Shown here one piece after another: positions 1 through 64,000 of a stretch of 64,000 nucleotides of DNA. Where the stretch lies: the NCBI GenBank assembly GCA_964304625.1, contig OZ199838.1, positions 13,211,843 through 13,275,842 on the forward strand, given 5' to 3'. Every line of letters begins with the position of its first letter. Position 1 is the stretch's first letter. The translations under genes were made by a program, and so were the position numbers. The notes beneath the pieces are model-generated. The model was given only the letters and a program-made list of their open reading frames with translations. It ran no database searches and had not been told where the DNA came from. This stretch comes from Kudoa neothunni. Lineage: Eukaryota; Animalia; Cnidaria.

Positions 1-7
1 AATGATA

Positions 8-688
8 TTAGTTAGTTATATCGAGATCCTTTCTCATTTCTAAACCATTTTCTTCCGTTCCAGTGGCAGACGATTCATAATAGTTGTTCAGAACTTGAAA
101 TACATAATAACCCAATCGAGTATACATTTGAGTAGCTACAGAGTTGGATTCACGTACAAACAAATCCACATACGATAATCTCCATCTACAATAACCGAGT
201 TACCCTTAGCAACTATCAAAAATTTGCAAAACCTACGTGTGACAATATTTCTCAAAAATATTCATTAAAGTGGTAGCTGCCTTCATTCCTCTGTAGCAAG
301 GATTGACTGTAACGGCAGAGATATGCCCATAGAGTTTTGATTCCTCAATATTTCTCTCGGTCTTTCCAAAAACTATAAACAAAACCCCTGTAAGTTTCTA
401 GTAGATTACATCGATCAACTTACAATAAGCTCTCAAATGATTATTACAATCATACATAACGTAGGCGCTAGTAGGAAAATTGGTAATGTAGTTCATCACA
501 TAATACGTGTGAAACTAGGTGTAAGTTAGTGAATAAAACAAAGTAGGTGACACTCAAAACAATACTTACAGTTTCTGTCCAATAATCTAAGTTTCTATAT
601 TGAAATTACCACAAAAAATCAATAAACATTATCACAATGATCCAAAACGTAATAGATCTTTAGCCCTCATGTAATGAATAGTGGTCAT
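8..688 (-). CDS. NAA20: N-alpha-acetyltransferase 20 (NatB catalytic subunit), 5 coding exons
   Basis: Manual splicing over four short GT-AG introns gives MTTIHYMRAKDLLRFGSLNLDYWTETFHTYY...YGHISAVTVNPCYRG...YVDLFVRESNSVATQMYTRLGY...LEMRKDLDITN*. This matches the NAA20/Nat3 motifs MTTxR, NLDxxTETY, HGHVTA, VDLFVRxSN and MRK. Confidence 0.92.
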
Positions 689-731
689 GTTTGTCCCTAG
701 AATAAAATGTGCATGCGTGTACATAAAGAGA

Positions 732-904
732 GACACTGACCATTGCTACGGATCCATGTAATCCGCGTGTGGGGGTTGTCTATTGCTAGGGGAGGGAATA
801 ACTCCAATCTACGAACTCAGTTAAAATTTGAACATCACATTTGTAATTAATGATTTTTGGCCTAACATAATTAACTGTTTTGGGGAAAATTTGAGTCATT
901 GAAA
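732..904. repeat. MULE-type long terminal inverted repeat (left copy; inverted partner at 6711-6883)
   Basis: About 170-nt inverted repeat of 6711-6883. It starts GACACTGACCATT, like the G(A/G)CACTGGCTATT termini of the MULEs at 10073-12562 and 52382-52614. A 9-bp TSD is not convincing (ataaagaga vs gaaaaaaaa). Confidence 0.7.
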
Positions 905-2494
905 TTTCTAATATTGTGACTATAAATTTCGTGTTTTATTTTTTTTATGAGTATTGTTAAATGCATATTTTAATTTTTGACTAATAAAGGTTTCTTTAAC
1001 TAAAAGACCAAATACCAAACATTGCGTTTTAAATATAAAAACGTCCACCCTATTACCTCTGATTGTACCTAATATGTTTAATCTAGCTCATCTAATGTAA
1101 TCTGTTAAAATATGCTTAACTACGCTTTTATAAAATGAAATAATTGTATTTGTTAAATATATATTTGATTTATAACTTATATTTCTATTATTACATATCC
1201 ACAAACATATTAAATATTATCGCTATTCAAGGAAAACGATTAGAACATTTTGTGTAGTGAATTCAGTAATTCTTTAAAGTCAATATATTTAAAGTAATGT
1301 TTAATTTTATGGTTAAAATCAATATAAAAGCTTACTATTTGCATTTAAATAGCGGTGAGCATAATTCTATCTTCTTAAATGTTATTGCTACAAATATAGA
1401 TAAATTATTAGATTTATTAACATAAAAATTCATAAAAACTTAAATTTTACTCCAATGCGTCATCTGAAATTAATGTCCACAATAGATGGAAACACGTTTT
1501 GAATCTCGATTGTAGTAACCTGTGTGGGAATCTAAGTTTTCACTGTAGCGTCATTTGTACGATAGAATCCTCTCCTGGATTGAAAGCTGACTTTATAACT
1601 CACTAGCTGGAACTGTCTAGCGTTGCCTGGGGAAGATTTCGCCTAGAGACGTTTTTTAATAACATTCAAAAAACATATTTAAGTTTCAAACTTACTTATA
1701 GAAACAAAATAACTAAAAATTTTTAAGCAACATACTTTAACGATTTGGATTATGAAATTTAAATTATGATCATTTCTTTGAAGGAGTATTCCAATCCTGG
1801 CGTTCATTTAAAAATTTCGTGGCTCTGCAGCAATGCTAAACAATTTAAAGTCCGCGACAGCATCGTATTTTTTTCATTCCCGAATTATTTAAATCCCGTT
1901 AGAATATTATCTAAAATGTTAATTTTTGTTCCGGAGGATTTATGAAAGTCGAATTCTGGCCCGGCAAAAAAACTGAGTATACCGCTAAGTTTGTAACAGA
2001 TAAAAAAATAGAGAAAGTAATAGAGGTAGAAGAAAACGTATGAAAATTAATGGACAATGTCAAAATTAGCATCGCTCGACTCGACATAAACATTAATGCA
2101 CTTTTCCCAAACAAACAGCTTAAAATCGCTTCAATATCAACATAAATAATTTGTATAATTAGATGAAGTAAGATTACAACCATCTGCATTGAATTTAATC
2201 ACTGAAAGTTCAACACAGAGGACGCTTTCAATGAAGTCTACGTACATGGTGCTTGTATTATAATTTATAAAGCATCAATCTATCTGATTATAGGATTTCT
2301 TACCAAATCGCTGTTAATGATGCAAACATAGATTTTTTCTCGTATTTTAAACCATTAATATAACTTTTAAAATATATATATCAAGTCATGTACCTTAAAA
2401 CGCCAATATTATATAAAAAGTCAGATGTTATGGCTTAATTTAAATTTGATAACGCATATAACGGGGAAAATTAACTTCAACCGACCGCCAGCAG

Positions 2495-4762
2495 TAAGGT
2501 TTAATTCGGTTCCGTGTTTCGGGTTTTAAAATCGGTTTTTTGTTATTTTTTTAAATTATTTAGAAGAAATGTTTAATGATTTATAAGAAAATATAAATAC
2601 AAACTATTCACTCTTAAACATACTTTTAAAAAAAAGGTTTAAAATTATCTTACAGTTTAATTAATTTTGTACTCTTTTTAAAAAATTAAATTCTCAAAAT
2701 ATGATAGATCCTTCCTTTTAAAAGTGGTTATAGTCTATTTATGTTAGAATTCTACATAATGCATCATAATAAACATCATTAGAATCAAACAAAAATTAAT
2801 TATTTCGGTTTTCATAAATAAACACGATAGTGTCGAGTTTTGAATCGCTCAATCTTGTTTTGAGTGGGGTTATGATGTGATTACACAAGGAAAGACATCT
2901 TTCGGAATCAATGCTCGTGGGTCTTATGTTAGAAAGGGATTTTCGAACTCTTTCTAAGCGATCCGTCGTCACGCCATGACATGTAAAATTGAGGATTTCA
3001 TCCGAGTCGGTAAGTTTTAAACGCTTGGGCTCGGAAACGTAATTTATCAAATCTTCCAAGTCCAAATTAGACTCTGGGGCTTCACTTTCAATTTGATTAA
3101 CTGGCTCAACAAAGTTTATCGCTTCCTCTAGCTCAAAATGTGACGGTCTTCTGTAGAAAAAGCTTTTGTCACAGATTTTTGAATCAAAACTTAGATTCAA
3201 AAAAATGTCCGACCCAATTGTCCGTCTTTCTTTGCAGCGCTTGATGACGTTTTCTTTTAATTTCGATGCAATTGATCCCTCAATATGTGTGAGTTCATTT
3301 ATTGTGCCTGTCAATATAAAATTACATTGCGCCAAATTAATAACCGACTCAGACAATTTAAGAACAGCTCGATGTATAATTTCAAGGGATGATGTTAGTT
3401 CCTTTATTGTAAATCATTCATAAAAATATTATGTAAGTAATTACATTGATGAAAATTATTTCGTCCTTGTCTACTGATAATTCCTTTTCCAGAATAGAAT
3501 AAGTATGCTCTATTGCCTGGTACATTTGAACAAACTTTATCAACATTTGATATAAGCTGGACCAACGTGTGACACAATCAATATTTAGAGATAAATATTG
3601 TATTCCCTTTCCTCACACGACTTCCTTAATGTGTCGGTAGCCAGTCCAGATCTTGAAAAAATTGATAATTGACCTGACCCGAGAAACAACATCAAAAAAG
3701 TTGGACATGAGAACAAACTCCTGCTCATCAAATTCTAATTCATCAGATTCCAGCTATTCTGTTATCATTCCTGTATTTTCTATCCGAAAACTATAGGTTT
3801 CTTTGTACACTGTGTCTTTAACAGCTATAAGTTAAGTTATTCTAGGATTGTCACTTGACAACACGATTACCCAAATTTAGGCCGTGAAGCATGTACTTTA
3901 TCTGCTGAAACCCCAACTCATACGTACATTTTGCCATGTTCGAAGCTCCATCAGTTCACATAAATAATGAATTGACTCCAAATTTGCAGAGTTGTTTATT
4001 TATTAATGAAGCCAATTCTACACCTGTGCATCTTTCTGTCACTCTTGTTACACCCAGAGAGATTTTTTTCCCCTCGAAATAGGCTTGGATATTAAGGAAA
4101 CGTTTATTTGACCTTGATGTCCACTCGTCACAATAGAGTGCAGGTCTTGAGTTTGACCCAGCAAAGATTTTTTTAATTTTCATTGTCATTGAGTTTTCCG
4201 CAATGATTAATGCATTAAAAATTGCGTCATAGGACACTGGAACTTCTTTTCCATGTGCCTTTTTGAACAGTTTTCTTAAAGTTATACTGCTGGCAATTTT
4301 CCAAATTGGAATATTGTCGACAACAATCAGTCTCGCGATATCTGAGTCAAGATTTGACTCCCAGAGACCTTTGTTGACAAAATTGTTAATTATGGGTTGC
4401 GTTCGAACGATTCTAATTTTTATTTAAAAATATTAATGATGTTGAATGACTTTGATTTTGAATCAATCCCATGCGTCTTGGCATGTGAATGAAGTGTGCT
4501 CGTTGAGCCTTTTTTGCAAACAAGTATAGCATTGTACTTTTTGCATTTTGCCTTCTCATCGGCTAGTTAAACAAAAAATTCCAAATAGCGCTCACCATTT
4601 TTGACCAATTTTATCACCGTTAAAACACGTGCAATTCCACGAAAATCTTATGCTCATTTAATACATTAAAAAGTTTTCTTTATTTAGAATATGATAAATA
4701 CTTAACAAAAATTTTAAAATCGGTTTCGGTTTTTACAAAAACCGAACCGATCTTAAACCTTA
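2495..4762 (-). mobile_element. hAT DNA transposon with degenerate transposase
   Basis: TIRs TAAGGTTTAATTCGGTTCC / TAAGGTTTAAGATCGGTTCG and 8-bp TSD gccagcag/gtcagcag. Minus-strand remnants include a BED-finger-like segment (~4480-4560), the catalytic-Asp region LYCDEWTS (ORF 3956-4237) and the hATC motif PTSIDSERCLS (ORF 2796-3356), broken by stops and frameshifts. Confidence 0.9.
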
Positions 4763-6710
4763 GTCAGCAGGTCATAAGCAGATGTTAATCCTATTGTTGA
4801 ACTCTAGTAATCTGATAAATAAGCTTTGAGTCGACAAAATCACCATTTTTAAACACTTTCAGGAACATTTTGTAATGTGAAAACGATTTAAAAATTTGTT
4901 GAAACATTATGATATTTAAAAAACTTCATAAATGTCTCTCTATAAGGAAAGAATTTTAACGCACATGCGTATTTGCTGACACACACGGACACTTCAGCTT
5001 TACGCATATAGTAGCTAATAGATTAAAAAGCCATATTAATCCTTATGAATACCTCTTTTCTTGCAAATTAAAAATGAAGGTGTTGCATTCTTGCATTTAG
5101 CTCCACAGTACAAAATATCACGCGATAGTACACCAACAATATAATAATAGGTTATCTAGTTAATCTAAGGTTCGTTTCCGGGCCTGAATCAGCCGCCTCT
5201 TAATTTCTCATCAGAGATTAGCGGTGCCGCCATTAACTATCACAGAAGGAATTGCGAAAAATATAAAATTTCCAGTCTACAATTCGAAAATATTTTAATG
5301 AAGATTTAATTTTCTACGAAATATAGTTTGTATTCTTTTGGACTCTCTATAAAAAAAGAAATCTTAAAGGTAACAAAAATTATCAACATATAGAGGTAAC
5401 TGCCTCTCTAGCATTACTTTTTGAGCTAGTAACAATATGGAAAATTTTTCATAATCATATTTTTTAATGAGATACATAATCATCGTTGTAGTGCTTCGAT
5501 ATACAAATTTCTACCTCACCGGCAAAAAGTCGATTTCTCAGATAATCATCTTTTTGAATTAATATCACTTGGATTTAATAAAGAGAGTATATGAAAAATG
5601 TAATGCTATGAAACGAGTAAAAATATCACCCTGAGATCCCTACACAATGTGAAAACAAGAGGAATAACCAACATGGATATATTTATGAATATCAGTATGC
5701 CAGCTCACAATTTTAATTGTGATGTTAAAAATAAAAATAATATTATTTGATTATTTATGTTTGACCATTTAATGCGACCGACTTTCAATTTTGTTGAAAA
5801 TTTGTGCTAATGAAGACAATAAGTAAACTTTTGAACTCGCGGTGATTGTGAATTCAAATATTTTTGATAAATTCCATAATTTTTATTCTTATTAATGCAC
5901 CCTTGTATGAAGCTTCTGCTAACGACCCTATTTGAGCATTTCGCATAATTTATGCTTGCATTTTGTACGAATAAATTCCAGCAGACATTAATGGCTACTT
6001 GAAACAAATTTTAGAATGCATTCCTATTTTAAACATAAAATTATGTATCATTGTTACTGTTGAGAACATAAAGTGAGGGAATTTGGGTGTATTGTCTATT
6101 CAAATACCCATTTTTTACCTGTAAACTTTGTGTAATACAAATATTTCAAATGAGGTTCGCACAAAATATTACGAAATAACAACTGATACTCGAAATAAAA
6201 TCATTAAATATTAACAAATGTTAGTTAGAGTTATGATTCCCACCGAGAGTGAAAGCAATCGGATGACCTAAAAAATCTAGGCTAACAGTCATTGTTTTTT
6301 CTAGAATAAAAACCCATGAAAAAATAATATATTATCTATTTAAAATATTAACTGTTTATTTAAAAAAGTTTCATTTGGGCACAAAAATTGTATCATAATC
6401 AGTCTAATACAATATTTCTAACTCATGTGTTTAAGAATTTTCATAAACTAATAATTTATTACCTTACTATTTAGAATTTCAAATTATACAAATATGCCTC
6501 CCATTTAAAATAAGTGAGCAGTTGTCACGAAATTAAAAACGTTTCTTGGCGCACGCTCATATGAATAGAAGTCAAAATTGTTCATTTCATTTGAGCGATC
6601 TCCTTATTAGCTAATTTTACGCGAACAGTTTTGCATAGTAATTTTATTAAACGTTAAAAAGATGAACTAAAGCTATTTTTAACCAAAATTCCTTACAATA
6701 ATGTTGTATT

Positions 6711-6883
6711 TTTCATTAGCCCAAATTCCATCCAAAACAGTTAATTATGTTATGCCAAAAATCATTAATTACAAATGCGAATTTAAAATTTTATGTGAAC
6801 TTGTAGATTCGGAGTCATTCCCTCCCCTAGCAATAGACAATCCCCCTTGCGGATTATACGGATTCGTAGCAATAGCCACTGCC
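6711..6883. repeat. MULE-type long terminal inverted repeat (right copy; partner of 732-904)
   Basis: Reverse complement begins GGCAGTGGCTATTGCTACGAATCC and aligns with 732-904. Confidence 0.7.
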
Positions 6884-6993
6884 GAAAAAAAATAAACCTA
6901 TCCCTCAGTAACGAATGTTACGCTAAAACTGATCATACCATTATATCTCTACTTTCGGTAGTATCGTACCAACCTCACTTTATCACTTTATAG

Positions 6994-7536
6994 CAAGGGC
7001 CGGGAACCATTTTTGGTGGAAGAGTCATACACCATGTTTTAAAACTAAAAATAGAAGTGTATGTGCGCGTTCTATGTAATTCCAATACTTTAAAGTAAAA
7101 AAAGTCCTTAAATTCTTTTAATAGCATTTTTATGCTATTGTTAATCAGTGAAGAATATTTGTCATCATCAATGTGACTTCGGGTTCTGCATGGGTTTGCA
7201 GACTGCTTTGCAGTCTGGTTGATACGTGGTAAGATTAAACTTCATGCAGGCACTTAGACATCCATCCGTTAAAATTCACCATAGTTCGATCTTAATGTCG
7301 CTTAAATGTAGAAAGGTTGCTCACATACAAACGTAAAGTTAAACATTTTCATTACGGCCGTACTTGCACGCTGCAATGAATGATATAGTAAGTAACCAAT
7401 TTTCCATAGTGATCGTTTCGGATATGTACAAAGGAGTTTAACAAAACATTTTTTAAATTGAAAACTTGTTCGCGAGCCAGACGCAGCCCTCCAACGAGCC
7501 ATATCTGGCTCACGAACCATAGGTTCCCGACTTCTG
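6994..7536 (-). mobile_element. Buster/Charlie-subfamily hAT internal-deletion derivative
   Basis: TIRs CAGAAGTCGGGAACC / CAAGGGCCGGGAACC and 8-bp TSD ctttatag/ttttatag (nnnTAnnn). The interior encodes a decayed Buster transposase C-terminus: ...MFNFTFVCEQPF...LTDGCLSACMKFNLTTYQPDCKAVCKPMQNPKSH*. Confidence 0.88.
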
Positions 7537-8242
7537 TTTTATAGGGATGTCCTTGTTTGTATTATGGGTAGAACGGATTGTATTGATTTACAAAAAAACG
7601 AAAGACCCACTCATCAAAATTCAAAGCGCATTACCTTATCTAGAATGTGTACGATCAATTTTTAAAGATAAAATAAATTTTTATAGATTTTGTTATGCGG
7701 CGTTATTGTAGAGCTTATACGCTCAACACTATAGCATTTAAGCAGTATAATCTTGTGTTTATTTAGCAGGTGTATGTGCAGTAGTTTTGCTATAGTCATA
7801 TTGAACGAGATTAATATAGCTCCTTAATGAATGAACCGTTCGTTAGCTCGCGTGAAGCTTATCTCTTAAAGCTTAATTCCAAAAGTTTTCTCTTTAGTCT
7901 ATCTTAATAAAACTTTAAATGCTAATTAACACATAAACTTCACCTTTTTAACTGTTTTTAACATTAGTTTTGAAAAAATTGAGTGTTTTTGATATACATA
8001 TGCGGTCACGTGATCACTGTAAGTTGAATCTGGCTGGATGAACTTCGAGGTGATTTGTTGAAAGTTCGATTGAATTCGTTGATTTCTTCTGGCTGTTCAT
8101 CCCAAAACAATACGTTACTGCCGTTAGTGTTTTGACTGAAAGTGTTTATAATCGGTGATGTTACAATTTTAATCTGTGCCCCTAGAAAGCGGTTGTTTTA
8201 CAGCGTAAACACAAAGAAATCATCGCCATTTCATTTGACGAA

Positions 8243-11200
8243 ATGACCGAGCCAAATTCCCACTTGAAAACATCCGAAAATTGTAACCAACTATCAACAA
8301 CAAATGCTGGTACAAAATTATTGACTACATTGATTTGAATCTCTTTCCTAATATCACACAATAGAAAAATCAGCGTCTGATGTTCCTAAAAAGAAAAGGT
8401 TATCCGATTTCAAATTATCTCGAGTATTGGGTGAAGGTTCATATTCTACTGTGGTCAAAGCAACAGAAATTTCCACTGGAAAACAATGCGCTCTCAAAAT
8501 ACTCTCCAAAATGCACATAATCAAACAGAATAAAGTTCATATTGTTAATCGCGAGAAGAAAATATTGGCTATGTTGTCTAAAAGTCAGTTTTTTGTAAAA
8601 TTATATTGCACATTTCAAGATGAAGAATCATTGTGTAATATTTGTTGCTGTTATGAAATGTGATGTATGTATGTAGATTTCGTGTTGTCGTTGGCTGATG
8701 GGGGTGAATTGTGGGATTATATCAGGAAAGTAAATAGGCTGGCGTTAATCGGGGATTTTATGATAGGATTCTATTTAGTTGGGGAAATTCTCGCTTGATA
8801 CTACTAGATTTTATGCGGCTGAAATATTTAGCGCTATCCATCACCTTCATAGTTTAAACATAGTCCATAGGTAATTCGGTATGCGCGCTCTCCTCTACTT
8901 CATATTCCATCAGGGATATGAAACCGGAGAATATACTGTTAGATGATAGACTTCATGTGATGATAACTGATTTTGGAACATCGAAACTTTTGAATGACAC
9001 CGATGAGGTTAAGAGTGACGATCAACAACAAACTTGTGTCGGTCGTAGACGTGCCAACTCTTTTGTTGGTACCGCTCAATATGTATCCCCGGAAATGTTA
9101 AATCAATCTTATTCGTGTAAAAGGTATGCTGCGTACGCTTATGCCGCCTTTTCAAAATATAACAAATTAGTTCGGATATTTGGGCTATTGGAGTTATTAT
9201 CTTTCAAATGATGACGGGAAAATTCGCCTTCACCGGAGTGTATCTAAGATCTTAGCGGATTTTTGCGGTTGAAGTTTATTGGTTTTGTAGCAACGAATAC
9301 CACATATTTCAAAATATCTCAAAATTGGAATACAACATGCCTGATGATGTTATCGGTCCTGTTAGAGATCTTATTGAAAAAATACTTGTATAGTTTGTGC
9401 TTAAGGAACATTATCGGATAAGCTATCCAATATTAAGGTGTTAGATCCAAATGAACGTTTCGGCTGTGAACAAACTGGGGGTTTCCTGAGTGTTCAGCAG
9501 CACCCCTTTTTCCAAGAAACCAATTGGGATAATCTGGCGGAGCAAGTCGCCCCGTCCGAACTTAAATCAATATATGAGGAGAGGAAAAAGAAATTGCGCC
9601 GACAATCTACCAACGATGACAATGAAGAATCGCTTTTCTCAAAAAGAAACTCAAAAAGTAAGCATCCATCTTGATTTTTTATCATCAGTTTTCATTTTGT
9701 ATATTTCCGCTTAAATACCACCCTGTTGGCTGAACAGGCATTGTTTTTTGCTAAGCTTTATAATGAAGTCGAGTTCGAGTCGAAATTTTTCGGATAATGT
9801 GTTGAGATATTCGAAAATTAGAGAGTTTTTTTGACTTTCTTCGTTGAAAAATAAATTGACTAGGTTAGATGGGTTTTTGTTACTTGTAAGCATGCTTTAC
9901 AACATGGGTTCTCAACCGGGGGGGAGTTCTAAATGACAGGGAGTAAATTAACTTCAAAAATGGGTTGGGGTAATTCTTACAGAATTTGGTTTGTGATATA
10001 CCTAAGGATTTCTAAGTCATTATATTATTCAGGACTATTAAACTCAATAATAAGTTGGCTGATATTCTTAAAGGGATTGGCTATTTCCACGGTGCGAATT
10101 ATTTTCTAGTTTTCTAATGAAAATTAAAATCTGATTTCAGATATATGTTTAGCTAATTTTTACGTATACGAATTTTATCTTTGTTACGAAAATTTTGGTG
10201 ATAAATATTATTTTTATATCCTATTATAGAATTTAACTATTATTTTCATTCCTAATGTCAGAAAATGTTTGCTTCGGTACCGATGAAATGATATGTACGC
10301 TACACTTGTGATAGATGCGCGCTAACGAGACAGACTGTGATTGACTGTTTCGGGTATTGACACAGCATGATTCAACATAAGTTGAATTAAATTTTACAAT
10401 TATTAGTATATTTTTCGTTATAAGGTAATGTAATTTTTCTATATTGAATTTGAAAAGTTATATAAGTTAGGCTTTGCGCTCAATATATTTAAAAAACAAA
10501 ATTATCGAGTAAACGACAACGAAATATCGTGTTTTAAGAATTCTATTGTTCATATACTAAAATTTTTTTTTATTTTATTTTGTCATCTTTGGAAGCTCAA
10601 AGCAGTAATTCTGCTTCCTTTCGACCTTCCTGTGGATTTTATTTTAGAAGAGAGAGGAAAATCTAAACTAAGATAATATTTGTTAGTTGTTAATATTCTA
10701 TTTTTGAATTTTTCAGGTATTAATTGCTCTGATTGAGTGTAGTTTGACGTGGATTGCATCGAACAATTGCATCTAATTTTGTTCATTTAAGAAATTACAG
10801 AATAAGATACCATTTATTTCATCTGTCATAGCTGCGGGTTCTTCTATAAATATGAGAATTTATGATTAATGCCATATCAATAATTTTACTCGACAGCTCA
10901 ATGTCAGAGTCAACGCAACTAGCTATATTTACCGGATCTTCATCGTTGCAATCATGCTTCACTAAAGTACTCATTATTTGTGTATAAAATATCACCTACT
11001 TGGTTTTATCACAGTAGCCAGTTTTTATCGTTATTTTTAATAATACTTTCTAACTCTTTAAAAGCATCTAAACACAGTTCGTATGAGGTACCGCAAAATT
11101 CAGCTGAGGCAGCTGCTAATTTATTTGTGTAAATTGAAGATAATCTGAAACTTTGAATCGAATTCTTTGCTTTAACTGTTACGATTGAATTCTCCGATTT

Positions 11201-14200
11201 TAACGTATTTTTTCCAGTCGTAAATGTAATTAAAAATTCAGAAACATGTCGTTGAGTTCATTGACAATGGCACAAAGATTCATCGAAGATTTCGACCACA
11301 TTTAACGCTCTTTGATGGAAAATGTGTACACATGGGAGGTTGAATGATAGATATTGGAGACAATTACATGTGTTGATATTTGAATTATATGAATAATCCT
11401 TTAAACTTTTGAGTTTTCCTAATTGCGACAAAGTTATATTTGCCGCAAACGGAGTAATTAATTGTTAAACCATTGTCATGTTTCATTTATCATTGAATGA
11501 GGTTTAATAAGATCTGAAACAATTTTATTTTTCCTCTCAATTCTAATGGATTCTAAATATTTGAAAAAATCCTCAGGAATCGAGAGTTTTGTAACAATGG
11601 TTTTGAGCTGTCCAGTCATTGCCTCTAATAGATTGTTAGTGGTGTTATTGAAACAATTTTTGGCTGAACTCAAACCAATAACCTAATATTTAGCTATGGG
11701 GTCCCAATTTTTTTCGAAATATGAACTGAATTCAGTAACACCATGTAGGAAAATTTTGACTTTCAATTCAGCATATTCAGTTTTTGGCGTTGTATACATC
11801 ATTTTTTGAAGAATTACCAGAAGTGGCTTTTTCTTTTCAATATCCACTATATACTTTTTAGAAGGATTTCTCGTTGGAAGGTCTGATTAACGTGAAATCT
11901 ACAGTGATTAGGGATGCTTCGTTAAAAGCTTCTTTTACACATTTTCTTAGGATGCGATCGATCCTTATCAGCAACTATCGTCGAAAGTTTGAGCTTTAAA
12001 CAAAAAGCAGCGTCTGTTAGCTCATCTAAAAGCTATTTAATTGTTTATTCGGTTTCCTCATATCATATACACGCACTTGTAATGTACATTTGATCGCACG
12101 AGTCGTGTTGCTGTTATGTAAAGCGGAGCTCTAAAACTAATAAGCTAGTCAGTTCAAATTATTAACTTAATTGAATTAAGCAGTTTATATGGGACATCCA
12201 TAAACATAACCTCTGGGAAGTAGTTGATTATATTTTCCATTTTTTCATCAATAAAAAATATCCCGCTTACGGAATTTTCACTGACCAATATTTTAACTTC
12301 ACCCTTATAATTTTCTTTTAGAAGCATTACAACTGAGTTGACATCTTTTACTTCGCAGGAGAAAATTTTTTTATATGATACCTCTAAACCTTTCATTTCA
12401 AGCATTGTAACGGTGGTGACGTGTAAATATTCATCACAAAAATTTTCGTAAAAATAATATAATTCTTATAGGTAAAAATTAGCTAAGCACATATATGTTA
12501 TCAGATTTTAATTATCATTAGAAACCTAGAAAATATTCCGCACCGTGGAAATAGCCAGTGTCATCCTTAAAGTGTTTTTAGAAACAAATATTAATAAAAC
12601 TATAAACAGTCTCTTTCTTTTATGGCTCGTTTATTTTTTAGTGATATAACCTAATTATAATACTTAATGTTGCAATCTTTGCGATAAGTAATATTTAAGC
12701 GTCACTAGTTTTGACCATTTTTAATTATTTCTGACCTCCAGGAGGGAAGGAAGGGCCAGAAATAATTTAATGTAGAAGCATCTAATAAAATTAAATATGT
12801 AAACAGCTTGTGATTTAGAGTTTTTGGGTTAAAAATTGACGTTATACAAGCATCAATACTTTTAGGATTAGAATTTACCATGTAAATAACCTCTGCCTAG
12901 CTAAAACGATATAAAAACTTAAAGTAGATATGAATTCGGTTCCCAAGATATGAGGGTATACTTGAAAAAATGGTTGAGAAACCCTGCTCTCTAGGGGGGC
13001 TATTACACTTAGTAGGGGATTTTGGAGCATTGCTGTTCCATTAAGATTGATTTTTACATTTACATCCTTCATAAGTTTATTAGTAAAATTACGAAAAAAC
13101 CAAAAATAACATTTGTCGGTATTAGTTTTCAGGGAGTATGGTCACTCAAAGTTTTAATACCCGCCAACACACAATGATTTATGTATTTTGCGTATTCAAT
13201 AAGAAAATCAAAATTATTGTGCGAAATCCATAATTGACTCATGCGCATTGAAAATAGAAATTTTTTTACTCCATTCTAAATAAAGAGAGCAGATAATATT
13301 TATTATAATTTTTTAAATATGTATAAATCTTTCCCATCTAAAGTTAGATCCCCAAATCGAATAACTTCTTTTTTTCGCTGAATCATAAGGAAATTAGAAG
13401 CATTACGGGAAATCCATGTCACTGTATTCTTATTAATGCGTATGTACATATCAGAGTTTTTAATTGTCGAGAAATGAACTAATTTTTTTCTAAGTAATTC
13501 ACGAAAAAGTTTCACTGGTGTATCACAAGGTCCGATCTGGGATTCGAACCTGCGTTATTAGCATTAAAAGGCGGTGGTGTCATACTACTCTGCTCTCGAT
13601 CGCGCGTAAATGATTGGTGAATTACAACCCTTATAATCCATATGTTACAACTGACATAACAATTGAATGTTGATCATTTGAAATATTCGTTGAGTAAAAT
13701 TCAAATGAAAGAAACTGAGTTTATCATCTAATGATACTAATTGAAGAGCTTATTTCTTCGAATATTGTTTTAAATAAATTACTAAAATTTACTTACTTGT
13801 TAAATAAGATAAATATCGATTTATTTAGCAAAAGAATAGATTTGAAAATCAATTTTGGTCTCTTTAAGTTTTATTTGTAAGAGAAATGTCTAAGGATTGG
13901 AATTATAAAAACAATTATTCCATTAAAAATAAAATTGAATATTATTAAGTTTGAATTGGATTTTAAATATGGGTTATTGTAATTTCTACTTTGGAACATG
14001 AAATTACGTGATATAGGTTTTGAATTTGGGCAATTTCTAACGAGTACTTGGCACTAGGAAAAAATCCTCTAGGATATCATTAATTTAAAATTATGTCGTA
14101 TTAAATAAAAAAATTGATATGATATTTTGGTCCGTAATTAAAATATGTTATACTCGTTAATTCTCGAATTTTTTAATAAGAGGAAATGTCTTTTAACTCG

Positions 14201-17200
14201 CGCTAATTCAACCGTGTGTGTAGTTTTGAGTATTATTAATTATTTCATAATATAAAGTGTAGCAATGGACTATAATTGATTTAATTAAACAAGATGTAAA
14301 AATGGGTCGTATCTGCAACCTATAAATGAGAGCTATAATGATTTAAAACAGGAGCCACCAAGATATGTCCCTCCGATGCTTTCATTCCGGCTCGCGGTAT
14401 CCTCCTTAAAACTCAAATGCGCGGACGCACACATACCTATATCGGTTCGTTTGAAAATTATAAGTACTTTACTCTAGTAGATTATTGTCGATTAAGACTA
14501 TTCATTTTGTTCCTTATGATGGTTCTATATAATTTTTATTAAAATAAAAGGGAAAATCTACGCGCTAATGTATTAAAGTTCTGAATTTAAAACATACGAA
14601 TCGATAAGATACACGTTTCAAGGTTTATTTGATTCTCATGTTTCTAATAATTCAAAATTCCTAATTATTTATACTTTTAAGTTAAGTTTATCGGATTGAT
14701 TATTCTAATTTTTAAGCAGGTTGAGTTCAATTGATTTGATGTTATTAATTTTAAATGATGAAGCAATAATCACCGTTGCTTAGATGTTCCTGGTATTTTA
14801 TACAATTATGGACTTATATTCAAATGGTAGTTAACCCTCTAAGGTACACAAAAACGACCCCACTCCAACTAACTTGGGTTCTTTTTGATCCCAGGTTTTT
14901 ATTTTACGATAGTTAATAACAAAATATTTCAAAATGCCATACGAAATTTTGAGAAAAATGTGATTCATTGAACCTGTTAATCCAACAAAATCCTATTCGG
15001 TAGGCTTATATTACGTTCCGTAAATTTGCGTTTAAATAAATCAACAATCTTTCATACTACAGAGAGAGAAACAGATATAAGCGAAACAAAAAAATTTTTA
15101 ATTTCGAAGCCAATAAATTTGTATTTTGAACATTGATTATACTTACTGAAATTTTGATTCCATTATTTCGATTTCTTAGGAAAAATATGAATCGAATGTT
15201 TTAGTTACATTCTGATCCTTTGATTGTTAACAAGTAATGTTCAATGGAAACATAATAAATATTATACTGTTTAATTTTAAACATCAAAGATTGATTAAAA
15301 GACTAAGAATTTGCATTCTAAACATGGAACATCTTTCACGCTTGACTTTATCGTTCAGCGAGTTTGCCGAATTGACTTCGGGAGGATAAGTTTCCCAACG
15401 AATCATCTTTTTCTCAAAATTCAGCCGGTAGAAATTTTATAAAATTTGTGTGGCATTTTGAAATATTTTTTTAATAACTATCGTAAAATAAAAAACTGGA
15501 GTCCAAAAGACCCCAAGTTCGTCGGAGTGAAATTTTTTATTTCAATGCGAAATTTTGTTAATTTTTTTAAAGTTTATTAAGTTGGAAATATCGTAATTTT
15601 ATGGAAATAACATGGATTTCAAGTGTTTCGAAGGAACAAGTAACATAATGAATTTAAAACTACTTTGGGATCCAAAAGACCCCAAGTTCGTTAGAGGGTT
15701 AATAAAAAACGCCAAATTTCTAACTTGGAAAATGAACGTCTTATTAGCATCTACCCAACTTGAGTATAATTAAATTAATAAATTATGAATTTTATACTTT
15801 AAAAAATTGCAATTCTTTATTACAACAAAAAATACAACCAATATCTGGGTTTTTTAATTATACCATGGATGACATGTCCGCAATCCCATTTGGGGACCTC
15901 AAACTCGAAGTCGAAGTATACTAAATTTCCATACAAGAGTCAGTTGATAACTAAACATCTTAATGCATTTCTTATCATTGGAATTACTGTTTTTGTACCG
16001 AGATGGGATACGCCTTCATCGGACAGGATTCAGTTTCGTGTTACACATTCTAATAAAATTCGTAATTTTTTATATTTTTTTCATTTTTATAACTGTTTAT
16101 TGAAAAAAACCATTTTTTTAATCCGGCCATCGAAGTTTTTGAACATCAAAAACGCGGCCCAGTCAAAAACTTTGGTGACCTCTGATTTAAAAGGAAATTA
16201 GCACGGGTGCTGGAATTGTACGACTAAATTTTATATAGATCATAAGCGCGAACCTAATAGATATGATTATCTTAAGCGAAATTTTTCATATTAAATCGTT
16301 TGTAATAATATATGATAATGCATGATTGTATATTCGGTAAAAATGGGTTTTTTGGATTCATCAGATAGATTATGAAGCAAAATTCATTAACTAAAAAAAG
16401 TTAAATTTTATATTTGATATGATTATTTTAAATAGAAGAGAGTTGACTAAATTTATTTGATTTCATAATTTGTAGTCCGACACATTACGGAGGTTTTGCT
16501 GGATTCAATCCGTTTAATCTTCGGATTAGTTACTGCTATTATTTTTTTTCACAGAAACAACAGTGATCGTTTTTCAATATTAAATTGAATGAAAACTGTT
16601 AATAAATGCAATTTTTTTGAAAATCGATGGATGTGTCATCCTTGTTAAGGGTGACATATGCCATTTTTCGATTTTAATTAATTTAAAGCCATTTCATTTT
16701 GGTAGATGAGAGCTGTCTATTTATGGTATCAGAGATATTGAGTAATAGATTATTGAGTGTGGTTGAAAGATAACTGCACCATGGCCTCAAACAATCAATA
16801 TTAATTCACTGAGCGCCCCAATTTCAAATCCGCCATTAATGCGACACGTCACAATCCTACCACTACTGTTATGTTGATATTTAGACCTAATCTTATTAGA
16901 CATTTTAAATCATTTTTCGTTTCTACGGTCTCGATTATAGCTCGATCATTGATAAGATTTTTTTCAATCAGTCGTACCTTGTAGCCTATTAATTTTGGAA
17001 ACGATTAACATCCTATTGATATTCTAACATAACAATTGGTAGAGAAAAAAGGCCACTCCAAAAATAAGATGAGCGAATCAAACTCTTCTTACTCGGATGA
17101 CTCTACATCGACTGAAACTTTGAATTCGAAAACCAGATCACGTCTAGGAAGCGCCTGTGATGATCTCAATAGGGAGGTTTGGACTATGTTCACCGGAGGA

Positions 17201-17488
17201 CATAAAATCATAAAGCGTGGTTATCTTTACAAGAAAAAAGGGTTCGTTCCCAGGAAACGTATGTTCATCATCACTGATGCACCATCCATCCTGTATGTGG
17301 ACCCCGACAACATGGAATTAAAAGGAAATATCCCCTGGACCAAAGAGTTGTTCTGTAGCACCAAAAATTTCGTTTCCTTCTTTATACACACACCAAAACG
17401 AGTTTATGTGCTGGAAGATCGCACAAACAATTCCAATCTATGGATTAAAACAATTGAAGAAGTGCACAGAAACCATTTTGGTGGATAA
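8243..17488 (+). CDS. PDPK1: 3-phosphoinositide-dependent protein kinase 1 (kinase + C-terminal PH domain)
   Basis: Kinase motifs GEGSYSTV, KLYCTFQDEESL, HRDMKPEN, DFG and RANSFVGTAQYVSPE lie in short-intron exons (8243-9657). A phase-1 intron 9658-17042 joins them to a PH-domain exon (KKKGFVPRKRMF...LKGNIPW...FFIHTPKRVYVLED). Confidence 0.95.
9903..12986. mobile_element. hAT-type MITE (~0.6 kb) split by a MULE insertion, inside PDK1 intron
   Basis: Ends CATGGGTTCTCAACC / CAGGGTTTCTCAACC. Both halves align with the uninterrupted copy at 44928-45522 (opposite orientation). Confidence 0.85.
10073..12562 (-). mobile_element. Mutator-like (MULE) element with decayed MULE-SWIM transposase
   Basis: About 135-nt TIRs and 9-bp TSD attcttaaa/atccttaaa. 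ORF remnants include FPEVMFMDVPYKL (MULE domain) and a SWIM-like CNC...LPCVH (~11330-11370). Confidence 0.9.
13530..13605 (-). other. tRNA-derived sequence (pseudo-tRNA or SINE head)
   Basis: B-box GGTTCGAATCC, A-box-like GAGCAGAGTAG and a partial acceptor stem. The cloverleaf is degenerate. Confidence 0.5.
14835..15698. mobile_element. piggyBac-like non-autonomous element inside PDK1 intron
   Basis: TTAA on both sides, CCCTCTAA...TTAGAGGG termini and repeated subterminal tccaaaagaccccaagtt motifs. Confidence 0.85.
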
Positions 17489-18373
17489 CATTGATAGAGC
17501 ATCCGCCTAAACACACTCTTGCCTATTCAACTCATTTATGTATATTTAGATCAATCCCTTTCATCATGTTTTCACCAAGCTTTTTTTTGACTTTTTTGCG
17601 CGATAAATATTCCCACTTTTTATACTTACGCATTTTTATCTTTCTATTAATTATTACATCTGAAATGAATTTTAATAATGTTGAGATATGATCTTTATTT
17701 TAAAAAAATAACACCTAAATAATAATTTAATGCTTTCTTGGGGTCTTTATTTATGAATCTTTATTGCATAAAGCTTTGCATCATTTCTGGAAGTTCGAAA
17801 TGCTTCTATAGAGGCTTACCTTTCAACATTTTTATTTTTAATAAATTATCGTTAAGTTGTTTAAGAACTAAAAATAAAAAAATTAGAAAGTATTGTTGTC
17901 ATTTTGGTATTATTAGATATTCGCGAGAGTATCCGAAAAGTACGATACAATCCAATGATGCTTGTGAATAATAATATTCATTTTTATTGTTCATCAATAT
18001 GTTCCAAGTTTATTTACTTACCATGGTCCATGTAATCGTTAACTAAGATATATTCACGCTACCGCACTACTTTTATATTCACATACTTGGACTTTAGTTT
18101 CTAGCCAATAATGTTGTTTTACATATAAAGGAAATTATTCAATTTAACTTAAGTTGAATTTTCAGTTAACTATTTTAAATTTATTTGGAGTTCAGAGAAT
18201 TTAAACTCATTCAAATGGACTTTTTGCGGGGTACGGCAGTTAGCACACGCGAAATTTTGTAGCATGCTGTACCGGAAGGGTTGACAACTTGTTTTATTTT
18301 AATACGAACCACAGAAATGAATAGAATGTAAAAATATCTAACTACACACAGTTCTTAATAGATACACTGAAGA

Positions 18374-21300
18374 TTACTCTATTGGATTGGAATTATGGAA
18401 TTGTTTAATCAACTTAATCATTCCAATTATCTGGAAAGCTTGGGTATGTGAACATAATTCTTTCCCCAAAACAGCGTGCATACGGATGAGACTGGCTTCA
18501 AAATGAGATTTATCCTCGACGTCTAATGTTCCAACACTGATATTTCCAGATTCACATGCGGCTAAATTCAGACGAACATAGAATCATCAAAACACACCAA
18601 CATTTACCTATAACACTATTGGCAAACGTTAGCAGTGTACCCATTTGAGAGGTGGAACGAATAACGCTAAAAATGAATATATAAGCGTCGGAACACAAAC
18701 ATTGTGACTACTCGCAAATAAATTTGATCATTTGATTGAGTGTAGAGAGTGAACAATATCCTACGGCGTTATCCAATGAATTCTGTCTGATCAATTCTTG
18801 GATAACACTAACGATAATATGTTCTGGGTATTTCCCAGGCTAAATTTTCGAATACATCGTGAAAATTTGTTTTCATAGAAAAATAAAAACTTAATAACAG
18901 TATCGTTTCCTAATTAGAAAATTCTAGAATAAATTCCATCACAAAAATTACAATTTAGTAAATCATTCAATTTATCATCCCCACAAAATTACATCATAAA
19001 TTAAATTAATATATAATGCAATTAATAATTCCACGGTTAATCTTACATAATATTTAATGTTTTATCTCGAGAGGAGTTTTTTAACCAAAAATTTATGAGC
19101 TCTCTAACAAATACAGTATATGAACAGTTTTATAAAAATATCACTTATTTTATAAATATTAAATTAGAAAAATTATTATTATTAGTTAGATTTTTAGGAT
19201 ATTTTGAATTAAAATAAGATAAAAAATAACCAAAACACCAACCACGTGATTATCCTGTTTTACGCGATTATTTAGATGGATATTGTTTATTGATTGGTGC
19301 TTTTAATTCTCAATAGCTGGTCAAGTCTATTTAAAAATAATATTACTTAATAATATAAAATAAGAACAATATAACCCTCCATTGTGAGGGAGGAGGAAAA
19401 AATGCTATTATTCTGGAATCCCGCGTACCATACTTTAGCATACGTATTTTCACTTTTAAAAATAATTAGGAATTAAATGAGGAACTTGAATGTGAATCTT
19501 TTACATCGATACATGAAATTTAATTAACCGTAATACTGGTTTTCTAGACGAACATGCTTATAACCGAATTCGATAAAGCAATCCAAGTAAATAAAATGCT
19601 GCCCACATATTAAATGAGTGAAATAGCCACTAAAAAGTAATTTGTTCCTAGACATAAAAAGTAAAATTAAAAGCAAATAAATCTTTATGTAGAGACTGTT
19701 GCCGCTAATCTAATTATCACTTCTAACCGGAGAGCTCAAACAATTATGCACAAGATATTCTGCCGATTATATAGACAAAATTAATGCTTCAGCTTTATTA
19801 AATTTGAAGCGCGTAGTAATATTAAAATATTCAAAATCTTGAGTATTTACATAATAAATTACATATCAACAAATTAAAAAATATATTAAAAATTCTAAGA
19901 TTCAAAAGAGTGTCACAACATTTAAATATAAGAATGTGTATTTTGTTCTCAGGGTTTTTTTTTAATAAATTAACTTTTATCATTTACATTATATCCAGCT
20001 ATATTTAAAGGGCGATATTAAAAAATCATATACATAATGGCGCGTTAAAATGCGTAAAAATAGCCAAGTGACTTATTTTACGCATTTCTCCTCACCTACG
20101 AAGGTATTACGTCGAATTGGTCGCCTAACACAATTTTAATTTCACAACTATTTACTGATTTATAACGGAGCGGGAACTATAAATAATTAATCACTCCAGC
20201 CTCCAACGATTTTGAAATTAATAGGATCAAAATTTCCAATAAATATATTTACATTAAACAAAATAATTTAAAATTAAATTACTGAATATCACAAATAATT
20301 ATCAATACAACTGTAACTAAATTCATATCAAATAAAAATTAATCTCCCATAACCTGATTGTTTTTTGTTCGATGGGGGTTCGTCCACAATAACTATTTTA
20401 TATAAGGCATTGATTAAGGGCACATTTTTAATCCTTAATGAAAACTACACACGCGCAATATTCATTTTTAATCGCAGAAACTCCCATTTACAATTGATAC
20501 ATAACGTTGTTCTCTATAATATGCCGTAGTTAATTATGATTCGTCTCAATAGCCATTTAATTATATGAATAATACCTTAGAAAATTTGATAGCCGATGAT
20601 ACCATCGATAATAAATTATTTCAATTTTTTCCGAAATCGATTACATTTCGTTTCAATTCAAATGTTCAATACTAACAATATATTGATATGCCAGTGATAA
20701 CGAATTGATAGTTTAATCAAACGTAAGATATTACAAGGGATTACTTCATATATTTATTTTCAGATTACTCAAAACTGCCGTATTCAAAAAATGAATTTTT
20801 TTAAAAATCACCACAGCATAATGTGTTGTCATAGTAATCCTAATGTATTTAGATACAACAGACAACATTGATATTATTACAGGTGAAATGATTAAAATAA
20901 ATTAACAGTAATTTTTTAATAATTCATAACAGAAAAACAAATTAAATCTTCAGAAAATAGATACTGTATGTAATTAAGCAGAATTTTTACCGTAAAAATC
21001 TCTTCCAATGTGGCTTTATATTCGAATTTGCGTAGCAATTTTTCATATTTACCATATTTTATGTGTTTGGACTTTTTAGCAATCTAAATTTCACAAAAAT
21101 ATTCAAAGTCAACGATTGAATTAATCATTCGCTTATGAATTTGATATAAGGTGAATAAACTTCATTACTTGGACAGCTTTTCCCGCCTTAATTTGACTCG
21201 CAACAATTTTGGAAGTTGTAACATTTTCATTATTTGAAAGATTTCCGCTTAAAAACTTTTCATCGACATTCATCACATACAAATGTCCAGTAGCAGTTCC

Positions 21301-23004
21301 GATCACAATACGATTATCATCCTTCTAAATTGGGGATGAAACAAATAATAAAAAGACTAGAATTGGTACCGATTTCGCAAGGGTCATTACTGGTGAAATG
21401 TATTGTGACGATTGTAATACTTTATGAGTTAAAATATCGTGAATTTTTACGGTTCTACAAAAAATAATTTAAAATTTTTTACCAAGTTAATAAAATTTTT
21501 GATAATAAATAGAGAAACATAATTATCTGGTTATAAAATCCAAATGACAGACTAAAAGAAAAATAATAGAAACTTCAAATTAACAATTCGCTATATCATT
21601 TCATTCAAGCTCATTAAACAATACTTAGGAGTTAAAAAATGAATTCAATTACGATCTAAAATTAATCTAGCTGCTATTGGCGTAAATAATATTTTTGAAT
21701 ACCTGTCGATCGAAGAGGTTATTACAAAGGAGTTTGCACAAACAAGGTCGATAGAAGTGACAGTTTTGATATGATTACTGAAGCCATCTACTTCTGTGCG
21801 AGAAGAACCAACAGTATCCCACAATTTAACGCAAGTGCCACCTAATAAGTACAAGTGTAGTAGCGAGTACTTGGCATTCAAATCAATCAATAATACTTCC
21901 AGTGTAAAACATATTTCCATTTGTGGTTACTTTGATGCATTCTACTGGACGGTCATGTGCGTAGGAACGTTGAGGTTTGCCGGTATTTTTGGCGCGAATA
22001 TCCCACACAAATACATTGTGATCGTAAGAACCGGAAACAAAGATATTAGGATTATTGGGTAGGATCGCACCACATCTTACATAATCCTAATTGAGTTTAC
22101 GAATCAAATTCCTCAACTAACTATGACGCTTACTTGATGGCCCTTAAAGGTGGTTATACATGTAGATGCAGCGATATCCCATAGCTTACAAGTGCTATCA
22201 TCAGCACAGCTGATAAGGTGCACTTTATCTTTGGTGAAAAAGCACGCACGTACATCTCTAAAATTATCATAAGAAGTTATATCTCCAACCTTACATCAGC
22301 ACATTAAACAAGTGAATAACTCACAATTACTACGCAATTTGACTACACACAAACAGGATATAACTTAATCATTATCAAATTTTAACTCTAATTATATTTA
22401 TCCGAAAAACAACAACATCAAATTATAAATATTTCACAAAATCAATAAAATATAATTTTTATCAAAGTCGTTAATTAAAAATTAAGCAGTTACTAAGAAA
22501 TATCAGCAAATACTTTTGATGACCGACCAATTCTCTCAATAAATGACCTTTGCTTGTATCAAATATTACAACTGAAGATTCGTTAGTTCCACACGCAATC
22601 ATAGCTCCGTCTTGACGAAACTCTCCACCATAGAAATGCTGTATTTTGTTGTTAAACGTTTTGACAATTTCATCACTGTGGCCAGTATACATCGAAATCT
22701 ACCCCAAATTGTATATCACATCAGAATATAGAATAGAAGATAATGGTTAGAGTGAGTTACCTTAGTTGAACTATTTACAATATAATCATAAGGATTAATT
22801 GCACAAACACTAACGTGATTTATTGAAGAGAATTCTTTGGAACACTTTGGAGACTAAAAATCACCAATTTATCAATCACATCTTCCAACAATTTCAACAG
22901 AAGATCACTTTGAATTTTTCCCAATATTTTTTCGCTTCATTTCTTCTAACAAAATTTGTCGGTAATGCGACAATATCCAATTTTTTGTATTGCGATTTCG
23001 ACAT
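18374..23004 (-). CDS. UTP15: U3 snoRNA-associated protein 15 (WD40 + UTP15 C-terminal domain)
   Basis: Spliced translation contains FRQDGAMIACG, KGHQDYVRCG, SGSYDH, SNHIKTVT and YEKLLRKFEYKATLE. After a 2151-nt intron (18840-20990) it continues PEHIIVSVIQELIRQNSL...QIIGMIKLI to TAA at 18374. Confidence 0.92.
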
Positions 23005-23337
23005 AACGAGCCGCTCTCCGACATAAATATACGAACAATTACGATCATTTGATAACAATTATCTCAAACAGAGTATAGCATTATTTACGCTACATTTGGT
23101 TCTCGTAAAATAAATTCAACCAATTTGAAAAGTTTATTAAACCATATCTCTATTATTACCACACCAAAACCAACCCTATCTGAGGTACTATCATTAAAAT
23201 AACAACTATTACGTTTTTAAATAATTTTGTTTCACGTAAATAATACAAAAAAGGATTGACTTGATTATTATGTTACTGCTGAATTAACCGGAATACTAAT
23301 TTCGTAATCTTCTCGAGTAAAGTCGGATTGGTGAAAT
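23005..23337. promoter_or_regulatory. Probable bidirectional promoter (UTP15 / ubiquilin)
   Basis: Only 333 nt separate two divergent start codons. Inferred from gene geometry. Confidence 0.6.
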
Positions 23338-25169
23338 ATGGATGACACATCGACTGACCTTACATTACAGATCAAGACTTCCAAAGAAGTCAAGTCTGTA
23401 ACTATCTCCAGTTCTGCTACTGTCACAGAGGTAGTTACAATTTGGTGTTGATTTTCGAAATATAATAGAATCTATATTACAATTAGTTGAAAGCTCGTGT
23501 GGCTGAAGCTTTCAATGTGTCAACCGACCAATTGTGTTTGATTTGCCAGGGCAAAATCATGAGAGATATTGAAATTCTTTCCAGTTATTCATGTATTTGA
23601 TTGGTATGATGTGTGTGTTTGTATTTATTTGTTTGTGTGTGTAGCTTTGGCGAAAAATCCTCATATTGGTCTCGTTATTAAAGGAGCTTCGAAAAAGGTA
23701 TCAGATTTGAAGTTTATAAAGGATGTGATTTTTTGTGATGTAGAAGATCATCAATCCTACACCTGCGGCTACTTCAACATCTGCTACCGCTGGTGCAATT
23801 CCAGACCAGTCTAAACAACCATCTTCCTCCAACCAATCTTCTGCTCAGTCACCATCTTCTCTTCCAAAACTTGATGAAGGTCATATTTCAATGGCTTCAA
23901 ATTTGATGAAGGTAACTTTGTTTTTTGTGTAGTTTTAGTCTTCATTGAGCATGTATAATTAGAATCTACCTTCTGATTATTTGGATATGATCATCAAACA
24001 GAATCCCATGATCAAAAAGCTATGTGATGTAAGATGATCGTGTGTTCTTTGTTTTTCGGATTTGCTAATCTAATGGATTGGTTTGATTGTAGGAAAATCC
24101 TGAATTGAGAAGTCAAATGACTGGAAGCAATATTAAAAAAATGGCTGAAATGCTATCGAACCCAACTATGGCGGCCGAGTTGATGAGAACTCAGGAGAAT
24201 ATGATGCAACAAATTCAGAATATACCCGGGGCGGCAAGCCATCTTGAACGAATGCTGAACTCTTTCCCCGATGCCCAATCGGTATTCGTCACATTTTTGT
24301 GCAATGAATGGATTTAGTTTTAGGAAAACCCATACGCTTATGACGCCGCAAACAACACCTCATCATCCAGACAAGATAATGTTCGACCTAATTTGTCTGG
24401 CGAACCGGTTCCCAACCCATGGGATCGGCAATCACATACCTCTAATCAGACATCGGCTGAAAGCTCTGGTGGTTTCCCTTCGCCTCTTGGTATGGATTTT
24501 TCTGAGTTGGCCAAGTAGTTACATACATATTCGGTAAAAAACGCAATCTGATAATCGTTTGTTGTCGAATGTAGTTTATTTGCGAACCCAACCAATCCAA
24601 CCGGTGAAAATATATTTGATGGTGAACAACTTGATAGAGCTTTTCAAGAAGCCATTCTCGCCAGCTCATCCACCAAAAAAAATGATAATGATCAACCTAC
24701 CGATGATACTTCTCAAAACACACCTTCAATGCCAACTAGTGTAAATGCACTGCTTAACCCTTCCATCCTTGCCGATCTCTTGAAACCTGAAGTTATGAGA
24801 GCATTCACCGAGATCAATAAAAATGTTGATATTATAAAAAGAGAAGCTCCTCATCTTATTCCATCAATTTCAAGAATCTTCTCACTTCAAAACCCATCAT
24901 TGGCTGGTACTAATCTCGGACAATTAGCTAACGATTCATTGGTGTCATCGTTTACTGGTGCTAACGAATCCAATCAAACTCCGCAGACAACCACTCAATC
25001 TACACCAATCGCCACCATTGAACTACTCAGAGAACGCTTTAGACCTCAACTAGAAAGTCTCAAGGACATGGGACTTAACGATGAAGAGCTCAATATTCGT
25101 GCTCTTGAAATAAGCGGGGGAAATGTTCAATTGGCTTTGGAGTGGTTGTTCAAAAACAATTTTATATGA
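23338..25169 (+). CDS. UBQLN: Ubiquilin (UBL - STI1 - UBA)
   Basis: N-terminal UBL (IKTSKE...QLCLICQGKIMRD), STI1-like NP repeats (ENPELR, MLSNPTMAAELMR, IQNIPG, EPVPNPW) and C-terminal UBA (ERFRPQLESLKDMGL...NIRALEISGGNVQLALEWL). Short GT-AG introns. Confidence 0.92.
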
Positions 25170-25500
25170 GGTGAACCACATACAACCAATCCACTTATTC
25201 AATTCACATTACCAACCGCCATTTCCCATCATTTATACATTATCAAACAACTATATTCATCCTCTCTTGTCCATTCAATTCATACAAAAATTGTACCTAA
25301 CTGCTCTTTGAGTATCGTTTCTGATTATTAGATTTTTGTTTTGAATTTTTTTCTCTCTTCCCACCCTTCGGTTTTCAGCGGTGCATTAACCTACGTTGTT
25401 ACTGTTATTTCCGTTGTTCAAATTTTTTTCCATCTACCTATTTAATTTCTGCTGACCTGTGCTATGCGTTTGATAAGTTTGATTGGGGGCATATTTTTAA

Positions 25501-26733
25501 CCTTACCGGGGTCATTCGTGACCCCATTTTTGGTAAATGTTTGTTTTTACCTACTTAAACTTTTCATTTTAACTTTTGGGTTCATGTAATCTTGGATTAA
25601 TGTGTATTGTTTAGAAATACAAAATTTCAGTTAAATATTAGTATTCTTCGGCTCATAAATTTTGTTTAATGTTACGTAACACTGATTATATTATTTAAAA
25701 CTATTTGATACGGCTGTATCAAGTGTATTTAATTTTTAAATAAAAAAATGATCATTCCAGTATTTATTGTCACGACCAAACCGAGGAATATTGTAATTTG
25801 AAACCATTCTTGTTATCTGTTATAAGATTCCTAAGATGGAGTAGGGATAAAGAGATTAATCCCTCTTTTATTGTCGTCCAGATTATTGCGCGTTGAAAAC
25901 TGAACAGATTGCCTGATGTGCTTCCAAAATATTTTATATTTATTTTTTCCGTGAATTAATTTTAAATTGTATTAAATTGAAAGGTGGCCATATTTTACTA
26001 AAAATTGATAGTTTAGTCTAATAATTAATATATTAAACTTAGTCGAATTATTTCTGTGTCATGATATATATCGCCAAATTTCAACTATACCATAGTCTAT
26101 AAAACTAACAAGTTATCATTTATGTTAATTGTTTGAATTTTTTGTGAAATTAAGCTAGGCCATTTCCTTATAACTATTGAAATGATTAAAACCAAGTTGA
26201 AAGAAATAAGTTTTGAATCATATTTATATTCTGATTAAAAATATTTTCACTCATAATTCAAACAAATTCATTCTTATTTATTTAGAATCAACATTATTAT
26301 TTATTTCTCAAGATGTGTTGTAAACATATCTTAGTGTAAATCAATAATGGATTACCGAACCTCACAGGAGTTACTTCCTGTTAGTGCCATGGTCGAACAG
26401 TCTAATATTGATATTAAAGTGGCGGAGAAGTTTCTATTTTGTTACGTTCAGTTAAAAATGAAACCGAAATAGTTATATCTGTTGCATCTACCATTTGAAG
26501 TTTTGTTTGGATAAATTTAGTTGGTAGTATCTCCCGATATGGTGACGATATTTTAAACATATATTTTAATGTTCAAAAGATTAATTAATCCATATATACC
26601 AAAAGTTAGGATCATACTTAATCAATATAGTAGAAAACCACTAGGGCCGCTGACTGACCCCCATGGGAACACATGTAACTTTTTTGAGCACGGTCCTTCT
26701 TGGGCTGAGAAAATTTAAATAATGGTTAGAGTG
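25501..26733. mobile_element. Degenerate piggyBac-like element
   Basis: TTAA flanks, subterminal GGGGTCATTCGTGACCCC palindrome and a related motif near the right end, which reads GGTTAGAGTG-TTAA. Confidence 0.55.
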
Positions 26734-29700
26734 TTAATGCCACCATAAACGCTCATTTTATAAACTACTGAAACACGTGACTATGCATATGGATTAAAGT
26801 ATATCTAGAACTTAACATAGAGTATATTAATTATGATAAAAAAAGCAAATAATCAGTTATTATTCGATGTTTATTGGAAAACGATATGGATTACGCGCGT
26901 ATCCGACTGTAGTCGAATAGGGATTAGGCCAAAATTTAGAAGGAATTTATTTGAGTTCAATATTCTTTTTATTTATTATTGATAATCGTAATAGAAAGGA
27001 CGAGAAAAAACACACTCAAGATGATGTTATTCTGGAGTTACATACTTTACCATTACCTGCAATACATATTCTGTGCGCAAATTTCATCTAATCGCGCGCA
27101 TGCAGTATAAAACTAAATTTTATTTAAACGTACCAATTAACATTTTTTGGAGAAATTGTTATAAAGTACATTTCTATGCATATTTTACAATAGCAGATAT
27201 CCTATCCATCATTAGGTAGAAAACATTCAATCCACTTGGGTCAGCGTATCTCTGAGATAGTATTCTTCAGTTTCTTCGCGTTTAATACATATCTGATGTG
27301 GTCATTTTCATTTCAAATAGATGAATTGTTCCTATTAGAATAGAAATCAGATTCTATAATTTCACATGTTTTGCATGTTCTAACTGATTAATAATGATAC
27401 AACCACCTTGTTAGATTTATTAAAAATTTCAAATTTGAGAATTAAAGCTAAGGTTGATCGTCTTTGTGTATCTAGAAAGGTGTTACTTCGGAATTAATTT
27501 TCCACAAACTTTTCTTTTAAATCTAGTTTTGTGAATTCAGTTATAAACAGATTTTAATTTACTAAGGTTTGGTTGGGGAAGAAAACGCAAAAGATACACG
27601 TAAGAACCACGACATATACGGGTGGGCGAGTATTTCGAATGAAGTTGTAATTTTACAATTTGTGAATTCATTTGATTAATCATTTATCGTTATATCCGTT
27701 TTAGATTTTTTAACAATGATGCAATTAGATACTATCACAGCTGTAGAAAATAATAAAATATTTTTATAAAAATGGTTTTAAAAAATAATAATTTATAATC
27801 ATGATGTAAAAAATATAATAATTAAATCCGAAACTTGCAAATTGTTTCAATATATTATTCGTTTTTTAATATTTATCATTTATAATTATAGGCATGTTTC
27901 GGTATTTAAAAACAATTTTAATTACAATACTAAAATTTTAAAATTTTTACAATTAAACCTAATTTTCCATAATTAATAATGGTGTTTTAGTTTCTAAATT
28001 TTTTATTCGGTTTTCTCTTGTTAAATTTAAAAGTTATTTAATCAATAATGTAAGATAGTTACCATTGGATTTTTTAACCGTTCATTTCCACATAATAAAT
28101 AATAATACAAATATTTAACTTTTTCTAAACTACTTATTTTCATCATAATGATTAATACACAAACCTACAGTTTTATGTCTCATTGTAATTTCCCCCCTAA
28201 TTATTTATAATTTAATTCATCGATAAAAGTATTATTTTCCTAAAGAAATTTTATATTGAGTTACATAAAAATAAAATATTATGGATTTTGGAAAAACAAA
28301 ATGACAATTCTTCTCCATACAGGCGTTAGATTGCGCAGACATAAAACAAAACTTAGTAGTGTTTCGACATTAATGTAAAGTATGATTATTTTAAAAAAAT
28401 TTATGGGTGTGAATTATTTTTTTATTAAATCATTTCAATATTTTATGTAAGGTTTAGCGATTTGGTTAATCCATTCGCACCTTATATACATATATTGCAA
28501 ATTTTAGAGAATAAACACTTTAGTTTATTATTAATCAATAAAAATTTATTTTAATTGATTCATCAAATCGAAAGAAAGTAAGATTTAATTATATTGTTAT
28601 TACTGATTGTTGTTAGTTAGATTCGTCAAAGATTCTATCGTATCACGTATATTTTATTTATCATCAATTTGATCGTTGATATTTGGCTCTCAGAGATATA
28701 TGCATCAAAGAAGTCAATTTCGATTTAGTAATTAAGCTCATAGTTTTCTATATAAAATATTCAAACGTCATCCACATTATTAAAATTATCAATTTGTCGT
28801 AGTTACATCAATAATCAATAACATTAAATATAATAAAAATATTTTTTAATTTAACCCTAAAACAATCTAGTAATAAAAGCATACATTCATGTGTTATCAT
28901 TATAGTTTAAAATCAATGAATCTGCTCAGATTAAAATAATATGTAATCCTGTAAGGAACAGAAGTACGAATAAATTTGTACATGTGGATAAAATTTACAA
29001 TTATAAAAATATTTCTGTTTTTCTTTATTGACTATTAGTTCAATTTTTGTTATTTAATAAATTAATCCAGAATAATTTTTATTAGTATAAAAATAGAAAA
29101 ACGTTGACATCAAAGTTTAATTTTGTTCAAATCATTTAACATAAAGATCACCAAATAATGATTATACGCTTTGATTTGGAGATATTGTTAAATTTAATGG
29201 TGACTAAAATTAATGTACAATATCCATTTTCTAGCATTTATAAAACGAAATCTTAAATAAATAATTCCAAGCGTTTTCTTAATAGCTTATAAAACTTATA
29301 AGATGAAATGCACTTTAGAAAACGATAAAATAATGACACAACGAAAAGTGCGCAATATCCATCTATGTAATAACCGCTGTTGACTGTAATTACGTTTTCT
29401 TCAAGTGTAAACTTTACAAGTATTATTATTGCGTAAAAACGAAACACGTTATTTTTCCACAAACATCTTATTTTTGCAATAATATAAAAATTTTTATTGG
29501 TTTGTTTGATCTTTCATGTTCTTAATATACTCTAATTATTTTTCTCCTCTACCATAGATGTATATTAATCATATTAATAATTTCACAGATATCGACAACG
29601 GTTTCTCTGAAGATAACAACATTGTGTTATAAAAACTCAATCTATATTACTTGTTTATATGGTCATATAGGAATATAATCCCTTTGATTTTATTATGTCA

Positions 29701-30487
29701 GCAATATAAGGCCTACCCCCATAATAAGACCTAGTAGCTAATTCTTGTGTAAAACTTACATAAGATTTGTTCTAATTTTCGAGGAAATACGGTAACCACA
29801 TGTATTGGTTGCACTTTGATCCTAAAAAAAACTGTATATAGTGGATAAAATCCATTCCCTTTTAGAAATATTTTCATGAGAATGTTTCGCTTTTTGTTAA
29901 ATGTAAAATCTGATTCAACATAAGAATGACTCACGACATCTTACCATAGTACCTTGGTGCATGTGCCGGTTTTAAGTGGATTCGAAATCTCTTCCTGCGG
30001 CGGCATGCCAATAGCAAGTAGATCGTGAAATAAATGTAAGTAATCAAGTGTCTAGACTTACACATCTTTCATCACATCTCAAAAGGCTTGCTTAAATTTG
30101 GTTATCTACAATATTCTCAAAATTTTTAACACTTGCAAGATATTTACGACAATTACAAAAAAATTCCTTCTCCTAGCATTATTTCTAAATAATTGATAGG
30201 AATTATTGTAATAAACCAATGAAAAAATATAGTTAACAAATATTACGCTACAATAGGTTACTAACAATATATTTAAATCTAACATAATCCCACGCGATTA
30301 TGAAATACCCTCGATATAAGATTAAGATAAGTTTGAAAATTTTAAATTGATAACGAAGTTAACGATGGTTATATGATTAAATTTAAAATATTTTTAGCTG
30401 AAAAATGCGAAAAAACCAAACAAAGTGGAGGATAACTACGCAAAAATTTGGTTATGCTCGGAAACGCATGCGTTATACACTTAAATA

Positions 30488-31216
30488 ATGTTGCTGACAC
30501 TTTTTAAACGGTAATCATAGTACATTAAACTTTCATGAGGTTGCTTAGAGGTATTTGCGATACGAAAAAGGTTTCTAGTGGAGCAATGCCGTTTGAATAC
30601 GATCCAACAAAAATTGTGTACGCTAATCGAAATCTCATGAGTTTAGAGGACATAGGCTACATGCGCCCGAGAGGTTATAATAAAAATGAAAAAACGATGC
30701 CAGTTTTTTAAAAGGTAGTTTCCGTGATTATTGTTCTTTTAATTTTTATAAGAGCTGAACTCAATATCTCAAATCGTCACATAAGAGCGCGAGTTTTTCA
30801 TCAACTTTCTCAAAAGGTTTTAGCTTCCGCATCCACACTGGAATTTGGCATAAGAAAATACCTTTCGAATAGTCTCACCAATATGGATGCTGTTATCCTT
30901 GTGGCTAATGTGTTGGCATATCGCTGCATGAAGGCTGGTGTAATGAATTGTTACTTTGAGATGCTCAACAAAGATGAAAACGAACGTTGGGCGGCATTTA
31001 AACGACAACTTAATGCTAATGGCATTGCTACTAGCGAGCCGGAGTTGGATCTACCATTAGAAATTTCAAAACCCTGTATTTGAAATGTTGGACTGGTTAA
31101 TTAATTTTTTCGGGATTTTAGACGAGAAAGAATACTATCACGTATATGGTGAATATGGTCCTATATCCTACTACAAAAATATGATTTATACAAAAAATCG
31201 TGTTCACTCGATTTAA
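30488..31216 (+). CDS. MRPL18: Mitochondrial ribosomal protein uL18m (frameshift in exon 2 as assembled)
   Basis: MLLTLFKRG presequence-like start, ANRNLMSLE..RPRGY, then KVLASASTLEFGIRKYL...VLAYRCMKAGV...GIATSEP, matching the MRPL18 family. One extra base near 30682-30694 puts TAA (30709) in frame. Confidence 0.85.
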
Positions 31217-31368
31217 TTTTTATAACGATTACTGAACATAGGCTTTTTCGTGCTACTAGTATTGTTGAATGTGTGTGTAGCTTCGAAAAAGGACTTTTTA
31301 TGATAACGCCAAAATTCAATGCATAAAATAGTTAATACAATTCAAATTATAATTAAAAGTAAGAAATG

Positions 31369-31692
31369 TAATGTAGCCCAAAAGTCTCCATTGCCGAAAT
31401 TTCAGCGACAAGAAACAAAATGGGCGTCAATATATTGAGAGTTAAGACCACGCAATTTAATTAGTTGTAAATTGCGCTTTGAATAACTCTCAACGTTGTG
31501 AAGGCGTTGGAGAGGGAGTTTGGTTTAAGTTTACAACTACTCACTCTTGAGACAAACTCACCGAATAAAACAACCCAAGAGTTAGGTGCAAGGAGTAGTT
31601 TTAATATCCAAAATAATAGGTTAGGTTAGAGATGCACGGGTTAAAGAAATGAAGCATTCAGCTACATCGCCTCTTACCCGCCCAACGCCTCC
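31369..31692 (-). ncRNA. TERC: Candidate telomerase RNA (animal H/ACA type) with TTAGG template
   Basis: Manual fold. P1 31692-31682 pairs with 31510-31500 (11 bp). P1.1 31681-31636. Template CUAACCUAACCUA 31629-31617. P2a 31600-31593 with 31542-31535 (8 bp). P2b 31582-31574 with 31551-31543 (9 bp). U-rich loop UUUUAUUC, then P3 GAGUUUG (31559-31553) with CAAACUC (31522-31516). Long stem 31493-31435. 3' hairpin with UGAA loop followed by ACA (31374-31372). Confidence 0.8.
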
Positions 31693-31790
31693 GGTAACAC
31701 GTGCACGAAACTTTCTTATTCGTAGGGACCCTGACGGGTGATTTCCGATAATTCCCGGAAAATAATAATGTTAAGATTGGTCCAGCAACG
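31693..31790 (-). promoter_or_regulatory. Putative promoter of the telomerase RNA candidate
   Basis: Minus strand shows CCAAT (31780-31776) and a PSE-like TCACCCGTCA (31742-31733) about 50 nt upstream of P1. Motif resemblance only. Confidence 0.35.
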
Positions 31791-31971
31791 AGAAATTACA
31801 ATAATTCTGTATATTATTGTGGAATTAACGATAGATAACATTGAGCGAGCTATTCAGGGTAAAATGAGTTAATTGTTTTACCTTGAGAAAAAATTTCTAA
31901 ATTCTAATTGTACTCTAGTCGACTAATTAAACTTTTAGTTGAATGCAACTAAATGAATTTCTTATTTATTT

Positions 31972-34474
31972 TTATTGTCTAGGAACTCCTATTGGGTAAC
32001 ATTCACCGTTATTGTTACAAACCTATAAGCACGATTACAATGTTTTTTACTACACCTATTAATTACTGATCCCATTGGACAGTTGGGGCATTTGGTGGCG
32101 AATTTTGAAATTGGTTGACAACTTGCTTGGAAGCAACCCTATCATATATAAACTTTAGTAGCTGTTACACATTTAATATACCATGGATTTTCCACAGGGG
32201 AAACCTTTTGGGGGAAGAGCTATATTGTCATCCTGTGTACTAAATGTAATAATATTTATTTGACGAATCGTGCTAGAATCTGGATAATTTTTAAATATAC
32301 TGGCAATTAATTGTTTCGCCATTGTTGACAAATGGTATGGTGATGGTTGGGAACTTACTGTTACCATTATGTTCACACCACAACCTCGAGCAAAGATCCC
32401 TATGTTTTTATTTAAATTATTAACAAAGCAACGATGCTAGTAGATAACAACGTTGAGGAGCAGACGACTTTCTCAGAAGCGTTAAGTGACGACGGCGAAG
32501 TATCATCACAATTGATATCGGAACTCATGTCTTTGATCATCTGAAGGCAGCGCTCCGAATACACAACATTCTTATCTAGCGTAATACAGATAATTGAGTA
32601 AAATCTATTAGTTAAAATCGACAAACCTGTTGGAAACATTCGTTTGCAAGCCATATTGGGATCTGAGCACATTCCATCGAAACAATGTGCCTACGATTAT
32701 GCAATTATTCAACAGTTGGATAGTCGAACAATACGTTTGCTCCACATTGTTTTCCGTCTGCTATGTAGACATCCTCACCACACTACATTTAAAATTTTTA
32801 AATTGCTATAGTCTGCTAACAACAATCAACTTCACTGTTTTCTCCATCACAATATTCTGGTATGTCACAAATAGGATCATTCATTTTTCGGCACAATTTC
32901 CCAGAGATAATCTATTTTATATAAAAAATTTGTTGTATATTGATTTGGAGTACCTGACAGTCTTGACAACAGACTTCATTTGAACACTGCACTCCAGGTT
33001 TGAGTTGACAAGTTTCTTGAGAACAACAAAATCCTGATTTGGCTTCTCGGCAAGTCTAAACATAATTTAACTAAATAGACATTTAAAATTTTAACGTATA
33101 ATATTAGAAGTTTATTAATTGGAAAAATTTTATGTTAAACTTGTGTCATGTATGACTTTAGATGAGTAAATCTAATGTATTGAATATACCTCCAAAGTTC
33201 CACAGTCGCAAGTTTCCCCATCGTGTTCGCTCTTGACACCGTTTCCACAAGTGTCAAATAGGTTTGTTTCCTAACTGAAAATAGATAGATTTGTTTATTT
33301 TCAATATACAAGAATTGGTTGTTGAAGACAACGCCAATTACGAGTTAGGAGTTCCTTGATAGAACAAGTGTGGAACGGTGGGGAATTTTTAGAATTATTC
33401 CTAAACATTTCATTATAAAGAAACAGTATTTTCTGTTATTTATAGAATTTGATATTTTTTTCAATTTACCATTTGAATTGTTCAGCTTTCATAACACATT
33501 TATTGTCAGCCACAGCACAATTACAATCAGGACGACTGCTATTCACTGGACTCATACCGAGCACCTGTCCGATCTCATGTGCTATGGTAAGTCCAACCTT
33601 TACATAATTCCATGTATTACAAACCTATAATTATAATTTGTCAAAAAATCGGTTTCCAATAAAAAAATATTAACTCTTATTAATCCAACAGCACTTTTTG
33701 CACAGGCGGTCCCGTAAAAGGATTTACCCCATTCATCTCCTTCTCCTTTTTTCTGGCTAGAATTAAAAACTAATCACTCACTTCAAAAATAAATAATTTG
33801 TGATAAATTATTTAATTAGAATATAATATCGTAATGTCTTTAATTATCGTAATATTGTTCAACAATGATAGAAATATTATATATTTTTGACTTATTCAAA
33901 CTCATTATTAAGGTATTTACATAAATAAAAGATTGACATCATGCATTATTCCGTCGTCACAAGAAACCTCACTAAATGCGTGTAACATATGGGTGTAATT
34001 ATGGGTGATTTCGATTTTGTCATCATCTTTCCAAATATCGAATTTGACCACCCTTAGTTCAATGTTATGCCAAGCGAATGACTAATTGTAGTTAATTCAC
34101 ACAATAAATAGTAAAATTTACTCTTTGAGCAAATTCAGTTGCATTTAATATAAACTCGACGAGTGTTTTTTCGTCAAGATCTAAACTTGTTATCTAAAAC
34201 AAATCGAATCTTTATCTATAAACAAAATTACTCACCATATCGTTAGATATGAAGTATTTCACATCGATGGAAAGTTTATTTGGTGATTTCACAATCAAGT
34301 GAGGATTGTAGGTTGGCTATTATTCAAAATAAAAGCTTCTTACTAATTTTATTTTACTTTTTTAATTTTTCCTAACGCAAATTAAAGCATTAATATTAGT
34401 CGATAAATAAAATCACCTGCAGACAGCACATTACATGATAAACAACATGCCAAAATAAACAAATTCCAAAACAT
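31972..34474 (-). CDS. ADAM/reprolysin-like protein: signal peptide, inactive metalloprotease fold, disintegrin, Cys-rich, truncated EGF; no prodomain or TM
   Basis: MFWNLFILACCLSCNVLSA signal, then IELRVVKFDIWKDDDKI and HEIGQVLGMSP...CVM. Disintegrin: CGNGVKSEHDGETCDCG, CCSQETCQLKPGVQCS, CRKMNDPICDIPEYCDG. Cys-rich: DLCSRLWC, GFPCGKSM. Ends VCNNNGECYPIGVPRQ*. Confidence 0.88.
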
Positions 34475-34835
34475 TCTTTCCTTATATTAACAAATTGTAT
34501 ACTATTCGCAAATATCTCTCACCTGAAGAATTGCTCACTGATTCCTCAAGAGACGGACGTGAGTCACTTCAATAGTAGGTTTAAAAAATCAATGTTTCTA
34601 AATGCCATAAATTTCATTGAGGAGGTCCTCGCATATACATTAATTTTCAACATACTGACGAAAAATCATTTATTAATAATGATAAACTCAAACATCAAAA
34701 CTCCATATTTATAAAAACTATTTGATTTGTAGCTGCTATTTTTATAAAGAATTCCCTCGACATTGTTTAAACAGATAAAATCACACTGTTTGAATCTTAC
34801 AACACTATAAAATATGTTATTTTCTTGTTTTATCT

Positions 34836-35421
34836 CTATAAAAATGGCAGCTTGTAAACATAAGTCATAATTTTCGAACCAATCCCATAGAATCCACATT
34901 TGAAATTCAACCTCCAGAATTCACTACAATATAATCAATTACACATAAATCATTCATCATATCCACATACATATTATAGTTAAAGTGTTTCGTTTTCTGT
35001 GATTTGAGAAATGATTTGTAGAACAGGTGGAAATCTACATCGGATGGTTTAATGTGGGGATAGCTTTTCATAAAATCACGTCTTTCCTAAAAATACATCA
35101 CCAAAATTTAGAATTAAATTAAATTTGCCACCTTTTCAAATTTCTCCCTATAACTCAACCAATAGTTGTTATTAAGTTGATACAACTCCTCAAAAAGCTC
35201 ATGGTAACGCGTTTCAATGGCACAACCATCACAACGACGATACATTTTAACCTTTCTGATGCCAGAAGGTGGTTCATCGTGTTCGACAAGATCGACTTTG
35301 TCATTTTTAATTGGTGAACTGTTGCCAAACAACATTGACTCAATATAAAAATGCTAATTTTTCAAACGTCGGCTAATCTCATCAGAAATCGGATTTATGA
35401 TAGCCCGACCCTTGAGATCAT
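34836..35421 (-). CDS. COA8: Cytochrome c oxidase assembly factor 8 (APOPT1); 5' end uncertain
   Basis: Spliced PPSGIRKV...LNNNYW...FEKERRDF...FYKSFLKSQKTKHFNYNIEFWRLNF aligns with the COA8 pattern PPDxxSNLR...WNxxFW...FxKEKEEF...FYKEFL...HxxYNxxWYxxN. Confidence 0.75.
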
Positions 35422-35589
35422 ACCTAGATTATTGGGGAAATTAAATTTAATTTTGCTCTACAAAACACATTTCATTCGGTAAAATGTTCCGTAAGTCCAT
35501 GTTGCTTTGAAAAATGCGCCCGTCGGATTTAAAAATTTAATCCTCTAATAAATTTGACGGCGGGCAACATATGAAAGGAGTGTCTTTGA

Positions 35590-36010
35590 ACTGAGCTGTA
35601 AATTTGGAGCTTAGAAGTTCGAATCTCTGGTCTGGTAAGACGCCGCGTCTGCTCTATGAGCCTCTTTTCATTAATTGGAATTTTAAATGGAGGTACGTTC
35701 ATTAATCTATGTTACATATCCTCAATTATAATCCGGTATGGTGAAGAGGGTCGGTTTAGACGTTGTATCGTCGGAGCCAAATTAGTTAACCAAAGTCCTC
35801 TATGTTTCACAGAGTGTGCCCACATCTTTTAAGTTGAGGAAAGATAGAGTTTTTAGCGATGATAACATGATTGAGATAGGGATGTGTAGAGAGTTAAATT
35901 CCCCCATTGCCGCAGGAGGATTGGGTGAGGCACTAAGTATTACTCAGAGTGTTATCTACAGAGTTCATAGATCCTGTCAGACCAACCAGAACTTACCAGT
36001 CTAATGGGCC
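35590..36010 (+). mobile_element. Possible non-LTR retroelement fragment
   Basis: GC-richer patch with B-box-like GTTCGAATC and a SPIAAGGLG peptide resembling the post-RT PxxxGGLG motif. Confidence 0.3.
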
Positions 36011-36326
36011 TGAAGCAAGGATTTAAAAACTCTCGTGCCCAGTGTTAATTTAAAATTTAAATGAAGAAGGAAAATAATTTCGCCTGCATGGCATTCTATT
36101 TTGCATAGTTTCCCAAAATAGTTTTAAAATATTACAGTGATTTTTTATCTATTCAAAAACAAATGCGAAATAATTTTATCGATTTCAACACGAACACACA
36201 TTGAAAAATTAAAACTTGCGTCATTTAAAATAATGTAATTAATTTTTTTGCATAATTATAAAATACTCCATTATAGATTTTTGTTAAAATATAATTCTTC
36301 ATGGTTAAAAAATAACCATATATATA

Positions 36327-36882
36327 CAGTCGAACCTCGGTAACCGGAAGAATTACTTAGTCATATTTCCGGATAAAAGTAGCACCCATCCACCGTACGA
36401 CATAAAATGTAGCGTATAGACCAATGCAATATTTAAAACAAAAATATTTTTAGGTTATTTATTAATAAATTTCTCGTTTAAAACTTAAGTTAAGCATCCA
36501 GTTCTTATATGAATTTATGTAATATCAGAACGTATGTCATTTTGTATCTTAAACATACATTAATTACCGATTATTAAAAAAAGCAGATTATTCTTCTGTA
36601 GACGTGTAAAAACTGCTATATTATATATTGTTTTTCCGTTGTCTCCATACTCTTAGTTAATAGATAGCTCAACATTTTTAATTTAAGTGACAGAATTTAA
36701 AATATCATACTTACTAAATAGTAAAAATAGCTTATTAATCAAGTAAACAATCCTTTAGGTATTAATTTAAAAAACGCTCGCGCACAAGGCGTTGTTTAAA
36801 TTCGACTAGACGGAACCTCGTTATCGCTATCCGGAAAGAAAATCGCCGGCGCCAAATTTTCCGGATAATCGAGGTTTGACTG
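36327..36882. mobile_element. pogo/Tigger-like (Tc1/mariner superfamily) MITE
   Basis: TA flanks. TIRs CAGTCGAACCTCGGTAACCGGAA / CAGTCAAACCTCGATTATCCGGAA. Confidence 0.88.
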
Positions 36883-39118
36883 TATTTGAAAAAATAAGAG
36901 TAATTTAAAACAGTTATAGAAGGATTATTGTTGTGTACTATCTAATAAATCATTAATACCATCATTTATACTAAGCTGCTCTATTGGGGGTCCTTGACTC
37001 AAACAAAAATTCTACGGCTTAGCATGTTTTGCACGTAGTGAACCGATCCTACGTAATCAGAATCTCTCTCGAAAACATCCGTGTGATTCGTGTACATTCA
37101 AAGTTGAAATAAGCCTGATACACAAATAATCATCTGATAAATTTCACTGAAATTATTTTTGTTATCTGCTATTTTCTATTTATTAGTATTTGAAATAAAA
37201 ACGTTAATTTTTTTATTTCAAATTTATTTATACATATATTAATTCTTAAAGTAAAATCTTAAACAATACAACGTAAATAAATTTAAAAATATTTTTATGT
37301 AAAAACGATAAACAAATTATATTGTAAAATTGGTTGAATTATAAAAAATTGTTTTATTTATTTTTTTAAGGAAACATAAGGTAAGTAAAAATTCAACCCT
37401 ATGTAGCGTCAAGATTAAGATTTTTTTGTTTGTTAAATTATTTCAGATTATTATACTTCAAATTAAAATCAATCGGTATTAAAAAATTATACGATCAAAA
37501 ATTTTACATTCGAGATTGATTCAAACATTATTTTCCTCATTTTATTTTTAAATATATAATTAAAACAAAAAACTATTTTATCTATAATTCAGCGCGAGAG
37601 ACTCTTCCATTCACACCTGATATTCTTCAGTAACATTAATATCTCTAGTTCATTCACATATTATGATTTATGAATATTTTTAACTTAAAAAGAGGCGGGG
37701 GTTGAACTAATTATTATCCAAAAAAGATAAGGGGGAAAAATCAAAACATTTAATTTATTATCAGTTATATTTATTCTATTTACATTTGTTTTCTTATTAA
37801 AGTAGTTCGCCTCTTTTTCTGTTAAATACAATTATAGTAAAAATATTTTTCTTGTCTAATAGTGAATTCATTTTTAAATCTCTTTTTTGAGAAGGGATGC
37901 GGAAACTAAAATGGATCGGGAAACGTTCGTTTATACTTATATAATGTATCTATCTTATTGGAAAAAATATGTATCCTAAAAATCAACCTCTTGTATTTTT
38001 TTGAAATTGAAGTTTTAAATATTTTTTATATATAAAGTATTTTTGGAACGTAAAAGAAAAAATTGGCGTCCTTCTTATTGATATAATACAAATTAATAAA
38101 AATTCTATAACTGAAAAACAAACCAAATAATAATTAATTTCACGTTTTGAAAGAATCAATTATTTTGAATCGTGTCATATTTTGACCGGCTATGACATAA
38201 ATATTAATTTCCAATTTTAACAATGATCGAAACGATTTAGGATTTTAGACTAGTGAGAAAATTTTATTCTTTTTACGGAGAATGTCATTTAGGATTTCTA
38301 CATTTGATATCTTCAAATGTTTCACATTAACTATCATAACGATTTTTAATGGAATATTTTCAAAATATTTATGATTTTGTAATTTTCTGCTAATTATCTT
38401 ACATTTTGACCTTTGATTGTGGCCATATTTCTACTTTTTTGAGAATAATGCTACATTGATCGACAGAATGCCTGAAAAATGTGCATAATTATGGAGCCAC
38501 GTGACTCCGGATATATATTTTTCATCATTTACGATCAATTATTTGAACAAAAATTACCATTAAATTGAGTATATTTGTTTTTAGAAACATTAGAAATATT
38601 TAGAACTATTATCAAATAACTTTTTAAAAGGTACGCGAAACCGATTACCGACTGTATGGCTTGGATGCGCCGGTTATGTTTTTAAAAAAATCAGATACAT
38701 ATTTTAAATTTTTAACCTCTGTGCCGAATGCTGCCATATAATACTTAATTTGATAATTTTCCTCATATATTTCAAAATTTTTTATTTTTTAAACTAAATA
38801 TTTTTGGGTTCTAAAAAATATATTCCTATCGCTTAATTCCCAGAAAAGAAAACCAAAAGCATTAAAAGCCATAATTAAAATAAAATTTACAAAAAGATTT
38901 GTTTATATCAACATATTCTATTAATAATATTAAGTGCAAATTATAAATTGTTACTCAATTTACGAAGATGAAGACGCTTACCTAATTCGAATTTAAATTT
39001 GAGAATAATGGATAAAATTTAAAAAAGGATCCATAATAAATAAAGCATATGCTTTATTTTATTATGCAGAAATGTTGACGCAATTAAAAACACAGGATGA
39101 AAGATAAACATGATAAAA

Positions 39119-42100
39119 TTACACAGTATTAGTATTAGTGGAAATTATGCTCGAAGAATGCACACTAATTAGTTTTTTATAAGTTTTTATCGAATCGTTC
39201 AATCGATTGAGCAACACATTCATAGCAATTGCATCGTTGGGGTCGGAAGTGTGTTTGGCGAGAAAGTCCAGTCGAGATAGAGTCAATTCTGCAAGATAGA
39301 AATAGGAATTGACAGTGTGATCAGGGTGTTGAGCATAACTAGATGTAACGCTGTCAAGCAATGAGATACACCATTGAGCAGCTTTATCAAGCCTTAATTC
39401 GAGTAGATAAGTTTGAATAAGTTTGCCAATGTTGTTTCGGGCAATAAGTTGTTCAAGCCACTCTGGCACAACAACTTGTTTGGCCATGAAAACCCTGACG
39501 AGATTGCACAACAGCTGAACTTGTTTCTGGTCGGTGACACAGTCGTAGCAATATTTTTGAAGATTGGAAAAATCAGTATAAGAGGGTGATGTCACAACTG
39601 TAGCAATATTAGATGTATCGCTATCGGGATGATCTAAGGATATTTCATGTAGTGCGACGGCATTGATAACATATTGGAGTAGATCTATGCTGTTGTATGC
39701 GTATTTGAAGGCCACATTAAACATGTTATATTTGATTAGATATTTCACCATTTCAACTGGTTGCACAATTGGGAAAGTGCCGGGAAGAAACTGTAGCGTT
39801 TTAAGTTTTTTTTCAATAGCCAAACAAGTATCACAGAATATCACCATTTGTTCAATATCATCGAGGGTGATAATAGTTTTGGGTGTGAGATGGAATTCAT
39901 TGATCATAACTTGAATAGTGCGTTCTTCGTGTGAGACCGAAAGAGGAAGTTTAACGGCGTTATTTGGTTCCGACACAGATTCGTCACAATCATCGATAAT
40001 GCTAACATTTACTAGTTCGCTTAAAGTGTGTGCAAAATGAGTCAGGGCTTCGATGGTTTGTCTTTCAACATACCAATACTTCAACAGACATCCGTCGTAC
40101 AGCTTGTAATAGGCTGTAACGCAGAAAAATGCCGCCAACTCAAACAGCCGCATTGCAATACAGAATTCGGAGCACTGTTTGGCATAATTGATGATCGAGT
40201 CATGTGTAGATACATCCAGCACAGTCTGTTTGAGTACGCTTATAACCAATGGTAGGAATTCACCAAAATTAACGTCGACAAGTCGACATGCACCATCCGA
40301 GTCCATAATAGCATTACAAATTGTGGATATATTTTGAATGCGGATTTTAGTGTCACAATAGAAAAGACTGAGCAAATCTAGAGCCTCGCGGAAATTGTTC
40401 ATCTGAATGTAGCACATGAATTTCACATCAAGAAGTTTATTATATATGGGATTATCACTGAGGTAACAACTGTCATCACCATCACGAGAAACCCCCGTAA
40501 CATTGGGCATATTGATGTGGGTTGATTCCAGTCCATTGGACATTTTTAGGATGGGTGCGGACAATCCAACGGTCACCAAATCCAATAACAACCCAGGTTG
40601 GGGATGTTTTGAGTTGGTAAAGTCCGCAATCATGCAATCCAAAAAGTTGCCAAAAAATTCATCATCATATTTTGAGACATCATTCTTGAGTTGACTTTCA
40701 CTCACCAAATCGATGAATGCTCGAAGTAGTTCAACGTAGAAGATTTTGGCGTAAGAGTAATTATTCAACTTGACCAATGTACGTGCTATGTACAACTGTA
40801 ACTGAAGAATGTGAGCGTTGAACTTGGAGAATTCTTTGACAACTGTAGAGTCTGGGCCAGTCAGCATCAAGTTATTGCCTCCATCAATGCAACGGAGCTG
40901 AAACCACAGAGATATCATTGAAAAACAATGAAACAAGTTTTGTTCATAATGATAGCTGTTGTAGAGTCTTTCAGCAACTAAGGGTGTAAAAAATGAACCA
41001 ATTATTGTTTTTATTGTTCCGCCACCTAAGCGCACAACTACATCACTGTTATCAACAATTTTAGCATGAGTCGGAGTTGACGTTGCAGCGAACCACCAAC
41101 AATTAACACAACCAGCACAAACAATAGCCATTGATGTGCAGGAGGTGGCCCATTGTTTGACAACATGACAACCATCTAAAACTTCATTTAGAGGTTGCAT
41201 ATTAAAGCTGCTAAAGTCGTTTGTTGAGCAAAAATCGGAGTGTTTTCGCTGGACATAATTATCTTTGAAGTGACCAGCAGAGGACAATAATTGTTCACTA
41301 TTAGTTGTAGTGTTGCTGTTGTCATGTGCACACATCCAATCACTGCACAATTTAAGGCATTGTCCATAGAAGTTGAATAACACACGCACACGTTGAATTA
41401 TTGTTTGATATATAAAGGAGTTATTGCTGTTGTTGTTGTTGTTAGTGTTGGCGATGAGTGTGAGGTCGCAATCGATTTCCTTTTCCAACACATTGTAATA
41501 AACCATCAACAGCTGCGATGCAATAAGGAATTGATACCAACAGAAAAGGTTCAAGTGGGAGCTGAGAATTTGTGAGAGAATACAATAACCGAGCTGGTGT
41601 GTTTCCATATTGGTATCGGTTACCAAATCGATACTAAGCGACGAAAAGTTATTAACGTTGTTGGTCTGATCTGAATTATACTGATTATGCAGGTCGACAT
41701 CACCACCTTCACTATTCTTGAAAATATTGCTACTCTCAACAAACAACTGGATAAGAGAAAAAATATCTTCGATGTGTTCTTTATCGATGTTTACCATCGA
41801 AATATCATTATCTTTATCATCATTGTTCTTTTTGTTATTTGAGGATATTAATTGTCTGAGAAATTCGCAAACTCTTTCAAAGTGTTTGTCGTCTGAAGCT
41901 TTATTGTAATTAGTGTAGTTTTTGGTCATAAGTTCACGATCATTGATCATTCGATTGGTTTGGTTAGTGATGAGCTGTAGGTTTTTAAACACCACATACC
42001 TATCAGGAATATCCATAATTTTGCTAAAGTCAAAAATGACATTGGACGGGTGACGTCGAAGAGAATCTTTTTTGAGCAACTCGAAACTGTTCAACCAACC

Positions 42101-43987
42101 AAACACTCTCAGTCCACACAGATCATGGGTGTTTATGATGTAGCCGCCGAATTTAGGGTAGTAAAAGAGTTGGGTGGGGACAGAGAAAATTTGGGATGAG
42201 ATTTCATTGTTGGCCGTCAGAATGGTCATATAGATTCGTTGCCACACTTTAAGTGCAACCATATTTGGTGAGATTTTTTGTGGATTGTCAGCCAAACACG
42301 AACTACTTCCAAGCGAACGGGAAGCTTCAACCGAAAAACAGTTGATCTGACCAAATTTTGAAGCTATCTCATTTTCAACAATTTCCACCAACACACTCTT
42401 GATATTGGTGGTGGTTAGAAGTGTGGTTTGGTTGTGGGTGATAGCTGAGTTGATAGCACCGTAAGATTTGCCATATGTTTCCAAAGTGTTGACAATCGAT
42501 TGGAATAGAATCGAACTGTTGGAAAAGATTTTATATAGATAGTAGGAATGGATTTCATCCACCGAATTGAAAATTAAGGCTAACTTTGATATATCATCGC
42601 CATCTTGAAATAATGCATTCTCCAAAACATCAAACCCACTAACAAACACGATTTCGACTGTGGATGTTTTCTGTCGTGTGAAGAAGTATGAGCAGTAGTA
42701 ACAAACTTGATCGTTTTCAGTAGTTCCGACCAAAACAAGAGCGTACTCTTTACGCGTATCATTGATATCAGTTGTTGGTGGTTGCATAGTTGAGTCGTTT
42801 TTTGTTGGTACAACTAAGCAATCCATCACATAACAAACAGCATCTGCACAACAAAGAGGTGCATTCACAAACCAGCAGTTCTCATCACACGAGAATCCAT
42901 AAACATATAGAACGCCACAGTGATGTACAAACACTTGAATGTTGTTATCAAATTTGAAAACTTTCACAAACGAATTAGAATATTCCACCACAATATTGCT
43001 GTTGTTAATAGATGATGAAGCATTGAGAATAGATTGTGGTTGACCATTGTTGGATTGGCTAAGGTGTGCGGACAAAGTTTGCCTGTAGATTTCCTCACGA
43101 CCTTCACCGCTATAATCTTCCACAACCAAACTATTGTCCGAATATAACACCACGACCTTGCTATCATCCAATTGTTTTGCAGCTATCACACTAGGTTTTT
43201 TGCAGATTAGCGACATTATCGACGTGATACTCCTTTGAGCGAATCCTTGTGGTTCATACACATAAGGTAGTTCTGTTAGAATGATATCGTTGCTATGGTT
43301 TAGATGAATTCGGTAGAATGTCATTTTGCTTTTGATCACATTGAAAATAACCATCTGATAGGTGTCATCGATGTGATCCAATTTTCTCACATCAACTACC
43401 AGATCGCTACCAAATATAGGATCGGTATTTTGGTCTGGTAACTTAGCAACTTTTTTACCAGCATGAAAAAACAACCGATCGCCCTTAAAATTGAAACTGC
43501 TGCTATTGATAAGTGGACTTAGCAAGGATTTCTCGCCAAAATTCTTGTATGTAACAATGTTTAACCAACACTTGGTTCCAAATATCACAAACACATTTTC
43601 TTTTAATGTGTTAATGTGAAATAGATTCAAAAATTGGTTTGAAACGTTGGTTGAATAACTAAGAGCAAAGGTCACACTTGGAATGTGCTCAGTCAAAGTT
43701 TTGGTCAAATTATTTTCAAATATCATTAAACGATTGTCTTTCAGGATGTGATAATGAACCAATGTGTCCGATGAAATACCATTATCTCGGTTTCTCTCTA
43801 TCAACATCGATCCAGAACACTCCAATTTTCCACGAATTTCGTCATTGTGAAAAGAAAATCTGTGTTGAGCACGAAATATGTTGTTATCCAATGGATTGCA
43901 ATCAAATACAATAGTCTCGTGACTCAAATCATTATGTATATAGCCCAAATCATATATCGAACTTCTCACTTTGGGAGTGGTTGTCAT
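39119..43987 (-). CDS. NUP160: Nup160-like nucleoporin (1622 aa, intronless)
   Basis: Beta-rich N-terminal half and helical C-terminal half. The C-terminal VPEWLEQLIARNNIGKLIQTYLLELRLDKAAQWC resembles the Nup160 LPxWL...ELLRLYL...LEEA motif. Highly diverged, so the assignment is by recalled pattern. Confidence 0.65.
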   Translation of the reverse strand: MTTTPKVRSSIYDLGYIHNDLSHETIVFDCNPLDNNIFRAQHRFSFHNDEIRGKLECSGSMLIERNRDNGISSDTLVHYHILKDNRLMIFENNLTKTLTEHIPSVTFALSYSTNVSNQFLNLFHINTLKENVFVIFGTKCWLNIVTYKNFGEKSLLSPLINSSSFNFKGDRLFFHAGKKVAKLPDQNTDPIFGSDLVVDVRKLDHIDDTYQMVIFNVIKSKMTFYRIHLNHSNDIILTELPYVYEPQGFAQRSITSIMSLICKKPSVIAAKQLDDSKVVVLYSDNSLVVEDYSGEGREEIYRQTLSAHLSQSNNGQPQSILNASSSINNSNIVVEYSNSFVKVFKFDNNIQVFVHHCGVLYVYGFSCDENCWFVNAPLCCADAVCYVMDCLVVPTKNDSTMQPPTTDINDTRKEYALVLVGTTENDQVCYYCSYFFTRQKTSTVEIVFVSGFDVLENALFQDGDDISKLALIFNSVDEIHSYYLYKIFSNSSILFQSIVNTLETYGKSYGAINSAITHNQTTLLTTTNIKSVLVEIVENEIASKFGQINCFSVEASRSLGSSSCLADNPQKISPNMVALKVWQRIYMTILTANNEISSQIFSVPTQLFYYPKFGGYIINTHDLCGLRVFGWLNSFELLKKDSLRRHPSNVIFDFSKIMDIPDRYVVFKNLQLITNQTNRMINDRELMTKNYTNYNKASDDKHFERVCEFLRQLISSNNKKNNDDKDNDISMVNIDKEHIEDIFSLIQLFVESSNIFKNSEGGDVDLHNQYNSDQTNNVNNFSSLSIDLVTDTNMETHQLGYCILSQILSSHLNLFCWYQFLIASQLLMVYYNVLEKEIDCDLTLIANTNNNNNSNNSFIYQTIIQRVRVLFNFYGQCLKLCSDWMCAHDNSNTTTNSEQLLSSAGHFKDNYVQRKHSDFCSTNDFSSFNMQPLNEVLDGCHVVKQWATSCTSMAIVCAGCVNCWWFAATSTPTHAKIVDNSDVVVRLGGGTIKTIIGSFFTPLVAERLYNSYHYEQNLFHCFSMISLWFQLRCIDGGNNLMLTGPDSTVVKEFSKFNAHILQLQLYIARTLVKLNNYSYAKIFYVELLRAFIDLVSESQLKNDVSKYDDEFFGNFLDCMIADFTNSKHPQPGLLLDLVTVGLSAPILKMSNGLESTHINMPNVTGVSRDGDDSCYLSDNPIYNKLLDVKFMCYIQMNNFREALDLLSLFYCDTKIRIQNISTICNAIMDSDGACRLVDVNFGEFLPLVISVLKQTVLDVSTHDSIINYAKQCSEFCIAMRLFELAAFFCVTAYYKLYDGCLLKYWYVERQTIEALTHFAHTLSELVNVSIIDDCDESVSEPNNAVKLPLSVSHEERTIQVMINEFHLTPKTIITLDDIEQMVIFCDTCLAIEKKLKTLQFLPGTFPIVQPVEMVKYLIKYNMFNVAFKYAYNSIDLLQYVINAVALHEISLDHPDSDTSNIATVVTSPSYTDFSNLQKYCYDCVTDQKQVQLLCNLVRVFMAKQVVVPEWLEQLIARNNIGKLIQTYLLELRLDKAAQWCISLLDSVTSSYAQHPDHTVNSYFYLAELTLSRLDFLAKHTSDPNDAIAMNVLLNRLNDSIKTYKKLISVHSSSIISTNTNTV

Positions 43988-44654
43988 TTCACCGACGTTT
44001 ATGCAAAGGTGCTCAATGCGTGCGCACTGGCGGTTCTACTTTTATTATTCACCCATTATATCTTTTAAACAATTAAAAATTTCATATTAAAAGATCAATT
44101 CGTTAATAATTTTTTAATATATTCTGAAATAATGTTGTTGTCAATGATTATTTTGACATTTGATTTGCGTTAAATGATCCGCCTGGGATTATTGTTTTAC
44201 CACTGTGTTAATCGTTTAACTCCCAAAAGATGAAATAATTTTTTCTTATGAACAACAAAAACGTTAACCATTATCTGAATGGTATCAATAATTAAATTTG
44301 GTTTGATATGATCTGAATAGTTATTACTATAATTTACATATCAACATTTTCTTTTATTCGTGCATATAGGCCTGAATAAATTAAGGCTCAAGTGTGTAAT
44401 TTTAAAAATAGTTAATTATTTTCGGCTTTTAAAAAATTAACAATGAGTTAATAACATTCAACATCAGTGTTTTCTATCGTAGAAATTGTACTTGAAATTT
44501 AAAATAAGAAGTGGTAGGGTTATGATGGATGTTAGAAATGCGTTAATGCCATTGGAAATTAAATTAATGGGCATAAATATCAATAAACCTATTTTGTTGG
44601 TGAATTTTGGTTGAACTGTTTTTCAATATTTATTGGAAGTGGATATTGGCATGG

Positions 44655-44800
44655 TAAATAATATTCAAGTGTCATTAGTTTTTATTATTTTTAATCATTT
44701 CCAGCCCTAAAACCAGACCAGAAAGAATTCAAAATAGCAGATTCTAAAAAATTAAATCTATAAACAGCTTGTAAATGGGAGTGGCTGAGATCAAAAATTC
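44655..44800. repeat. Partial inverted copy of the adjacent hAT MITE interior
   Basis: gtcattagtttttattatttttaat...ctaaaaaattaaat...acagctt is the reverse complement of ~45100-45230. Confidence 0.65.
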
Positions 44801-44927
44801 CTGCTGCGCAAGCGTACATGTGATTTGAGATTAAATTGTACCGTGCCAATAACTTGTCTTTATTTATTTGACATTATTTTTTAAACGCAAAATTAGATGA
44901 ACTAATATGAGATTATATTGATTAGGT

Positions 44928-45522
44928 CAGGGGTTCTTAACCGTTTTTTTCAAATTTACCCCCTTAACTTGAAAGCCAAATTCATATTTACTTTAAGGTT
45001 TCATAACGGTTTAGCTCTAGCAGAGGCTAAATTATAATCCTAAAAGGCATGCACAGTTGTGCAATGATAATTTTTAGTCCCATCAACTCAACTCTTACTC
45101 ATAAGCTGTGTATAAATTTAATTTTTTAGATTTTTCTAAATTACATGATCTCTTGTCTCTTCCTCCGGCCTTAGGGCTAGAAATAATTAAAAATAATAAA
45201 AACTAATGACATTTGAATATTATTTATCGTGAAAATAATCATTTACGTATTATTATTGGGCTACACCATTAAAAGATAAACGAGTCATAAAAGAAAAGAA
45301 CTGGTAATAGCTTTATAAATAACTGTTCAATACCTATTTCTAAAAACATTTTAAGCATATCCGCCTAATTCTTATTGAGGTTAATTACTCTGTGTAATAT
45401 AATTCCATAGAAATCCTGAAGTACCTCACAAACCTACAATTCAAAAATAGCCCCTATCCAATTTGGATGTTACTTAATTTACCACCTGCGATTTAAATTT
45501 TACCCCCAGTTGAGAACTCCTA
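44928..45522. mobile_element. hAT-type MITE (uninterrupted copy)
   Basis: Ends CAGGGGTTCTTAACC / TAGGAGTTCTCAACT. Homologous along its length to 9903-10072 plus 12572-12986. Confidence 0.85.
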
Positions 45523-46190
45523 TTTTAGATTATTCTGGTGAAATTTTAAACAATAATATGCTGTGAAACAAATAAAAGAATGGATCAATGTGATTTATCT
45601 TGATATTTACTTTGTGAATAATTATTTTTAAATGAAAATAGGAAATAGAAAACATTGAATTGTTAATGATAATTTGTAAATTTTAATAAAGTCCCAATTT
45701 GGACAACGTCAGAAAAACGTGTAATCAGCATATTTTTTCGATATTCATAATTTGTGTTTTCCCGTTAGATATGACAAATATATCATTACTAAGGTTATTC
45801 GAATTTTCAACATGGGTATTTTTGATAAATAAGTTAATATAAATCCAGAGAATGATCTGTCTACCGCCCTCAAGAAAAGAGCCACGATTCTATAGTATAG
45901 TTCAAAAAAAAAAAACAAAAATTAATTTACTCAATTTATAGAATTATTTTATTTATTCGTATTATTTACATTTTTATTTAAAAGAAATACTTTTTCAGTA
46001 GGACATGCGTGGCGTTTAACACAAGATTAGTTATCGTAATGGCACTCATAATTTACTGTCTGCTTAGTTTTGATATGGGGTGCGAGACCCATAACGAATG
46101 AGGAATAACTGGTTTACAATTCTATAAAAACCAAACAATTACCGATTTATATAAAATAATAATTTTTCAATTGATGAACTATTAGTTCTC

Positions 46191-49100
46191 TCATAGTTCT
46201 TTGTAAAACAATTTCTTCCTCGATAGTAGGACAAATCCTATTGAAACAGCTACGAGAGCGGCGACCACAACCAAAACTATTATTCTAAATACACACAAAT
46301 GACTTCAATAGCAACAAGTATTAAAAATAATTTTACATGACAATTTTTTTGGAGCTAAAATAAAAACATAAATAAATATAAATATTAAATATAACTCAGT
46401 TACCCAGAACTACTTTTTGCACCTAAAACAATGATTAAAAATATATCAATGTAACCGAAAAATACCTTGTTTAATTTCGGCAACCCCAAAAATTGACGAA
46501 TCATGTGAACTGTAGACGTTTAAATGATAATCATTCTCATCTTTTAACCCACTAATAGTGAAATGTGTGCATAGTGGGAAGGATTCACAACTTTCGGTAG
46601 TGACCTCCATACAAGATTTCACTAATTCTCTTGGATCCACACTAGAGTTAAACAATTCCCATCTACATGTTCCTGACTCAGTCGTGCCAAGGGGAAGCAT
46701 AGTTTCCACGTTAAACATCTCGCCATCTCTGGTTATTTTGACCTCTATTGTCTTGCCATTCTCTGTAGGATGTAATACTTGAGAGGGCACTAATTAAATT
46801 ATTAACTTAACCATTTATGTAATTCAAAATTATTCATGTTGATAATATTAATTATTTCAATCGCAACTTTTTACTTTTTTTAAATTCAGCAACCCCATAT
46901 ATGGTTGGATTCTGTGAGTTGTAAACTGTTAAATGGTAACCATAGGAAGCAGATAATCCACGAATAGTGAAATTTTTGCATGATGGAAACTTTTCACAGC
47001 CATCAAAGCCCTCTCCAATGCAAGACTGGACTACCGCCTTTGACTTGCAATCTCGATTACGCAGTATCCATTTACAACTATCTGAGTGTTCCACTTCTGC
47101 TGGAAGTTTATTTTCAACGAGGACTACCTCCCCAACCCATGTCACATTTACCTCAATCAGTTTATCTTTATCTTTAGGATCCCTAGCTAGGGGTGCTAAA
47201 AAAGAATGTCAATATGATGTTAGTAATTACGTAGTAGGTTTATAATAATCAATTCCATTTACAATAATTTAAAAATTATGTATATAAACACATCTATAAA
47301 CGAATTCGATGCCGCTCATTCCGTAATATTTCATTTAAAACTTTATTAAATGTTTACACCATACTTAGAAAATTTGATAGCATCCCATATGAAGTTAATG
47401 AGTACCAAAATTTCGCAGGATTAAAAAATTGTATGTGATAATTATGAAATAATATAATAAATTAATAAAACCATTCTAAAGCAACTACATATAGTTGGTA
47501 TCGCCTTTCCTTAACAACAAGAATCAATTTTTATAAAGTGGATATAATTGGTCAAATTAAATAGATTTTCTTCGCAAATTATGCTGCAATTTATTTCATA
47601 ATTATACTGTAAAAAAAAATTTTGTTAACAAAAATAAATAATGATTTTAACGATTTAAATAAAGCAATATTTTATACTCCAATATAAAGGATTTTAAATC
47701 AATTTCGCTTTAATTATTACTAAATAAATTATAGCATAATCAAATAGTAATAAAATATATTTTAAATCAGTTATTTGTTTAGCTAATCCTTTCTCTGAGA
47801 AAAAGAATGACTTAATAAACCTGGTATGATTCATAAATTTAACCAATTTCGTTGGCTACATTTAACCAGGTTTTTCCTTCTTAGTATCAGTAAACTTTAA
47901 TAATGATAATTTTTCGAGATCAAAACCTAATTCAGTCTAATTACCTGGTGGTAAAATAATTTCTTCTGATTTGGATTTTCCAATCGCTTTTACAATTATT
48001 TGGTAACCATGATTTGCGTCGTAATCATCAAATACAATAGAACTACATTTTGGTTGGAACGAACAAGTCTTCCATTTATCAGTAGATGAAGAATAATTTT
48101 GGGTAGTTTCTGAGTCATTTATTATACCAGTTGGAATATTAATACTCGAGATTTGTGACCTTGTGGTTTGGCGTGGTTCGTTAGTCGTTAATTTCATCGA
48201 AGAAAACAATGTGCGTGAAATCTCCGATTCCTTTCTAGTAATTGAGGACATTTTGGCGGATTGTTCAATTGGAGCCAAGCATGTATACATTATATTATAA
48301 TGGCTGCTTTCTTCAACCATTATCATATACTCACAGATTGAGTGTGGGTCACCGGAAGATAGTTCTGCTTTTAGTTCAAGGCCTCGGAGAGTGAAATTGG
48401 AAGTTATGGTTAACGACGCTAACTCTTTAAAAAATGAAGCAAACGCGTTATCAAAAATATATACCTGTTGAGATGTTGGGAAGTAAAATTGTACCCATAT
48501 GATAGTCCGCAATAATTTTTACGTCATATCGAGTATTTGGTTCGAGATCTATTAAAGTCACTTCATCTGTACAAAACTCTCTACAAGGATTTCCTGTTTC
48601 GCATGTTGCAGCGTAATACATATCTTTTCCAGCTGGACTTATGTGGTATTCACAGCTAACTTCTGTTGAGCGGTCTTTCGGTGAGCCACCGGAGTTTGCG
48701 ACAATGAAAATGCTTGAATCTGTTGTCGCTGAAACTTTCGGTTCGGGCGATATTGCAATGTTTTTACCTTTGTGGAATTAATACGTGTAGTTTTTCAGTA
48801 TATTACCTGTAGTGAATAATATCCGTTCTACAAAATCAACACGGTTGTTTATCCCGATGATAGAAATTTCAAGCATATATGATGTGGCTTGATTGAGACG
48901 TTTAAGAACCAGTTTACTACAATCTGTTTTGCAATAAATTGTACTACCAACTTGTTTTGAATTATCATCTCTACAAACTGCTGAATATGGTGAAAATGGT
49001 CTTAAGTCAGTGGCAGTATAATATTTGAGGCTGCACTGAGTTATTGAACTTCCTCCTTTAAACAATTCACCATCAAACGTAACACCCTCGTCCGTGATTT

Positions 49101-50321
49101 CTGATAATAATCCTGCACCTCCTTCGTTTGTAGCTACATAAATTTATCGGCATGATTATAAATAAATAAATACCAATTTTGGTTGCATAATATCCTTCAA
49201 CGTCATCGCTAGACACTTTTGACAGATCATGATGTCTCGTTTGAATCAATACTTTGTACAAATCTTGTTCCGTAGTAACACTGAGCTCAACATCTTTACA
49301 AGGCGCATAACAATAACCATCCGTATTACCACATTTAGATTCGTAATATTTCGAGTTGCCCTCAGCCTTGGCACCTTTAATTCTGAAAACGCAAATTTCT
49401 GAAAGTGGTGAGTTTGAGAATTTGATAACAACTTGATTCCCTTTACCAGCCTTTTTTGCCACATAATATTGAGGTTGGTAAGCAGCGATATTATTCATTA
49501 TATAGTTATTTGGCATTTTGTAAAAGAAGGAAGGATATTTTTCACATCTCATCTCGTAATAAGGATAAAAATAACTCAAATTAACGTCGTTGTCGGTATT
49601 AAACGCAACGCATGATGAAGCTTTTGATCCCATTGCATATTTTGCTTCTTTGTAGTAAATGGGGCAATCAACGGGAAAACATGTTTTAGTTGAAAAACCT
49701 AGTTTATTATTGTTCTTTATAGAGATTTTAACCTGGGGATCAACTATTAACGCTAAAAAGATGTCAAAGTAAATTATATTCTAATATTTTCTTACGTATG
49801 GATAAACCATAAACTTTTCCTCCTTTTACATACTTGCCTATGTTAACTATGTTAACATTGTTATTTGGATTATCCGATAATACATATATAAAGTTGGTTC
49901 GAGGTGAAAGTTTATCAAAAGTTAGAAGGTTTGTTTCACCTGCACAATTTCTGACACATTTTCTATTAGGAGTTTTTGTGTCACTTTGCGGACAATTATT
50001 AATATCTGCAAAGCTAGCCACTGTATGTCGATTAGACAAAATTTTCTCTGCCTCATTGGATCTTTGTATCATACACTTTCTTGTGCTATCGTAATCATTG
50101 CCTTTTAATAAAAGTTTTATTCGGTTTGAATAACTATCATCTATTGATTTAATAATCTGATATGTTAAAGTGTTTGTGGAAAAAGTTAGTTTAGAATGGG
50201 AAGGAATATTTGATTGGTGGTAGACACCAAAATTGACTATTAAAACCACTAAATGGAATATATGGGTTTCCTATAGATAAAATAATATACAGTTAAATGT
50301 CCAAAGTACTGATGCAACCAT
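46191..50321 (-). CDS. Type I membrane protein with ~7 Cys-containing FN3-like repeats and a ~10-aa tail
   Basis: ATG-only first exon and signal-like METHIFHLVVLIVNFG. Seven domain-sized exons are separated by phase-1 introns, most ending in an LxPxTxY-like motif (LSPRTNF, LNQATSY, LEPNTRY, GLSASYGY, GLKDENDY). Two micro-exons follow, then TM IIIVLVVVAALVAVSIGFVLL and tail SRKKLFYKEL*. Confidence 0.8.
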
Positions 50322-52381
50322 TGTTAATCTCTAAGGGCCGAATATAGTATATATTCATATATGTGATATTGCCTAAATACCGAATGGGAAATAAGAATTT
50401 ATTCGGCCATATATAATGTAATTACAATTATAAAATTTATATTTATAATTTTAAAAATTTATTTCTGATATTTTCATCTTAAAATATTTTCTAGCATAAA
50501 ACATGTCGATTTCAATTCAAATAGAATCATATAAAGAATTAAATTCAGATCGATACACCCGAGATTATAATTATAGGATACGACACTAAGAATAAATCGT
50601 CCAAATTTTATTCATATTCGAAAAAGCCTAACATTTTAAAATTCTAATTAGGAATGGTAACGCGCTCTTATTAAATAATTGTTTTGTGATTCTAACTGAG
50701 TTATTTAACGTCTTAAAGGTAAATAATGTTTTATTGGATGAGTAATGGATTTTTCTTACTTATTTTCTATCCTCATGGAAAGTTTTGACACTCCCTACCC
50801 ACTGTTTTCTGTGTATAAGATCAATATCGATATTATGTGAATATTTGACGCTATTTAAATCTTAAAAAAATTATTTAGAGGAAATATTTATAAAATAGAA
50901 TTAGACACTTTTTTTAAATAGGAACTAGCTTTTTCCACAGTAGAGGATATCTCCTTAATTTGTTGCAATATTTTTATCTGAATTCTTCTTGTATAAAGTT
51001 TGTTTTATCTACATAATGTCTCATTTATATGCTAATAGGCTTTTAATAAAATTTACGCGACATATCCAATTAAATTAGCGAAAATATCAGCCGAGTTTTG
51101 CGGTGATTTCTAAGAACTGTGATTAGATGCTTTCAGAATTTCATAAGACATTATTAAGAAACATGACAAAGAAAAACTGCCTGATTTTATAAAACGAAAT
51201 AAATAATATTGTAATCGCAGACGATATATATTATATTGAGATGAAATTTCAACAAATAAAATTTATTTGGCGCAAGGAAATTCACATTAATTCCGAAAAG
51301 GAAGTGATGAGTATATACTAGGGTTACATTACAGCATACGTATGCATGCCCAAGCTCGGCTAACTTGGATGAACATTCATTTTTCTCTGCCAATATCTGT
51401 TTATACGTGAATATTCATTTAGGAAAATATTGATCAAATAAAAATGTTATATAGTGGGTAAGCGATATTACGTATCAATCCGGCGCACACGCAAAACATT
51501 TAAAAACAGATTTTTATTTGTTAAGATTATATCACAGGCTTTAAAAATCACGTAGATAAATTGAGTAAGCTTTATTAATTTATATTCATATGTACACAAT
51601 AATAGTGAATTTCTAATTTGATTTCTAAATCATGGATACAATTCAGTTATTTGCAATTGGCGAATATTTTTCAATGACATTTCATAAATCTCTACTTCAA
51701 ACTCACACAACAACTTGTATTTTCTATTACCACCGACTTTGGTGCGTGTTTTAAATTGTTCACACGATCAACTTCTTTTTATAAAACTTTATATGTGTTA
51801 TTTTAACTTCCTTCTGCTCGATATCCTTTATAGTTGATTACATAAAGTCCTTATTTCCGTTAAAACCAACCATTTAATCGTTCATTATCTTCTATTGGAG
51901 TATCATTTCGTCAGTTTCATCCTTTTTTTTATTTCATAAAAATAATACAATGTGGAACTCTCGACTTGACGAATAGTAATTTTTTTAATTTTTTGGAGAA
52001 AAAGTTTCAAATAACTTCAATATTTCATATTTTCCTTTAGATGTTCAACGCCTCTGGTTATCAGTGATCATAGCTAGTGATTGCGTAAAATCCACAAGTG
52101 GTATAGAAATCGGAATAAAAATGTGTGTAAAATTAATCACTACGGATTTTACGTACCTTGACATTATTTGACATTAAATGAATATCTCATGCTCGTAAAA
52201 TGGGGAATATTAATTACAACATATCTCCGAATATACACATTTAATATGAGAACCACCAGGTTGTTTTTTAAAAAGTGCGTAAAATAGGTTGCCGGCTGTA
52301 TTATGGATATTATAGAGAGGATTTATCATATACAGTCGAATCTCGATTATACGGAACATTTGAAAACGGCGATTTTCTTTC

Positions 52382-52614
52382 GGCACTGGCTATTGACACG
52401 TAAGTTTTTAATCCAAAATGCCAACTACGCTAGCACATTGTCCATTTTTTAATCCCCCTAACTCCTATATATAATTGATCTATAGGGTTTATTTTCTAGA
52501 ATCTGTTGTATTGAATTATTTTTGACCCATCGCTACCGCTTCTACGAGCCAAGAATGAATACAATCAAAACTATACCTACCCGGATCTTATTTTACGCAT
52601 CAATAGCCACTTTC
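52382..52614. mobile_element. MULE-family MITE nested in pogo-like MITE
   Basis: TIRs GGCACTGGCTATTGACACGTAA / GAAAGTGGCTATTGATGCGTAA and 9-bp TSD ttttctttc/ttttttttc. The empty site is present in the copy at 36327-36882. Confidence 0.85.
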
Positions 52615-52803
52615 TTTTTTTTCTGGATAACGAGGTCCGGCTGCTAATCGAACATAAACAATGTCACACGCACTCGCGCTTTTTAAAATTTCTGCTTAAA
52701 GGATTGTTTACTTGATTTATAAACAATTTTTACTATTTATTGAGTAGAATAGTTTATCTCCTCCAACTTGAATTAAAAATTTAGGCGTATCTATATCTAT
52801 TAA

Positions 52804-54033
52804 CCCTCTAACGTAACGATACTGGGGTCGAATCGACCTCAACGAAAAATTGAATAATATGTAATGTTTTCTTCCTTAACCCTAATGTTTTTGAGTTCAA
52901 GCTATTCTTCACAAATGTATTTTTCTATGTAACTGAGGAAAATTAGATAATTTGGGTTTTCTATGTAGCCAAAATTTGAAGGATACCTTACAACGAAAAT
53001 TTGGGGTCGAATCGATCCCCTCGTTTTATTTCATCATTTTGTACATAAATTTAATTAAATTAGTTATATGAGATATTAAAAAATTTTACCGACAGAATTC
53101 TAAGGAAAATCGAAATTAATCCTTGAATTAATCTTCCGCAGCCTAATCGAACATTTCTCGTGCACAATTTAGGCGATCGATTGCATTAGGTAATATACAT
53201 TAATTTTTTCCTTCGGTAATGATTTAATATCAGGAGAATGTCTATTAATTCTGAATTTAATTTTTTATTTCATAAAGGATGAGTCTTCTGGTAGTGAGTA
53301 TGAGGAATGTTATAATTGAGGATGTCTCCCAAGAAACTGATGACGATAATCTGGGAATATAAAATATTTCAATAATTAACAAATATGGGTTAGTTTAGAG
53401 TTTTGCAAAAGAATCTACATCAAGAAAACGCGCATAAAATATTTTTTTTAAACTCTCCGCCGGGCTCAACAATCCATACGACTTTGAGAGTAAAATCAAT
53501 GCTTGATTGTTGTTATTTACAGACTGCACAATCGCCAGTTTTCTCATTGACCAGTTAGTTAGACGTTTCATTAAGTTTTTCAAAAATGAAAAAAATTAAA
53601 CCAAGAAAAATTATATATTGCGTGGATATTCTTATGTTATGGTTGAACGTTTGGATGCATTATTTTTTTAAGCGCGCAGTCATAAAGTTATCTTTTATAT
53701 TTGTTTTAATTTCAGTAAAATTTCACTAAAATTATAATAACTGACATCATTAAATTAGTTTGTATAGATAATCTCATTTCGCAATGTAGCCGCCGTTTCC
53801 TTGTCATTGAAGTAACGATATTTAGCGAAGTTGTCAGAGTCCATACATTAAGGGGTTACCGAAGATTAATGGGTTAGTAAACTTTAATTTGCTGAAAACT
53901 TTTCGATAGATTACTTACATATTATGTAAACCGAAACAAAATATTTTTTAGTAGAATAAAATAAAAATGTGGAGTCGATTCGACCCCAAATGATCGTTGG
54001 AGGTAAGTCGTCGATTTTATGATCGTTAGAGGG
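52804..54033. mobile_element. piggyBac-like non-autonomous element nested in pogo-like MITE
   Basis: TTAA-CCCTCTAACG...CGTTAGAGGG-TTAA with repeated GGGGTCGAATCGAC subterminal motifs. The empty-site copy has a single TTAA. Confidence 0.9.
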
Positions 54034-54599
54034 TTAACTAAGAATTTGGAGACTTAAGGAAAAACAATACATAATTATGGGAGAAGAACACGTTTACAGA
54101 GGAATAATCCACTCTTCTAAATATTCGGTAACCAATGCTTACTTAAAATAAATACAGGCATAATGCTCGGATCTAGTCTAGTACAGAATTAAATAAAAAC
54201 TGAATATTTAACTTAAATTTTAAAAGAAAAACTTATAAATAATTAACCTAGAAATATTATTGTTTTAAATATTGCGCTGGTATACACGTTAAATAATATA
54301 TGTGATACGGTGATAGGTGGTACTTTATCCGGAAGTATGATTAAATAGTTGTTCCGGTTTCCAGATAATCAAACACCTGTCGAAACGCAACTTCAATAAA
54401 ATCCAAACAAAATTTAAAATATTGTTAGGATAGCGCAAATTCCGAATAATCGGGGTCGGGTGGTATATGCGCAAAAAAACAAACATTGAAATAAACAAAC
54501 AAAAATAATACAATCAAATAAAATGTAGAACAGCAGTGCTACTGAAAGAAAATAAAACCTAAACAAATGTAACCACGAGCCCAACCAACTTGCCAAAAC

Positions 54600-56950
54600 A
54601 ATAAAAACGAAAACTGTCTATTGGGGAAAACGTCACAACTAAATCAAATACTTGGGTTGTTTGTTCAATGGGAAATTAACCAACTAAAAGACGAAAAAAC
54701 AGGAATACAAATCAAATACTTAGGTGCTTGTTATGACTGTGATTTTAAAACTTCATTCTATATCCTTAACAAATGTGCCAAAACCCATTGACTTAGTTGT
54801 CTAACGTTAGAATAGGAAGCACAGAAAAAAACTTGTTATTGTCTGACGATGCGCTGAATTAATAATATTCTACATTCTAACCAGCAGTGGGCACGAAGAG
54901 TTACCAAACTGGCTAAAAAGAATTAAGAATTATTAAAAATATACTTGGACATCAACATTGAATTTGAATAGGTGATTGTAATGTAGTCTAAAGAAGAGAC
55001 GAAAACCCCAACAACATATTACATGCCGGATTTATTATCAAGGCCAATAATCGAGGCGAGTAGATGAAGAATTAATGGAGACTAAGTTTGAGTAACCAAC
55101 TGATAGACCTTCAATTATTTAAGCCCAAATTAGCGAACAGAATAAAATGTCATCTAAAGGAGGACATCAACAGTTATCTACAAGAACCTTGTGGGATCTG
55201 TTATCTGATGCAAAAATTAGACCGGTTGTAGAGAAAACGGACATTGAAACCAACCTATAATGAACAACAAAAGCACAAAGTGCATAAATTCTAAAAAGTA
55301 AACGGAGAAAAAACAATTTCCTACAAAACCAACACGGACAAAAACATATCAACAAATCTTATCCAACAATCGCGGAACCCTTCATTAATGCACAGCATAT
55401 CAACATAAACTGTATCTGAAAATTTCCTTTAATATTACGACAAAAAATTGATCATTTGATGGAGATTATTTAATTCTCACTGCAACGCTTGTTTAATAAA
55501 TTCACATCAAATCTTTAAACAATTCCATGCAATTGGGCTTAACACATATCGTTATCACCGGAGATTATCTTAGGAATATTCAACAATTATCAGCAGACAC
55601 TTTTCTTATAGTAGCGTGCGAAGAAAATTTACACATTCATCAAATAACGTCGATCCTCCATAAAAGCCATGTGTTTAAGATAAGTATCAGAAGCAATTAG
55701 AACAATAAAACTTTGTTTGCGTGAAGCTGGGACAATTTATCTGGAAATGTTTTTAAATTAGGTGAAATAGAAAAGCCATCCATTTAAAGAATCTTGAAGT
55801 GAGGTATTTGAGCCAAAAGTTAATAGTTGGAACCATTTAGACGGTGTAGATAATAATGTACGCGTATCCAACACATATTTCTTACGTAATTCATTACATT
55901 AGCGAGGAGAATTGATGAGAAAAACAGTTAGCTCATGAAATAATTGATTCTATTGGATGTTAATTAGTCGAATAATCGACAAAATAAAAATTTTCATTGG
56001 CGTTAATCCGAAGCGTAGCACGTAAGATTCAACATTTGAAGAGCAACACAATAGGCGTTAAGATAGAAGGTTAATTTGGAGCCGAACAAATAATCATACC
56101 AACCGATAAAGTGAAAATAGAGTAAGCTTAAATCAAGTCGAGAGCGACCAAATTATGGGTGTATATCATAACGTTAACATTTTTCGAAACGACGCATAAA
56201 TCAAATTCTTTACTAAGTTTATGACAACCAAAGTAACGAGTGCCAAGCAATAAAATTTTTCGATTACACATTGAAATAGAGTGGATGGTATTAGAGTTGA
56301 GAAAAATTCTTTAGGTGATCATTCATAAAATTAGTAGCGATATGTATTGTTAGCTTGAAACGTTTACATATTGATCAAATACATGGCGAATATTAGCAAT
56401 ACAAGTACAACCAAATGCTAATCTTCCTGGATATTGCGAGCCGAAAAACGTATCAACGGATTAACACGATGCTATTGGAAAATTTTGAATGTTAAAAGCA
56501 TAAACACACATCATCAGCATATTTTTTTGGTAATCTTTAATAGTAAAATTTCATGATTTATTGTTATCTCACACGAGGGAACTGATGTTTTTAGCGATGT
56601 AGGATCTAGTTGCTTGACAAAATAAACATTTTGATACTAATTGAAAAATCCTTTTAAGCTCTTCCGCTCACAACAACATTGCATCTCAAGAAACTTATTC
56701 AGTATATAGCCTCAGGAAATTGGACAAATAAAGGTCAAGATCCAAGATCGGTTAATGATAATAGACGATCACAAACTGCGAACTCGTACAAACAACAGTC
56801 TCCAAAACTTGGAGGTTAACTGAGTTAACTCATGCCATTTAAAAGGCTAAGCACTGCAGCTACCAAATTTACTTGATTGGAGGAGTTCACCCTCAGACCA
56901 ACACCACTTCGGCCATTCTTCAGCGACGATTCAACGAAGAATCTTCGGCA
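54600..56950 (+). mobile_element. Heavily decayed non-LTR retrotransposon-like sequence
   Basis: A-rich strand bias and two IKYLG peptides (~54642, ~54711) resembling the end of the RT domain. No intact ORF. Confidence 0.35.
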
Positions 56951-59900
56951 TTTAACGTTAATCCTCTGGGGAGATTTAATCCGATCCGATGGTCAATAAC
57001 ATCATTTGAAGTGTTAAGCTTTCTCATTTATACAAAATGAAACGTCAACAGAACTAATACAATCTGAGTCACTGATTTATAGGAAATTATACAATTATCA
57101 AGCTTGATATGTTAATCTCAATACTAATCTGATAATTGGCGATTATGAACCCTATAAGCCTGTTAATAGCGTAGTACATTATGGAATTGGCATAATTAAA
57201 AACCTATATAAGGTATTTGGGTCACGCTAAATGATGCTTAATTAGTTCCAATAAATTAATCTCTATAACTAATAAATATAATTGCTCGTACACTTATTAC
57301 ACATTTATTCCGATGAAATAATTTATCGGCTGTTTACATTCAACTCTATATAATACATTAATCTTGTTGAAAATATAACCTTCTATATGAAGGTATTATT
57401 ACTTCATCAATCTAGCAATTGAACAAAAATGTCAATTATGGTAAACTATTTAATATTGCAAAGTCTCGATAGAGCGAAGTTTATCGGAGCTTAGGATTTA
57501 CTACGCTAAATTATGTATCGTTGGTACGTAATCCCCTCAGTATCATTTAAAATGATGTAATAAAGGTTGAAAATGATAGGATGCACTTAAAATGAGTACG
57601 CGATTATTCTTTCTTCTTATTTGAACTATTATTTAGCATAGGTAATAGAATTGTTTATTAGATTAGAATAATTAAAAATACATTCTTAGGATTATATGAT
57701 GGAAAAATAATCTGGAATTGTTGTATAAATGATATTTTTTGATATAATATTTATATCCTTTTGAATTGGGATAAAATTTAGTAAATTGTCAGTTCTATGG
57801 AATTATAAATATTATTTTATAATTTACTAATTTTCTACGCCATATGGAAACATTTTTTTATATATAGACCTCTTAGATTTCAAAAAAGTTCACCTTACTA
57901 TTTAATTTTGATACGGCGTATACTGTAAAATGTCCAAGGTGGTGGCTATCTGCATGGATGGTAATATCTCTTAGAATACGCGAGATATTAAAAAATTTGA
58001 TTTTATTGATATATTAGTTTATATTTTTCATAAAAAATTTTATAAATTTGTTAAAATTGTTGAAGTGGAAAATTTGTGTATTAGAACTTGTATTTTTACG
58101 ATTTCTCTATGCGAAAATCATATTTTTCTTGATTTAATAATAGTATGTAATGATTATTTACGGTATCCTAACCCAACTAATTCATATTATCTAAAAAAAC
58201 TTTACAGACTCTAATGAAGTATGCGTACCAGACTACTTTTCTCATTTAATTCCATTATCTAAAAATAATGGAAAAAACTGAGACTGCCGAACCACCACTT
58301 ATTTTTTTAATGCGACTATGTTTGTATCCATCTACTGCCGGCATTCTAATAATGTCGACATTTTATACTAGTTTGTTTGAAAAAATTTTCTCGATTTATT
58401 AAAATTACAATTTTATTAACTATTAAAGGATAACCTTGGGCTTCACATACCACCTTTATATTATTAAGTTTATAAATTTTGTTGTTAAGCATGTTATATT
58501 TTGTGCATATTCGCCAAAATTTCATCTACATCTAAAAAAGCATTATCTACCGACCAACATAATAAAATTAGTTGAAAGTTTGACGAAATTACACAGAATA
58601 CACCAGGTTTTACACCAAAATAATAGAAAAGTGAGTGCGCGAATCCAATGGTTGGCAGTTAAGGGTTACGTTAAATTAATGGTAAATTTTTATATCAATA
58701 ATAAATAAAAATTCTATTAAATAAAAATTTTAATTTAATTCTTATTAAACGATTTTTTGGAGAGCCAACAACAGTTACTCTACTCATCTTCTGCCTTCCT
58801 ATAATATTTATTTCGGATAATTCCACCCAAATAATATTAGATGCTTAGGGTGACAGATAAGTAAAGTATTGTTGCATATTTCGCTGTTAAATGGGATATG
58901 GTATCTCAAGACTTTAAAAATTTGGTAGTCATTACATTTTGTTCTTTCAATTCTCATAGATTTCCAGTTATAGAAGAAGAATATGAAGAATCTTGCATTG
59001 TTGAAAATTGTTTAACAACATCTTTAATTTTGCTTTTTATTGATCCCAATCTATAATTTTTTTGGTTGTTATAATAATTTTCAGCAGAGCTTAAGCTAAT
59101 GATCCATTTATTTATGGTTAGGTTCTTATTTTGGTCAAAATAAATATTGAGATTGGAGATTCCGTGCCCGTACAATTTATCACGTAAGGAATCAAATTAA
59201 TTTTTACTGGCACTGTAAATTATTTTATTGAAAATTTTCATAACAAATATTCTTTTCTCTGAATTTATTCCACACTTTCCTAATTAACTTTGCATTCGAA
59301 TATTTGAGAGAAATTAAACCTACGTGGCTTTGCCGAAAAAAATACGTACTATCGGTTATTCACATGATATAATAGATTGATGATTTCCTGGTTTAATCAA
59401 AAAATATTTTGAGATTAAAAGTTAGAATAATGTCCGTAATCTAACTTTGCCACGACAATAAAACCGATCCTGTTGATTATTTTAGTTTTTTGTATTTATC
59501 ATTGTTTCATCACCAGTAGGTTATTTTCGGTCCTCTAGTTGTTAAAAATAATAGTTGCCGTAATATACTATTGAAATAGCAGTTAACCCCTTGCAGTTAT
59601 TTCAACAGGTCATACCTTTTAATTGATATAGTAAAGCATGCTTTATGTAGGGTAAAATTTTAGTGTGACAACTATGTTTTTTATCGATTGTCATATTTCA
59701 TCCTTAGCGACTTCCTATTATTAATTCAATTCCTGTAAGAATAGGTTTTCCATATTTTATACCAGCATTATATGATTAATTTAGCGGTTGTATAAATTTA
59801 ATTAAAAAATAATTTGTTGGACGAAATCCAGTCATTCCTAGAATTAAATATTAAAAAAATATCACGCTAATTTAATTTAAAAAATTTAGAATTAATTTAC

Positions 59901-61007
59901 GAACTAATTATAATCTTTAATCTCCAAGCACGTCAAAATCGTCTATACACCACGTAGTTTTTGGAGTCCCATGTATCCCACTTTTTTATTGTTTATTTTG
60001 TTTTATAAAATCATATTGGTTCACATTTTATAGTAAAAAATAATTCTATTGAATGAATAAGGAAGAAACCTACGAATACTGCAAAATCGATGTCTCTCAA
60101 TTGTGCCCGATGATTCGAACTGTATTTTTTCTACGATTATATTGGAATTAAGTTAGTTTTCGTACTCATAAAAATATATATTTACGTTAATTAACCATAA
60201 TAAACTATTTGGGAGGAAAAGTACTTGTACAGCTTTACATGTAACTCAATATACAATACGTAAAGTAGTCGTTAATTAATTATTAAAATTGGCCAGTTTT
60301 ATTAACTTTTAATTTATATATTTCATACAAAAATTTGTTATTCTTTATGGATTCATAAAGAACGACATGCATTATTCACCCTCTCGGTAGCTGAAAAGTC
60401 TATACCGTCCAAATAAAAATGGGGTTGAAATGTACTCCGCGTTCTCATTTCATAAAATTGTTTTAAATAAAAGTTAATATCGATAGAAAAAATATGAGGA
60501 AAATTCTTCGTTTGAATTATGCATAAACGATCAATTATTAAGGTTATGTACATGTTGATACGTTACTTTGGAATATGATTGTGTGTATTTCTAGGTTTAT
60601 TTCGGTGGTTTTTTTATTCGGCGAATAATTTAACTACTTTATGTTAATTTATCTTCTTATAACCAACACGATATAATATTCCGAAGAAACACACAAAATG
60701 ATAGTAAACAGTGATTATTTCATAAAACAGTTATCACGTGTTTTTTAAATGCCCTCCACAATACGAACCTATGCAAAATGATGAACGTTCATCATAAATT
60801 GAATAATCCGCATATGAGTCATCATAATCTGAGGAGCTATGGTTGTATTCAGACAAAGATGACATGATCATATCGACATCGCGCACGTGGGTGGGCATAA
60901 CTTGCGTGGTATTTAGTTATTTTTTTAATATTTACTCGATAGAATTCTTCAAAACTTTAAAAATTTGTATACAATATTGTTTACTTATATTTAATAAAGG
61001 AAAATCG

Positions 61008-61226
61008 TGGGGTCCATTGAACCCCAAAGACGACGTGGTGTAAGTAATTGTTATTTTACGCTGGAAAAAAATTTCCCATTATTTTTTAACAAATGTTATG
61101 AAAATATATTGCATTTTGGAGGAATAATATTGGTTGTTAACCTATTTTGAATTACAGATGATCTGTAGATGACTGAGACATTTGCGTTTAGGTCCAATGG
61201 ACCATACTCAGGCTTGGAAGATTAAT
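61008..61226. mobile_element. piggyBac-like end fragment
   Basis: GGGGTCCATTGAACCCC and GGTCCAATGGACC subterminal-type palindromes, ending near TTAA. Confidence 0.3.
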
Positions 61227-61951
61227 CGGAAAATGCGGCCACTATTCTGCATTTTAACCTATTTTGAAGACTTTTACCTTCTTATAGTCATAAGAATATT
61301 ATAAAACGTTTCACTTAATATAAACTTTGATTACGTCGTATTGACGAAAGTGCGTACTATAAGTTGGTTGCTGTACAAAAGAGTTAAATGATGGAACAAC
61401 CCAACTTACGAGCATGATTTGCAGATGTGCACAAATTAAATTCTAATGATATGAGGATGGCTAAAACGACTGAGACGTACACAATTATATTTTATTAATT
61501 AATGTTTAAGTTAGAAATTTTTCTTTCCAGTACCAGATATAGGGTGCCTAGCAACACAACTAACAAACTGGTTAGAAAATCACCCTAAATACCTATACAT
61601 AAAATAAAATTGGAATTAAGTCAATCCAAAGCTACTGGGATATGCTAACCTAATTTTATCATTGTTTATTGAATAATGATGACATATGTTAGCATCTGCA
61701 AACAAAAAAATTGAATAAGCCAAACTGGTTGCTGAGTAATGCGTAATTTTTAAATGGGATGCGCACTCATTAAGTTGCCAAATATTAATCTTTAAATCTC
61801 TAAAAAAATAAAATTTTCGGAGTACATCCCCAATAACAACCGGTATAAAAATCAGTTTTATTTAAACTTAATAACACAATATAAATGAAGGCATAGGTGT
61901 AGGTGATAGAAACAGAGGGAATAAATGGAAAATTGATCGTTATTTTTATCT

Positions 61952-63138
61952 ATGTTGAACGAGATAAGTGAAGACAATAGAAACTCTAATAACGTCACCT
62001 CAAACAAATTTACTAAAAAAAAATCTCACGGAAGAGAAATATTTATCTTTGGATCTATCGCAGCTGCAACTGCCAAAACAGTGATAGCTCCGCTGGAGAG
62101 AACAAAAATAATGATTCAAAGTAGAACAGTGATAGATATCCATTTGGTTAACCTTCGAGTTTTTAGCTTCATCCAAAGATTTCACTTTTCAAGTTAATAC
62201 GTTTTAGAACAAACAAATATTGACATGAAATTAATAGAGGATATTTTGTATTTTAAAATCAACAGTGAATGACTTGGGCTATAAAGGACTATGGAAAGGT
62301 CATTCAGCGAATTTGGTTAGAGTTATCCCTTATGGTGGGATTCAATTTTTAACATTTGATACCATGAAAAATTTGTGTATTTCTACAAAAGGACGACCAA
62401 TTGACCCAACAAAGTAACTCATTTTAATCATTTATAAAAACTTTTTAGTTTTTCGCTTTTACTGTGGCTTGAATGTTTGATTTGTTGATAGTTTCGGCAA
62501 ATTGGAGCCTTCAGAAAGATTGTTGTGCGGGTGTGTCACTGGAATTGTTAGCACCGGACTCACCTATCCCCTTGATCTAATTAGAACTCGAATGGCGATC
62601 ACTGATTATTGCGGGTAATATGATATAATTGAGCCATTGTAGCTTTATACTATTTAGCTTCAAGAGTGTAAACAAAACAGTAAAAATAACCTTAAAAAAA
62701 GAAGGTGTATTTGGATTGTATAGAGGTTTGACTGTGAGTCTAATTGGAATATTGCCATATGCTGGTGTGTCATTTTTTACCTTTGAAACACTTAAAACCA
62801 AAATTTTAAGTGGCAAACAAATACATCATGATTCGAACCAAAATAATCTTACCACATCTGAAAGACTGTTATGTGGGGGTTTGGCGGGACTTATCGCCCA
62901 ATCAACTAGTTATCCATTTGATATCATCCGCAGATTATTGCAATTCGACTGTTGTGTACTGAAAAATGAATACAAATTTATAAGAACGATTCACGCTGTT
63001 AGATATGTTTATTATTCACAAGGTTTTGTGAACGGTTTCTATAAAGGACTGAGCATAAATTGGATAAAGGGACCAATAGCTTCAGCCACCAGCTTTACGG
63101 TGTTCGAAACTCTCAAACAACAATTTTGTGTTTTATAA
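61952..63138 (+). CDS. SLC25A42: Mitochondrial coenzyme A transporter (SLC25 carrier)
   Basis: Three carrier signature repeats (APLERTK, YPLDLIR, YPFDIIR), LWKGHSANLVRVIPY and the SLC25A42-typical YKGLSINWIKGPIA. Four short GT-AG introns keep the frame. Confidence 0.9.
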
Positions 63139-64000
63139 TTTTTTATATGCTTCGAAAAAATTTTTTGTTATTTATAGCTATATGGGAAAATTTTTGCGAT
63201 TTAGGCACATTTTAAAACATTTTTAACATTATACGTGGATGTCACTATTTTGGATAATGTTAGAAATTGTTAGAAACTAGAACGATCCATTTAATATTAT
63301 CGATGGAAATGTTATTATTAGAAACTATACTCAATGCTGAGCGTTATTATTAGAGTAATCTCAATCAGACCAATTTCAATAAAGTCATACGCTTTTATCC
63401 AAATACCTTGGTCATAGGTAATTTTGGTAGATTTTCGGACGAATGTAAATAAATTTGTTAATATTTTGAATACGGAGATTATTTTAAAATTACAATAATA
63501 AGAATGAAAAAAGTTTAATTCCCCAAATTGCATATTGATATATTTTTCAATTTCATATGTTTATTATATAAGATACATTGATATCTAACATTCTGTGGCG
63601 AGCACGCAAAACTTTGTTTAAGCGCAAGCATGGAGTCCAATAGAACCTGCTGAGAAAATTGATCTAATACATACATAAACATATATACATTATTTTAACA
63701 CAAATTTCAAGTTTTATATTATATTTTGCGAGTGGTTATATAGCATTGAATTTTACTCGTTGAAATTGTTGCTTCCACTGATATATCATCTTTTGAAATG
63801 TATATAAAAAATTATATAAAAACTATTGATTACTTTTCCTATAAAATTGTGGATGTGGCAGTTACATCGCTAAAGGCTCATCTATTTTGAGTAGAGTTCA
63901 TTGAATGATCAGAATCATCGTTATAATATAATCATGTTTGATAGCCTGAATCTACTATTGCTGAATTTTCAACTAGAACAAAAAATTACAATCATTATAT

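Follow-up and report, generated by a model that had tools for sequence, protein, structure and literature searches.

A candidate telomerase RNA in the myxozoan Kudoa neothunni, with a 5-nt template period in a genome whose telomere repeat is 6 nt

We report a minus-strand RNA gene in Kudoa neothunni, a parasite of fish, that is very probably a telomerase RNA (TR) and, judged by sequence comparison and predicted structure, would be the first from a myxozoan; the literature searched on telomerase RNA and Myxozoa yielded no described myxozoan TR. The assignment draws on (i) a homologue in a distant relative that shows compensatory changes; (ii) a single genomic copy; (iii) the metazoan combination of a template-pseudoknot core with an H/ACA domain; and (iv) the presence of TERT and dyskerin genes in the genome. 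In function the RNA probably resembles a metazoan H/ACA telomerase RNA of the P1.1 type: by inference from known TRs, TERT would bind its core, its 5' H/ACA hairpin would act as an eCR4/5, and dyskerin would cap its 3' end, 3 nt past the ACA box. A preliminary description of this DNA had proposed telomerase RNA identity, which comparison and architecture support well, but the template predicts TTAGG and the telomere reads TTTAGG.

Genomic context, copy number and folding

The assembly comprises 40.26 Mb in three chromosomes together with an 18.2-kb, highly divergent mitochondrial contig; the genome has been described as 40.2 Mb in three chromosomes, with (TAAACC)n kept at one chromosome 2 end (PMC12239612). 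It encodes dyskerin and a TERT with TEN, TRBD and RT motifs (C2, about 7,021,500-7,024,500). The single U2 snRNA match (G000:C2:7003100-7003284) lies ~18 kb from the TERT gene. The candidate RNA and its neighbours, for which exons were used singly as search queries, are located in a stretch of 64,000 nt (the window, to which positions without a prefix refer) and in a contig from a relative, L037, as follows:

30535-31216, plus strand: MRPL18, three inferred exons, convergent; exon 2 matches PF00861 (E 2e-7)
31369-31692, minus strand: candidate telomerase RNA, 324 nt, from the start of P1 to 3 nt past ACA
31990-33624, minus strand: part of an ADAM-like gene, upstream of the RNA; exon translations read by eye
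35114-35335, minus strand (L037:4893-5345, minus strand): COA8
L037:4859-4569, minus strand: homologous RNA, 291 nt, between MRPL18 and COA8

The figure of 324 nt takes the start of P1 as a provisional 5' end. Over this length the RNA has a minimum free energy (MFE) of -107 kcal/mol (z -7.68), which none of 100 shuffles equalled; all 256 sampled 324-nt windows were less stable (best -94.5), and the plus strand of the locus folds more weakly, at -84.7. Two further stretches, 18501-18824 and 35501-35824, also fold strongly (-94.5 and -89.3 kcal/mol) and are perhaps inverted-repeat elements. The dispersed copies that would suggest a transposable element were not found: genome BLAST returned one copy, on which ground a transposon or repeat origin was rejected. 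A protein-coding reading was likewise rejected, there being no ORF of at least 60 aa across 31369-31692. A pseudoknot covariance model without the template gave the candidate locus as its sole match among the 150 of 869 candidates scored.

A distance of 152 nt separates the MRPL18 stop from the 3' end of the RNA, and the last MRPL18 exon is conserved in L037. The ADAM-like exons encode a metalloprotease motif with a His replaced, a disintegrin and a Cys-rich region; in the zinc motif, HEIGQVLGM (33469-33624, minus strand), it is the second His that is replaced, so that the protein, judged by this motif, is probably catalytically inactive. In L037 there is no ADAM-like gene between COA8 and the TR; the COA8 stop lies ~35 nt ahead of P1, and no more than ~20 nt separate the end of the MRPL18 frame from the 3' end of the TR, which thus occupies nearly the whole intergenic space. 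We found no promoter of the snRNA type, as neither TR is preceded by the motif that precedes U2. Given this absence and the nearness of the COA8 stop to P1, an own promoter and an upstream 3' UTR are both possible routes to the RNA. Directly 5' of P1, both species have a short GC-rich palindrome (31693-31710, minus strand, CACGTG; L037:4860-4878, minus strand, TGCGCGCA), possibly a promoter element or leader. Elsewhere in the window, at 39119-43987 on the minus strand, one ORF of 1622 aa has no Pfam match.

A homologous RNA with compensatory changes

L037, a Logan contig from run SRR31175926 with 23% GC, was reached through MRPL18 exon 2, used as the query of a profile search, and its MRPL18 (P0001) is that of a distant relative, 62% identical to the K. 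neothunni protein. Protein searches, metagenome scans and contig look-up gave no homologues beyond this one. Alignment of the MRPL18 interval, the comparison envisaged in the preliminary description, revealed an RNA that retains the template along with the pseudoknot and an H/ACA end of two hairpins, and that independently folds alike (z = -4.97). The two RNAs are 76% identical across P2-P3, compared with 45% for the upstream flank as aligned. The elements of the K. neothunni RNA, each found at the minus-strand position first proposed for it, are these:

31682-31692, minus strand: P1 5' strand, pairing with 31500-31510
31636-31681, minus strand: P1.1, template-adjacent hairpin, putative template boundary element
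31617-31629, minus strand: template tract, CUAACCUAACCUA
31600-31593/31542-31535, minus strand: P2a, followed by a 10-nt bulge
31581-31574/31551-31544, minus strand: P2b, within the block 31535-31600
31573-31563, minus strand: U-rich J2b/3, invariant in L037
31562-31553, minus strand: P3 5' strand, partner of 31522-31513
31513-31534, minus strand: A-rich J2a/3 linker and P3 3' strand, with the P3 core at 31522-31517
31500-31510, minus strand: P1 3' strand, partner of 31682-31692
31435-31493, minus strand: 5' hairpin of the H/ACA domain (hairpin 1), an unbranched stem-loop-stem and candidate eCR4/5
31428-31433, minus strand: H-box position
31376-31425, minus strand: 3' H/ACA hairpin with pocket
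31369-31374, minus strand: ACA box and 3 nt

In this comparison of two sequences, for which the alignment of P1.1, outer P3 and hairpin 1 was registered by hand, 38 of the 49 pairs formed in K. neothunni are unchanged in L037, 7 are compensatory, 1 has a one-sided change and 3 are broken, all of the last at the P1.1 end or in outer P3. Nearly all stem substitutions (20 of 21) fall on both sides of one pair, an outcome that 0 of 200,000 random placements matched. On the unedited alignment, slid controls gave no double changes and P2a and P2b together have 3. A column-shuffle control on P2 was not significant with two sequences (59/500), the pair count on the raw alignment, in which AT-rich parts are misaligned, gave p 0.056, and, with double changes considered by themselves, the share that retained pairing was not significant (7/10, p 0.10). 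RNAalifold recovered P1, P2a, P2b and the base of the 3' hairpin unaided.

The core domain

P1 had been described as an 11-bp helix enclosing a core, and 31692-31682 indeed pairs with 31510-31500, 171 nt apart, over 11 bp; its 8-bp core has no broken pair in L037 and includes 2 compensatory ones. The next hairpin, P1.1, stops 6 nt ahead of the tract at 31629-31617, also as described. It is the MFE structure in both species, its CCG base is spaced 7 nt from the template in both, and in L037 it shows 1 compensatory pair and a terminal G-U replaced by A-A. P2 consists of P2a (8 bp), the 10-nt bulge on the 5' side and P2b (9 bp), in agreement with the earlier reading, and 16 of 16 pairs across P2a and P2b are kept in L037, with 3 compensatory changes and 1 one-sided change. 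The proposed P3 pseudoknot likewise forms, with a 6-bp core (AGUUUG/CAAACU) that is invariant and outer pairs that are not conserved in L037. Since the P3 core and the U-rich loop are both invariant, P3 is without covariation support; the UUUU loop and UUU:AAA pairs would suit U-A.U triples.

The H/ACA domain and the absence of P6.1

The H/ACA layout (hairpin, H position, hairpin, ACA position, 3 nt) has two hairpins in both species. Hairpin 1 corresponds to the 59-nt stem noted previously, at 31493-31435. Its base, UUGAG/CUCAA, is conserved, its upper stem differs in sequence yet forms in both species, and the 3' side of its loop has 5-6 nt in both. Being unbranched, it has no P6.1, and a CR4/5 three-way junction with P6.1 is absent from both the K. 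neothunni RNA and the L037 homologue. On the 5' side of hairpin 1, a small UUGA...UCAA hairpin with GUU in its loop is possible in both species (31479-31493, minus strand; L037:4659-4672, minus strand); it is mutually exclusive with the base of hairpin 1 and might replace P6.1, though on the wrong side.

The caveat that the RNA has no exact ANANNA H box holds for K. neothunni, which reads AUAUUG (ANANNG), while L037 has the canonical AUAUUA, an exact ANANNA. The second hairpin and its ACA are in place (31425-31376 and 31374-31372); the base stem has 1 compensatory pair, and L037 reads AUA followed by the identical 3 nt. What did not stand was the CAB-like loop: UGAG is not present in K. neothunni, where the terminal loop (31405-31397) has UGAA, nor is there such a motif in L037, and as the loop is not conserved we assign no CAB box. 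Teleost TRs likewise have none (PMC8480181).

The lack of P6.1, together with the disagreement between template and telomere considered below, could mean that this is some other conserved non-coding RNA, of the H/ACA type or not, and no telomerase RNA at all, its tract being coincidental. Rfam searches are in line with such a reading, as models including Telomerase-vert gave chance-level matches only to the K. neothunni RNA and the L037 homologue, none above the gathering threshold. We nevertheless regard it as very unlikely, because the single-stranded CUAAC tract is conserved at a fixed distance from P1.1, inside P1; because the succession of tract, triple-helix-type pseudoknot and H/ACA end is an order specific to metazoan TRs (PMC8480181); and because TERT is intact yet no alternative TR candidate was found.

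Template versus telomere repeat

The template tract has a 5-nt period, would give TTAGG if copied literally and is conserved in L037, the period spanning 13 nt in K. neothunni and 16 nt there. None of 3000 shuffles produced a match of at least 13 nt to (CCUAA)n, and the tract holds 2.6 copies of the TTAGG complement; metazoan TR templates usually hold 1.5-2 copies of the telomere repeat of their own species. The match to the real repeat, TTTAGG, is only 7 nt long (AACCUAA, 31627-31621), a length reached by 9% of shuffles. These 7 nt amount to a single permutation of TTTAGG with 1 nt more, short of the usual 1.5 copies but as much as the minimal template rule asks for (PMC9841428). The tract had been called telomere-complementary; it is complementary to TTAGG repeats, but not to the TTTAGG of this genome. 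Chromosome ends that disagree with the template had been named as an argument against telomerase RNA identity, and such a disagreement was found in part, a 5-nt TTAGG period standing against a TTTAGG telomere.

The sole assembled telomere array, at the end of chromosome 2, consists of 89.5 perfect TTTAGG copies (537 bp), and no TTAGG array occurs anywhere in the assembly. An arthropod origin of the DNA, which a TTAGG template would suggest, was rejected on account of this absence. Kudoa transposon families lead directly into the TTTAGG array, without a gap in the last 9.7 kb of the chromosome. The subtelomere (L068, the last 10 kb) contains remnants of a PIF1-like helicase and a piggyBac-like transposase and a CATCTTCAT microsatellite, and it stops abruptly at the array, with no degenerate repeats. 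The telomere motif has been reported from 2 scaffolds, from an alternate contig and from 49 reads, and a second Kudoa species also has it in its reads (PMC12239612). As host transposons run up to the array, and in view of this report, we consider the TTTAGG telomere native. The source is a fish meta-assembly with low coverage, and the array might accordingly come from a cobiont or from an assembly error, the true Kudoa ends being TTAGG; with HiFi data, a gapless junction to Kudoa transposons, and the motif present on more than one contig as well as in reads for another parasite species in another host, this is highly improbable.

Search for a second telomerase RNA

The RNA described here might make TTAGG, or be secondary, while a paralogue with a CUAAAC-type template, either missing from the assembly or too diverged, makes TTTAGG. 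Mimulus and Tribolium have TR paralogues whose templates differ (PMC12169523, PMC13023368), the assembly coverage is ~7x, and the genome-wide model search scored just 150 of 869 candidates. However, no second match was obtained by BLAST (E<=1) or, among the candidates scored, by the pseudoknot covariance model (E<=10); 3 of the 5 internal CTAAACCTAAAC sites in the genome and one 11-nt site are without TR-like context; and mixed repeats would be expected from two active TRs, yet the array is pure. A paralogue is therefore, in our view, an unlikely source of the repeat.

The three internal sites (L039-L041) were accordingly rejected as TR templates, as was the 11-nt TTTAGG-type match in L074, which sits in a dispersed repeat (L074:1698-2100; at least 40 copies, 82-90% identity). 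Also rejected was a GC-rich structured RNA of ~345 nt without an Rfam match (L069:1323-1672, minus strand; G000:C1, about 3,436,320-3,436,670), which has no run of at least 8 nt matching any of three telomere repeats and no model match. The 5' end of this RNA recalls RNase P RNA. It has a TATA-like box and an upstream motif, TGACGTCATTTTA, in common with U2 at a similar distance; genome-wide there are 6 occurrences of this motif and 3 of a control.

If instead the only TR copies its template faithfully into TTAGG, the TTTAGG arrays would have to be kept by recombination, with telomerase adding TTAGG only at the tips, rarely, or in another life stage. This would be the simplest biochemistry for a 5-nt template, only one chromosome end (537 bp) is assembled, and myxozoan ends can be atypical, such as [CYAACY]n in Sphaerospora molnari. 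It is at odds with an assembly devoid of any TTAGG array, with an array that reads TTTAGG up to its final base, and with the age of the template, which should by now have replaced a TTTAGG array. Moreover, telomere arrays maintained by recombination usually degenerate. Taken together, we judge this explanation to be quite unlikely.

A proposed T-slip on the template

The reading we prefer, with chances that we put at about even, is that a single Kudoa TR builds TTTAGG by one T-slip per repeat on the template AA. An enumeration of boundaries and steps yielded TTTAGG only from cycles that gain one T on this AA. In the preferred form, the template boundary would be the usual 5' C (31629), and a TTAG end would re-anneal to the second CUAA by 4 perfect pairs; after addition of G-T-T the primer would slip back one base, looping out a T, whereupon a third T and then A-G would be added. 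In an equivalent form, with the boundary at A 31627, every cycle would copy AACCUA and advance by 6 nt, again by way of the bulged-T intermediate. A pairing of 4 bp is enough for TERT, whose cavity accepts a looped-out primer; loop-outs one pair from the 3' end are ~50-fold worse than those two pairs away (PMC8740718), which weighs against the slip.

Two further observations count against the slip: pairing is better in the unbulged 5-nt register (6 bp, versus 5 bp and a bulge), which would yield TTAGG, and a 5-nt period kept without fault for 13-16 nt in both of these distant species fits a TTAGG product. Furthermore, 89.5 flawless copies mean that the slip would have to be near-deterministic, and we found no published precedent for a slip of that kind. 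Unfaithful copying as such occurs in Paramecium (T misincorporation), plants (T-slippage) and fission yeast (G stutter), giving mixed repeats. As proposed for Kudoa, the repeats of these telomerases differ from the literal template by a T or G slip; unlike theirs, the Kudoa array is uniform and would require a slip in every cycle. Only tentatively, and with slightly less than even confidence, do we extend the T-slip reading to one in which a minimal TR with an independent loss of P6.1 makes uniform 6-nt repeats by one programmed T-slip per cycle, so that the register of the enzyme, and not the template alone, sets the repeat.

Comparison with known telomerase RNAs

The RNA has in common with basal metazoan TRs (cnidarian, placozoan and sponge; Logeswaran et al. 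2021, PMC8480181) the P1-enclosed template-pseudoknot core, P1.1 and the H/ACA 3' domain. It differs from them in its size (291-324 nt), its 5-nt template period, the absence of a conserved P2.1 that we could see and the lack of CR4/5-P6.1, whereas a canonical CR4/5 with P6.1 is present in all basal metazoan TRs, including those of 26 cnidarians (PMC8480181). P1.1, an H/ACA end and a simple stem in place of CR4/5 are also found in the eCR4/5 TRs of protostomes and echinoderms (apple snail, sea urchin), but these have P4/P5/P6 where Kudoa has one unbranched hairpin, and their templates match TTAGGG; the loss of P6.1 in Kudoa would be independent of theirs. With insect TTAGG TRs (Lepidoptera, Coleoptera, Hymenoptera; PMC11892584, PMC13023368, PMC9841428) it shares the CUAAC 5-nt period, P1.1 and a pseudoknot; in contrast to these, it keeps an H/ACA domain, is without the U2-upstream motif and belongs to a genome with TTTAGG telomeres.

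A myxozoan TR would fill a gap in animal TR evolution, would be among the smallest H/ACA-type TRs, and would represent a probable third loss of the CR4/5 P6.1. TR discovery assumes that the template matches the telomere (PMC9841428). If the T-slip is true, a uniform repeat one base above the template period would break this assumption, and Kudoa would provide a naturally occurring case on which models of primer loop-out and translocation by telomerase could be tested.

Follow-up and report, generated by a model that had tools for sequence, protein, structure and literature searches.

Features of the locus

The window, a 64-kb stretch of Kudoa neothunni DNA, contains on its minus strand a locus of some 325 to 335 nt that lies downstream of MRPL18, on the strand opposite to that gene, and that is predicted to fold into the parts of an animal telomerase RNA (Table 1). 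BLAST of the genome found the locus in single copy. Folding of the minus strand from 31700 to 31369 gave a minimum free energy of −106.8 kcal/mol with z = −7.23, compared with z = −3.15 for the plus strand, a strand asymmetry that one would expect of an RNA containing G-U pairs. Sequences with the appearance of promoter elements precede the first helix, and no USE-like element was noticed when the upstream region was read by eye. Several internal runs of at least four U are present in the RNA, as they are in its orthologue described below. Runs of four or more U terminate polymerase III, and transcription by polymerase II is therefore probable. Searches against Rfam returned no telomerase match, neither for the window at gathering thresholds nor for 1.8 kb at permissive thresholds, and the family RF00024 had no match anywhere in the genome.

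Two protein-coding features of the window may be recorded here. Between the stop of the MRPL18 ORF (31083) and the 3′ end of the RNA sits a short coding exon that is conserved in a second species. Its peptide pattern, DE.EYY..GEYGPIS....MI.TKNR...I, ends at a stop, and the exon is possibly the real terminal exon of MRPL18, possibly a small gene of its own. In addition, an uninterrupted ORF of 1622 aa lacks Pfam domains; no homologue of it was detected among 5.8 billion proteins, and no contig encoding it was found elsewhere.

Table 1. Positions of the putative RNA gene, its predicted parts and neighboring coding features in the window; L045 is the contig of the second Kudoa-like species
Feature	Position	Strand	Basis or remark
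CCAAT motif, promoter-like (putative)	31776–31780	−	read from the sequence; position not conserved in L045
A/T-rich TATA-like element AATAAGAAA (putative)	31712–31720	−	about 25–30 nt upstream of P1
Putative telomerase RNA gene, about 325–335 nt	about 31369–31705	−	fold, single copy and syntenic orthologue; both ends predicted
P1 closing helix, 5′ strand	31682–31692	−	pairs with 31500–31510, 11 bp
Template-proximal hairpin, P1.1-like	31637–31681	−	predicted independently in both species
Template-like tract CUAACCUAACCUA	31617–31629	−	single-stranded in the centroid fold; same 13-mer in L045
P2a/P2b hairpin with conserved U-rich loop (pseudoknot stem 1)	31535–31600	−	16/16 pairs in both species; P2a 31600–31593/31542–31535 and P2b 31581–31574/31551–31544 in the fold
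P3 5′ strand GAGUUUG, within the P2b loop	31553–31559	−	complementary to 31516–31522
P3 3′ strand CAAACUC, closes the pseudoknot	31516–31522	−	complementary to 31553–31559
P1 closing helix, 3′ strand	31500–31510	−	pairs with 31682–31692
P5/P6-like two-stem hairpin, at the CR4/5 position and 5′ hairpin of the H/ACA domain	31435–31493	−	folds
9-nt hinge CUCAAUAUAUU with box-H-like hexamer AUAUUG	31428–31433 (hexamer)	−	hinge conserved in L045
3′ hairpin of the H/ACA-like domain	31376–31425	−	folds of both species
ACA followed by UUA, predicted 3′ end	31369–31374	−	AUA-UUA at the same place in L045
Last large MRPL18 exon	30757–31080		query of the HMMER search
Short coding exon	31119–31216	+	L045 4458–4545 (+)
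ORF of 1622 aa	39119–43987	−	uninterrupted

Conservation in a second Kudoa-like species

Exhaustive HMMER searching with the last large MRPL18 exon led to one protein (P0001, 62% identical), whose coding sequence lies on a Logan contig (5.4 kb) from run SRR31175926. This contig, L045, represents a second Kudoa-like species. Word-based protein searches with the MRPL18 exon, the 1622-aa ORF and P0001 yielded no further relatives. On L045 a counterpart of the RNA has the same placement and orientation relative to MRPL18 as in K. neothunni, and synteny is partly kept around it, with a UBQLN1-type match upstream of MRPL18 in L045 and a UBA-domain ORF in the window. When 5 kb was compared with L045 by BLASTN, only the MRPL18 coding sequence, the small coding exon and the template/pseudoknot core aligned. 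The core, at 31537–31629, was the most conserved intergenic block (77% over 93 nt); the promoter, the template flanks and the distal stems could not be aligned between the two species. In L045 a TATAAA is found about 30 nt upstream of P1.

Folded alone, the L045 RNA adopted the same architecture with z = −5.97. It comprises P1, a 5′ hairpin, a 7-nt linker, the template-like tract, P2a/P2b, P3 (AGUUUG/CAAACU), a two-stem hairpin, the hinge CUCAAUAUAUU, a last hairpin and A-AUA-UUA, and its P2b loop, GUUGUUUUAUUC.GU.AGUUUGUCUCAA, is nearly identical to that of K. neothunni. RNAalifold analysis of the two sequences gave 33 pairs for the core, seven of them with compensatory changes and none broken, the sole non-pair being a gap at the end; the 3′ domain had 19 pairs with five compensatory changes. 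The two sequences thus differ by 12 compensatory pair changes with no pair broken. With the pseudoknot included, 97.7% of the cells pair, against 34–57% when the partners were slid by 1–3 columns. The shuffle control, which is weak with two sequences, reached the observed score in 62 of 500 shuffles.

The changes are spread over several helices. P1 is kept in both species with two compensatory and two one-sided changes (RNAalifold), and P2a/P2b with three compensatory changes and a one-sided one. P3 can form 6–7 bp in both, with a conserved sequence and hence without covariation, and the strand order of P2 and P3 is the canonical one for a telomerase RNA pseudoknot. The linker between the template-proximal hairpin and CUAACC measures 7 nt in both species, and the folds suggest that this P1.1-like hairpin is likely to be the template boundary element. 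At the position of CR4/5, both species have a plain two-stem hairpin instead of the canonical three-way junction with P6.1. The latter stem-loop is absent, since the 3′ internal loop between P5 and P6, with 6 nt in K. neothunni and 5 nt in L045, is too short to hold it.

The layout of hairpin, hinge, hairpin and tail is also conserved between the two species. At the box H position L045 has AUAUUA, in agreement with the consensus ANANNA, whereas AUAUUG in K. neothunni is one base off. The closing helix of the 3′ hairpin changes from GCCCA/UGGGC to GCCAA/UUGGC in L045, which is a compensatory change. The AUA that L045 carries in its tail is a tolerated natural variant of the ACA box. As to the proteins expected to act with such an RNA, a TERT RNA-binding-domain exon was located at C2:7023017-7023364 as the only match found, and genes for dyskerin (DKCLD) and GAR1 are present in the genome. 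An exon-wise genome search with Pfam Nop10p gave no match for NOP10, a short gene that is probably split by introns and was missed for that reason. The existence of a TERT gene in the K. neothunni genome is also stated by Weber et al. 2025 (PMC12239612).

The template-like tract

The plus strand of the tract reads TAGGTTAGGTTAG, that is, 2.6 units of TTAGG type as described in the initial annotation, and the minus strand reads CTAACCTAACCTA, 2.6 units of CCTAA. With at most one mismatch allowed, this was the sole match to the 13-mer in the window (0.03 expected), and 3 of 100 shuffled windows contained a match. Across the 40.26-Mb assembly the 13-mer had 11 matches at 8 loci, compared with 13 for a reversed-pattern control. 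The 13-mer by itself is not significant, its frequency across the genome being at chance level, and the case therefore rests wholly on context. When windows from −70 to +180 were folded by script, the locus described here gave z = −4.3, and the remaining seven loci were unstructured DNA with z between −1.3 and +1.3.

In L045 the corresponding tract, CCUAACCUAACCUAAC, is 16 nt long (3.2 units) and holds the identical 13-mer between diverged flanks. Because promoter, template flanks and distal stems have become unalignable between the species, the 13-nt tract is, judging by these two sequences, under selection. The orthologue, which comes from an independent assembly, also has two Cs per unit, and this excludes the assembly error in the C count that the initial annotation had named as a way in which its reading might fail. 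Its remark that a complementary tract of more than two repeats is long for a template is borne out by the 2.6 to 3.2 repeats found.

Telomere repeat at the chromosome ends

The assembly consists of three large contigs of 17.15, 12.04 and 11.05 Mb and one of 18,219 bp; the published curated assembly is described as comprising 40.2 Mb, with three chromosomes, a mitochondrial contig of 18,219 bp and an N50 of 12.0 Mb (PMC12239612). Contig 2 finishes at its 3′ end in 89 TTTAGG units, all perfect, whose G-rich strand extends to the terminus. This is the only terminal array, the other five ends of the chromosome contigs being unique sequence. The array (C2:12039138-12039537) directly abuts unique A/T-rich sequence, the junction passing from ...CAAACAAAGG to TTTAGG without degenerate or variant repeats. 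The assembly contains no (TTAGG)n of at least six units and no (TTAGGG)5; one interstitial (TTAGG)4.6 is present in the genome.

The published data point to the same repeat. Weber et al. 2025 observed (TAAACC)n both at the end of one chromosome and among the K. sp. trachurus reads (PMC12239612). According to their supplement, the assembly before curation had two scaffolds and an alternate contig that begin with 96, 88 and 60 instances of AAACCTAAACCT, the motif (TAAACC)n being found in 49 HiFi reads and on three contig ends (PMC12239612 supplement). For another myxozoan genome, that of Sphaerospora molnari, a preprint describes contig ends with [CYAACY]n hexamers and found TTAGGG to be absent. 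We therefore consider it very likely that the telomere of K. neothunni is TTTAGG. The telomeres of TTAGG type predicted in the initial annotation are contradicted by the terminal (TTTAGG)89, the published (TAAACC)n and the lack of (TTAGG)6 in the assembly: neither (TTAGG)n nor (TTAGGG)n is terminal at the contig ends, where another motif, TTTAGG, is present instead.

Mismatch between the putative template and the telomere

The template of the putative RNA lacks complementarity to more than a single repeat of the telomere in its own species, as only 7 nt of it, AACCUAA, also fit (CCUAAA)n. A TTTAGG template elsewhere inside the same RNA was considered and rejected, since only this AACCUAA and a UAAACC that is not conserved fit. 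By standard telomerase mechanics a template of CCUAA units can only give TTAGG, a 5-nt repeat; when the registers are worked through by hand, each round leaves a perfectly paired position for realignment on the 3′ repeat copy, and this always restores the 5-nt period. To obtain TTTAGG from a CCUAA template, a systematic one-base under-alignment or a slip on AA would be needed. Stuttering telomerases give heterogeneous repeats, whereas the TTTAGG array of K. neothunni is perfect. With chromosome ends of TTTAGG and a template of TTAGG type, the RNA as read therefore leaves the observed telomere unexplained.

Several ways out can be envisaged. A second template RNA that escaped detection is possible in our view, though we would not call it probable. 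A non-standard register, for example an obligatory one-base slip on AA, appears unlikely, and we judge in the same way the existence of TTAGG repeats that escaped capture. If the RNA described here were the sole telomerase RNA, a one-base shift or slip on AA enforced in each cycle would have to produce perfect TTTAGG, a reading that we hold to be rather improbable. To our knowledge, a rule by which a template of 5-nt period gives a 6-nt product is undescribed for any telomerase; if that slip reading were true, the relation of template to product would be new for telomerases.

Search for a second template RNA

No paralogue of the RNA was found by BLAST of the genome, by a genome-wide search for the conserved pseudoknot motif with up to three mismatches, or by a covariance model (R1), built from the K. 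neothunni and L045 core sequences, among the 150 of 7477 first-look candidates that were scored. Tracts of at least 12 nt were covered by a search for (CCTAAA)n, with templates of 8–11 nt and the phases TAAACCTAAACC, AACCTAAACCTA and ACCTAAACCTAA alone lying outside it. The inspected non-telomeric loci with at least 12 nt of (CCTAAA)n were coding, belonged to a repeat family or were unstructured. Matches to CCTAAACCTAAA were discarded as TTTAGG-type templates as they look coding by eye. Five matches to CTAAACCTAAAC were rejected as unstructured, one of them lying within a repeat family of about 210 nt with at least 24 copies. Eleven matches to AAACCTAAACCT were inspected, a set that omits about five on C1/C2 and about three unlisted ones; most fall in a gene family encoding KPKP, and the remainder lie in unstructured or coding sequence. 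The sequence AACCTAAACCTAA occurs in the genome in the telomere only. In two other candidate telomerase RNA regions a partial check at derived coordinates showed no (CCTAAA)n tract of at least 8 nt.

Three further observations were made along with these searches. The repeat family of about 210 nt, whose copies share 87–94% identity and have a GC-rich, hairpin-forming 5′ part, looks SINE- or MITE-like; the copy at C3:9416579-9416969 contains CTAAACCTAAAC. The gene family is clustered at C2:7.96-8.61 Mb, with a further site at C2:1.12 Mb, and its members share a conserved exon encoding ...YYEAD-KPKP..., which accounts for most of the non-telomeric matches to AAACCTAAACCT. Finally, C3:9706991 and C3:9724802, 17.8 kb apart, are identical over about 270 nt, which suggests a recent segmental duplication.

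Identity of the RNA

Taken together, the fold, the syntenic orthologue and the compensatory changes argue that the minus strand from about 31705 to 31369 is probably the K. neothunni orthologue of the animal H/ACA-type telomerase RNA. The proposal of the initial annotation that the tract is the template of such an RNA is thereby backed by architecture and by an orthologue with compensatory changes. That annotation had offered a non-arthropod lineage as the second of two alternatives, and this is the one that fits, the host being a myxozoan cnidarian. For the RNA itself, we infer transcription, the positions of its ends, binding of TERT and the use of the template. In the model that we propose, the single-copy gene is probably transcribed by polymerase II and P1 would close the template/pseudoknot core. 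The hairpin located 7 nt before the template would probably act as its boundary, the single-stranded CUAACCUAACCUA would occupy the template position, and the U-rich loop of P2b would pair with the downstream CAAACUC (P3) to form the pseudoknot. A simple two-stem hairpin appears to replace CR4/5, and the hinge, the last hairpin and the ACA with its three following nucleotides would recruit dyskerin-type proteins.

The mismatch between template and telomere would disappear if a second RNA with a CCUAAA template, so far escaping detection, made TTTAGG and the RNA described here were ancestral or paralogous, stage-specific or in another role. The second RNA would possibly be smaller and of a different kind, as in Lepidoptera or Hymenoptera; type switches and duplications of telomerase RNA are reported for insects (PMC9841428, PMC11892584, bioRxiv 10.1101/2025.04.29.651168). 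The small share of candidates scored with the covariance model and the restriction of the tract search to longer templates leave room for it. Yet the three paralogue searches and the inspected (CCTAAA)n loci brought up no such RNA, the RNA-binding domain of TERT matched only once, and a conserved 13-nt tract of TTAGG type amid diverged flanks would be left unexplained. We consider this division of roles between two RNAs unlikely.

The template that does not match the telomere, the absence of a telomerase family match in Rfam and the chance-level frequency of the 13-mer would also suit another conserved, structured non-coding RNA, for instance an H/ACA-like scaRNA with an extra domain, in which the tract binds something else. 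A tandem of CCUAA would then have been conserved, and extended, exactly between a boundary hairpin and a pseudoknot of canonical topology, all within a domain closed by P1 and followed by hairpin, hinge, hairpin and ACA. No other class of RNA known to us combines these features, and we regard a non-coding RNA of another kind as quite improbable. The count of the 13-mer, equal to that of the control, and the repeat-rich nature of the genome (PMC12239612) could finally be taken to indicate that the motif arose by chance in intergenic DNA without function or belongs to an inverted-repeat transposon. The locus is, however, single copy, its fold is strand-asymmetric, and it has been kept at a syntenic site with 12 compensatory pair changes although the surrounding non-coding DNA is unalignable. 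A chance motif or transposon, to which we give next to no credence, is effectively refuted by the orthologue, its fold and these changes.

The preferred reading of the locus as a telomerase RNA gene leaves a discrepancy, namely a conserved pentameric template alongside hexameric TTTAGG chromosome ends. Either the published motif is not added by telomerase, or there is a second template RNA, or the template is used in a way that has not been described. Each of these three outcomes would be informative on the evolution of telomere repeats.

Comparison with known telomerase RNA systems

With its approximately 300–335 nt, the Kudoa RNA falls in the size range of animal telomerase RNAs. The telomerase RNAs of cnidarians and other basal metazoans have a canonical CR4/5 with P6.1, mostly a CAB box, and TTAGGG telomeres (PMC8480181). 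The Kudoa RNA resembles those of cnidarians in its core closed by P1, its P1.1-type stem and the H/ACA-like layout of its 3′ domain, and also in being polymerase-II-like, without polymerase III signals (PMC8480181). It differs from them in that it has neither P6.1 nor a conserved CAB-like loop and in its template, which is pentameric, 13–16 nt long and mismatched to its own telomere. Logeswaran et al. 2021 described 26 cnidarians, with no myxozoan among them, and identified the template-proximal P1.1 stem as the ancestral boundary element (PMC8480181). In our literature search no telomerase RNA was found described for Myxozoa, and Weber et al. 2025 reported TERT and the telomere motif and no telomerase RNA (PMC12239612). 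The literature search suggests that the Kudoa RNA is the first myxozoan telomerase RNA, and the repeat that it predicts is one T shorter than their published (TAAACC)n telomere (PMC12239612).

Insect systems with TTAGG telomeres share with Kudoa a template complementary to TTAGG, in Lepidoptera (PMC11892584) as in Hymenoptera (PMC9841428). The lepidopteran RNA is tiny, degenerate and without the animal domains (PMC11892584), and the hymenopteran RNAs follow a plant/ciliate-like polymerase III biogenesis (PMC9841428), whereas the Kudoa RNA has the ancestral H/ACA-type plan. The internal T4+ terminators of the Kudoa RNA set it apart from the snRNA type transcribed by polymerase III, which lacks them. 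Terminal (TTAGG)n arrays, the arthropod-type feature, are not found in the K. neothunni assembly, and unlike these insect systems its telomere is not TTAGG.

The closest parallel for the CR4/5 region is found in the eCR4/5 RNAs of protostomes and echinoderms, in which P6.1 has likewise been lost and a plain long stem separates the core from the H/ACA domain (PMC8480181). These RNAs also use a P1.1 stem as template boundary element (PMC8480181), the one of Kudoa being predicted from the fold. The protostome and echinoderm losses of P6.1 are bilaterian, in contrast to that of Kudoa, which would be a further, independent loss within Cnidaria. Together with its orthologue, the Kudoa RNA indicates that the ancestral animal telomerase RNA plan has been retained in a genome that ranks among the fastest-evolving of animals; if confirmed, it would also add another independent loss of P6.1.
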